The position numbers were made by a program, and so were the translations under genes. A DNA stretch of 64,000 bases, taken from contig OX597817.1 of NCBI GenBank assembly GCA_951406725.2, positions 78,554,001 through 78,618,000 of the forward strand, read 5' to 3'. The notes beneath the pieces are model-generated. The model did not search any database, was not told the origin of the DNA, and saw only the letters and a list, made by a program, of their open reading frames with translations. This DNA comes from Octopus vulgaris. Its lineage: Eukaryota. Positions 1 through 64,000 of the stretch are shown one piece after another; the stretch's first letter is position 1, and each line of letters begins with the position of its first letter.

Positions 1-440
1 CTCGCTGCCCTAATGATTCAGCCAGCTTGCCGATCCTTCAATATGTTGTGCATTGCTGGGGGCTAGCAAATGGAAGGCCATCAAATTAACTAATAAGACA
101 TTTTTAATGGGTAGATGAACTCATTAAAGTCAACAGCTTTCCAATTTGGTGCAAATGGGCTTCTTTCATATCTCTGCTGACTCGTAGGTATTATATGGTG
201 GGAAAATTTCAGCTACAACAACCTGCAGTTGATGTAGCTGTCAGTCATCTTGTAATGCTTTTCTATGGATTCCAGATATGGATAACTAGAGAGTGACATA
301 TATAGGTTATGTGAGTGGATGTCACTTTAATCTAATGACATACACAGTTCCATATTTAAGATATGATGAATTATGCACATTATTTACATTATTTACGTTA
401 GTTACATTTGATGGATATTTGACTGCATCTTGTTTGTTGT

Positions 441-486
441 TAACACGTTTCAGCTGATACATCATCCAGCCTTCATCAGGTGTCTT
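441..486 (-). ncRNA. Minimal type I hammerhead ribozyme motif
   Basis: Minus strand reads gacac-CTGATGA-a-ggctgg-atgatgta-tcagct-GAAA-cgtgtTA: both conserved core blocks, a pairable stem II and a short near-palindromic stem III. Stem I pairing is weak. Confidence 0.65.
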
Positions 487-533
487 GGGGAAATTTCGAA
501 CCTGGGTTCTCATTCCTAAGGTATTTTTCAATG

Positions 534-603
<70 letters not shown>

Positions 604-686
604 CTGCCTGGAATCGAACTCAGAATCCTGGGGTTAGTAGCCCGCATTCTTAACCCCACAATTCCGAGTTCAATTCCAGGCAGAAA

Positions 687-755
<69 letters not shown>

Positions 756-1082
756 TAATAATAATAATAATAATCATCATCATCATCATCGTTTAGCGTC
801 CGCTTTCCATACTGGCATGGGCTGGACGGTGCAACTGGGGTCTGGGAAGCCAGAAGGCTGCACCAGGCCCAGTCTGATCTGGCAATTTTTCTATGGCTGG
901 ATGCCCTTCCTAACGCCAACCACTCCATGAGTGTAGTGGGTGCTTTTTACGTGCCACCGGCAAAGGTGCCAGACGAGGCTGGCAAATGGCCATGGTCGGA
1001 TGGTGCTTTTTAACATCGAAAAATACCTTGAGAATGAGAACCCAGGTTCGAAATTTTCCCAAGACACCTGATGAAGACTGGA
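466..1082. repeat. Large fold-back (inverted duplication) of a tRNA-head/(TAA)n/hammerhead element, with a nested RTE-like 3' fragment
   Basis: 466-535 is the reverse complement of 1012-1082. (TTA)n at 540-602 mirrors (AAT)n at 691-772. 603-636 pairs with 651-684. Confidence 0.9.
775..1010 (-). mobile_element. RTE-like retroposon 3' end with (GAT)n tail
   Basis: Reverse complement of the cacccactacactc..gttggcgttaggaagggcatccagc..ggacgttaaacgatgatgat block also seen at 22.0, 29.6 and 44.5 kb. Confidence 0.75.
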
Positions 1083-1303
1083 GGGCAATAGTGAAGCCAA
1101 GAATGTTAGAAACAGATAAGAATTATGTCAAGTGTTTAAAGGGATGCAGTTCTAGAAGTTATTAGAAAAATGAATGAATTACATGTTATGAAGTTATTTT
1201 AACTGAAGAACATTGGCATGTGAAAAATTCATGTTAAATGAATGGAAAAAATGATGAACAATGTATATATATGTGTGTGTGTGCATGTGCATATGTATAT
1301 ATA

Positions 1304-1381
1304 TAAATTTAAATAATAAGGGTAAAAAATGAAATATTAATTTGATTAATATCAATTTTTTACCCTTATCATTTAAATTTA
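1304..1381. repeat. AT-rich hairpin/palindrome
   Basis: taaatttaaataataagggtaaaaaatgaaatattaa pairs with ttaatatcaattttttacccttatcatttaaattta. Confidence 0.8.
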
Positions 1382-1572
1382 AATAACCATGTTCTCTAAC
1401 CAGCAGGATTCATTGCAGAAAATTATTTTCTGCAGAATTATTTCCAGTTTTTGGCACGACAAAACGAAGACATTTGAAATATATCCCCAAATATAACTGG
1501 CAAAACTATATACATGTTCAATCTCGTATGGATGCCCTGTGTATAGTTCTGCAAATTAATTTTTACTATGAC

Positions 1573-1646
1573 AGTCACACTGATGAATTGTGGCCATTTA
1601 TGTATGTAAATATGTAAGTGGTAACAATGAAATCTGGTATGTGACT
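1573..1646 (+). ncRNA. Type I hammerhead ribozyme motif
   Basis: agtcaca-CTGATGA-attgtggccattta..taagtggtaacaat-GAAA-tctggTA-tgtgact: perfect 7-bp stem I, long stem II, intact core, GUA cleavage triplet. Confidence 0.8.
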
Positions 1647-1790
1647 AATCATTATATTGTGTATCTTTTCATTTGTCTTGCTCGCTTACGTTCTGGCGTT
1701 TGCTAAATTTTCTTGAGAACAATCTGTTCTTAGTGGTCTAACCATATGGGGTCTACATCTAGCATATTGGATGTCAACGTGGTCATCCCT

Positions 1791-1831
<41 letters not shown>

Positions 1832-1972
1832 CACAAATGAGATACAAAGATTCTCCATTTAGAAGACACTTTGTTGTGTTCAAAAGATTCAAACTTAGAC
1901 TCTGATGTCTTCACAGGAGATCATACTGCAAGGTATATGAAATGTATGTGTGTGTGTGTGTATATATATATA

Positions 1973-3226
1973 TTGGGGTGTTTGGAAAGTAATTGTGCTT
2001 TACCAGAAAGGATATAAAGATAAGTGTAAACGATATTTATCTGAATAGGTCTCATCAAAAATGTAGTCACCATCATTTTCAACAACTGCAGTTCAATGGG
2101 AAAGTAATATTTTAATGCCATGCTCGAAGAAGCCTATTTCTGCTCCTGCAAAATGTCTGAAAGACTGCTTTCAACTACCTCTCTATTTTTGAATGTTTTA
2201 CCTCTTTTAAAATGTTCTAGTGATCGGAACGGATGGAAATCCATAGTTGCTAAGTTAAGTGAGTATGGAGAATGTAGAAGAACTTCCCATCCTAATGATC
2301 TTATTTTTTCATGGGCTTGTTTTGAAGAGCGTGGCCATACATTGTCATGCTGGAGAAAAGCACCTTTTCTGTTTACCAAAGCTGGCCACTTTCAGCATAA
2401 TTTTTCATTCACACTATCAAGTCGTTGGCTATAAACATCTGCATTGATGGCCCTTCCATGATCGAATAGCCCGTAATGGATGATGCCTTTCATTTTGTAC
2501 CAAACACAGAGCAAGGATTTTTGTGGATGGAGTTCTGGTTTTGGTGCTAGCACTGGCCTCTCATTACATGGTAAATTGTATTATCCATTTTTTGGCGTGA
2601 TGCAAAACCCATTTCCTATCACCTGTAACAATGCACTGCAGAAATGATAGCTTGTTATTCCTGGTTAAGAGTTTGCTGCAGTTGGTGAAACATTGTATCT
2701 GGTTCTCAAGCAAAATCTCATGGGGAACCCAAATTCTTTCATTGCATGTTTTCCCAACTACCTTGAGATGTCTATGGACAGTTGAACATGACATTAAATT
2801 TTTGTGCCAAATCTTTGGTGCTATGACATGGATCTGATACAGCAGTCAGATTCAAAAGGCCATCTTCCAGAGCAAGGATTGTTGGATATGTCACAATTGC
2901 CATCTTTTAGCCTTTTAAACAACAGCTGACATGTATGAGCTTGCATTGCATCTGGATACACTTCACAAATGTTTTTCATTGCTTCTGTTAGTGTTACTTT
3001 TCTTTCAAAATTCATACAATAAGCAATGGCGAATATGTTACTTCATAAAGTTCTTATCCTCCATGGGGATAATTACTGAGATAACCATGAGTGACACAGT
3101 GCTAGATAGAAGAGATGATATACTATTTCTAGACAGTTTCTGCCCATTCGATCTTGGCTCTGACACAGTTGGTTGATGCATATTTCATAGTGGTGAAAAA
3201 ATGAAATTACATTCCAAACACCCTAA
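1973..3226 (-). mobile_element. Full-length but decayed mariner transposon
   Basis: TIRs ttggggtgtttggaaagtaat / attacattccaaacaccctaa, flanked by TA. Frameshifted ORF pieces carry WVPHEI, IVTGDRKW, LQHDN and HSPYSLNLATMDF (WVPHEL, DEKW and YSPDLAP motifs). Confidence 0.95.
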
Positions 3227-3242
3227 TATATATATATATGTG

Positions 3243-3418
3243 TAAAAGGCAGGAAAGAGTTTCATAGACATGTCATAATTACTTTCAACAGCTGTTTCAT
3301 TAGGAATAGGCATAATTCTATAATTACATAATTATAGAATTAATTATGCTCACTCCTCATGAAACAACTGTTGAAAGTAACTAAATTATTCGTAATGTTT
3401 ATACTTATCTGCCTTTTA
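3243..3418. repeat. Imperfect fold-back palindrome carrying hammerhead 3' halves
   Basis: taaaaggcag..ttactttcaacagctgtttcat..ataattctataatta pairs with attatagaatt..atgaaacaactgttgaaagtaa..ctgcctttta. Confidence 0.85.
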
Positions 3419-3435
3419 TTCTAAACACAACACAT

Positions 3436-3467
<32 letters not shown>

Positions 3468-3729
3468 CCCCTCTCTCTCTCTCACACACATAGACACACA
3501 TACACGCACACATGTGCATTTGTGCATGTATGTGTGTACATAGTTCAACCTATTCTAGCATACTGATAGATTTTAAATGGTGATGAGGATGAGAATGATA
3601 TCACCTCTATAAAGAATAAGTAGACACATTTTTTTTCTTTTTGTGAAAAGTTCAGTATTATCAAAATGTTTACAGCAGAAGATAGTAAAAAAAAAAGAAA
3701 AGTCTAAAAAATATAGAGAGAAGAGAGAG

Positions 3730-3932
3730 TCATAATAATAATAATACTAACCACATCAAAAATATTACTAATAACAACAATAACACTGACAAGAATAAGA
3801 ACAACAACAACAATAATAGTAATGATGTTAATAATAATAGTAATAATAATAGTGATAATGATAATAATACTGATGATAATAATAATAGTAATAACAATAC
3901 TAATAATAATCTTCTTTTAGCAATAACAAGAC

Positions 3933-3964
<32 letters not shown>

Positions 3965-4135
3965 GTAAAAATAGTAATAATAATAATAATGATGATGATG
4001 ATGATAAAAATAAAAATAATAATAATAATGATGATGATGATGACGACAATGACGATGATGATGATGAAGAGGATGATGATGATGATGATAATAATAATAA
4101 TGATAATAATGATAATAATAATAATAATAATTTCT
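3730..4135. repeat. Degenerate (TAA)n/(TGA)n microsatellite
   Basis: Trinucleotide runs directly visible. Confidence 0.95.
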
Positions 4136-4794
4136 AAAAAAAAAATTTTAAAAAGAGGCAAAGCAGTCCCAAATGAAATACAACAGCTTACTTTTTAGTT
4201 ATTTTTTTGTTGTTGTCATTGTATTGTTATTTGTTTTGTTTTTCTTATTTGCTTGGTCTATTTTACTTTATTTTTTTATTTTATCTTATTTTTATTTTAT
4301 TTTTATTTTTTATTTATACCAAAGAGTGAATGCAAATACTTAATTCACCAGTGTAGCAAAGATAGTGCAATGCCAAAGGCAAAAGTCACTCTCTGAGCTT
4401 CAAACATTCCTCGTTCTCTCTGACTTTTCACTTCAGACTCTTTCTTTCCACCGCACAACAAACTCCGTAACACGCTCGCATCCAACAACGCACCACAGAT
4501 ACTCCACCACCCTCCCTCCTCCCCTCCGCCTCCCCCGCTCCTTTCTACATCGCCGTCTTCACGCACCGTCTCTCCAGTTTACCATAACACCATAAACACC
4601 ACTCAAGATTCTCACTCAAAAACCCTCTACACTCGCTAACACTTTTTCTCTTGAAAAACATTTTCGTTACAAAGTTCCTGTGAGAATCTATTAAAGATTG
4701 TTTGTTTTTCTGTGTTGTTGTTGTTGTTGCTGTTGCTGATGTTGTTGTTGTCGGCTACGTGTCATTATTGCTGTTGTTATTATCACTGAAACGT

Positions 4795-5152
4795 CATCAT
4801 CATCACCACCACCAGCATCATCATCATGATCGTCATCATCATCATCATCATCACCATCACCATCACATCATCATTATTATCATCATCACCACCATCCCCA
4901 TCATCATCATCACCATCATCTTCATCATCATCATCATCGTCGTTGTTGTCCTCCTCCTCCTCATCATCGTCATCATTTTTGTTGTTATAATAATAATAAT
5001 AATAATAATAATAATGTGTACAGTGCTCAGGTGCACTACAACTCATCTAAAGTGTATATATAATCAGGTGTAGTTTCGACAGATTTCGGGAAGCATGAGG
5101 GCCTTAAAGGATATTATTAGGATTATTATGATTATTAATACTACTATTATTT

Positions 5153-5183
<31 letters not shown>

Positions 5184-5495
5184 CAGAGATTGTAGTAGCA
5201 GTAGTAGTAGTAGTAGTAGCAGCAGCAACAGCAGCAGTAGTAGTAGTGATGGTGCGATTATTGTAATTGCAGTAATAGTATTATTATCACTATAATCATC
5301 AGCTTTATAATACCATCAGCCAATTACACTTTTCCTCACCTCTCCTTCCCCCTTTCCCTCCTCCTCTTCATCACCATCATCATCATCATCATCATCATTG
5401 TATCACTACCACCATCTTTACCACCACTATCATCATCATCACCATCATCATCATAATATCTTCATCATCACCATCATCATCATCGCCATCTTCTT

Positions 5496-5530
<35 letters not shown>

Positions 5531-5575
5531 CCATCTTCATTATCATCATCATCATCACATCATCATCATCATCAA
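4795..5575. repeat. Compound (CAT)n/(TAA)n/(TAG)n microsatellite region
   Basis: Trinucleotide runs directly visible. Confidence 0.9.
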
Positions 5576-6235
5576 CATTGCCTTTAGTTATCTAAACATC
5601 TTTTTTTTAAATTTATTTTATATAATTGCCTTTCCTATTTATTTATTCATTTATTTAATCTTTTAACTTTAGTAATTATTTATCTCGTCTGTTTTTGTTT
5701 TTGTGTTACATTTCTTTAATAATTTCTATCTGTTCCCAAATCACCAACACGAACACCACCCACGACTCAAGATATCTCCACCACCACCTCCGTTTGAACC
5801 ATCAACACAAATATTAGTAAATATGAGTGTTAATAACCTCACCACCCAACCAAAAATATTTTCGTTGGTTCTCTATGGCTTCGACTAGCACCTCTGCTAC
5901 TTCTACAACAACAAACAGCACCATCATCTTAACCTCAGTAACCACTCTCACAACAGCCATGACCACCACAACTCATGCCTTTTCTACTATTAGCACAAGG
6001 CCTGAAATTTTGGCGGAGGGTGGTAGTTGATTACATCGACCCCAGTATTTGAAGGGTACTTTATTTTGTCAACAACCCCGAAAGGATGAAATGCAAAGCC
6101 AACCTTGGCAGAAGTTGAACTCACATCCACAACTAATATCACCACTACCACAACCACCATTGCCATCACAACCATAAATATAATGACCATCCCTACTACA
6201 GCAAAACATCTACCACTACTCATCATGTCAACTGA

Positions 6236-6519
6236 TTATTAGTGTACATTTAAACACAAAAGAGTACTACCATCTATACTTATATATATATATGTACATA
6301 GATACATGCACATACAAACATTTACATACATACATACATACATATATATATATATACATATATAAATTATTAGTGTACATTTAAACACAAAAGAGGTGAG
6401 CCTTGACAGGCCGCCTTACATACTAGAAGGAACAGTCAAAATGTTCAAACCACTGTTCCTTCTAGTATGTAAAGCAACCTGTTAAGGGTCACATCTTTTG
6501 AGTTTAAATGTACACTAAT
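6236..6519. repeat. Fold-back palindrome (6369-6519) preceded by a partial direct repeat of its left end (6236-6274)
   Basis: attagtgtacatttaaacacaaaagag occurs twice in direct orientation and once inverted. Inner arms are ttacatactagaaggaacagt / actgttccttctagtatgtaa. Confidence 0.9.
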
Positions 6520-6933
6520 TTTTACATGAAAAATATGTCTATTGACTTTGTATACATGCTTGGCTACTGGTAGAAAAAATGTCTATAATTTTTGCTACCC
6601 TATATTAATTTTAATATATATATATATGAAAGCGGAATGAATGTAAAACTACATTATGCAGGATATATCATAAACAATTCAAAATTATTTACAAATATAT
6701 CAGTGGCCAGAACATGCAGTCAAAAAATATTTTCATAAAAGAAGAGTGTATAATTGTGAATAAATCGCAAGTATAATGGAGAGGGTATTAAAAACCCTTA
6801 CATGCCTAGAAATAGCAGTCAAAACTGCTATAATGCTATTATAACCACTCATATTATATCTCCTTAACCATAAAAGCTGTCAGCGAGTAACATGACATTA
6901 AAATTCAGAATTTAAATAAAAATAGATTGTTTG

Positions 6934-6994
6934 TCCTCTATCGCAATTTTGAAGTTAGGAACCAAAAGTTGATCCATTCTTCTCATCAGGAGAA
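6934..6994 (-). ncRNA. Hammerhead ribozyme motif with one core substitution
   Basis: Minus strand: ttctc-CTGATGA-gaag..cttc-AAAA(for GAAA)-ttgcgaTA-gagga. Stems I, II and III all pair. Confidence 0.7.
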
Positions 6995-7070
6995 CATCCC
7001 TGTACACAAAAAAACATATTCTACTCTCACTCTCTCTTTTGCAATTCACTTGTGACAAGCCTTTTATGTA

Positions 7071-7287
7071 CGAGCAGTTGCTGAAATATTCCTGGCTTTA
7101 AGGGCAATGTGAAAAGCCTGGCTGGAGGCTCAGCCTTCTGAGTTCTTTTACAGGGCTTAGAAAAACTGAAGGACCACTGCCATAAGTGTGTGAATCTGAG
7201 AGGGGAATATATTGAATAAAATCGTAATTAACTGATCTTCTTGTATTTTCTTTTCCCCAAAGCCAAGAACTTTTCAGCACCTTCTCA
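7071..7287 (+). mobile_element. Mariner-derived MITE
   Basis: TA-flanked TIRs cgagcagttgctgaaatattcctggct / agccaagaacttttcagcaccttctca. The interior retains a mariner C-terminal remnant (HKCVNLRGEYIE*). Confidence 0.8.
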
Positions 7288-7689
7288 TAAGTTAATGTTA
7301 CATATCCAATAGACATTATTCCCAGTTTACTTCCCACCAGCTTCCCATATGCTCTGCATTCATTGCACTTATTTTAAACTCATGCAACTTCACACTGCTT
7401 ATACAAGCTCCCTACAGTTTAGATTTTGCAAGCAAAATAAGAAAAAAATCTCAAAAAAAACCAGAATTCCTCGCTGCCAATAGAGATAATCACTTACTGA
7501 AAATCTCCCCTCCTTACTGACTCTTGCTTCTATACATGCTTTCATTAGTTTGCACTAAAATACCTTTCCCTGCTACACCAAAGTAACAAAAATACTTATG
7601 ACATGTAGTGATTATTCTCAGTAGATTTCTATGTGGACCACATTTCACTGGTGCCTAGTCCTAGTTCTCTAAGTTACTTTCACAGGTTA

Positions 7690-8460
7690 TACTGACTCAT
7701 AAATTCCAATTTCCTGGTTTCATGTTGTATATATTATCCACCTGGATGGGATGCTAGTCTGTCACAGGATTACTCCTTTTTGCCAGCTGAGTGGACTGGA
7801 GCAATGAGAAATGCAGTGTTTTGCTCAAGAACACAACATATTGCCTGGACGAGAAATCAAAACCACAATCTTAAAATCAAGAGTCCAACACCCTAACCAC
7901 TAAGCCATGTACCTCCACAAAAGGTAAAGTTACCTTCTCGAGTCATACCAACATATAAGGGCTGGTTTCCTGGTTTTGTGGCATAAACATTCCCCACCTA
8001 GATGGGATGCCAGTCCATCACAGGATTATTAAATTTTGCCAGGGTTCTCCACATTTCACTGGTGCCCTTACAGTTCACCACACTTAATAAATGTATCCAG
8101 TAGTTCTGAGACTCTGCTGCTCCGTTACTCTTCAAGAAATCCCAATGCATCACTGATATACTCTTACGATGACAAGGGTTCCAATTGATCCGATCAATAG
8201 AACAGCCAGCTCAAGAAATTAACATGCAAGTGGTGAAGCACTCCACAGACATGTGTACCCTTAATGTAGTTCTCAGGTAAATTCAGTGAGACACAGAGTG
8301 CGACAAGATTGGCCCTTTGAAATACAGGTACTATTCATTTTTACCAGGAGCAACATGAAAGAAAGTGTCTTGCTCAAGGACACAGCATATTGCCAAGAAT
8401 TGAACTCGTGACTTTACAATCACGAGCTGAACACCCTAACCACTAAGCCATGCACCTTCA
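7690..8460 (-). mobile_element. Cluster of tRNA-derived SINE copies
   Basis: Reverse-complement heads ccctaaccactaagccatg at ~7891 and ~8433. Bodies match plus-strand copies at 36508 and 53954. Confidence 0.7.
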
Positions 8461-8461
8461 C

Positions 8462-8504
8462 CCTAGGTTCTCATTCCTAAGGTGCTTTTTTGCTGTTGTT
8501 ATTA

Positions 8505-8578
<74 letters not shown>

Positions 8579-8660
8579 TATTCAAGGTATGGCCTGGAAT
8601 TGAATTTGCAATTTTGGGGTTAGTAGCCTGCATTCTTAACCATTACACTATTTGCCCATT
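8462..8660 (-). mobile_element. Unfolded copy of the tRNA-head/(TAA)n element seen at 466-684
   Basis: ggttctcattcctaaggt-(TTA)n-gcctggaattgaatt..ggggttagtagcctgcattcttaacc matches 505-655 and extends further into the tRNA-like 5' end. Confidence 0.8.
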
Positions 8661-9449
8661 GGCCTATACACTGTCAAGTTGTGTTATCTTTTATCTTTTA
8701 CTCGTGTCCATCAATAGCTCTTCAGCATTTAAACCAGGCATAGCCAGCCAAAATATTTCATATGTTTTAAATTTTATATTGAAGCTGGCCACATCCAGCC
8801 TCTCATGCTTCTTTACAATGTCATTTTAATACTAAGCAATCACATTATAGAAATCTTCATGCGATGGGAATAAAAACAATGAGAATTTTTTTTTAAATGT
8901 ATCTCAGCAGAGTAATCTGAATGCTAAAGGGTTGGGCTGTGGCTATGCTGGGACACCCCCTTGAAGAATTTTGGTCAAATGAAGTGTTTTGTTCCCAGTG
9001 CTTGTTATTGTTTTTGTAAATCCAGCTATTTATTCCATCGATCTTCTTTGCCAAACTGCTAAGTTACAGAGGAGTAAACACACCAACACTAGTTGTCAAG
9101 CAGCAGTGGGAGACAAACGCACACACACACACACACAGAGTGGGCTTCTTTCTGTTTCCGTCTTTCATATGTGAGGCCACACAGCCTAGTGTTTAAGGTG
9201 TTGAACTCATGATTGTGAGTTCATGGTTTCGATTCCTGGACTAGGCAGTGTATTGTGTTCTCAAACAAAACACTTCATATCACATTGTTCAGTGATCACT
9301 TCAACACTTGACATGCAGTAAACTGTGTACTTGTTCAGGTAACATCGATTTGATGAGGGTGTAATCTCATGTACAGCACATGCATTTGATCTCTATAAAC
9401 AAATCATTTGTGCAGGTGATTCAGCAAGTAACTGCAGAATTGCTTTCTC

Positions 9450-9730
9450 AAACTATAAGAAACTGCTATCATATATAACCCTGGAGGCAGTTGAAAGATC
9501 CGGGAGGGGGTGCATTGAAGCGATAAATAATGTGGTGACCAAAACAGGGCAATGGATGTAAAAAAATAACAAAATAAAGGGTTAATTAGCTTAAGTGTCA
9601 TTTGCAAAATATTGTTATGAATTTGCTGCAGAAAATGATCTACATTTGTGACGGTAAGTGGGCGGGGAGCACTAGCATTGTGGCCTTAGAACCAAGTGGG
9701 CAGCAGCCTGAAAATGTTTGGGAACCACTG
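9450..9730. mobile_element. Possible hAT/Charlie-type end
   Basis: Ends in gtttgggaaccactg, the reverse complement of CAGTGGTTCCCAAAC. No partner TIR identified. Confidence 0.35.
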
Positions 9731-9769
9731 ATATATGATATATGTGCGTGTATGTGTGTATGTCTTATT

Positions 9770-10379
9770 TCTTTGGTATTACAAGGAGTTTTGTTGGTCT
9801 TTCACTCAACTGTGCCCCTCACATAATAATGAAAAGAATTGCAGTGTGGGGATTTAGGTGGCCAGATGTTTGGGGTGATGTAGTTGCAGAAATTGTCTGA
9901 CAGCCATGACTGGGTTCTCTTGCTTGTGTGGCATGGTTCAGAGTCCTGTTGCCAGACATAGGATCTTGCAGCAGTCACCCTCTTCACCCAGGACAGCACT
10001 ACCTCCTCTAGGAGTGTAAGGCTGTGTGGGAAGATGAATGGAGGCATAACATCACCATCACTAGGGATCATTCCAAACACCATGATGTTGACTGGATGTT
10101 TGATTTTTATCACTTTCTGTACGTCTTCAGATTGCACTGTTTTCAGATCAACATCCAGACACTCTGAAATGTTCGTATTGGAGCTTCCAATGTGAATACA
10201 AAGCAGTACAACATGTCATTTCTAAATTTCTAGCAGAATGAATTGTGTCATGGTACTGGTTTTCTTACAGATGGTGTCCAGCTGACCCTACTATACTCAG
10301 TAGTTGACAAAATCAAAAATGAACAATGTGCATGCACAAAATTAAGAACATAAAATGGCAACAATTTACCCATCACACC

Positions 10380-10383
<4 letters not shown>
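9770..10383 (-). mobile_element. Tc1/mariner DD37D (maT-like) transposon fragment
   Basis: ORF 9802-10137 has VWQQDSEPCHTS..WPPKSPHCNSFHYY, with 37 residues between the D and the expected third catalytic position (here H). Terminus TA-cagggtgtgatgggtaaattg at 10383. Confidence 0.85.
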
Positions 10384-10467
<84 letters not shown>

Positions 10468-10519
10468 AATATATACACATATCTATCTATCTATCTATCT
10501 ATATATATATATATATATA

Positions 10520-10769
10520 TTATAATTAGGGTTCAACTAACTGCTTCACCACATACCGAAATTAGAAAGAGGAATTAAAAATTCTTTTCTACTATTATAA
10601 GAATCTACATGGCGGTAAACTTACTTTTTACGAAGGCAGTTAGCTGAATCCTAATTATAATTACGTGGATAATTTTACCTATAAAGGTTATTTTAACGTA
10701 CCGATCTACTTGGTAAAATTGTTAATTAATTGATTAATTAATCAATTAATTTGATTAATAAATTTTACC
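10520..10769. repeat. Two adjacent inverted repeats inside a (TA)n tract
   Basis: ttataattagggttcaactaactgcttc / gaaggcagttagctgaatcctaattataa (10520-10660), and ggtaaaatt..aattttacc (10712-10769). Confidence 0.8.
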
Positions 10770-10775
10770 TTTCTA

Positions 10776-10839
<64 letters not shown>

Positions 10840-11306
10840 CATACATAATACATACATATATACATATATACATAAATCTTAGAGAAATGTATATCCTACA
10901 TACAATATATATACATACAGCATACAAATATAGAGTTTCAAAGAGAAGACATGCTGTATAGCTTAACAGGTAAAAGCCATTCATTTGGAATTCAAAGAAT
11001 GTGTGTTTGTTACCTTCAGGTTCTATAGATGATGCTCACTTCTATTAGTTCTTTATTCTTTTATATATTTGCATTCATTGTGTGTTGTGTGTGCATATAT
11101 GTGTTCGTGAGTGTGTGTGTGTGTGTATTTCTGTGTATGCGTGTACATATGAATTATGTCCCAGCTCTCTATTAGCTGGAAGGTTGAAACCTGTACAAAG
11201 TATATATTTACTTATATAGTTATAGATCAACTTACACAAGTTGAAACATGTGTGCATGTTTACACGCACGTGCGCATATGATTATGGATATATGTATATA
11301 CATGTA

Positions 11307-11337
<31 letters not shown>

Positions 11338-11364
11338 GATGATGATGATATTTATATATGTATA

Positions 11365-11413
<49 letters not shown>

Positions 11414-11431
11414 GTATGTATGTGAGGTGTG

Positions 11432-11505
<74 letters not shown>

Positions 11506-11516
11506 CACGCACACAA

Positions 11517-11575
<59 letters not shown>

Positions 11576-12218
11576 GACATATATATATATGTTTGTATAT
11601 ATTGTGACACTAATAAGCTGGTGTAGACCTCAATGTTTTAGAACAAAGTGTTAGATGATCATGGAGCAATAATAAAATAAAATAACAAAGGGAAAAAGAT
11701 GGTTTCATAACGTAAGCATCGATTTTCCTGTGTCATCTCTTTCCCTGATTGTGTGTGTGTGCATATGAAACAATTCGGCCTCAGGGCTTATTTGTTAAGC
11801 CTAGTACTTGTTCTATTGGTTTGTTTTGCTGAACTGCTAAGTTACGGGGATATAAACACACCAACACCAGTTGTCAAGTGGTGATGGAGACAATAAAAAC
11901 ACAGACACAAAAACTCACATATATATACATACATATACACATACACACATATATATATATACATATATGTATATATATACATATATTCACACATATATAT
12001 AAATATACATATATATACTCATATATATATATATATGTATATACACCATCACAAGTGTAATTGTCTGAAATGGTCATGACTTCTGGTACTTGACTGATGT
12101 AGGGAAGCCAAGAACGAGCTGTCTTTCTTTGCCTGTCCTTCTAATTGTTGTTTCGCTTGTCCGCCTTTGTGTTGTCTATCTGTCCGAACGATTTGTTGCC
12201 ATCTATTGCGTTTTTGTT

Positions 12219-12281
<63 letters not shown>

Positions 12282-12805
12282 CATATATATATAATTACAC
12301 ACACATACATTTATTCAAAGAACTTTGCAAAGAGGTGGTATTAGGGCTATATATATATATTTATATATATATATATATATACATATATATAATAATAATT
12401 ATTATTTGAGGGAATATTAATCCTAACTTACAGGGAAAAAATTCAATTTAGAAATACTAAATCAAATTTCAAACAATATAATATATATATATATATATAA
12501 AATTAGAAAGAACCACCTTTTATCAATTCAAAATGAACAATTAAATTACACCATCTAGAAAATTACATATAATAGAAATATTAGAATTGAAATAACAATA
12601 AAATACCAATGATTAAGTAAATTGCAAAAAAGTAATATAAACATATATAATTGGTAGAATAACATATATATATATATATATAACGGGAAGCTTTATGAAA
12701 ATAGACAAAAGACGAAGGCAGGTGGAAAACAAACAAACAATTGTATTAGTATGGCGCTCAGGAAATATATATATACACATACATATATATGTTATATAAT
12801 ACATA

Positions 12806-12856
<51 letters not shown>

Positions 12857-12858
<2 letters not shown>

Positions 12859-13272
12859 TGCAGGAGTGGCTGTGTGGTAAATAGCTTGCTTACCAACCAC
12901 ATGGCTCTGGGTCCAATCCCACTGTGTGGCACCTTGGGCAAGTGTCTTCTACTATAGCCTCAGGTTGACCAAAGCCTTGTGAGTGAATTTGGTAGACAGA
13001 AACTGATAGAAGCCTGTTATATATATGTATATGTATATAAATGTGTGTGTGTGTTTGTGTGTCTGTGTTTGTGCCTCCCAACATCTCTTGACAACCAATA
13101 CTGGTGTGTTTACATCTCTGTAACTTACTGGTTTGGCAAAAGAGACCGATAGAATAAGTACTAGGCTTACAAAGAATAAGTCCTGGGGTTGATTTGCTTG
13201 ACTAAAAGGTGATGCTCCAGCATAGCCGCAGTCAAATGACTGAAACAAGTAAAAGAGTAAAAGAGTAAAGAG
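12857..13272 (+). mobile_element. tRNA-derived SINE, family A, with internal microsatellite
   Basis: Head with A/B-box-like tggctgtgtggtaa..ggtccaatccc, central ccttgggcaagtgtcttctactatagc, and a (taaaagag)n tail. More than 15 further copies or fragments occur in the window. Confidence 0.85.
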
Positions 13273-13528
13273 AATATATGTGTGTGTGTCTGTATATGTG
13301 TGCATCCATATGTATATACATTTACTTATTACGTATAAAACTACCCACGTGGCGCCTAAACAGAATACATAACATATTAATTTGCACATACTCTTCTATA
13401 TATGTGTATTAACTTGTTTCTGCTGTAATGTTACTATCACAATTAACTGCATCTTTTCCGTTTTCTTCTGCACCAATTATCTGTATCCTTCACTATCATA
13501 TCATATATCACCCTCCTCCTCCGCCTTC

Positions 13529-13559
<31 letters not shown>

Positions 13560-13774
13560 GAGAAGCAATAGCAGCAGAAGTAGTGTTTCACATTTGATGT
13601 TCCATGCTGGTATGGATTGGATGCATTTTCTTCTTGGTGCCAAGACTTTTAGAGTAATCAGTTCTTACAACATAAAGACATTGAACCTATTCTAAAACTA
13701 GGATATTCATATATATATATATATACATATATATGAATATTCAATATACATATATATATGTATGTATGTATGTA

Positions 13775-13819
<45 letters not shown>

Positions 13820-13844
13820 GTACACATATACATATATATGTATG

Positions 13845-13899
<55 letters not shown>

Positions 13900-15425
13900 C
13901 AAAATGGGACAAGAATGCAAAACATCCAGATAAACGATACAAAGAAAACAAAGATGGGTCATTTGGAGTTTTCTTTCCTCAGTCAAGTTCCAGATTATCT
14001 TTGAAATTTCGGCTGGTTATATATATATGTGTGTGTGTGTGTGTGTATACTCATATATATATATTACATATATTATATATTCATATATACACACAATTAC
14101 ACAAATACATATAAATAGAAAGAGAAAGAGAGTGGGAGAGAGATTTATATATTTATTTGTGTATGTATGGATGGATACAAGTGAGTGGACAAATGAAAGA
14201 AAGTGGTACTGAACACATTTTGTAGGGGTTACATATATTTTCAATAATAGTTTTACTCAGTTCCACATGACTTCAAGGTTTGTGGGTAAATAGGACATGC
14301 CCATCTCATCAGATGCTAGGAGTAGATTGGTAATTTTTACTGGTGAATGTTCAAAAATATATTTGCACTAAACATAGAAATATTTGAAATAGTGAATAAA
14401 TACACTTTATGACTATTTTTGAGGAGATGGATTTTGCCTCACTATCAGAATTCCAGTCTGAACCCCGACATCTATTCAGTTTCTGCAGAAGCCAATCACA
14501 AATGGTTTACCAGGAGAAATGCTGTTCTACCTAGAAAATAAATGTAGTTCTATATAAAGCTTCATTTACCATAAACGGTTTCATATATCTTGTCACCTGA
14601 CTTGAGTGCATGCCCTGACATCTCTTCACCTTCTCTTCTTTTCCAAATGAGGTAGCCACATATCTCTTCTACTACAAACACCTGTCACTCTATCATACTT
14701 CATTCTCTTATAACCTAGCATAAATCCACCTCATACAATACTCACACCCGTCTCAGTTATTTGGTGACCTCACTGGTGCTGGTGCCACATACAAAACACC
14801 TAGTACATTCTGTGAAATGGTTGCCATTAGAAAGGGCATTAGGAAGGGTATCCAACCATAGAAACTATACCAAAGCATACAGGTATAGTCCTCAATTTCA
14901 TTGGTTCCTGTCAAATCATTAAATCCATGACAGTACATAAAATGGATATTAAATAACTATTATGAGAATGAAATTTAAAACCACAAGGAGACAACAGATG
15001 TTTCAAAAAAGAATTCTGTCATTGCAGCTGTCTGTCAATCAAATTATCACATATGTCTGCTACAGTGAAATAATAACGGTTCTTATACTGTTTCATAGAA
15101 TAACTGGAATTTAAAGTCACAGCCTGTAATCTTTGTTTTGCAGGTATTTGATAAATGTCAAACATATCACTACTTGATATACTGGTCATCATTCTTTACT
15201 GCTCTCAGACATCTTTCTCACCCTCACATCGCCTACTATCATTTGGTGATATCATAGATGTCTTTGATGAAATGTGTTGTAATTAGTATGCCAAAATAAA
15301 AACAAAAATATACAGGTGTATTAGTAATTATTTGATAAATATCTATTACCAGTTCTGAATGTGTATGTAATGAGCCAAAGTTTCTTGTCAAAACATTTCG
15401 TTCTTAACTGTGTGACTTATATAAT

Positions 15426-15841
15426 GGGTGCAGACGTGGCTGTGTGGTAGGAAGTTTGCTTCCAAACCACATGTTTCCAGGTTCAGTCCCGCTGCATGGC
15501 AGCTTGGGCAAGTGTCTTCTACTATAACCTCTGGCTAACCAAAGCCTTGTGACTGGATTTGGTAGATGGAAACTGAAAGAAGCCTGTCATACATGTATAT
15601 GTATATATCTATATCTATGTGTATGTGACTTTGTACCTGTGTTTGTCTGTGCACCACTGCTTGGCAACTGGTGTTAGTGTGTTCGCATCCTTGTAACTTA
15701 GCGGTTCAGTGAAAGGAACTGATAGAATAAGTACCAGGCTTAAAAAATAATCACTGGGGTCAATTCCTTTGACTGAAAAATCCAAGGTGGTACCCCAGCA
15801 TGGCCACTGCCTAATGACTGAAACAAGTTAAAGATAAAAGA
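15426..15841 (+). mobile_element. SINE family A copy
   Basis: Colinear with 12857-13272. Confidence 0.85.
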
Positions 15842-16097
15842 CTATCAGCAACAATAAAATATCTACAATACATGTGTGTGTATGTGTGTGTGTTTTGTGT
15901 GTGGCGAAGCAATTAGCTGACCCCTGATTATAATTATATTTATAAGTATAGAATATTTGTGTATATATGTATAGATATATATATATATATATATAGTTAA
16001 TCCAAACATGAAAACACAAAGAGAAAACACAACAACGTGAGGATGTGGAACAAATATAGTATTATTGGATGCTCAGGAAGGATGGGAAGAAGGAGGG

Positions 16098-16130
16098 TTT
16101 AACGTTTCGAGTGGAGCTCTTCATCAGAAA
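16098..16130 (-). ncRNA. Minimal hammerhead ribozyme motif within a Penelope-like terminal fragment (~15995-16206)
   Basis: Minus strand: ttt-CTGATGA-a-gag-ctcca-ctc-GAAA-cgtTA-aac, with palindromic AACGTT at stem III. Confidence 0.7.
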
Positions 16131-16946
16131 AATAGGAAAAGGAAAGATCCAGAGAAGGGAAAACGGAGGAAAAAAATCGCCAACGGTACACACACGGTCA
16201 CATTACACATATGTGTGTGTGTGTGTGTGTGCATATCTATATATATGTATGTATCGATAAACTGATAGATAGATAGATAGATAAATAGATAGTTATATAC
16301 ACGCACACATGCACACATACACACTCATTCTCATATACATATATATGTACACACATATTTATACACAAATATATATTTTACAGGTGTTCTCAATTGACAA
16401 ATGACATGATTGGAGAGCATGTGTTGATTTAGACGTTGCCAAACCATCTCTATATTTGCTTTTGTTTATCATTTTGTAATGGTATGATACAATATAGCAC
16501 GTCAAAAAGGTTTGTTGTACATGTACTGACACAAAATGAAGTGGTGAAATTATTCTGTCTGTGATCAGGTTGTAGATGTACTACAAAATATTTTGACACT
16601 TTCTACTATATACATTGTAATACTATCACAAAATAAAAACAGAACTAAATATTATGACATGTGTGAGTTGTAAATGGTTAACGCGACTTGTCTACTATTT
16701 AATTGTTTATATTTATTTATACATATGAACTAAATATATAAATAGTTATATATTTAGTCTTATATGTATTTATAGATGGATAGATATAGATATATGTATA
16801 TAAATAATACATGCCCACCTTTATTTATAAATGTATCCATTCATCAAACTAAATGAATAAACACGACTGTGTGTTTTGAGTAAGTTCTCTTGATTGCAAA
16901 TACAAACACAAATACACAGATATATATTTATGTATATATATATATA

Positions 16947-17348
16947 GTTGCAGGCATCGCTGTGTGGTAAGAAGCTTGCTTCCCAGCCAAATGGTTCTGA
17001 GTTCAGTCCCACTGCATGGCACTTTGGGCAAGTGTCTTCTACTATAGCTTTGAGTTGGCTGAAGAGAGTATTTGGTAGACAGAAACTGAAAGAAGCCTGT
17101 TGTATATAAATATATACATATACATATATATGTGTGTATGTGTCTGTGTTTGCCCCCACCACCACCATCGCATAACAACTAAAGTTGGTGTGTTTACATC
17201 CCTGTAATTTAGCAGTTCAGCAAAATAGCCTGATAGAATAAGTACTAGGCTTACAAAGACTAAGTCCTGGGGTCGATTTGTTCAACGAAAGTTGATGCTA
17301 CAGCATGGCTGCAGTGAAACAACTGAAAAAATAAAAGAATAAAAGAAT
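16947..17348 (+). mobile_element. SINE family A copy
   Basis: Colinear with 12857-13272. Confidence 0.85.
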
Positions 17349-17806
17349 TTATATATATATATATATATCTTTTACTGTTTACCTGTTTCAATGAATGGGC
17401 TGAGGCCATGCTGGATTACTGCTTTCCAGGATATGGTTGAACGAATTGAACCCAGTACATTTGTTTTTTTTTGAGCCTGGTACTTATTTCACCAGTCATT
17501 TTTTGCTGAACCACTAAAATTATGACAAAGTAAATAAACCATGACCGCTTGTCAAGAATTGGTGGGGGATAAACACACACACACACACATATACATAAGT
17601 AATTATTTGGATCTTGGGTATATGGTTAGTAGTATGCTGATTAAAGCACTTACACTGTTTAGGCTATCTAATGTGACCCACAGTTATAATATAATTGTTA
17701 CGGGATCTATGTCAGGAATCCTGCAGTGTCCATTGAGTTTATAATGAATAATGGAAAAGGAAAATGGTGTTTGCAAGAATCTTTCTGTTTCAATCATTCA
17801 TTATAA

Positions 17807-17839
<33 letters not shown>

Positions 17840-18126
17840 TGCATATATATGTGTGTATACGTATGTATTTATAAATGTATGTATATATATATATTTAGAT
17901 TTGTATATATAAATATGATGGACTCTCCCGTCGTTAGCTGACATATCAGAGTTTGACAATTTCTTACCAAACAACCACGCACAATTTGTTTATAGTCATC
18001 AAATGTTTGTCTAGACATAAGCTTACTTCCTCCATCAAATCGAACCCATCAACTTGCAATTGTGAGTGCAATACCCTAACCACTAAGCCATGCACCTTTA
18101 CACACACACACATGCACATACATATG

Positions 18127-18173
<47 letters not shown>

Positions 18174-18906
18174 ATATATATATGTATGTAAATACACACA
18201 TATATATAGATATATATATATATGATGATGATGATGATATATGACAAGCTTCTTTCAGTTTCCGTCATACAAATCCACTCAGATTTGGTTGGCCCCACAC
18301 TATAGGTGAAGACATTTGCCCAAGATGCCATGAAGTAAGACTGAACCTGCAATCATGTGGTTGGGAAACAGACTTCTTACCACAGAGCTACACCTCTGCC
18401 TACACACACACACACACACATGTATATATACACACTCATAAATACACATGCCTATACATATGCATATGAATTGAGTCACATAAACAGATAAACAGTCTCT
18501 CTGTTGCTCTTTAGCTATATATTAGTTTACCTCTCCTTCTAAGGCTGTGAACTGGCAGAGTTTAGAGAACGACTGGTAGTATTTACTTCAGCCCTTTGCT
18601 TTAGCCTTGTTTGTCTATCATCCCTTAGGTGTTAACACATGAAGCACAAGTCAATTATTGAGGTCACATGTTGCTCCCTCTCTTGCTTCTCTCTTTTTTC
18701 ACTCACTGTCTCTCGCTTCCTCTCTCTTGGAATTGGTTGCATGAAGGGGCTACAAACAGGGACATTCAGATTAGGGACCCATCAGTTCATTCACCATCAC
18801 TCTGTAGATGCAAGATGTCTTATTCTTTATAGGCAATGGTAATGTAGACAGTTGTCTTTTGAATTGAGTGTCAGTTCTATTTAACTCTGTTCTGCCTGTC
18901 TCAACA

Positions 18907-18907
<1 letters not shown>

Positions 18908-18971
<64 letters not shown>

Positions 18972-19149
18972 AATCTATCTTTCTATCTTTCATTCTGTCT
19001 GTCTATGTATTGATATATATATATATATATGTATCTGTCAAACCACCTATCATTCTATCTACTCAGTAATGTAAACAATTGTCTATTGAATTGGGTGTCA
19101 GTTCCATTTAGTTCTGTTCCGTCTGTCTGTCTGTCTATCTATCTGTCTA

Positions 19150-19226
<77 letters not shown>

Positions 19227-19254
19227 ATCTATCTGTCTGTCTATCCATCCATCC

Positions 19255-19327
<73 letters not shown>

Positions 19328-19482
19328 ATCTATCTGTCTGTCTGTCTGTCCTTCTGTCTAACTATCTATCTATCTAGCTAGCTAGCTAGCTACCTATCTA
19401 TCAGACTTTCTCATTCTCTATTCATTTATCTATCTATTTAACTACCTAGCTATATGCTTATGCATCTGTCTGTCTGCTACTC

Positions 19483-19531
<49 letters not shown>

Positions 19532-19532
19532 T

Positions 19533-19569
<37 letters not shown>

Positions 19570-19636
19570 CTATCTACCTATTTATCATCTCTCTCTCTCT
19601 CTCTCATTCTATCTATCTATCTATCTGTCTATCTAT
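18908..19636. repeat. (TCTA)n/(TC)n tetranucleotide arrays
   Basis: Directly visible. Confidence 0.95.
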
Positions 19637-20091
19637 TAACATACCAGCAAGTCATAAACCAAGCAACTAACCACCCAACCAGCCAACCAAACAGCCAGCC
19701 AGCCAGCGACTAACCAACCATCATGCCACAGAGCATTGATTTCAAGCCACATCCTCCCCTCCTAGCGCAGCAAAAATCTTTTGAATGACAGATGATATGA
19801 GTTAGAACATAAGAGACCTGTAATATCCATCAAAGACTTGTCATTATGACAGTAAAGCGCCAGTCGAGCTTATTTCTAAGCTGGTCTCTTTCACTGGGTT
19901 TGATGATTTGCCAAACAAGCTTCCGGTAGGTTTCTAGCTCTTCCTGTGCTCATCATGGCATGGATATATTATGTTAGTGCGTGTTTCAAAGTATGTGTGT
20001 ATGTGTGAATGTGTGTGTTTATGTGTGTGATATCAACTATATATATATATATATATATACACACACAAACGCACACATGTATGCATGTATG

Positions 20092-20128
<37 letters not shown>

Positions 20129-20172
20129 GTCAACACATATATATGAATATGTGTGTGTGCATGAGCATATAT

Positions 20173-20235
<63 letters not shown>

Positions 20236-20328
20236 CATACATACATACATACATATATATGTATATACACATACCTATATATATATATATATACATACAT
20301 ATATATATATATACATATATATATATAC

Positions 20329-20366
<38 letters not shown>

Positions 20367-20931
20367 TCATACATACATGCATACATTTATATATATATGT
20401 GTGTATGTATGTATATATATTTATGTATATATGCCGTATGTGTGTGCATATATGTATGTAGGTATACAGACACAAACGTGTACGCAAGAAGCAGGGAAAG
20501 AAAGAGAGCGACAGACACAGAGCGAGAGAGAGGGAGAAGGGTGGCAAGGTGGGGGGGAGAGAGAACGAGTGGAAGCAGAGATGAAAGAAGAAGAGAAGAA
20601 AGAGAAAAGAGCCGCAGACATGTCAAGCTTCAACTGTTACACAGTTATGAAATTCATTATGCAGTTAGTAATGACTTTAACAGTTACAGGTATATATACG
20701 AGCAGGCAAATTTATAGCCTTACTCGCACAAAGATATCTGCTCGATCTACGCAAACATATATATACTTACGCACACACTAGCTCACTATGACGTATTTAC
20801 CTTAAACTTAACCAGGCTTGCATACATCTGTGTGAGAATATACATGTATATATTTATATATGTATGTATAGATGTATGTATATGCATATACTTATACACA
20901 CACACACGCATCCAGAAATTTGCACGTATGA

Positions 20932-20968
<37 letters not shown>

Positions 20969-21157
20969 ACTTAATACACACATACTCTATATATTCAATA
21001 CGAGCACATATATAGTTACATGAGTATATATGAGTATATACTCACAAGAGTATATAAGGTTATGTGAAATTAATTTGTGAACCATTTAGAATTTTACAAA
21101 GCCAAAAACACTATTGTATTAAATGTAGGTATATATGTGTGTATACTTACATACATA

Positions 21158-21190
<33 letters not shown>

Positions 21191-21192
21191 GT

Positions 21193-21223
<31 letters not shown>

Positions 21224-21961
21224 TATGTATGTATATTTATATATATGTATATATATATATATATGTATGTATGTATATATATATATATATGTATGTATAT
21301 ATATATATATATATATATAGATAGATAGATAGATACATACATACATACATACATACATACATACATACATACATACATACATACATACATACATACATAC
21401 ATACATACATACATACACACATATTAAACACTGTGTGTAAATAGGGAATTGATTGAAACCCAGCCATGAAACTGGGATGGAAGTGAAAGCAAATATCTTG
21501 ACATCTCACATCAAACTGCAAGTACCAAGCAGTTGACCATGTCAAAAATGTGTTAACACTTAAACTCTTCCAAGCTAGTTTCTCCCCAGCTGTGATGTAG
21601 TACTATAAGCAGAAAAAGGATCTTCATTCAATGATTAGCAGCACTAAATATATAATTATTAACTGTTTCAGTAGGTTACCTTGCTATTTCAAGTCCTTTC
21701 AAAGAGAAAGGAACATGAATGTTTTCCTGCAGTATTTAAGTATTGGCTACTATCCTTGAGATCCCTTCATCTGCCTTGTCATTATACTATTTGTACTTAG
21801 GGATGTAGTTGAGTACAGGGTACTTTTAATGGTTTCTCTATAGTAATCCCTAACTTCTTAAATTCACCACACAGACGTATCAAACACTATGTGGACATCG
21901 TTTCCATTGACATGTTATGTTATGACATATATATCTATATCTATTATTATCATTATTATTA

Positions 21962-22262
21962 TTCGAGCGTGATCGTTACCAGCGTCGCGTTACTGGCACC
22001 TGTGCTGGTGGCACGTGTAAAAAGATTTGAGAGAGGTCGTCACCAGTACCGCCTGACTGGCCTCCAGCCCGGTGGCACGTAAAAAACACCCACTACTCTC
22101 TCGGAGCGGTTGGCGTTAGGAAGGGCATCCAGCTGTAGAAATTCTGCCAGATCAAGATTGGAGCCTGGTGCAGCCATCTGGTTCGCCAGCCCTCACTCAA
22201 AATCGTTCAACCCATGCGAGCATGGAAAGTGGACGTTAAACGATGATGATGACGATGATGAT
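21962..22262 (+). mobile_element. RTE-like retroposon 3' end
   Basis: gttggcgttaggaagggcatccagctgtagaa..ggacgttaaacgatgatgat. CpG-rich, so probably young. Confidence 0.75.
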
Positions 22263-22405
22263 AGTAAAAGTTCGTTATAGGCATGTATAATAAAAATGGA
22301 GAAAAGATGTTAAAACTTTTAACATCTCTTCTCCTTTTTTTATAATTGTTAGTAGTACTTTATATACAAGTTTATCTTATACATACCTATAACGAACTTT
22401 TTACT
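22263..22405. repeat. Nested inverted repeat
   Basis: Outer arms agtaaaagttcgttataggcatgtataa / ttatacatacctataacgaactttttact; inner hairpin ggagaaaagatgttaaa / tttaacatctcttctcc. Confidence 0.85.
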
Positions 22406-22528
22406 TGGTATTTTCATATTTCAATAGCTTACTCTAACAGGCTATCTTTTCGATATGATGAATATTTATTAGAAATATTTCCTCTTTTTGGACTCCTCAA
22501 AAAGTTTGAATTGTTCTACTTGAACTTA

Positions 22529-22574
<46 letters not shown>

Positions 22575-22576
<2 letters not shown>

Positions 22577-22872
22577 AAGAAAACAGAAAATGGAGAAGTT
22601 CTGATGAACAACAATTGACTTGCATCAGTTATTATTTATTAATTCAATACAAATAGACTGCATCCCATCTAACAGCTGTTTCTGCTTCCTATGTTGTATG
22701 GTATTGCCTTTGATATGCAAAAATATTTGAAAATATTGATCATATTTGGTAATAAAACCGACCAGAAACAGCTGTTAGATGGGATGCAGTCTATTTGTAT
22801 TGAATTAATAAATAATAACTGATGTAAGTCAATTGTTGTTCATCAGTACTTCTCAATTTGCTGTTATCTTTA
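22575..22872. repeat. Fold-back palindrome with ~110-bp arms
   Basis: 22575-22684 pairs with 22763-22872. Both arms terminate internally at GAAACAGCTGTTA, a hammerhead 3' half. Confidence 0.95.
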
Positions 22873-24461
22873 AATTTAGATCTCTGATAAACCTGTTTAT
22901 CTTTGTCTTTACCTTATGAGCATAATATGTTTACATATTCTCGCCCATGGTTAAATATAGGTAATATACCAGTAGTATAATGGATACTTCTATCCCTTAG
23001 ATGGTTATTTTAACCTCTAACTCAACTAACCTATATATATACATTTACCAATATCAATGTCATGATTAGCAAAAATGTGAAACCGGTTAGCTATCATTAT
23101 ATTCTATCCTTTAAAATATATTAAGAATATATAATTTGTGAGTATTTTCCTTCTTTTATTATATATTTCTTCACTATAACTCACTACATGGAAAAATCTC
23201 TTGATCATAGGTCAGGCCTACCTAAGACCTATGTTCAAAAGAAAATAAGCCATTTATGACCATCCCACCATCGTATATTAAGGAAGATATTGTTCATGCT
23301 GCTCAACTGTTTTTAAGATTATAGGGTCTGGTTAAATAGAAATATGCTTGTTATTTCTAGCATGTTGAGTAAGCATGTAGAGCACATGGAAAACCATACC
23401 TCCTAGGTAAATGTATTTTTACTTGTAATGTCAGTCTAATTTAATATGCAAAGTGGTGAGCTGGTAGAATGAATAATGTATGATTCTGAGTTCAAACCCT
23501 GCTAAGATCAACTTTGCCATTCATCCATCTGGGATTGACAAAATAAAGCACCAGTGTTTTTGTTTTTTTAATGAGCCCTAAAATTTTGTACTTCAGCAAA
23601 TATTTAAACTTAATTAAATTATCTATGAAATCTATATACATAATAAAAATTTGTATCAAGTGTCTTGGACAAGTGTCTTCTACTATAGCCTTGGGCCGAC
23701 CAAAGCCTTATGAGTAGATTTGGTAGACAGAAACTGAAAGAACCCAGCGTATATATGTATATGTATGTGTGTTTGTGTGTCTGTGTTTGTCCCCACCCCC
23801 AACATCACTTGACAACTGATGCTGGTGTGTTTATGTCCCTGTAACTTAGCAGATCAGCAAAAGAGACCAACAGAATAAGCACTAGGCTTACAGAGAATAA
23901 GTCGATTTGTTTGACTAAAGGGGGTGCACTAGCATGGCTGCAGTCAAGTGACTGAAACAAGTAAAAGAGTATCAATGGCATAATTCAGTATATCTATCAT
24001 TTATCTTATATTTGTATCACTCATTGAACTATGACCAAGCTGGGGCAACATGGTCATACTTATTCTATTTAGGAGGTACTTGACTAAGTGGTTAGGATGC
24101 TAGACTAATGACCATAAGATTGTAGTTTTAATTCTTGGACCACTTGATGTGTTGTGCTCATGAACAAAACACTTTGTTTCATGTAGTTCCAGTTCACTCA
24201 ACTGGCAAAAGTGATTAATCAAGCAATGATCTAGTGTTCAGTGCTGTTGGCTGGGGGAATATATGTGTCACAGAATCCAGGAAACCAGCCTTATGAGTCT
24301 ATGTTTCAGGAAGGACATGCAATCCTTTGATTTTTAAATGGCTTTGTTGGTCTCTTTACTGAACTGCTAAATTACAGGGATGTAAACAAATCAACACTGG
24401 TTCTCAAGTGTGGTGGGAGATAAACACAAGCGCAATGATACACACTGATAGAAAGATAGAG

Positions 24462-24519
<58 letters not shown>

Positions 24520-24596
24520 GTTGATAGACAGATTGATAGCTACATACATATATATCTAAGAAGTAGAATACTGATGTAGTTTTCAAAGATTTATAG

Positions 24597-24677
24597 GACA
24601 TACACGTATTTCATCAGAATGGTGAAATAATTACATAACCATTGTAGAGATGTTATACACTATACCTCCTCAGTATC
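24597..24677 (-). ncRNA. Hammerhead ribozyme motif with degenerate stem II
   Basis: Minus strand: gata-CTGAGGA-..aatggt..caccatt..-GAAA-tacgtgTA-tgtc. Confidence 0.55.
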
Positions 24678-25042
24678 TAATCATAAATACAATAATCAAT
24701 GTTGAAGCTCCAGATATATACACTTTATCACAACAATTGTTTTGACACATCTAGCATCAATCCTGCATGGGTGGGACACTAAGTAACTGGTTCAGATGCA
24801 TCTGGTGGTGCAGATGTATTGCATCAAGTGATAGATAAATATACAACTTGTTGAAATAACAGTTCTGCAATGTAACTCCTGGTTTTGTAGATGTGTTGAA
24901 ACAATTGCTGTGATTTAATAATAAATTCTCATATATTCCACCTTCCATCTTTCATTTGCCATATACATAACGATCATTGTGAAAGTGACCGTGCTTCACC
25001 AGTAAGCTACCAGGTATAAACTATTCATTTTATTATCCATTT

Positions 25043-25156
<114 letters not shown>

Positions 25157-25165
25157 TATGTGTGT

Positions 25166-25495
25166 GAAGGCATATGGTTCAGTGGTTAAAGTGTCAGTCT
25201 TACAATCGTGCAGTTGTGAGTTCAATTCCCAGACCAGGATGTATGTTATGTTCTTGAGCAAGATACTTTACTTCAAGTTGCTCGAGTTTCCTCAGCTGTA
25301 GAAGTGAGTTGCAATGTCACCAGGGCCAAACTGTATCGACCTTTGCCTTTCCCTGGGTTAACATCAGAGGTGTGGATAAGGGGAAACTGATATGTGTGGG
25401 TGACTGATGGTCTTTTATAAACCATCTTGCACAAACTTGTGCCTCAGAGAGGAACTTTCTGGGTGCAATTCCACAGTCATTCGTGACTGAAAGAG
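25166..25495 (+). mobile_element. tRNA-derived SINE (gaaggcatatggttcagtggtta head)
   Basis: A-box and gagttcaattcc B-box; colinear with 35248-35580. Confidence 0.8.
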
Positions 25496-26317
25496 ATTTT
25501 GCATATATATGTGTGTGTGTATATGTGCGAAGCTTCTTTCAGTCCTAGTTGACAAAGTCCACCCAAAAGACTCCAGCCAACTTTGGGTCATGGCAGAAGA
25601 CACTTGCCCAAGGTGCCATGCAGTTGAACTGAACCTAGAACCATATTGTTGGGAAACAAACCTCTCAACACACAGCTACCCTTGTGCCTGTTTGAAAAGA
25701 TTTTTTAAAAAATCAATTGTTGATGAAATTCAAGCAAGCAGACCAAGTGTGATAGAAATTATAAAAAAAAAATATTCGTATGGGTATATTAAGAACTAAC
25801 CTCTAAAAGTAAATAAGTTATGTGGGAAGATTTACGGAGTTAACTTACTAGAAAACACTAAGTAAACACTTTCGGTTACTATCTTAAAACATATCTTTCT
25901 GCTCAACTAAATTATACTCAAATATGTTTATACACAAATATTATTAAACAAATGAGATATACATAAGATAAGATTAAATCTAAATTATGGTTTCTTTTAT
26001 TATTTTGATTAAAAGAACTGAGAGATCTGAACTTAGATCATTTTAATAAGCTCCTCTAAAATAATACTGACTATATTTTTGAATAGATACCAAGTTCTGT
26101 TTTGGTTGGTAATATTTTATGGTTGGTAACATAAAACTATACATTTAGCAAAACATATGTAAGTAAAAATTAGTTCTATAGTGAATGATAGGCATAACAA
26201 ATGACATTTCAAATAAGATAGTAAATCACAAAAAGTATTTAGTAAAATAAGTAGGTGCAAATATATATATATATATATATATGAATAGAATTTTTGAAGT
26301 GGTGTACAGATATTGTG

Positions 26318-26616
<299 letters not shown>

Positions 26617-28027
26617 TGTATGTATGTGTGTGTATAACATTATATATACATATACACTACTATGTTAAAAAAAATAACATGGAATTAGATATCATTCATA
26701 GAATAATACCACTTAATTTTGTCTACACTTTCATAATAGTTTATATAATAGCCTTAATAGATTATAAAAATTATAGAGGAGAAAATATAATGTGCATATA
26801 AAAATACCTTATCTTGTATATGAAATTTTCAAATCAATAAAATATATGTGTGTATTAAATATCAGTTGTTACTAAAAGTAATTTTCAATTTGTAAAAGAG
26901 TATAGTATTATTAAATTTTAAAAGGAGTTTGTTTTGGTAGAGAATATTAAAATTACAGCTGGTGCAATACAGAAAACAAAAATTCATGTGTGAATAAAAA
27001 TTCTATCTTCAGGTAATAATTATCTATTGATAGATGTGCAGAAATTGAAAATAAAAAAAAATTATAAACTGATAAAGAATTATGGTTAAAGAAAATTATG
27101 AAAATATGAAAAATGAAGAAATGGCAGTTCTTTTTAAAACTTTGGATAATACTGAACTGTTGCTTTATGGAATTTGTATTATTTCAATGAGATATGATTT
27201 AAGAGGCAAGCTTGATTTTAGGTATGATATAATCTAATAGCGTTTGACTGGTGACACCCTAAATCGCTTTTTGAAATTCAAGAAATCAACTTGAAGAGTG
27301 GTAAATTGGTAGATTTGGATATGATCATTAAATGTGAAGTATGGTTCTTTTCTTACTAGTGTTTCACTAAAAAGCTGGGATTTATTTTATTTTATTTTTT
27401 AAGCCTGGTACTTATTTCATCAGTCTGTTTTGCCAAACTGCTAAGTTATGAAGACCTAAACAGACTAACACCAGTTGTCAAGAGTTGATGGGAGACAAAC
27501 ACACACACATACACACACACGCACACACACAAGACGGGCTTCTTTCAGTTTCCATCTATCAAATCCAATCACAATGCTTTGCTCATACCTGAGCTATAGA
27601 AGACACTTGCCCAAGGTGTCATGCAGTGGGACTGAACCTGGGATCATGTGGTTGAGAAGCAAACTTCTTAACAGGCAGTCACGTCTATTCCTATAATATA
27701 ATATAACATAACATAACATAACACACACACAGAGTTCAAAATATTATTCATTGCACTGCATATAAACAGACTGTTAATAATGGCAAGATAAACTTTGAAA
27801 ACCACTTCAAGTATATAAGACAATCTGGAAGCTAGTTTGATTAATATATTTTTGGGGCCACTGAATATATCTATAGATTTCAGCCAAGTATTTATATATA
27901 AATATATATAAACAATCTTGTTCCAACATAAGATTGAAAATGGGCCAGCTGATTTGTTTTCTAACCATATGTATATATTACATAAGGATAATGTGCTAAT
28001 GTTTAACAGTGCAGAGCTTGTGGTATA

Positions 28028-28555
28028 CTCTTTTACTCTTTTACTTGTTTCAGTCATTTGACTGCAGCCATGCTGGAGCACCGCCTTTAGTTGAGCAAAT
28101 CGACCCCAGGACTTATTCTTTGTAAGCATAGTACTTATTCTATCAGTCTCTTTTGCCGAATTGCTAAGTTAAGGGGATGCAAACACACCAGCATCGGTTG
28201 TTAAGTGATGTTGGGCCGTTCAAGAATTTGGACCTGGAGATCTCCATTTCCAGCGACCTCGAGGGCCACTTTCCACTGGTGTCAGGCGTCAATGAAGAGC
28301 CCTCGACAACGATGAGACAACTAAAGTTTTTTTTCTTTTTTCAAGGTCTGGGGTCTCCCGCCCTTAAGCCCTAGACCATCACCTAATCACCCTTACCCAT
28401 CTTGTTGCTTATCAACAACAACAGCGATGTTGGTGGGGACAAACACAGACACACAAACATACACACACACACACACATATATATACATATATATATGATG
28501 GGCTTCTTTCAGTTTCTGTCTTCTAAATCCACTCACAAGGCGTTGGTCAGCCCGA
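28028..28555 (-). mobile_element. SINE family A copy interrupted by a 208-bp insertion
   Basis: Reverse-complement family A sequence on both sides of 28215-28422. Confidence 0.85.
28215..28422 (+). mobile_element. Unclassified 5'-truncated retroposon with (CAA)n tail and 11-bp TSD
   Basis: agtgatgttgg (28204-28214) and agcgatgttgg (28423-28433) flank a GC-richer insert ending caacaacaac. Confidence 0.75.
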
Positions 28556-28707
28556 CTAATGTATAATAGTGATTCAACGAATATAGTATTATAATAAAGA
28601 GAGGATAAATTACTATGTTAGAAATTTAAGAAAAATAAACAATATAAATAAACCAAATAGCTATTAAAATATATTTATCTATTAGTGTGTGTGTGTGTAT
28701 ACACATA

Positions 28708-29256
28708 AGTTAGGTTTGATCAAAAAGTATTGGAACTGTTGCTATGGAAACAGTGCTGAAGTATACAGAGTGAAACTGCTTAGCGCAGGTTGACCTTGAA
28801 CTTTGTCGTGCAAGCTCATATAATTATAACATTCTCACTCACTTCTGTTGTATATAGCAGTGCTTGGAAGTAGAGTGTGTAGAGTGTGGTCAACTCGAAA
28901 AGAAGTTCAGGTTTCAGCTATGTGGGACCTTCTTGACCGTGTTCAGGGAATTGGAAACATATTGAAAATGGTTAAAATAGGCAAAGAATCATGGGTCTAT
29001 GACTATTACCCCAAAACTAAGGCATAAAGAACCCCAACAAGATTTCAAAATGTCATGGAAGTCTAAGAGAATTTGATGTGGAAACTGCTCATTATCCCAA
29101 CATCAAAGAATTCCCAGAATACTTCCATGAATGGAAATGTATTGGATAGAGTGTTTGACTTTAGAAGGGAACAACTTTAAAGGAGATTAAATGCTGAATT
29201 GATATATATTGTAGTCTTCTTTTTATAGCACTAGTCCTGATACCTTTTGATTAGAA

Positions 29257-29260
<4 letters not shown>
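28708..29260 (+). mobile_element. Internally deleted mariner-like element
   Basis: Imperfect TIRs (gatcaaaaagtattggaact / agtcctgataccttttgatt). Decayed C-terminal transposase-like sequence near 29110-29190. Confidence 0.6.
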
Positions 29261-29310
<50 letters not shown>

Positions 29311-29313
<3 letters not shown>

Positions 29314-29768
29314 TGTGACTGAGAAGACCCGGTAAAGAAAGTGAGTTCAAAGCTGTAACCTACACCAGCATCGCATAATCAGCTCACTCAAAAGTACCTT
29401 GGATCATAAGGTTACATGCCATGCTTGAAGAGACCTCTTGGGTCAAGTACGTCAACATCAACATCAAAATCAAATCAGATCAAATTACAATCACATGGAA
29501 ATTGTAGTTGTGACCTTCATGCCAGTGGTACATAAAAAGCACCATCTGATCATGGTCGATGCCAGCCCCTCTGGTCTCTGTGCCAGTGGCACATAAAAAG
29601 CACCCACTACACTCTCGGAGTGGTTGGCTCTAGGAAGGGCATCCAGCTTTAAAAACACTGCCAGATCAGATTGGGGCCTGGTGCAGCCTCCTGGCTTCCC
29701 AGACCCCAGTTCAATTGTCCAACCCATTCCAGCAAGGAAAACGGACGTTAAATGATGATGATGATGAT
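29311..29768 (+). mobile_element. RTE-like LINE 3' end
   Basis: Longer version of the (GAT)n-tailed block seen at 22.0 and 44.5 kb. Confidence 0.7.
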
Positions 29769-29794
29769 ATATGCATATATAAATATATAAATAC

Positions 29795-29849
<55 letters not shown>

Positions 29850-29860
29850 AATATATATAA

Positions 29861-29891
<31 letters not shown>

Positions 29892-29927
29892 TACACAGTG
29901 AAAAACTTCAAGAAATTGTGATATTGC

Positions 29928-30141
29928 TTAACCATTTTGAAATCAACTGGTCTGAGACTGCTCCAAATACTATGAAACAGACCTTCAGTTTTAGAGGGAT
30001 CTAAATTTACACCCTTCATCAAATTTCTTAAACATGAACCTAATAATGACAAATTGATTTCTATGACTTCTTCATTACTTTCAAAATTAATTGAAACAAA
30101 AGCCACGCATTTCAGCAGAAATATGGTAACAAAAGGATTAA
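29928..30141. mobile_element. TTAA-flanked (piggyBac-type) MITE
   Basis: ttaaccattttga..taacaaaaggattaa. A homologous inverted copy at ~59461-60091 is split by a SINE. Confidence 0.65.
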
Positions 30142-30817
30142 GTGATACAAATTAAAACTCTTTTCCAAAGATTCATGTTTCTTCATGTTATCAATGATAA
30201 ACTTATTTTCTTAAATACTTGAATATTTTCAAAATTAATTGAAACAATGTTAGAGCATTTCAATAGAAATATACTAAGAATGGTAAATGGAATCAAGACT
30301 GGAATGAGAAAAAGAACTGATAAAAAACAATAACAGGATGGGTGGTGGGTTGTTTGTGTGTACAACCTTGCCACGTGACCCTGACAAGGTGAGCAAAGTG
30401 AAAGTAATGCTGCTTTGCCTTTCAGAAAGTATTTTACTTGCAGCTGTGAGCATCAGATTTACAAACATCTGCAATAGTAATTTGTGTTACATATTGAAAG
30501 TATATCATTGCTGCCTCATATACTTAGACACACACAAGCACGCAGACACACACATTTACATACACACACACAAACACATAGACACATATTGACATACACA
30601 TTCACATACACACACATATATGTATGTATATACATTTAAATATATGCATATTTAAACACACACACATATGTGCATGTAGATTCATGCACAGGCGTATTTA
30701 TAAAGATGTATATTTATAGATTTATATTCACACAAAAAATATATGTGTGCGTGTGTGTGTCTATGCATATATATACTTACACACATATATAGATACACAC
30801 ACTTATATTTATATCCA

Positions 30818-30852
<35 letters not shown>

Positions 30853-30887
30853 TATACTTACACACATATTTATATCCATGTATCTCA

Positions 30888-30929
<42 letters not shown>

Positions 30930-31393
30930 TATTATTTATGTATTTACATATATATATGTATGTATATGTATGTATGCATATATATATATATATACACACA
31001 CTTATATATATATATATATGTATAAATATTGATATATAAATATTTATATGTATGTAGAAATATAGATATAAAAATATATATATATATACATGCACAGAGC
31101 ACACATAAATTACCTTTACAATTTGAAGAATTCAGAAGAGAACAAAAATATGGATAACTCAGCAGAGTTTATTCAAAAACGTAGGCAAATATCGGGACAC
31201 TCCCACTTGGGCTCCATTGGTTGCATGCAAGTTGATTGATGCATCTCACTTTTAATAGACACAATTAATTTTGGAAATTGAAGATGATGATTTATAAACA
31301 TCCTGTTCATGTTTTATCTGGTTTCTTTTATTTGCTTCAGTCAATAGACAGCAGACATGCTGGTGCAATACCTAGAAGAATTTTACTTGAATG

Positions 31394-31592
<199 letters not shown>

Positions 31593-31934
31593 TATATATA
31601 TCATGCATACATATTCAGTTGCAGCCAAAATGTTCAGAACGGCATTGCTTTCGTCAGAAAAGTAGATATAATTTTTTATCAAAGTTGTTTTATATTCTAT
31701 AATTTTCACAGACAATAAATACGATATTATTTGTTATTGTCTGATATTTTGGTGTAATTTGAGATGATAATACAAAAGTTATGGATGATTTAGTGATTTA
31801 CTGCAAAACCCATTTATGTGTTTGTATCTATATATATATGTATATCTGTGTGTGAATGAATATGTATAAGCATATATGCACATGCACGCAAATATATATA
31901 TATATACATACATACCTATGTACTCATGCATATA

Positions 31935-32785
31935 TTGGATCATCCAATAAATAATGAGTTCTTTTTTCAATTGCAAGAACTAAAAGTCAGAGGGGGATGG
32001 GATAAACTACCTGCATCAACTTGCTATAAAAGCAGGTAGCAATTTTACCATGTACTTATTCTTAATGCAAGTTTTTGAAGAGTGCAGTTCGATTTTAACA
32101 GCTATTTTTTCAAAGCTATAATGAAAGTGACAAAAGAGAATATTCAGCATATTTTGCTTTATGAGTACATTAAAGGCAACAACACAATGAAAAATGTGAG
32201 AAATTTTAATGCAGTATATGGGGACCGGACAATAAGCAGAAGCCAGTGTCAACATCAGTCCCAGAAATTTTGAGCCAGAAATTACAGTCTAGAAGATGAG
32301 CCTCATCCTTGCTGATCTGTAGAGCTCAATGAGGATATCCTGCAAACCCTTGTGTAACAAAATCCCAGCATAACTGTTGAGGAATTAGCAGAGAAGCTTG
32401 GATTTGGTCATTCAACCATTCATCGACACCTGTGTGCCATCAGAAAAATCAGCAAATTGGGTGAATGGATTCCTCAAAAACTTTCAGAGTTTAATCACGT
32501 GCAGAGAGTGAATGTGTGCTCTTCTTTGCTGTCACATCTCACAAATGAACCTTCTTTGCTTTGGACAGAATAGTGACTGGTGAAGAGAAGTGGGTTCTCT
32601 GCAGAAATGTCAAGCACCAAAGACAGTGGGTAGGGAAAGGAGAAACACTGACTACCCAGGCTAAAGAAGGTCTTCACCCACGTAAGGCGTTTTTATCTGT
32701 TTGGTGGGATATGAAAGGTTTAACCTATTTTGAACTTTTAAATCCAAACCAAACAATAACAATGGAGATCTACTGCGAGCAGCTG
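31935..32785 (+). mobile_element. 3'-truncated mariner transposon
   Basis: Left end TA-ttggatcatccaataaataatg. MKVTKENIQHILLYEY N-terminal HTH region, WIPQKL, DRIVTGEEKWV and LHPRKAFLSVWWD, with stops and frameshifts. Confidence 0.92.
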
Positions 32786-33156
32786 TAATAAAAGAAGTAT
32801 AAAAAAAAGCATTATTTATGGGATAACCTAATATATAGTTTATGTTATAAGTTAGAAACTTTGAGAATCCAATGGCGGATCTTGAAGTACATAAGGCTAT
32901 AAATAATAGCATGAAAATTTTTGAATAGAAAAAAGTCATATGCTAGCCATGGGACTTGAACTCACATCCCTTGTAAATATAATAGGTATGTTCTAAATCT
33001 CGACAAAAGGAATCTTTTGAATTTCTTTATCCATTTTAGAATCTTTATTATTGCCAACAAGAATTGTATGTTGTTGATGTAAAGAATTTAGAAACTTTGA
33101 GAACATGAAATAGTTCGTTATATTCTTTTTATTTTATTTATTTATTTATTTATTTA

Positions 33157-33194
<38 letters not shown>

Positions 33195-33195
33195 C

Positions 33196-33253
<58 letters not shown>

Positions 33254-33448
33254 CATCATCATTATTTGTATGGGGTATCTTGAAGTGGATTAACCTACAA
33301 ATAATGTTTAAATATTGGGTTAAAATCCCTTTGGATAGAAAATGTTGAAGGCTATTTCAGGGACTCTGATCCACTTCTCACTATAGATATAGATATGGAG
33401 AGAGAGGGAGAGAGGAATATAAAGAAAGAGAGGGAGAGAAAGAGGAAG

Positions 33449-34195
<747 letters not shown>

Positions 34196-34391
34196 ACTAA
34201 TATACTATAATATTACTAATAACCATAACTAAGATTGCTTTTTGTTTTTTTACCCCAGTTCGTTAGAGAAATAGAAAATGCTGTTATTTAGTAACGATGT
34301 AGTTTTCAAGGTCATTTAATGATGAGATAAGATGAGCTGTCTTCACTTAGTTGCACATTTTTATCTAGGTACCCAGTCAAATATTCTAGAA

Positions 34392-34441
<50 letters not shown>

Positions 34442-35247
34442 ATATATATGCTTATGCATATAGTTTGTAATTGTCTGTTTAGATATATGCATATGAATGT
34501 ACATCTCTGCGTCTATGTGCACATGTTCATACCTGAATCTGTGTGCATATACATGTATGTATATATATATATGTGTATATATATATATATACATACATAT
34601 ACACATGCACATATACATATGTGTATGTGTGTGTGTGTGTGTGTGTTTCTATATATGTATACAAGAATACATACATGTACATATGTGAGTGGTTGGGTGT
34701 GTTCTGTAGTTGTTCTGAACAATTGTTTACGTACCCCCATTCTGGAGCATTTCCACGGTCTCCAGCAAATTTTCAGTTACATTTTTTCTCCTTTGTTTTT
34801 CTATCTTTCTTTGTTTTTCTTTTGTCTGTTTTTCTACTTAGTTTGGAATTTTGATTGTCTTGCTGCTTCAGCTATTTTGCATTGTATTCTTCATCTTATG
34901 TTCTTGCAGGCATTGTTGTTGTTCATACAGGCAAGGCTAGAAGCTTTGTGAGTTGGAGGAAAGAGCAATAGCATATGATTAGATGATTTACAAAATATTT
35001 CCCCATGTGTTGTCTCCAAGTTCTTATCTTTGCTGGCTGGAACCAGTTTTGGTTTACATTAAAATTTTTGCAACTGTATTTCTAACATGAACATTCTTCA
35101 TTTTCCTATGAATTTCAAAAATGAGATATTTAATGAAATAACTAACTTTTAATTAAATAAAAGAAAAATGCTTGCATATTAGAATATATCGCTTTTCATC
35201 TGATAAAAATAAATTTAACAATTAACTTATTTCTATCCAGAAATGTG

Positions 35248-35580
35248 AAGGCACATGTCTCAGGGGTTAGAGTGTCAAGCTTACTATCACGAGGTTGTGA
35301 GTTTGAATCCTGGACTGGGCTGCATGTTGTGTTCTTAAGCAAGAATCTTTATTTCATGTTGCTCCAATTCATTTAGCTCTAGAAATGAGTTGCGACATCA
35401 CAGGTGCCAAGCTGTATCAGCCTTTGCTTTTCCCTTAGATAACATCAGAGGTGTGGACAGGGGAGGCTGGTATGCATGGGCAACTGCTGGTCTTCCATAA
35501 ACAACCTTGCTCGGACTTGTGCCTGGGAGGGTTACTTTCTAGGCGCAATCCCTTGGTCAGTCATGACCGAAGGAGGTCTC
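35248..35580 (+). mobile_element. tRNA-derived SINE
   Basis: Colinear with 25166-25495. Confidence 0.8.
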
Positions 35581-35982
35581 AGCATCAGCATCCACTTCTA
35601 ATATAAACACAAAGACAAAAATCATAAGAGGAAGGAGCTACTTGATGCAATCAGCCCTATTTCATGTCTGGTATTTCATTTTATTTTATTGACCCAAGAG
35701 GGAAGAATAACAAAGCTTGATATTTTACCAATGCTCTTAACAATTCGACCAATCCACTGTCCTTCACAATAATATTAATAATAATAATAATTTTAAATGT
35801 TTGGCACAAGGCTAGCAAATTTGGCAGAGGGGACATATTGATTAGATTGACCCCAGTACAAAACTACTACATATATGTTATTGACCCTGACAGAGATGAA
35901 AGGCAAAGTTGACCGTGGCAGAATTTGAAGTCAGCTTTTCCAGATGCTATCTTACCATCTCTCTTCCTTAATAATAATAATG

Positions 35983-36052
<70 letters not shown>

Positions 36053-36507
36053 TAATAATAATAACAATAATAATAAAAATAATAATAATAATAATGATGA
36101 TGATGATGATTTCTAACTTTAAGTTTTTGCACAAGTCCAGTAATTTTAAGTGAGAGTAAGACAAACGTGACTCTGATAAGAATTGAACTCAGAATTTAAA
36201 GACTTGGAAGAAATGTCACTACGCAGTTTATCTGGTACATTAACCATTCTGCTAGCCCTTCTGTAATACTTTCTAATTTTGGTACAAGGCCAGTGATTTT
36301 GAGGGGAGGAGTAGTAATTGATTACACTGAAATCCCAGTGCTTGGCTGGTACTCTATTTTATTGACCCAAAAGGAATGAAAAGCAAAACCGTTTTTTGTG
36401 GGATTTGAACTCAAAACATAAAGAGCCAGAAACAATATCATATGACAGTTTGTTTAATGCTCTAACAACTCTATCACTTTACCACTCTTCATTATGATAA
36501 TAATGGT

Positions 36508-36826
36508 GAAGGCACATGGCTTAGTGGTTAAGGCATTTAGCTCACAATTGTAAGGTTGTGAGTTCAATTCCCAGCTGTATGTTATGGCCTTGAACAAGAC
36601 ACTTTATTTCATGTTACTCCTGTCCACTCATCTGGCAAAATTGAGTTGTACCTGTATTTCAAAGGACCAACTTTGTCATACTGTCATACTGAATCTCCCT
36701 GAGAACTACACTATGGGTACATATGTCTATGGAGTGCTCATCCACTTCTATGTTAATCTTCACGAGCAGTCTGTTCCTTTGAACAGATCACCTGGAGCCC
36801 TCATTGTCATAACTGACGGAATACCA
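36508..36826 (+). mobile_element. tRNA-derived SINE
   Basis: gaaggcacatggcttagtggttaag..gagttcaattcc head; body matches the minus copy at 8165-8460. Confidence 0.8.
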
Positions 36827-37092
36827 TTTTTTAATAATGATAATGATTTTTAAATGACACAAGACCACAAATTCTGATGGGTGGCAAGTACCAGTATTTG
36901 ACTGGTGCTATATTTTATCAACCCTGAAGAGATGACGGGCAAAGCTGACCTTAACACAATTTGAACTCAAAATGTAAAGTGCCAGAACAAATATTACAAG
37001 ACACAAATTCCAACACTCTACCAATTCCGCCTATCTATCACTCTCCATAATAACTATAATAATAGTTTAATAGTTTAATAACAATAATAATG

Positions 37093-37585
37093 AGCAAACC
37101 CCAGAAGCAGTCACCCAAAATGAGAACTGTAAAATCCTGTGGGATGTAATGATCCAGTGCGATCACCTGACCAGACTTTGGAAACCAGACATCGTTGTGG
37201 TGAATAAAAAAGGAAGAACATGTATGATTATCAACATAGCATGTCCCAGTGACAACAGGATCAATGTGAAAAAATAAGAAAAAATAAACAACTATGACGA
37301 TTTGAAGTGGGAAATATGAAGGTTGTGGTCAATGAAGAGGGTAGACATAATACCAATAGTAATTGGTACACTTGGAAGTATCAACACTCAACTACCAATA
37401 TGACTGAAAATTATTCGTGCAACTGCAAAGGTAGAACACCTTCAAAAATTGGCATTGCTTGGAACTACAAGAATTTTCCACAGGGTTCTTGAAGCATGAC
37501 CAGTAAACAAGTGTCATTTAGTATGCTGGCTGTGGACAGCTGACACTTTCCATCTTACCCAGAAAAATAAGCTGTGAGCTTTCAT
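37093..37585 (+). mobile_element. R4/Dong-like LINE 3' fragment (diverged subfamily)
   Basis: Translates in pieces to PEAVTQNENCKILWDVMIQCDHLTRLWKPDIVVVNKKGRTCMIINIACPSD, homologous to the REL domain at 41.2 kb. Flanked by (TAA)n. Confidence 0.85.
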
Positions 37586-37593
37586 ATAATAAC

Positions 37594-37650
<57 letters not shown>

Positions 37651-37654
37651 CATA

Positions 37655-37937
37655 GGAAAGTACCAGGACCTAGCTATTGAATTTCAGAGACTATGGAAAA
37701 TGTGGGTAAAATGTATCCCTGTATTTATAGGTGCATTGGATAACTATCCTTAAAGATCTTAACAGATGGATAGAAGAAATAGGTATAAAACCCAGTTTAG
37801 TACAGCTGTAGAAAATAGTGTTATTAGGGACAGCTAGAATACTTAGGAGGGTTCTTGGCATCTAAGGTTACTTGTAGCGTGATATTGTAGTGTGATTTTT
37901 TGTTTCCAACAATCTAATCTGTTGAGTGTATATACGA
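37655..37937 (+). mobile_element. R4/Dong-like LINE 3' fragment (another subfamily)
   Basis: KYQDLAIEFQRLWKMWVKCIPVFIGAL and VLLGTARILRRVLGI*. Flanked by (TAA)n. Confidence 0.8.
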
Positions 37938-37977
37938 AAATAATAATAATAATAATAATGATAACAACAATAATGAC

Positions 37978-38069
<92 letters not shown>

Positions 38070-38072
38070 TAA

Positions 38073-38418
38073 TACCTGGAAATAGAGGTAACTCAAATGT
38101 GGAATCTAAAAACAGAAACAGACTTGTAAATAGAGGTAACTCGTATGTGGAATCTAAAAACAGAAACAATTCCTATCATAGTAGGTGCATTAGGTATGAT
38201 AAAAAATATTCAGACAAATACATAACAGAAACACCAGGACTTACAAATATATATAACATACAGAAAATTGCACTACTTGCCACTGCACACATCCTATGCA
38301 AAACACTTTCAATACAGTAACCATAAGAGTATCACAACAAACCACAGTACATACCCAAGGCACACAGAGATGTGCTCGGCAGTGAAATGAAAGCAAGTTA
38401 TAAAAATAAAACTACTGA
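38073..38418 (+). mobile_element. R4/Dong-like LINE 3' fragment with a 5' tandem duplication
   Basis: Highly similar to 41433-41730; aaatagaggtaactc..tggaatctaaaaacagaaaca is present twice. Confidence 0.9.
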
Positions 38419-39175
38419 ATAATAATAAGAATCCTTTCTACTATAATAATCATTTCTACTATAGGCACAAGTCCTGAAATTTGTGGGCTGGATAAGTCAA
38501 TTACATCAACCCCAATGTTCAACTGGTACATATATTATTGACACCAAAAAGATGAAAGGTAAAGTCAACTGCAGTGGAATTTTAATTTGGAAAGTAGAGA
38601 CAGACAAAATGCCACGAAGCATTTTGCCCAGCATGTTAATGGTTCTACCAGCTGGTTACCTTTTTGCATAATAATAATAATAATGATAATGGTATCCTGT
38701 TTTAGTACAAGGCTTGCAATTTCAGAGGATTGTAGAAGTTAGTTACATCGCCTCCAGAGCTCAATTGTTACTTATTTTATTGACCCTGAAAGGATGAGAA
38801 ACAAAATGAACTTTGGTGGAACTTAGAAACTTTGAACTTAGAAAGTAAAAAGCTGGCAGAAATGCTGCTAAGCATTGTGTCTGGTGTCCTAATAATTCTG
38901 CGCTCACTGCCTCAGACAATTCCAAATTCTGATACAATTTCAATAATTCCTGGGGTGAGAATAATCAATTACATCAACTTCAGTGTTCTGCTGGTATTTA
39001 TGCTATTGACCCCAGAAGGATGGAAAGCAATGATGATCTTGGCAGAATGTGAACACAGAACATAACGAACTGGAAGAAATGTGGCTTAGCATTCTGCCTG
39101 ATAGCTTGATGATTCTACCAACTCATTGCTTTCTTCTTATTCTAAATAATAATAGCAATAATAATAATAATAATG

Positions 39176-39230
<55 letters not shown>

Positions 39231-39293
39231 TGATAATGATAATATTAATAATGATAATAATAATAATAATCATAATAATAATGATAATAACAA

Positions 39294-39343
<50 letters not shown>

Positions 39344-39348
39344 GCAGC

Positions 39349-39390
<42 letters not shown>

Positions 39391-39924
39391 AAATGCCCTG
39401 ATGCAGTACCAGGCAGTGGCACTCATTGCTTTTGATCTTAACTGATTGGAAGTGTTATCATGTACATTGTTTTGTCTTGGTATATTCTGCTCAATATCAC
39501 AGATTTGCTTGTCAGTTGTTTGACCTTAAGCAGTTGAGCATGTCCCTTAGTAGCTGATGATATGTGCATCTCTGATCATGAGCAGAAGTAGAGGGGGAGC
39601 ATCATAGCCATGTGTTGAGGGGGATTCTTTGGGGTTTTGAATAGTTAACCTCTGGAAACATGGGTGTTTCATTCAACATCCTTAGCCCTTATTCAGGGAC
39701 CTTTTGAGTGGGATGGGTTACTCAACCAGAAGAAAATTCTAACTGGGCCCTACCTGCAAGGTCATGTGCTGTTTATCTTGATATGAGATCACCATGTCGT
39801 GCACATATGGTTGTGATGCATGTACCTAGTGTATCCTTATCAGACAGGTAGTTATGATGGGTATACTGGGCTTTGTATATTTTACCCCAGTGTCACTTTG
39901 ATGGCATGCACTGCTCTCTCACTC
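39391..39924. mobile_element. ~540-bp non-coding interspersed element in a (CAA/TAA)n tract
   Basis: Colinear with 60762-61302 with identical boundaries. Inverted fragment at ~54616-54657. Confidence 0.85.
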
Positions 39925-39927
39925 AAT

Positions 39928-40006
<79 letters not shown>

Positions 40007-40034
40007 GTAATAATGATGATGATAATAATAAATG

Positions 40035-40320
40035 AAAAGTTAATACATATGACAAGTTAGCTTGGGAGGTTAAGCAGTTGTGGTCACTGAAAAAGGTGGT
40101 AGTAGTACCAATAATTGTCGAAGCCCTGGGAACAGTGAGTAGAAATCTTGAGAAGTACATGGAACTAATAGGGACTGCAATAAGGGTGGAGCACTTGCAG
40201 AAAACAGCACTGCTTGGAACTGCTCAAATACTCTGGATGATGCTCGAAAAATAATGGGTTTACTAGTAGTGAACAGCTGACACCATAGTACATCTCAAGC
40301 ATTAGAAGCTGTGCAAAGAC
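40035..40320 (+). mobile_element. R4/Dong-like LINE 3' fragment
   Basis: KVNTYDKLAWEVKQLWSLKKVVVVPIIVEALGTVSRNLEKYM..LQKTALLGTAQIL; (TAA)n flanks. Confidence 0.8.
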
Positions 40321-40768
40321 GATAAATGATAATGATAATAATAATCCTTTCTACTATAGGTACAAGGCCTGAAATTTGGCGGAGGGAGACAGTCAATTAC
40401 ATTAATCCCAGTACTTAACAGATACTTATTTCATCGACCCCTAAAGGATGAAAGGTAAAAGTCAACCTTGGCAGTATTTGAACTCAGAATGTAAAGATGG
40501 ACAAATGCTGGTAAGCATTTTGCTTGGTGTGCTAACAATTCTGCCAGCTTGCCATCTTAATAATAATAACAACAACAACAACAACAACAACAATAATACA
40601 TTCAAATTGCACAAGGCCAGTAATTTCAGGGGAAGGGGTAAGTTGATTTCATTGACCTCAATGATTAACTGGTACTTCTTTGACCCTGAGAAGATAAGAT
40701 GCAAGGTTGACCTCAGTGGAATTTGAACTCAGAATGTGAAGATGGATGAAATGAATGATTATAATAAA

Positions 40769-40832
<64 letters not shown>

Positions 40833-40836
<4 letters not shown>

Positions 40837-41730
40837 TAGAACAGCAACGAACCATGATAAAACGATGGCAAGAAAAGCCCCTTCATGGTAAATACTGGAC
40901 TAAACTAAACGCAAAAGAAATAGACAAAGAAAAATCCCAGCAATGGTTGAGAAGCTCAGGACTCAAAGCAGAAACAGAGGGATTTTTAATTGCAGCACAA
41001 GACCAAAGCCTCCCCACCAGAAATTACCAAAAACATGTAATGAAAAGAAATATTACAAGTAACTGCAGAATATGTGGAGATGGACAAGAAACAATAAATC
41101 ATATTATCTCTAGCTGCCCAGTCCTGGCTAAGAAGGAATATATTCACAGACATGACAGGGTTGGAACCTACATACATTGGAAGCTATGCCAACATTATGG
41201 AATAACAACAGAAAAAAGATGGTATAGGCACACACCAGAAAAGGTAACAGAAAACGAGAAAGCAACCATACTCTGGGATATGCCGATACACACAGATAGA
41301 GAAATTAAGGCCAACAGACCAGATATAGTTGTCAGAGATCATGAAGAAAAAAAATGCTTTCTAATTGATGTATCAATACCGGCTGATGACAACGTGTCTC
41401 TAAAAGAAATGGAGAAACTCTCAAAATACAAAGACCTGGAAATAGAGGTAACTAGAATGTGGAATCTGAAAACAGAAACAATTCCTATCATAGTAGGTGC
41501 ATTAGGCATGATAAAAAAATATTCAGACAAATACATAACAAAAACACCAGGACTTACAAACACATATAACATACAGAAAATTGCACTACTAGGCACTGCA
41601 CACATCCTACGCAGAACACTTTCCATACAATAACCATCAGAGCATCACAACAAATCACAGCACATACCCAAGGCACACAGAGCTGCACTCGGTAGTGAAG
41701 TGAAAGCACGCTATAAAAATAAAACTACTG
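40833..41730 (+). mobile_element. 5'-truncated R4/Dong-clade non-LTR retrotransposon (open C-terminal ~265 aa, stop at 41633)
   Basis: CCHC knuckle CRICGDGQETINHIISSC, RHD, restriction-like endonuclease motif NRPDIVV..LIDVSIP, and KLSKY. (TAA)n on both sides, as established for Dong elements. Confidence 0.95.
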
Positions 41731-42205
41731 AATAATAATAATAGTAATAATAATAACGAAATTTTGCTCCAAGATTTGAATTTAACTATGGATACTTCAA
41801 ATAAAACTAGTTTTGAGGAAGTTTGCATTGAAGATACAAATCATGTATTGAAGAAAATATAATTATACATCACTAATATACAGAGTTTGATTAAATTGAT
41901 TACATATTTTCTTTTTGGCTTGGTACCTAATGAAAAATGTACAATCAAGCTGTAAAAATACAGCCAACACAATTCACTCCTACCCAACAACATTGATGCC
42001 CTTGAGAGAGATATTTATTGCCAAAAAATATTTCACGTTTCCCTATAGCTCAGACTTAGGAAATTACTATTATGATTATTATTATTATATCATTAGAAGT
42101 CAATACATCCTCATTATTATTGTTGTCATCATCATCATCTTCATCATTTAAAGTCTGTCCTTGATGCTGGAAAGGGTTGGATGATTTGACAGGATCCAAA
42201 CACGT

Positions 42206-42239
<34 letters not shown>

Positions 42240-42473
42240 TCATGCATATATAGCTACATAAAATCTGCCTCAAGGAATTTTTCTGACCTATGCAAGCATA
42301 GAAAGGTTGAAGTTAAGATGATTATGGTAATAATAATGGTATGTATGTACATTTGTATGTATGAGTATGTATGTGTTTATATATCTGTATATGCATGTGT
42401 GTGTGTGTGTGTGTGTATGCCCGTGTATGTATGTATGTATTTATGTATGTATGTATGTATGGATGGATGGATG

Positions 42474-42510
<37 letters not shown>

Positions 42511-42543
42511 GTAAAATAATATGTGGCAATTATTCGGTAGCTA

Positions 42544-42606
42544 AGATAAAACTCTGAGTTTCTGATGCCGAGATGGAAATCCACAACACCATCTCTTCAG
42601 TTATCT
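42544..42606 (-). ncRNA. Hammerhead ribozyme motif inside inverted repeat 42507-42640
   Basis: Minus strand: agataa-CTGAAGA-gatg..catc-a-GAAA-ctcagagTT-ttatct, with perfect 6-bp stem I and a pairable stem III. Confidence 0.7.
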
Positions 42607-42938
42607 GGCCATCTGAATAATTGTCACATATTTTACAGATAAATTTCCTCTATTTACATAATATTGAGGTCTCTTTCTTTCTTTTGTTATTTTACCGTTT
42701 TTACCAATATACATATATATATATTTGTTGAAATAGAAAGATGAATTTTCTTGTTACAGATTATTCAAAAGTTTAACCGATACCTGGGTAGCAAAAATCA
42801 CAGCAGAAAAACCACGGTTGGAGATAAGACCATTTGGTGTTGCAACCGTGCGTTGGTGCGGATAATTGAAGTTTAATATTATTAGTGAATGGAAGAAATG
42901 GAGTTGAACAAAGATTGTACAGAATTCCTTTTATTACA

Positions 42939-43019
42939 TTCTACACATGTTTCAAAGGCCACAAATTTCCCAAATTCTGATTAAATAAGGGTACCATATT
43001 GTGGCTTTCTCTTCAGGAA
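42939..43019 (-). ncRNA. Hammerhead ribozyme motif (left arm of palindrome)
   Basis: Reverse complement of the 43193-43272 motif. Confidence 0.7.
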
Positions 43020-43192
43020 AACAGGAATTCCGTTGACAGAACAAAACAAAACAGAGGCGCAGCAACGCAATTCGAACGAGGACGCTCCTTAAGAGCCCAT
43101 GGAGTTCAGCCATGGGCCCTTAAGGAGCATCCTCGTTTGAATTGCGTTGCTGCGCCTCTGTTTTGTTTTGTTCTGTCAACGGAATTCCTGTT

Positions 43193-43272
43193 TTCCTGAA
43201 GAGAAAGCCACAATATGGTACCCTTATTTAATCAGAATTTGGAAATTTGTGGCCTTTGAAACATGTGTAGAA
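43193..43272 (+). ncRNA. Hammerhead ribozyme motif (right arm of palindrome)
   Basis: ttc-CTGAAGA-gaaagccacaa..ttgtggccttt-GAAA-catgtgTA-gaa. Confidence 0.7.
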
Positions 43273-43327
43273 TGTAATAAAAGGAATTCTGTACAATCTT
43301 CGTTCAACTCCATTTCTTCCATTCACT

Positions 43328-43378
<51 letters not shown>

Positions 43379-43617
43379 TATGAATGTTTGTTTTATGTTC
43401 AGTTATAATAAAAACAATTCTACATTAATTTGAAGGTCTACTCCATACTTTTATTGAGTACAAAATCTAATCAAGGCTTAGCTGGCTGAAACTTCAGAGT
43501 CACTGTCTATAGTATAGACAGCACAGTGGTGTTCCAGGATGACTGCAGCTGCATGGCTGAAATGAATAAAAGAATAAATATATATATAAAATTGTCTGAC
43601 CTCTAGCTGTTAATCGG

Positions 43618-43670
<53 letters not shown>

Positions 43671-44489
43671 TACTATTATTATTATTACTATTTATTATTA
43701 TTCTGATCCCCCTAGTCGCTACTCTGTTTACTATTTCAGCCTCGCCACGTTTTTGCATATTCTGTATAATTCATTAGTTATCGTTATAGATATTTAAGAT
43801 CTCCCTTACAGGGCTGATCGAAATGGCCGCCGATTCTTCGCGGGGTGGCCACTTTCTCTCTTCTCTTCCCTTCTCTCCCCCCTCTTTTACATTGTCTGGA
43901 CTCCTCTCTTCCTACTCCTCTCCATGGCTATGCATACTTAAGCTAGTAACCTGCCTCATTCTTGATTTCGAATTCCTTTTGCCAAGTCTGTCCGTAAACG
44001 AAGTGATCCCAAGATAAGAAATCTTTGAACTTTAATTCATCCCGTATCTCTACCAGTAATATTTTTCATGCAAAATTGTCTGACCTCTAGCTGTTAATCG
44101 GTTTATTACTCATCATTATGTGCTGATAATTTCTCTATTTCTCCACCGTCCCCCCTAAATATCCCTTTATTATTATGTGCTGCGATAATTTTGCCCATCC
44201 AAGTCATCGCTCTCTCCCCTATCAACCTTCGCATATTCGCGGCGCGCCCTCCCTACCCACCCCCACCACCAATACCGGATATCTCTATTTTGCTCCATCT
44301 ATACCGGATGTCGTTTTCTCCCACCACCATTATAGGTGTCTACTCCTTGAACCCCCTCTCTTCAATATGCTATTTCACCATGCATTACCCCTCTCTCGAT
44401 ATCCTACGTTCTACTTGCCTAGAACCTGTCATCATTTCTCTGAACCACCCCTCCCACTGGTGCTCCCCTATATTTCTGCACCACCCCCC

Positions 44490-44746
44490 CACATAAAAAG
44501 CACCATCCGAACGTGGCCGATGCCAGACCCCTCTGGCACCTGTGCAGGTGGCACGTAAAAAACACCCACTACACTCGCGGAGTGGTTGGCGTTAGGAAGG
44601 GCATCCAGCTGTAGAAACACTGCCAGACTAGACTGGAGCCTGGGGCAGTCCCGAGCTCCCCAGAACCCGGTCGAAATCGTCCAACCCGTGCTAGCGCGGA
44701 AAACGGACGTTAAACGATGATGATGATGATGATGATGATGATGATA
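44490..44746 (+). mobile_element. RTE-like retroposon 3' end
   Basis: Same (GAT)n-tailed block; CpG-rich. Confidence 0.75.
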
Positions 44747-44893
44747 TACATAGACAGGCTGCTGATATTTATAGTGTGTTAAACACTTTCAGTATTTAAA
44801 TTAGGAACTCCTTCATAGAGTAACTGCAACATTTTTTGAGTATATAAACAGTTTGGCTGCTTGCTTCTCTGGAGACTGTCAGAATGATGTAGA

Positions 44894-44938
44894 CTTCTCT
44901 GATGAGAACATAATAGGGTTTGAAAATTGATTAAGGTT
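44894..44938 (+). ncRNA. Minimal hammerhead ribozyme motif
   Basis: cttct-CTGATGA-gaac-ataatagg-gttt-GAAA-attgatTA-agg. A homologous decayed copy lies on the minus strand at 54806-54852. Confidence 0.7.
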
Positions 44939-45024
44939 GTTTGTAATATTTTTCAGTTTGTGGAGAGAAATGGCTAAAATTTGTCTGGTTTATAATTATA
45001 CCATATGTTACATATATGTATATA

Positions 45025-45897
45025 TGAGATGGTATCAAAAAGTTCTCAGACTAGTTATGCTTAATAAGAAATAACTTATTTATTTAAGTTTTAACATTAT
45101 ATCCTTCAAAATAGTCACCTTGCAAAGCAATATACTTATTCCAGTGTTCCTGCCACTTTAGGAATCCAGCCTAAACAAGTCAAGGACCTTCTGCAATTTT
45201 TCCTGGATTTTAACAATAGTCTTAAAACAGCAACCTCTGAATTGCATTTTCATCTTGGGGAAGGGATGGAAGTCTGCAGGTGCTAAATCTGGCAAATAGG
45301 GTAGATGTGGAAGTGATACTTGGTTGCTTTTGGAGAGAAACTCACGAGAGAGGAGAGCTCAGTGAAAGGGTTACATTGTCGTCGTGAAAAAAATCCAATT
45401 CTTTGTGCTCCAGAGTTCCAGTCACTTTCGACAAATGTTTCCTCCAAATGCTTCCAAACATCACAGTAGAACTCTTGATTGATGGTCTGGCCCTGGGGGA
45501 TGAAGTTTTGATGCACAATACCACATTTCTGAGGATGACACTCGTGACAAGTCTTCCAGATTGCACATCATCTTCCAGAGACATACTACTACTGCTTTTG
45601 AAGCACCCAAGCCACTTGCGACATTGTGTAGGACCCATTGCCTTCTTACTCTAAGCTTACTGAAGCATGTTCAATGTCTCTATAGCAGACTTTCCAAGTT
45701 TAAAGCAAAATTTCACGTTGGAATTTTTGTTCCGGTCCGTGAAAAAAATCGCAGACTACAGCAATCATGTGATCACAAAAACACAAATCTCACAATGTCA
45801 CTTGGCACACTGCTAGCTCTCACTGTACACACAACTGTGTGCTGCCATCAATTGGTGTGTTACAAAACTAGTCTGGGAACTTTTTGATACCATCTCG
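45025..45897 (-). mobile_element. Internally deleted mariner element
   Basis: TA-flanked TIRs tgagatggtatcaaaaagttctcagactagtt / aactagtctgggaactttttgataccatctcg. Transposase remnants SLEDDVQSGRL and FIPQGQTINQEFYCDV. Confidence 0.92.
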
Positions 45898-45907
45898 TAT
45901 ATATATG

Positions 45908-45984
<77 letters not shown>

Positions 45985-45990
<6 letters not shown>

Positions 45991-46245
45991 TGATAAAAAT
46001 GGTAAGACAACAAAAGAATGAAAGAGACCTCAATATTATATAAATAGAGGAATTTATCTGTAAATATAATATGTGACAATTATTCGGTAGCCATGATAAA
46101 ACTCTGAGTTTCAGATGCCAAGATGGTATAACGCTCATTTTCATAGAATTTTTTCCAATGGCGGCATGGATTTCCACCTTGGCATCCAAAACTCGGAGTT
46201 TTATCATGGCTACTGAATAAGTGTCACATATTACATTTACAGATA
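45985..46245. repeat. Fold-back copy of the 42507-42710 hammerhead-associated family
   Basis: Arms 46055-46135 / 46176-46245. 45985-46085 is the reverse complement of 42615-42710. A third fragment lies at 57917-57965. Confidence 0.9.
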
Positions 46246-46379
46246 TATATATATATACACATATATAGCATACATTGCAACCCAAATCCCCAAATGGAGT
46301 ATATAATATAGCCTCAGGCTGGCCAAAGCTTTGTGAGTTGATTTAGTAGACAGAAACTGAAAGAAGCCCATCATATAAT

Positions 46380-46418
<39 letters not shown>

Positions 46419-48133
46419 ATTTATATATGTATATATATATATGTGTGTGTGTGTTTGTGTTTCTATTTGTCCCTTCACCATCACTTGACAACCAATGCTG
46501 GTGGGTTTACACCCCAGTAACTTAGTGGTTTGGCAAAAAGAAGATACAATAAGAACTAGGCTTACAAAGAATAAGTCCTTGGGTTGATTTGCTCGACTAA
46601 AGGCGGTGCTCCAGCATGGCCACAGTCAAATGACTGAAACAAGTAAATGAACAAAAGAATATCTTTTATTCATGAAAGTTACAAATCCTGAAAAATTTTA
46701 TCCACAAAAGTTTCAAATTCTGGAACCAGGTGAATCAAGAATAGAAAAAATATATCTGTGTGTCAATAATGAATTACAGGGAAAAAGAATTATGTAAAAC
46801 ATATTTGTCATATACAAAATACAACTGTCTTTGATATCACAAATATATGTGTAGCCTCTCAAAGACTTTCATGACCTTTTCAGTTACATCAGTTCAAGAA
46901 AATCATAGTAACACTAGTGTGTGGTTTACGACCCTTGCAGTGAATTGCAAAGGATCACAGGAATATTGTTATTACTGATAAAGTCATCAATGCCTGATTA
47001 AAAATTATTTCAAGAGTTTTATGAATTTTTCCACGCATGTATAACAATGTTGATTTTCTGTTTATGTGCAACTGTGTTGGTGCTTGGTTTATATTCCTTC
47101 AGATGTGGCTGTGTAGTGAGAAGCTTGTTTTCCAACCACACAGTTCTTGGTTCAGTCCCACTGCATGGCACCTTGGGTAAGTGTCTTCTGCTACTACCTC
47201 GGGCTGACCAAAGCCTTGTGAGTGGATTTGGCAGATTGAAACTGAAAGAAGTCCATTGTATATACATATATGTCTGTGTGTGTGTGTGTCTGTGCGTGTG
47301 TGCACCTGCATGTGAGTGTGTTTCTTTGTGTTGGTGTTTGTCTCCACCACCACCACTACTTGACAACCAGTGTTGGTGTGCTTGTGTCCCTGTAACTTTG
47401 CAGGTCAGCAAAAGTGACCGATAGTATAGGTACCACTGGTTTCGATGTATTTGACTTATTCTCTCTCTTAAAATTGCTGGCCTTGTGCCAAAATTCGAAA
47501 GAATTATTATCCTCATCATCACTAGTATAATCATCATCATCATCATCATCATCATTACAATTAGGAACTACTTGTTGTGTCCTTCACATAGTTTTATATT
47601 TAATGTGGAATTTATCCAAATTTCTTCATAATCAACAATATATCTAATTAATGAAGAAAAAAAAAGAATGCTTTTTTTTCAACCTTGTTCAGTTACAATT
47701 GACCACTCGCACCAGCCAACACAACTACCACTATCACCACCACCACCACCACCATCATCATAGTCACCACAATCAACAACTAATTACAACTACCAATTCT
47801 ACTCTTGCCAATTCTCCTCTCACCTGTTACCTGTACTCAAACATTATAAACACAGTTTCCCCAGAATTTACAACTACCACCAACACAAGCCAGTGAGAGA
47901 GAGTCTATATGATTGCTCCCTATACTACAAGCAGTAACTAAATTTCCCTCAGTGATACGTTACTGGGAGGACACATTGGATAATATTGTTCTAGATGCTG
48001 ATAAGCCTGGGATGGTCAGAGCTGGAAAGCCTTTGATCCAGTGGCATAACAGTACATTTTAGCCTCTTTGTGCAGTTCCTTAAACATAACATCCTTTTAA
48101 CAACTCAGATACCCTTTTAACAACTCAGTGTCG

Positions 48134-48563
48134 AGGCAGCGAGCTGGCAGAAACGTTAGCATGCTGGGTGAAATGCTCAGCAGTATTTTGCCTGTCTTAT
48201 GTTCTGAGTTCAAATTCCATTGAGGTCGACTTTGTCTTTCATCCTTTCTGGGTCGATAAATTAAGTACCAGTTGTGTACTGGGGGTCAATCTAACTGATT
48301 GGCTCTCTACCCAAACATTTCAGGCCTTGTGCCTAGGGTAGAAAAGAATAAGGCAGCGAGCTGGCAGAAATGTTAGGTCGCTGGGTGAATGGTTTAGCAA
48401 TATTTCGCCTGTCTTTAAATTCTGAGTTCAAACTCCACCGAGGTTGACTTTGCTGTTCATTTACTCGGGGTTGATAAATTAAGTACCAGTTACGTACTGG
48501 GATCAATCTAATCAACTGGCTCTCTCCCCCAAAATTTCAGGCCTTGTGCCTAGTGTAGAAAAG
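48134..48563 (+). mobile_element. Head-to-tail dimer of SINE family B
   Basis: Two ~215-bp units aggcagcgagctggcagaa..gagttcaaattcc..tttcatcctttctgggtcgataaattaagtacc..gtagaaaaga. Many minus-strand copies at 35.6-40.7 and 48.9-50.3 kb. Confidence 0.85.
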
Positions 48564-48777
48564 ATATCAGCAGTGTCAAACACCATTATCCAATGAGTCC
48601 ACACCTATTTGCTGTCATCAATTCACCACAGAGAAAGTTCATCATCATCAGTTCGAGAACAAGACACACCACTAGGTCTAGAAATTGAAATCACAATCAC
48701 TAGAACATGAGTGCAACACCCTAACCACTAGGTCATACACCCTCACAATCATAATAATAACAATAATAATAATAATA

Positions 48778-48817
<40 letters not shown>

Positions 48818-49171
48818 TGATGATGATGATGATAATGATGATGATAATAATAATAATAACAATAATAATGATAATAATAATCAGTTCTAGTAAAGGCACA
48901 AGGCCTGAAATTTTTGGGGAGGGGATTAGTCAATTACACGGACCCCAGTGTTTCACTGGTACTTTATCTATCAACTGCAAAAGGATGGAAAACAACAACG
49001 ACATTGGTGGAATTTGAACCCAGAATGTAGAGACGAGTGAAATACCACTAAGCATTTTTTTCAGTGTGCTAATAATTCTGGCAGCTTGCTACCTTAATAA
49101 TTATAGTGATAATAATAATGATGATGATGATGATGATGACGACGACAACGACGACGACGATGACGACAATG

Positions 49172-49203
<32 letters not shown>

Positions 49204-49232
49204 TATTATTATTATTATTATTATAATAATAG

Positions 49233-49487
49233 TAGGATGTGTGCAGTGCTAAGTAATGCAATTTTCTGTATGTTATATGCATTTGTAAGTCCATAACAAA
49301 AACACCAGGACTTACAAATATATATATAACATACAGAAAATTGCACTACTGGTCACTGCACACATCCTATGCAAAATACTTTCAATACAGTAACCATAAG
49401 AGCATCAAACCAAACCACAGCACATACCCAAGGCACACAGAGCTGCGCTCGGTAGTGAAGTGAAAGTACGTTGTAAAGATAAAACTA

Positions 49488-49491
<4 letters not shown>
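49233..49491 (+). mobile_element. R4/Dong-like 3' fragment with an inverted duplication at its 5' end
   Basis: 49293-49491 matches 41535-41730; 49233-49292 is the reverse complement of 49308-49370. Confidence 0.9.
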
Positions 49492-49552
<61 letters not shown>

Positions 49553-50332
49553 TAATAATAATAATAATAATAATGATAATAATAATAATAATGATGATGA
49601 TGATGATGATGATAACAACAACAATGAATATAATCGTTTCTACTAAAGGCACAAGGCCTGAAATTTTGGGGGAAGGGACTAGTTGATTATAACACCCCTA
49701 GTAAGTATCTGGTACTTATTTCATCGATCCTGAGAGGATGACAGGCAAAGTCAACCTCAGTGAAATGTGAAATCAGATCGTAAAGAAGGTAGACAAAATA
49801 CTGCTAAACAACTTGTCCAGCATGCTAATGATACTGTCAGATTGTTACCTTAATAATGATAATAATTTTTATTTCTCTACTGCCCACAGAGGGCTAAACA
49901 TAGAGGGGACAAACACAGACAAACAAATGGTTTAAGTCGATTACATCGAACCCAGTGTGTAACTGGCACTTACTTAATCAACCCTGAAAGGATGAAAGGC
50001 TAAGTCGACCTTGGCGGAATTTGAACTCAGAACATAGCAGCAGACGAAATACTGCTAAGTATTTTGCCTGGCATGCTAATAATAATGATCTTAAATTTTG
50101 GCACAAGGCCAGCAATATCTGGAGAGAGGTATGTTGACTACATCAACCCCAGTGCTCAACCAGTACTTAATTTATCAACCCCGAAAGGATGAAAGGCAAA
50201 GTCAACCTTGGCAGAATTTGAACTCAGAATGTAAAGACGGAGAAAATGCCACTATGCAATTTGCCCAGCATGCTAAAAGTTCCGTCAGCTTGCAACTTTA
50301 ATATTAATAATAATAACAATAATAATAACAAC

Positions 50333-50391
<59 letters not shown>

Positions 50392-50398
50392 TAATAAC

Positions 50399-50453
<55 letters not shown>

Positions 50454-50733
50454 GATATGAAATAGAACCAGTCCATGTGCTACTTATTAGACTTATATTG
50501 GATTATAGCTGATTAACTACTATTGTAACAGCTATGTATTATGGTCTCATGATTTTATAGATCTTTAAAAACAATTTAAACTTCAAAAATCAAGATATGC
50601 TTCATAAATGGTAACTTATTTTACAAGTACATTTGCAGTAGTTGTTCATATTCAATAACCACCTAGCATATATCTAGGTCAATGCACTTAACATGCCTTC
50701 GCCCAACATATGTATCTCATTTTATGTATGTAT

Positions 50734-50821
<88 letters not shown>

Positions 50822-50847
50822 GTATATATATGTATATGTATATATAT

Positions 50848-50992
<145 letters not shown>

Positions 50993-52143
50993 AATCAATA
51001 ATTAAATCTTCTGCCAATCAGAAAAGTGCAACGAGAGAGAGAGAGCATAATAACATTCAGCAAGTGTGGTATCATTTGAACTTGTAAATCTTTAGTTCAG
51101 AAGCCAACATTTTCCTCAACATTTTAATTTCCAACATCACATAATTCTTGTTATGAATCCATTTTCCTCCCAATCATTATCATATCTTGTCTTTTGAAAA
51201 TGAGGTATTGATATACATGTAAACTGGGATCTATACTTTCTAATTAATCAAGCAAATTAATGAAATAGATAATGGTACTTAAGATGGATGAAAAGGAGAG
51301 GAATTAATCTTCATCTGTGTTAAAATGGAGGCAAAAAAAGTCATACTGCATGCATAAATATAGACAGATGTATGCATGATTTGCCATAACTATAAGCGTA
51401 TATTCCTATGCTATATGTATACAAATGAGTACATTTATATAAGTTTATATATATCTAATCTATCAATTTGTATCTCCTCCTCTCTCTATATATATAGGTG
51501 TGTGTGTGCGTGTGCGCTATATAAATATATATATAAATATAAAGATATATATATATATGTGTATATGTATATATATATATGTATGTGTATGTGTATATAT
51601 ATATGTGTGTGTGTGTGTGTGTATAGATGGATAGATATAGGTATGTATCTATATCTCTGTGAGTATGTATGTGTATATGCACACACACACACACACACAC
51701 ACGCGCAAACACACACACATATATATATATTTTATATGTATGGTTACGACTACGCAAACCGATATATATATATACATGCATAAATATATATATATGTGTG
51801 TGTGTATGTATGCATATACATAATACTACATAAACATGTATGCATGTGTGTATATATATATAAATATATATGTGTATATATATATATATATATATACACA
51901 TACACATATATATATACACACAGAGAGAGATAGTTATAGATATAGATATATACATATATCTATATATACGTCTGTAGCTATGTCTATATGTCTATATCTC
52001 TATCGATATCTATATCAGAGAGATACCTTATAGATATATATATACATATATCTATATATATGTCTGTAGCTATGTCTATATCTCTATCGATATCTATATC
52101 TATATCTACCTATCTATATATATATTCATATACATATATAAGT

Positions 52144-52207
<64 letters not shown>

Positions 52208-53380
52208 GATCACACACACACATGTAAGTATATATATTGGAAAGTTAATCCTTGCTATAGGCATCAAACCATATATATATTTTCTGGAAATTATTTTTCT
52301 ATAAGTTTCTAGCTTTTATCTTTAATTGTTTAAACGATCTTAACGGATTTTCTGCACAAGGAGCTGTTTTTAGATGCTTTTCATCGACAACACCATCACT
52401 GACACAAACAGCGAGAAACTTAGAAAATGTAATAACAGTAGATAATTTAATCATTATGGGATGCCGGCTTTAACCCTGTGGGATCATGGGATGTCTAATT
52501 TAATTTATATGCCCTGTTGTCTGTTGAAACAAAAGAGGTACCAAAGATGTGGCAAATCTTATAAGATCAATCTTTACAGAAAATTTACAGAATATTTTTC
52601 TCTGCTTATCAATTATTATTTTTTTCTTGTATTTTTTTTATTATTTTTGTAGCTTTTTTCTTTCCTTTTCAGCTTGCCCTCTTTCTCCCTGTTTCTCTCT
52701 CTCTCTTTCTCTGTTTCTCTCTCTCTATATATATCTCTCTCTCTCTCTCTGTCTTTGTATCTATCTTGATATCTATCTATCTCTGTCTCTTGCTCTATCT
52801 TATACAGCTTCTTTTTGATATGATGGGGTTTTTTTTTGTATGGTTGTTGGCTTTTCTTTTGTATTTTAATTTATTTTATGTAATTCACTTGAGGTTTTGC
52901 TGTGTTCGAAAGTGACCCCCTCCCCTCTCTCTCTCTCTCTGAGAGTGAGGGGTGGGAGGGAGAGGAAGAGAGAGAAAGAGTGTGTGAGAGAGAGACAGAA
53001 TGAAAGAGAGAAAGAAACAGGAAAGTAGAAAGAATATGTTCTGTGTGAGATGTGCATGTATGTGTGTTTGTATATACATATGCATATATGTTTATATATG
53101 GGTGTGTATATGTGTGTGTGCGTGTTTGTGTGCATACAAATGTATGTGTATAGATTAAAGAGATTGCTATAGATATACATACTTAAACATATATGCAGAT
53201 GAAAACACACACACGCACACATATATATATAATATATGTATAATATATAATAATATATGATACATATACATATATATATATTATATATATTATACCATAT
53301 ATATATGTGTGTATATATATATATATAATATATGTATAATATATACTAATATATGATATATAGCAAATATGTATATATAC

Positions 53381-53412
<32 letters not shown>

Positions 53413-53470
53413 TATATCATATATATATGTATACATACATATATATTATACCATATATATGTGTGTGTAG

Positions 53471-53509
<39 letters not shown>

Positions 53510-53571
53510 CACATATATATATATACATGTACATACATTTATATAAGCATATGTGTGTGCATGCCTATATG

Positions 53572-53606
<35 letters not shown>

Positions 53607-53953
53607 GTCTTCAGGCAAACTATCATACCATAAATATAGGCAAGAACATATTTAAATTTCAGCAACATGGTAGAGAGAGAGAGAGAGAGACTATGATTCT
53701 TATTCAATTTGTTTGAATTGTTACTCTCCTAACTTTGCATTTTATTTATTTTTTTTTTCTTCCGATGTTCTTTCAAGATTTTTTTTTCTACTTCAATAAA
53801 AAAAAAAACAACTTTATATAACTTTTTATACACTTTGAAACTTCATTGTCAATGAGACATCACTAAACGCAGACACATGCGAGAACTTATATAATATATG
53901 AATACAAATGCACTGTCACACACTCATTTATAAGTATGTATATTTATATGAGT

Positions 53954-54536
53954 GGAGGTGCATGGCCTAGTGGTTACAGCAGCGGACTCATGGTCGAGGG
54001 ATCATGGATTCGAATCTCAGACCGGGCAATGTGTGTGTTTACAAGTGAAAGACCTAAGTTCCACGTGGCTCAGGCAGAAGTTAATGGTGAACATCTGCTG
54101 TACTCTTTCGCCACAACCTTCTCTCACTCTTTCCTCATGCATCTAGCAGCTTACCTGTGATGAACCGGCGTACCATCCAGGTGGGGAACCTATGCCAAGG
54201 AAACCAGGAAACTGACCCTTATGAGCCAGGCATGGCTCGAGAAGTAACAAACATACTTATATGAGGTCACATGGCCTGATGGTAAGGGTGTTGCACTTGT
54301 GATCATGAGATCATGGTTTCAATTTCTTGGTTGTGCATTGCTTTCTTGAGCAGTCATTTTGATACCTTATATGTGGTACACCATACACCATACACCTGTT
54401 CAAGCAACATCGAATTGATGGAGAAAGTGAGCAAAAGTACAGCTTATACATTTGATTACTATAAGCAAATCATTTGTGCAGGTTGTTTGGCAAAAACTGA
54501 ACACTTATAAGTCGTCTTCAATGGGGAAGTCCATCA
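53954..54536 (+). mobile_element. Two adjacent tRNA-derived SINEs
   Basis: Heads ggaggtgcatggcctagtggtta..gattcgaatc and gaggtcacatggcctgatggta. The second matches 9175-9445 and 61701-62000. Confidence 0.75.
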
Positions 54537-54576
54537 TATTTATATATAGATGTGTGAATACAAAATACATACATAT

Positions 54577-54615
<39 letters not shown>

Positions 54616-55903
54616 CAACTGATAAGCAAATCTGTGGTATTGAGCAAAATCTTGCTAAAGGCTGAAGCATTTGTCTGAAAAGGGGTTTCTTCTCTGAAGA
54701 CCTTGTTCTGATCAGCTCTCTTGAGAGTTCTTACCATTATGTATAAACCTAGGTAGTAGACATATGTAATATGACAATCTCCATCAAATTTAAAATAAAA
54801 CGAACAGCTTTAATCAATTTTTGGACTTAAGTGGACGCTCATCAGAGGTGTCTATATCACTTGACCAGTCCCAGAGAAGCAAACTATCAATCTGTTTTAT
54901 TCATTTATACATGCATATATATTAGTTATGAGGGTGTGTGCTTGCATGACAAATAACCAGTATTTAGAACTATGTATGATCCTGTTCCTGCTATTGTCTT
55001 CATATTCATATCATTCCATATGAATCTGGAGTTTAGGTATTTCACAAAGTACATGTAGAAAATAAAGCAAAAGATGAGAGTTTATTTATGATAGATTTAA
55101 CTAAACCATTAGTTGGCAGTAGTTGTCTCCTTTTCTGCCCACCTACAATTATTTAGAAGTGGTTGGTATTTGGTTATCAAAGCCATTTCTTTGTTGATGT
55201 GTTGGTATTATGTGTTGGTGTTATGTTTTGTAATTGTTAAATCATAAAATTGTTAAATCATAAAATATTATAATTTTGTGATAAGCAGCTGACTTCTGTT
55301 ATTGATTTGGAAAAGAGTGGGATGTTACTGCTCTGAGGAGTATTCAACAAATCATGGAACGGTCAGGTAAGAGACACATATTCTGCACATTAATATCATA
55401 GAAAATGTGTACTTACACTTTTAATTCACCCACAGGGAAGCTTCATAATATTTTTAAAAAAAAAGCAAATATCTTGTGTTTTCTAAGAAAAACTTACTTT
55501 ATTTACCTGAGTAACATTAAAACACTAAGAAAATTTGCAGACTGATCTGGTAGATATAGTAGCCAAATCTCCCTCACATCACTCATCCTAATCACATACA
55601 AAAAAAAGGACACTTTGCACAATGTAAACTTTGATATACAAATAGTTGGAATGGTCATGACTGGAATGTCTATCATCAAAGATCAACTCATTGAGTATTG
55701 AAGAGAGGCTAAACAGCCACGATCATTGCAACAAGAATTAGTTATTGTTTTGAATATAATAATCACAATTACATTAAAAAAAAAGCCTTTACCCTTTCAA
55801 ATGTGACAACGTGCCAAACACTGTTACGAAATCTATGAACATCATGATCAACATCATCATGATCAAAATCATGATGATGATGATGATGATGATCATCATC
55901 ATC

Positions 55904-55935
<32 letters not shown>

Positions 55936-56960
55936 CATCATCATCACCACCACCATCACCACCGCCACCACCACCTCCTCCATCACCAACACTGCCATCA
56001 TCATCATAGGAGTTCTCATCACTATCATCATCATCAACAACAACAACAACAATAGCCAAAAATTCTTACCCAACCTCTTAACACCATTTATATAGATTCC
56101 ATATGAAAATGATGCTGAAGAAGATGGTAGAAGAAAGAAACAGAAGAGACTGGGTAGTCAAAAAGAGAGAGAGAGAATATATATATGTATGTGTGTGTGT
56201 AATATATATATATATATATATATATAATATTTATGTAATATATATATATACATACTTATATATATGTGTGTGTGAGTGTATGTATGTATATATATATACA
56301 TATATATATATACACACACACGCACATACAGAAAAAAGTAGAGAGAGAGAGAGCGAGAGAGAGAGCGAGTGAGGGTGGAGAAGAGATAAAGAGAATGAAC
56401 TCTGCCAAGAGAATAAGGAAATGAAAGCTGAATGAATCACTTAGTTCAAGTTTAGTCACCATAGAAAATAGACTTTCACTGAAGAATAATGACTATCAGC
56501 TGTTTCCAGACACAATTCCTTCTTGTCATTTTTCCTCCTTTTTAAATATTTTTCCTCTCTGCGATTCCTTTTCCTCTCCACCACCACCACCACCACCACC
56601 ACTACCACCACTAACAACACTTACCTTTTCTTAAATTTTATTTATTCAATTTCGCTTCTTATTCTTTTTTTCCGTTTTTGATTTTTTTTTTGTTTATGTT
56701 CATATTCTTGATCTCCTCAGTTGTTCAGTAACAATAACAACAGTAACAATATCAATATGAAACTGGTAAAAGAAAAAAAAATATAATATATATGGAGAGA
56801 GAGAGAGATAGAGAGAAGAAAGGAATGTAAAGAAAAAATTTACAAACAAAAAGAAAATGGAAGTATAGAGGGAGATGTTGAAATGAGTACAAGATGTGAA
56901 CCAAGTTGTAACTGATGACATGCTTTTAAACACATAAAACTTCAATTGGCCTTTGTTTTC

Positions 56961-57004
<44 letters not shown>

Positions 57005-57043
57005 TAATAATAATAATAATAATGATAATAATAATAATAATAA

Positions 57044-57086
<43 letters not shown>

Positions 57087-57204
57087 CAATATTAACAGCT
57101 ACACTAACAACAACAAAATAATAATTTATTTATTAACCACAAGGACCAGAAAGAAGAAAATATTAAGAAAACCAAAACAAAATAAAACATACATAAATCA
57201 TAAT

Positions 57205-57270
<66 letters not shown>

Positions 57271-57844
57271 AGATAGATAGATAAATATGCACATATACAT
57301 ATATATGCCTATACATATATGTATATAATGTGTATATATGCCATATATATATGTATATATGTGTGTGTGTGTGTATATATATATGTATATATATGTATAT
57401 ATATATATATACATATATATGTATGTATGTATATATATTTGCTGTATATCAATGTCAAACTTTGAGAAGTGTGATAAGTGCCATACAAGAAACTCTCATC
57501 TTCTGAATTCCCCTTTTTTTTGTAACTTTCTACCAATTAAAACATACTGGTTTTGAGGAGAGAGTTGTTGGTACGATCGTCCCCTATTACATGACTAGTA
57601 TTTTTCTTTGTAAAGCAAAATTAATCTCAGTGGAATTCGAATTCAGAGCAAATGTATAGGTCCAGAATATATATATATATATATGATGGATTTCATTAAG
57701 TTTCTGTCTACCAAATCCACTCACAATGCTTTGGTCAGCCTAAAGCTATAGTAGAAGGCACTTGCCCAAGGTGTCATGCAGTGGAACTGAAACCGGAACC
57801 ATGTGGTTGGTAAGCAAGGTACTTACCACACAGCCACTCTGTCA

Positions 57845-57919
<75 letters not shown>

Positions 57920-57966
57920 CTGTAAATATAATATGTGATAATTATTCGGTAGCCATGATAAAACTG

Positions 57967-58995
57967 AAAGAAAGGAGTTAATATGGCTGGCTCCCAATTT
58001 CAATATGATGCCAGGGTTAGTTTCTTCATGATGCTCATCAGCATCAGTAGGGCAAGCAGAACTTTGATTTTGTCTCCTGTGGTTGGAAACCAATCACTGC
58101 TATATCTGGGTCGGACATGCTGCAGATGGCTTTCAGCATAGTCATTCATTTTGTCTGCTATATATTGGAACATTTCATCTGTCAAACCTCATGCGAGATT
58201 TCCAATGGTAAACTTCCATGTTTAAGGTTTGCATTTATGCCGAATATACCAGTAAATCCATGCCATCAGACGAAATTGTTTCTCGCTCACCACATGACAT
58301 ACTGTTGTCCAGGGCCATTCACTGCTGCCCCCTTGTACCTTTGATTCCCCAGAATATTACCATCACTATCAGAATCATCTGATTCTGAACTAGGAAAATA
58401 CTCATTTTCTGAGTCATTGTCCGAACTGGATGAAACAATTGGTGAGGTGGTGGAGCTTGGTGTTGCTTGGCATGACAACCATAAATTTGATGAAACAGGG
58501 TGCGACAAAGAAGCTAACAGAGCCAGAGTAGCAGGATGCAACAATGATACTGATGGTACCAGAGTAGTAGAACATGAGGAAGCAAGAGTGATATGATGTG
58601 ATGATGAACGTGACGAAGCCGATGTGGTGGGATGTAATGATGAAGTCGGTGTGGTGGGACGCAGCCGCAAATTATGTGCAGGATGAGAAAAATCAGCTAC
58701 AGCAGAATCCCTGCAAGCACTGGCAGTATGAGAGGATGAACATAGATTAGTTTTGAGTTGACTGGAAGCCATAATGCTAATGTTGTATAATCACCAAAAC
58801 CACAGCTTATACAGAATAAAGCTTACATCCGGGCTGTAAATATTTACATGAAACATCTAACCAGCCTACCAGTCGGCCGGTTAGCTGTTTCTAATTCATG
58901 TGACAGGCTCTAAGTCAGGTGGCATATAACTATGCTGACCGATTTAAAGCATGTACATTGTGTGAGTAAATTTACGTCAACCCAATTTAAAACGG
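57967..58995 (-). mobile_element. piggyBac transposon 5' remnant
   Basis: Terminus TTAA-ccgttt at 58999-58990. Ser/acidic N-terminus (SSSDNDSENEYFPSSESDDSDSD), FTGIFGI, and NDYA..WFPTTGDKIKVLLALLMLMSIMKKLTLASY, typical of piggyBac transposase N-terminal regions. Confidence 0.85.
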
Positions 58996-59070
58996 TTAAA
59001 TCTAACGTAGGTACGTCATCATCATTACCACCATCACCCCACCATCATCATCAGCCTCATCACCACAACC

Positions 59071-59116
<46 letters not shown>

Positions 59117-59621
59117 AGATCATCATTTAATGTCTATGTTACATACTTGAATAGTTTGGACAGTTTGACAGGAACTGATGTGTCCAAGGACTGCATCAAG
59201 CTCCAGTGTTTTCTTTGGCATAAGGGTTTATGACTGGACACCCTTTCTAATGCCAAATACATTATACTATGGACTGGATGCTCTTTACGTGTCACCTGCA
59301 CTATACAGATTACCATGCACTGTATAAGTAGGAGAAATAACCTTGGTGCTGTTGGAGGGGTTCAGTCTCATGACAGGAGCAAGGGAATGTCCAAATGAGG
59401 AGAAGAGTAGAGCAGGTTAGAAACAAGGTTTGAAATATGATGTGGCAGGGATTTAGAAAATGAATACTTTATTTACCATATTTCCATTGCAAAACAGTGC
59501 CTTTGTTTCAATTTATATTAGAAATATTCAGAAATTTAGTAAAATGACATATATATTATTAGCCTATTGGTTGAATCATAAATAAACATAAAATTTGGAT
59601 GGAAAGATTTAATTTAGTTCT

Positions 59622-59836
59622 CTTTTCCTCTTTTATTCTTTTACTTATTTCAGTCATGTGACTGTGGCCATGCTGGAGCACCGCCTTTAGTCGAGCAAAT
59701 CGACCCCAGGACTTATTCTTTGTAAGCCTAGTACTTAGTCTATCTGTGTCTTTTGCCGAACTGGTAAGTTACGGGGATGTAAACACACCAGCATCAGTTG
59801 TCAAGAGATGTTAGGGGGACAAACACAGACACACAA

Positions 59837-59875
<39 letters not shown>

Positions 59876-60030
59876 TATATATGATGGGCTTCTTTCAGTT
59901 TCCATCTACCAAATCCACTCACAAGGCTTTGGTCGGCCCGAGGCTATAGTTGAAGACACTTGCCCAAGGTACCATGCAGTGGGACTGAACCTGGAACCAT
60001 GTGGTTGGTAAGCAAGCTACTTACCACACA
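59622..60030 (-). mobile_element. Full-length SINE family A nested in a TTAA MITE (~59461-60091)
   Basis: Reverse complement of family A; the flanks rejoin to match 29928-30141. Confidence 0.85.
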
Positions 60031-60284
60031 GTCGAAGTTTGTATTATAGAACTGGAAGTAGTCTTGGGTGAGTTGGTATCAAAAGAGTTAAATGAGCTTC
60101 AATGCTTAAGTGGTACTATATTTTAGCCTCAGAAAGATGAAAGCAAAGATGACCTCGGAAATGTCTGAGCTCAATGTATAGTACTAATGGTTTGAAATTT
60201 TGGCACAATGTTACCAATTTTCGCAGAAGGTGTAAGTCGATTATTTTGACACCTGTGCTTGACTGGTACTTATTTTATACCAAC

Positions 60285-60430
60285 AATAACTGGAGCTCTA
60301 AGCATGATAAAAAGTACATATGGTCAAAAACGTAGAAGCTATACCTGGATCCTCAACACTTCACATTATGCAAAAAAATTGCTCTGCTAGGAACATTCCA
60401 CATCCTACGCAAGACACTATCAATTCAATA
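60285..60430 (+). mobile_element. Old R4/Dong-like 3' fragment
   Basis: PTITGALSMIK..QKIALLGTFHILRKTLSIQ*. Confidence 0.7.
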
Positions 60431-60761
60431 ATACAACCTAAACAAAACAACCCATGAACATAAGACACAGTCTATACAGCAATTATCCAGTAAAATAAAC
60501 TTCCACCAGCAATCCAATAACTAACGTATTACACACTCAACACATAATACAAGCAGTAGCACATAAAAAAAACCCACACCACACCTCAAGAGAAAAAAAT
60601 AAAAACACAATACAATACTGGAAGAGTTTGTGCACTCCTAGCAACAGAGAAAGGAGACGCAATACTGCACACAACTCAGCAACATGGAGGTGTAGCAGAT
60701 GATGCAGTAGAAATTTGCCTTAAACTACCAACATTTTGAACAATTATATAATGATAATAAT

Positions 60762-61302
60762 AAATGCCCTGATGCAGGGCCAGGCACTGGCTCTCATGGC
60801 TTCTGATCATAACTGATTGGAAGTGTTATTATGTTCCTGTTTTGTATTAGGTATAAAAGATGGGCTACAGCAAATATTTTGCTCAATACCACAGATTTAC
60901 TAATCAATTGCTTGACCTTAACCAGTTGAGCACGTCCCTTAGTGGCTGATGATATTCATGCCTCTGATCATGAGCAGAAGTAGTGGAGGAGCAACAAAGC
61001 TATGTATTGAGGAATTCTTTAGAGTTTGAATAATTTACCTCTGGAAACATGGGTGTTTTGTTCAACATCCTTAAACAACCTTTATTCAGGATGAGCTACT
61101 CAACCAGAAGAAAATTCTATCTAGACCCCACATGCAAGGTCATGCACTGTTTATCTTGATATGATACCACCATGTTGTGCACATATGGTTGTGATGCATG
61201 TGCATGGTGTACCATTATAAGACGAGTAGTCATGACAGGTATACTGGGCTTTGTATATTTTACCCCAGTGTCACTTTGATGGCATGTACTGCCCTCTCAC
61301 TT
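60762..61302. mobile_element. Second copy of the ~540-bp (TAA)n-flanked element
   Basis: Colinear with 39391-39924. Confidence 0.85.
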
Positions 61303-61469
61303 TAATAATAGTAATAATAATAAAAATAATAATAATGATAATCCTTTGTATTATAGGCACAAGGCCTGAAATTTTGGGGGAGGGAACTAGTTGATTACAT
61401 CGACTCCAGTACATAACTATATATGTATATATATATATGTATGTAAATATATATATGTGTGTATGTATA

Positions 61470-61516
<47 letters not shown>

Positions 61517-61621
61517 GTATATATATATATATATATATGTAAATATATATATGTATATATATATATGCATATATATATGTAAATATATATATGTATATAT
61601 ATATATATGTATATATATATG

Positions 61622-61705
<84 letters not shown>

Positions 61706-62704
61706 GCATGACTTAGTGGTTAAGGTGATGCACTCACGATTGCTAGATCATGGGTTTGATTCCCAGATGGAGCATTGCATTGTGTTCTTGAGCAAAGCAT
61801 TTCATTTCATGTTGCTCTGAAATCATTTTGACATCTTACATGTGGCACCCCGTTGCACCTGTACAGGTAACATTGATTTGATGGAGCGAGTGAGCTTGTG
61901 TCTACACAAACATTTGATCACTATAAACAAATCATCTATGTGTTTTTTCGGTAAGAAATTGTCAAACCATCATATGTCATCTAATGATGGAAGAGTCCAT
62001 CATATATATATATTTATATATATTCATTTATATATACATGATGGGCTTCTTTCAGTTTCTGTCTACCAAATCCACTTACAAGGCTTTTGTTGGACCAAGG
62101 CTATACTAGAAGACACTTTCCCAATTTACTATGCAGTGAGACTGAACCTAGAGTCATGTGGTTGGAGAGCAAGCTTCTTACCACGCAGCCATGACTAAAC
62201 AAAATATTTTAACATCATCATCATCATCGTCGTTTAGCGTTCGTTTTCCATGCTAGCATGGGTTGGACCATTGCTCTGCTATGAACATATTTTTATATGA
62301 TTAGGAAAATGCCATATAAATATCAAATGGCTATGGGTGTCCAGGAGAATAAAAGAGAAATCAAAGAGGGGTCTTGAGCAAAAAGGGATCAAGAGCCTAC
62401 ACAATTCTCTACAACTTTTGTCTACTCAGTTTCACTCACATGGTATGAATCAACTCAGAATATAATGACATATACCAATGATGGCATGCAGTAGGATTGA
62501 ACCTGTGACCTCTTGGTTGTGAAGCAAACTTCTTCACCATTTCACCATGCTAAACTTAGAATCATGTCTCTAGAAGAAGACTACCATCTATGGGATTAGT
62601 CAATAAACACCAGAGATAAAGGATTAGCCAGACAACAAAGTGTAAGTGGCATCTCCTTGGCTGATATTCTGTTTGCATTGAGGATCATATTCTTGGTAAT
62701 GCTT

Positions 62705-63076
62705 TTTGATTGCTATGATGATGTTTACTATGATGATGACGATGACGACGACGACGACGATGATGATGATGATAGCGATGACGACGACGACGACTGTGAT
62801 GACAATGATGATGGCAAAAGTGATGGTGATTATGACAAAGATGATGATAATGGTGGTGAAAATTATGGCAGCGCAGATACTGGCGATACAATGATGATGG
62901 TGATTAAATTTATGTCCATGGTCATGATGACTATGATGGTCATGATGACAATGAGGAGGACGAAGACGACGATGGCAATGATGATGGCGATGATGCTAAC
63001 AGCAATAACAATGTCAACTTCAATGCTGATGATAATAATGTTGATGATGACCATGACAACGACGACGATGATGATA

Positions 63077-63116
<40 letters not shown>
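62705..63116. repeat. Degenerate (GAT)n microsatellite
   Basis: Directly visible. Confidence 0.9.
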
Positions 63117-63117
<1 letters not shown>

Positions 63118-63259
63118 AATCCCCAAATGATCCACATGATTGATGCTCTCTTACTTTATACTAGATTTTTTTTATGTATCTGTGACATTGGAGTGACAGC
63201 TATCATGTGAGAATTTCAGCAGGTTAATAGGTGAAAAGAATAAATACATAAATAAAAAG

Positions 63260-63297
<38 letters not shown>

Positions 63298-63322
63298 GTA
63301 TATATGTATATATGTATGTGTG

Positions 63323-63361
<39 letters not shown>

Positions 63362-64000
63362 ATATGCACATAATGTTATTTGCTAGAGATATGCTTATCT
63401 CCATATATGTATGTGTTTATGCAACATGGCAGGTAGGTTTGCTATACATACATATCTACATGTCTTTTCCTAAATATAAGAATATTCGTACATACATACA
63501 TTCATGCATATATACTTACATATTTATATATATACATATATATATATATCTATACACATACACATATTCACATAGTTACACACACACACACACACACATA
63601 TATTTACACTCACACATGTATATGTATGCATATATTCACATACACGCAAATACTCAAACATTTTAATATCTAATTACATGTAATATATACTTGTATAACA
63701 TAGTTATAGATATGTGTGTGTATATGTGCCGGAATGTATGTATAAATCATGCCTGTTTATATGTATTACAAATAAGTGTATAATATATTTGTGATATATA
63801 TACACTCAGTGTGCATGAGACTGAATGGATTTGTGTGTATGCATGTATATGTGTATGTGCATGTACATATGCATGTGCATATGTACATGTCATAAGCATA
63901 TGTATAGATATATTCTTATATATACAAATGTAAATTCCAAGAAATCTATAATTTAGTTTTCAAATATATACATAAATATCTAAGCATGTAAATATATGTA

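Follow-up and report, generated by a model that had tools for sequence, protein, structure and literature searches.

Head-to-head hairpins of a hammerhead-bearing repeat family in Octopus vulgaris resemble the inverted insertions of Penelope-like elements

We analysed a window of 64 kb from the genome of Octopus vulgaris, that is, the whole stretch from position 78,554,001 to 78,618,000 of contig OX597817.1 (GCA_951406725.2), and found that three copies of one repeat family, here called A, B and C, are ordinary retroelement debris. With a probability of about three in four, all three are stubs left by insertion of the pseudo-LTR, or terminal repeat, of a Penelope-like element (PLE) that bears an endonuclease; overall, they would have formed by two primings and subsequent joining. 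Each of the two hairpins, A and B, reads as two pieces, one with a tail and one without, that are fused head to head in (TA)n. Across the copies in the window the outer ends are constant, whereas both inner ends differ. PLEs are already known for this layout, which is not a new phenomenon.

Results

The window is AT-rich, microsatellite-laden animal DNA. Comparing it with itself by blastn yields three family members and no others (Table 1), as the initial annotation had proposed when it assigned these copies to one sequence family. The arms of A (42506–42535 and 42615–42641) are 87% alike in this comparison, those of B differ in 8 of 70 aligned letters, and C matches the left arm of B in 48 of 49 letters. 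Both hairpins fold far better than expected, with −46.5 kcal/mol for A (z = −6.7) and −108.6 kcal/mol for B (z = −20.3); in neither case did any of 200 shuffles fold as well. All three copies begin with the same outer base beside (TA)n, and TA tracts adjoin all three outer ends and both tail ends. The inner end of C adjoins a decayed piggyBac-type transposase relic (57966–58790, minus strand; PF13843, E = 3.6e-05 with stops read as X).

Table 1. Positions of the family copies and their parts, counted from the first letter of the window.
Feature	Position	Strand	Description
Hairpin A	42507–42640		
A, inverted piece	42507–42617	−	111 nt, without tail; extends from the outer end at (TA)n and includes the entire hammerhead
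A, type I hammerhead motif	42544–42606	−	descriptor site at 42600
A, sense piece	42615–42640	+	heavily 5'-truncated, 26 nt before the tail, small deletion
A, one-sided tail	42641–42708	+	68 nt, ends in TA tract
B, one-sided tail	45989–46055	−	67 nt, ends in (TA/TACA)n
Hairpin B	46056–46244		
B, sense piece	46056–46126	−	71 nt, 5'-truncated, begins in the 3' strand of stem II
B, "loop"	46127–46157	+	element sequence from upstream of the hammerhead, across a probable 20-nt deletion
B, outer part of inverted piece	46158–46244	+	without tail, outer end as in A
Copy C	57918–57965	−	48-nt stub without tail, outer end as in A and B at (TA)n

The initial annotation placed a whole hammerhead inside A, and A does contain a complete type I motif, on the minus strand. 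It consists of a 6-bp stem I, the CUGAAGA core, and a 4-bp stem II that also has an internal loop and a further helix of 4 bp; a single unpaired base precedes GAAA, and stem III is short and near-palindromic (stems of 6, 4 and 3 bp). Our own hammerhead descriptor finds two sites in the window, the one in A and another at 1580, compared with two hits in total over 100 shuffled windows and none in 5000 shuffles of A. The site at 1580 lies in a second complete type I motif (about 1568–1650, plus strand) with stems of 7, 5 and 2 bp and a long, AT-rich stem II. Rfam returned no hammerhead among its five matches up to E = 10 in 42508–43335, nor among the best 150 of 307 matches across the window, which are merely microsatellite-driven microRNA matches under the gathering score. 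The best fold of the motif in A (−16.2 kcal/mol) exceeds its active-like fold (−7.1 kcal/mol) in stability by 9 kcal/mol. By its motif, A is a candidate hammerhead ribozyme; the hammerhead motifs of PLEs have been reported as weak or protein-assisted (PMC11167929; PMC4209133).

An ATG stands at the start of stem II (42592), and its frame stops at codon 21 in both A and B. The nearly open frame that spans arm and tail lacks significance: at most one stop also occurs in 1319 of 5000 shuffles. A homolog search with the 45-residue frame of the stub gave no match at E up to 1, which is weak evidence, and no Pfam match to reverse transcriptase or GIY-YIG was found in the 85 scanned of the 700 window frames of at least 45 codons.

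A feature that went unmentioned in the initial annotation is that both hairpins extend beyond the inverted repeat on one side only. These tails of 67–68 nt are identical in 61 of 71 aligned columns, both end in a TA tract, and in A as well as in B the tail is located on the shorter piece. Read with the tail last, each hairpin is an antisense piece, then a sense piece, then the tail. The two pieces of A overlap by three letters (42615–42617), and some contigs of the family (see below) have additional letters within the stretch that forms the sense piece of A.

To see the family beyond the window, we used contigs of four public runs (X4, X1, X2 and X8) aligned to 42504–42714 at 82% likeness, amounting to 4574, 8291, 3813 and 171 contig records, respectively. 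X8 is a small run that may be RNA and is silent on expression. Summed depth reaches 1–2.5 million in the three large runs against 21–107 for their single contigs, which points to some ten thousand copies by order of magnitude, although the depth ratio is no copy number. A 25-letter family pattern had no match in metagenome contigs. Behind 42617, other sequence continues in 30, 46 and 27 contigs (X4, X1 and X2), and before 42615 the 3' half of the sense hammerhead enters in 19 contigs of X4. Hence, the unit in sense orientation reads as upstream sequence, hammerhead, arm and tail, and the upstream sequence before the 5' strand of the hammerhead is a U-rich tract ending in CAG. TA-rich loose ends lie behind 42711 in all four runs. 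At 42688, 34 contigs of X1 and 30 of X2 depart from the tail into a different ending of about 20 letters followed by (TA)n, which suggests a subfamily with another tail end.

The same contigs bear on whether the hairpins could be copies of a DNA transposon, either a MITE or a fold-back element, that has fixed terminal inverted repeats (TIRs) and a TA target. Identical inverted letters do end both hairpins next to TA, and a transposase relic does adjoin C. That relic, however, is of the piggyBac type and is touched by the inner end of C, while in A and B a one-sided tail lies outside the inverted repeat, in place of a uniform TIR-bounded structure. If the form of A were fixed, its junction would be crossed at full contig depth. 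Instead, depth at 42617 relative to 42542 is 2.4% in X4, 0.9% in X1 and 2.1% in X2 (7.9% in the small run X8). Depth of about 1–2%, together with nine other joints, means that the family is no fixed MITE, and the initial annotation was right to set fixed MITE TIRs aside. With the many joints and the hammerhead motif also speaking against it, a DNA transposon origin is extremely improbable.

Among the 12 joint rows listed of 18, ten read as head-to-head, nine of them distinct and at single-contig depth (36–55). A head-to-head inverted copy adjoining a 5'-truncated copy is found, then, in A, in B and in nine further joints. The inverted piece ends at 42525, 42535, 42541, 42562, 42571, 42605 or 42617, and filler letters occur at many of the joints. 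Three joints have a second piece that starts within the tail (42646, 42655 and 42667), so that no hairpin results. We left out of the count an internal skip (42552–42587), an unclassified row (42602–42544) and rows in which the sequence between the parts is given as not known. The joints are a small, filtered sample of short contigs (15 listed of 26 in another listing) that shows variation and not frequencies; joints with a short side at a likeness under 95 can arise from repeats. The contigs come from two coded organisms (A and B in that coding), which hold at most 0.39 of the sampled words. The idea of the initial annotation that copies of one family turn at different points is therefore half right: junctions do vary between copies, but they are no simple fold-back and join two pieces with separately variable inner ends.

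The second hairpin needs a different reading from the one it was first given, in which its arms extend into stem II. The inverted copy of B passes beyond the hammerhead, probably across a 20-nt deletion. Its match extends nine letters beyond what A suggests, because, at the equivalents of 42585, 42586 and 42588, B has family variants (10–24% of depth in X4, X1 and X2). Compared by eye, the 31-letter loop agrees with the X2 loose-end consensus behind 42617 in 14 of 16 and 18 of 26 letters, and the last seven of those 26 agree also with the X1 consensus. After this comparison we dropped the view that the loop is foreign filler; exact 12-mers of the loop have no match elsewhere in the window. We infer that B lost 20 nt, including the CUGAAGA core, between two short direct repeats (42589–42594 and 42609–42614 in A numbering). 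The register of the loop fits such a loss between repeats flanking the core, which makes the inverted piece longer than that of A. How far the shorter, tail-side piece is truncated determines the stem length, and each insertion has two breakpoints, not one.

The deletion in B lends some weight to the possibility that the same element was inserted as longer head-to-head palindromes, and that their centres varied afterwards by deletion of the unstable palindrome centre. The internal skip from 42552 to 42587 in the contigs points the same way, as does the young neighbouring hairpin at 42876–43335, which is almost free of a loop. PLE copies have, however, been described as 5'-truncated on insertion (PMC8969392), and the filler letters also argue, weakly, against later trimming, being compatible with repair. 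We regard this explanation as unlikely; the hairpins were probably made at insertion rather than trimmed later. As B shows deletions inside these structures, some of the variation among junctions may be due to damage after insertion.

The arms of B also speak to a model with a single priming, in which either newly made DNA or an antisense template would fold back and serve as its own primer, so that the second arm copies the first. Self-priming has been proposed for PLEs (PMC3846280). Both arms of B share non-majority states of the family at the equivalents of 42544 (T, 19–37%), 42572 (G, 32–41%) and 42570 (A, about 2%; all in X4, X1 and X2), and four of their eight differences are of CpG type. 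One joint, 42541 to 42615 with one letter between, is a near-perfect snap-back. The shared variants fit two repeats on one transcript equally well; together with the CpG-type differences they suit a common template without separating the models. We also considered that the arms of B come from two subfamilies; the arm variants are mixed. In both A and B, however, the tail belongs to the shorter piece and is missing from the longer one, which means that the short piece cannot have been copied from the long one. Self-copying cannot explain the three joints that begin inside the tail without forming a hairpin. It is quite improbable, even less likely than later trimming, that self-priming made the hairpins.

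Several other repeats surround the family. A second, unrelated and younger hairpin (42725–43335; arms in 42876–43335 with 223 identities, four mismatches and almost no loop) carries hammerhead-like cores, one per arm, and extends on one side only by about 150 nt; this extension faces the tail of A across a TA tract of about 16 nt. An inverted pair of another family with a hammerhead core (465–535 and 1012–1082, 93% alike) has a complete motif only at the left; its members are separated by a (TAT)n-centred hairpin (537–753) and another repeat. A 292-codon frame at 40755–41633 (plus strand) encodes the C-terminal part of a non-LTR retrotransposon (zf-RVT, E = 2.7e-06), which we take to be R4/Dong-like. 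It sits between (TAA)n-type tracts, and short related pieces occur near 37883–38320 and 49233–49369, the latter as an inverted pair.

Mariner/Tc1-type relics lie at 1961–3238 (inverted ends and HTH_48), 32358–32785 (Transposase_1 at 32549–32785) and 45009–45913 (51-nt inverted ends in TA context, no Pfam match). Isolated hairpins, several of them near microsatellites, are found at 22575–22872, 26261–26569, 6369–6519, 3276–3383 and 1300–1385. A 48-nt direct repeat (43588–43634 and 44072–44119, 94%) surrounds a 450-nt segment starting with (TAT)n.

Discussion

Our results favour two primings, one on each strand. As the shorter piece bears the tail, and as some second pieces do not even reach the tail's length, the second piece is not a copy of the first, which is what favours two primings over one. 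The constant outer ends agree with two start sites of reverse transcription. In the process that we propose, the GIY-YIG nuclease of the element would nick both strands of an AT tract, and each nick would prime reverse transcription from one internal start site, either the tail end or the boundary between arm and tail. Both cDNAs would stop early, at variable points, and would then be joined at a short microhomology or with a few filler bases, leaving a stem as long as the shorter piece. Later deletions, such as the 20 nt in B, and CpG decay would add noise. The copies themselves would be passive, with the enzyme supplied in trans or by a longer parent. For the step of two primings alone, we put the odds slightly better than even.

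A comparable event is known from L1 elements, whose 5' inversions arise by twin priming: primings on opposite strands, a variable inversion point and a join at microhomology. Twin priming of L1 inverts without duplicating, whereas here both pieces copy one stretch. Two repeats or two RNAs are therefore required.

It is also conceivable, if rather doubtful, that the family, with its thousands of copies bearing subfamily markers, naturally records PLE inverted insertions that arose from two separate primings, possibly of two RNAs on an enzyme dimer, and not from self-priming. This view is based on inner ends that vary independently and on second pieces that can be shorter than the tail. In the accessible text of the PLE papers cited here, we found no statement linking the variation of inner ends to two separate primings.

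How PLE inverted insertions form has been named as an open question (PMC8557442). The best use of the family is as a high-copy test bed for this question: it is very abundant, has fixed outer ends and carries subfamily markers, and hence allows a genome-wide test of two primings, self-priming and later deletion. Labelling such hairpins correctly is also worthwhile, because they can pass for MITEs or microRNA precursors.

Octopus annotations abound in Penelope families (PMC13282606; PMC8967140). The O. vulgaris repeat paper among these (PMC13282606) counts Penelope families, and its main text contains the words "hairpin" and "ribozyme" zero times; its supplements may hold the family. Within the reach of our literature search, outside which lie Repbase, Dfam and subscription papers, we found neither a paper on the family nor a genome-wide plot of PLE inversion junctions.

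As a frame with reverse transcriptase and GIY-YIG is not linked to the family, we describe it as working like a PLE terminal repeat, from which it is very probably derived. In PLEs, an inverted copy next to a 5'-truncated copy, a one-sided tail and (TA)n targets have been described (Craig et al. 2021, PMC8557442; Arkhipova et al. 2013, PMC3846280). A and B share with endonuclease-positive PLEs this head-to-head layout, the tail at one end (in both hairpins), the (TA)n targets and the short overlap at the junction; the type I hammerhead motif and the AT-rich or microsatellite target agree as well. The tail is longer here, at 67–68 nt compared with the published 30–40 nt, and, unlike endonuclease-positive PLEs, the copies are terminal-repeat stubs in which no coding frame was found. 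The direct tandems of partial-tandem pseudo-LTRs are absent among the three window copies, and target-site duplications are unreadable in (TA)n.

Hammerheads have been detected within pseudo-LTRs that belong to metazoan PLEs (Cervera and De la Pena 2014, PMC4209133). The motif in A has the same type I topology and short palindromic helix III, and dispersed single motifs as well as pairs on opposite strands occur in both. The unpaired base stands before GAAA here but after position 9 in PLE hammerheads, and compared with the minimal motif, helix II has an internal loop and helix III is longer (PMC4209133). In Penelope of D. virilis, the end of the intron maps to the 5' end of helix I (PMC4209133), an end which our U-rich upstream sequence with its CAG appears to resemble.

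With the Anolis Poseidon element PAc in vitro, reverse transcription begins at two internal positions between which the tail lies, and both strands of AT-rich DNA are cut and extended (Frangieh et al. 2024, PMC11167929). Our family is similar in that a tail downstream of the hammerhead lies between two fixed ends, and in its AT-rich targets and its ATG at the start of stem II. It differs in the stop at codon 21 of the ATG frame and in its spacing, and it is not known to encode a protein. Non-LTR retrozymes, which are short non-coding repeats with type I hammerheads akin to PLE terminal repeats (bioRxiv 10.64898/2026.07.22.740005), form head-to-tail tandems. The copies described here are arranged head to head or stand singly, and none of the three in the window is in tandem.
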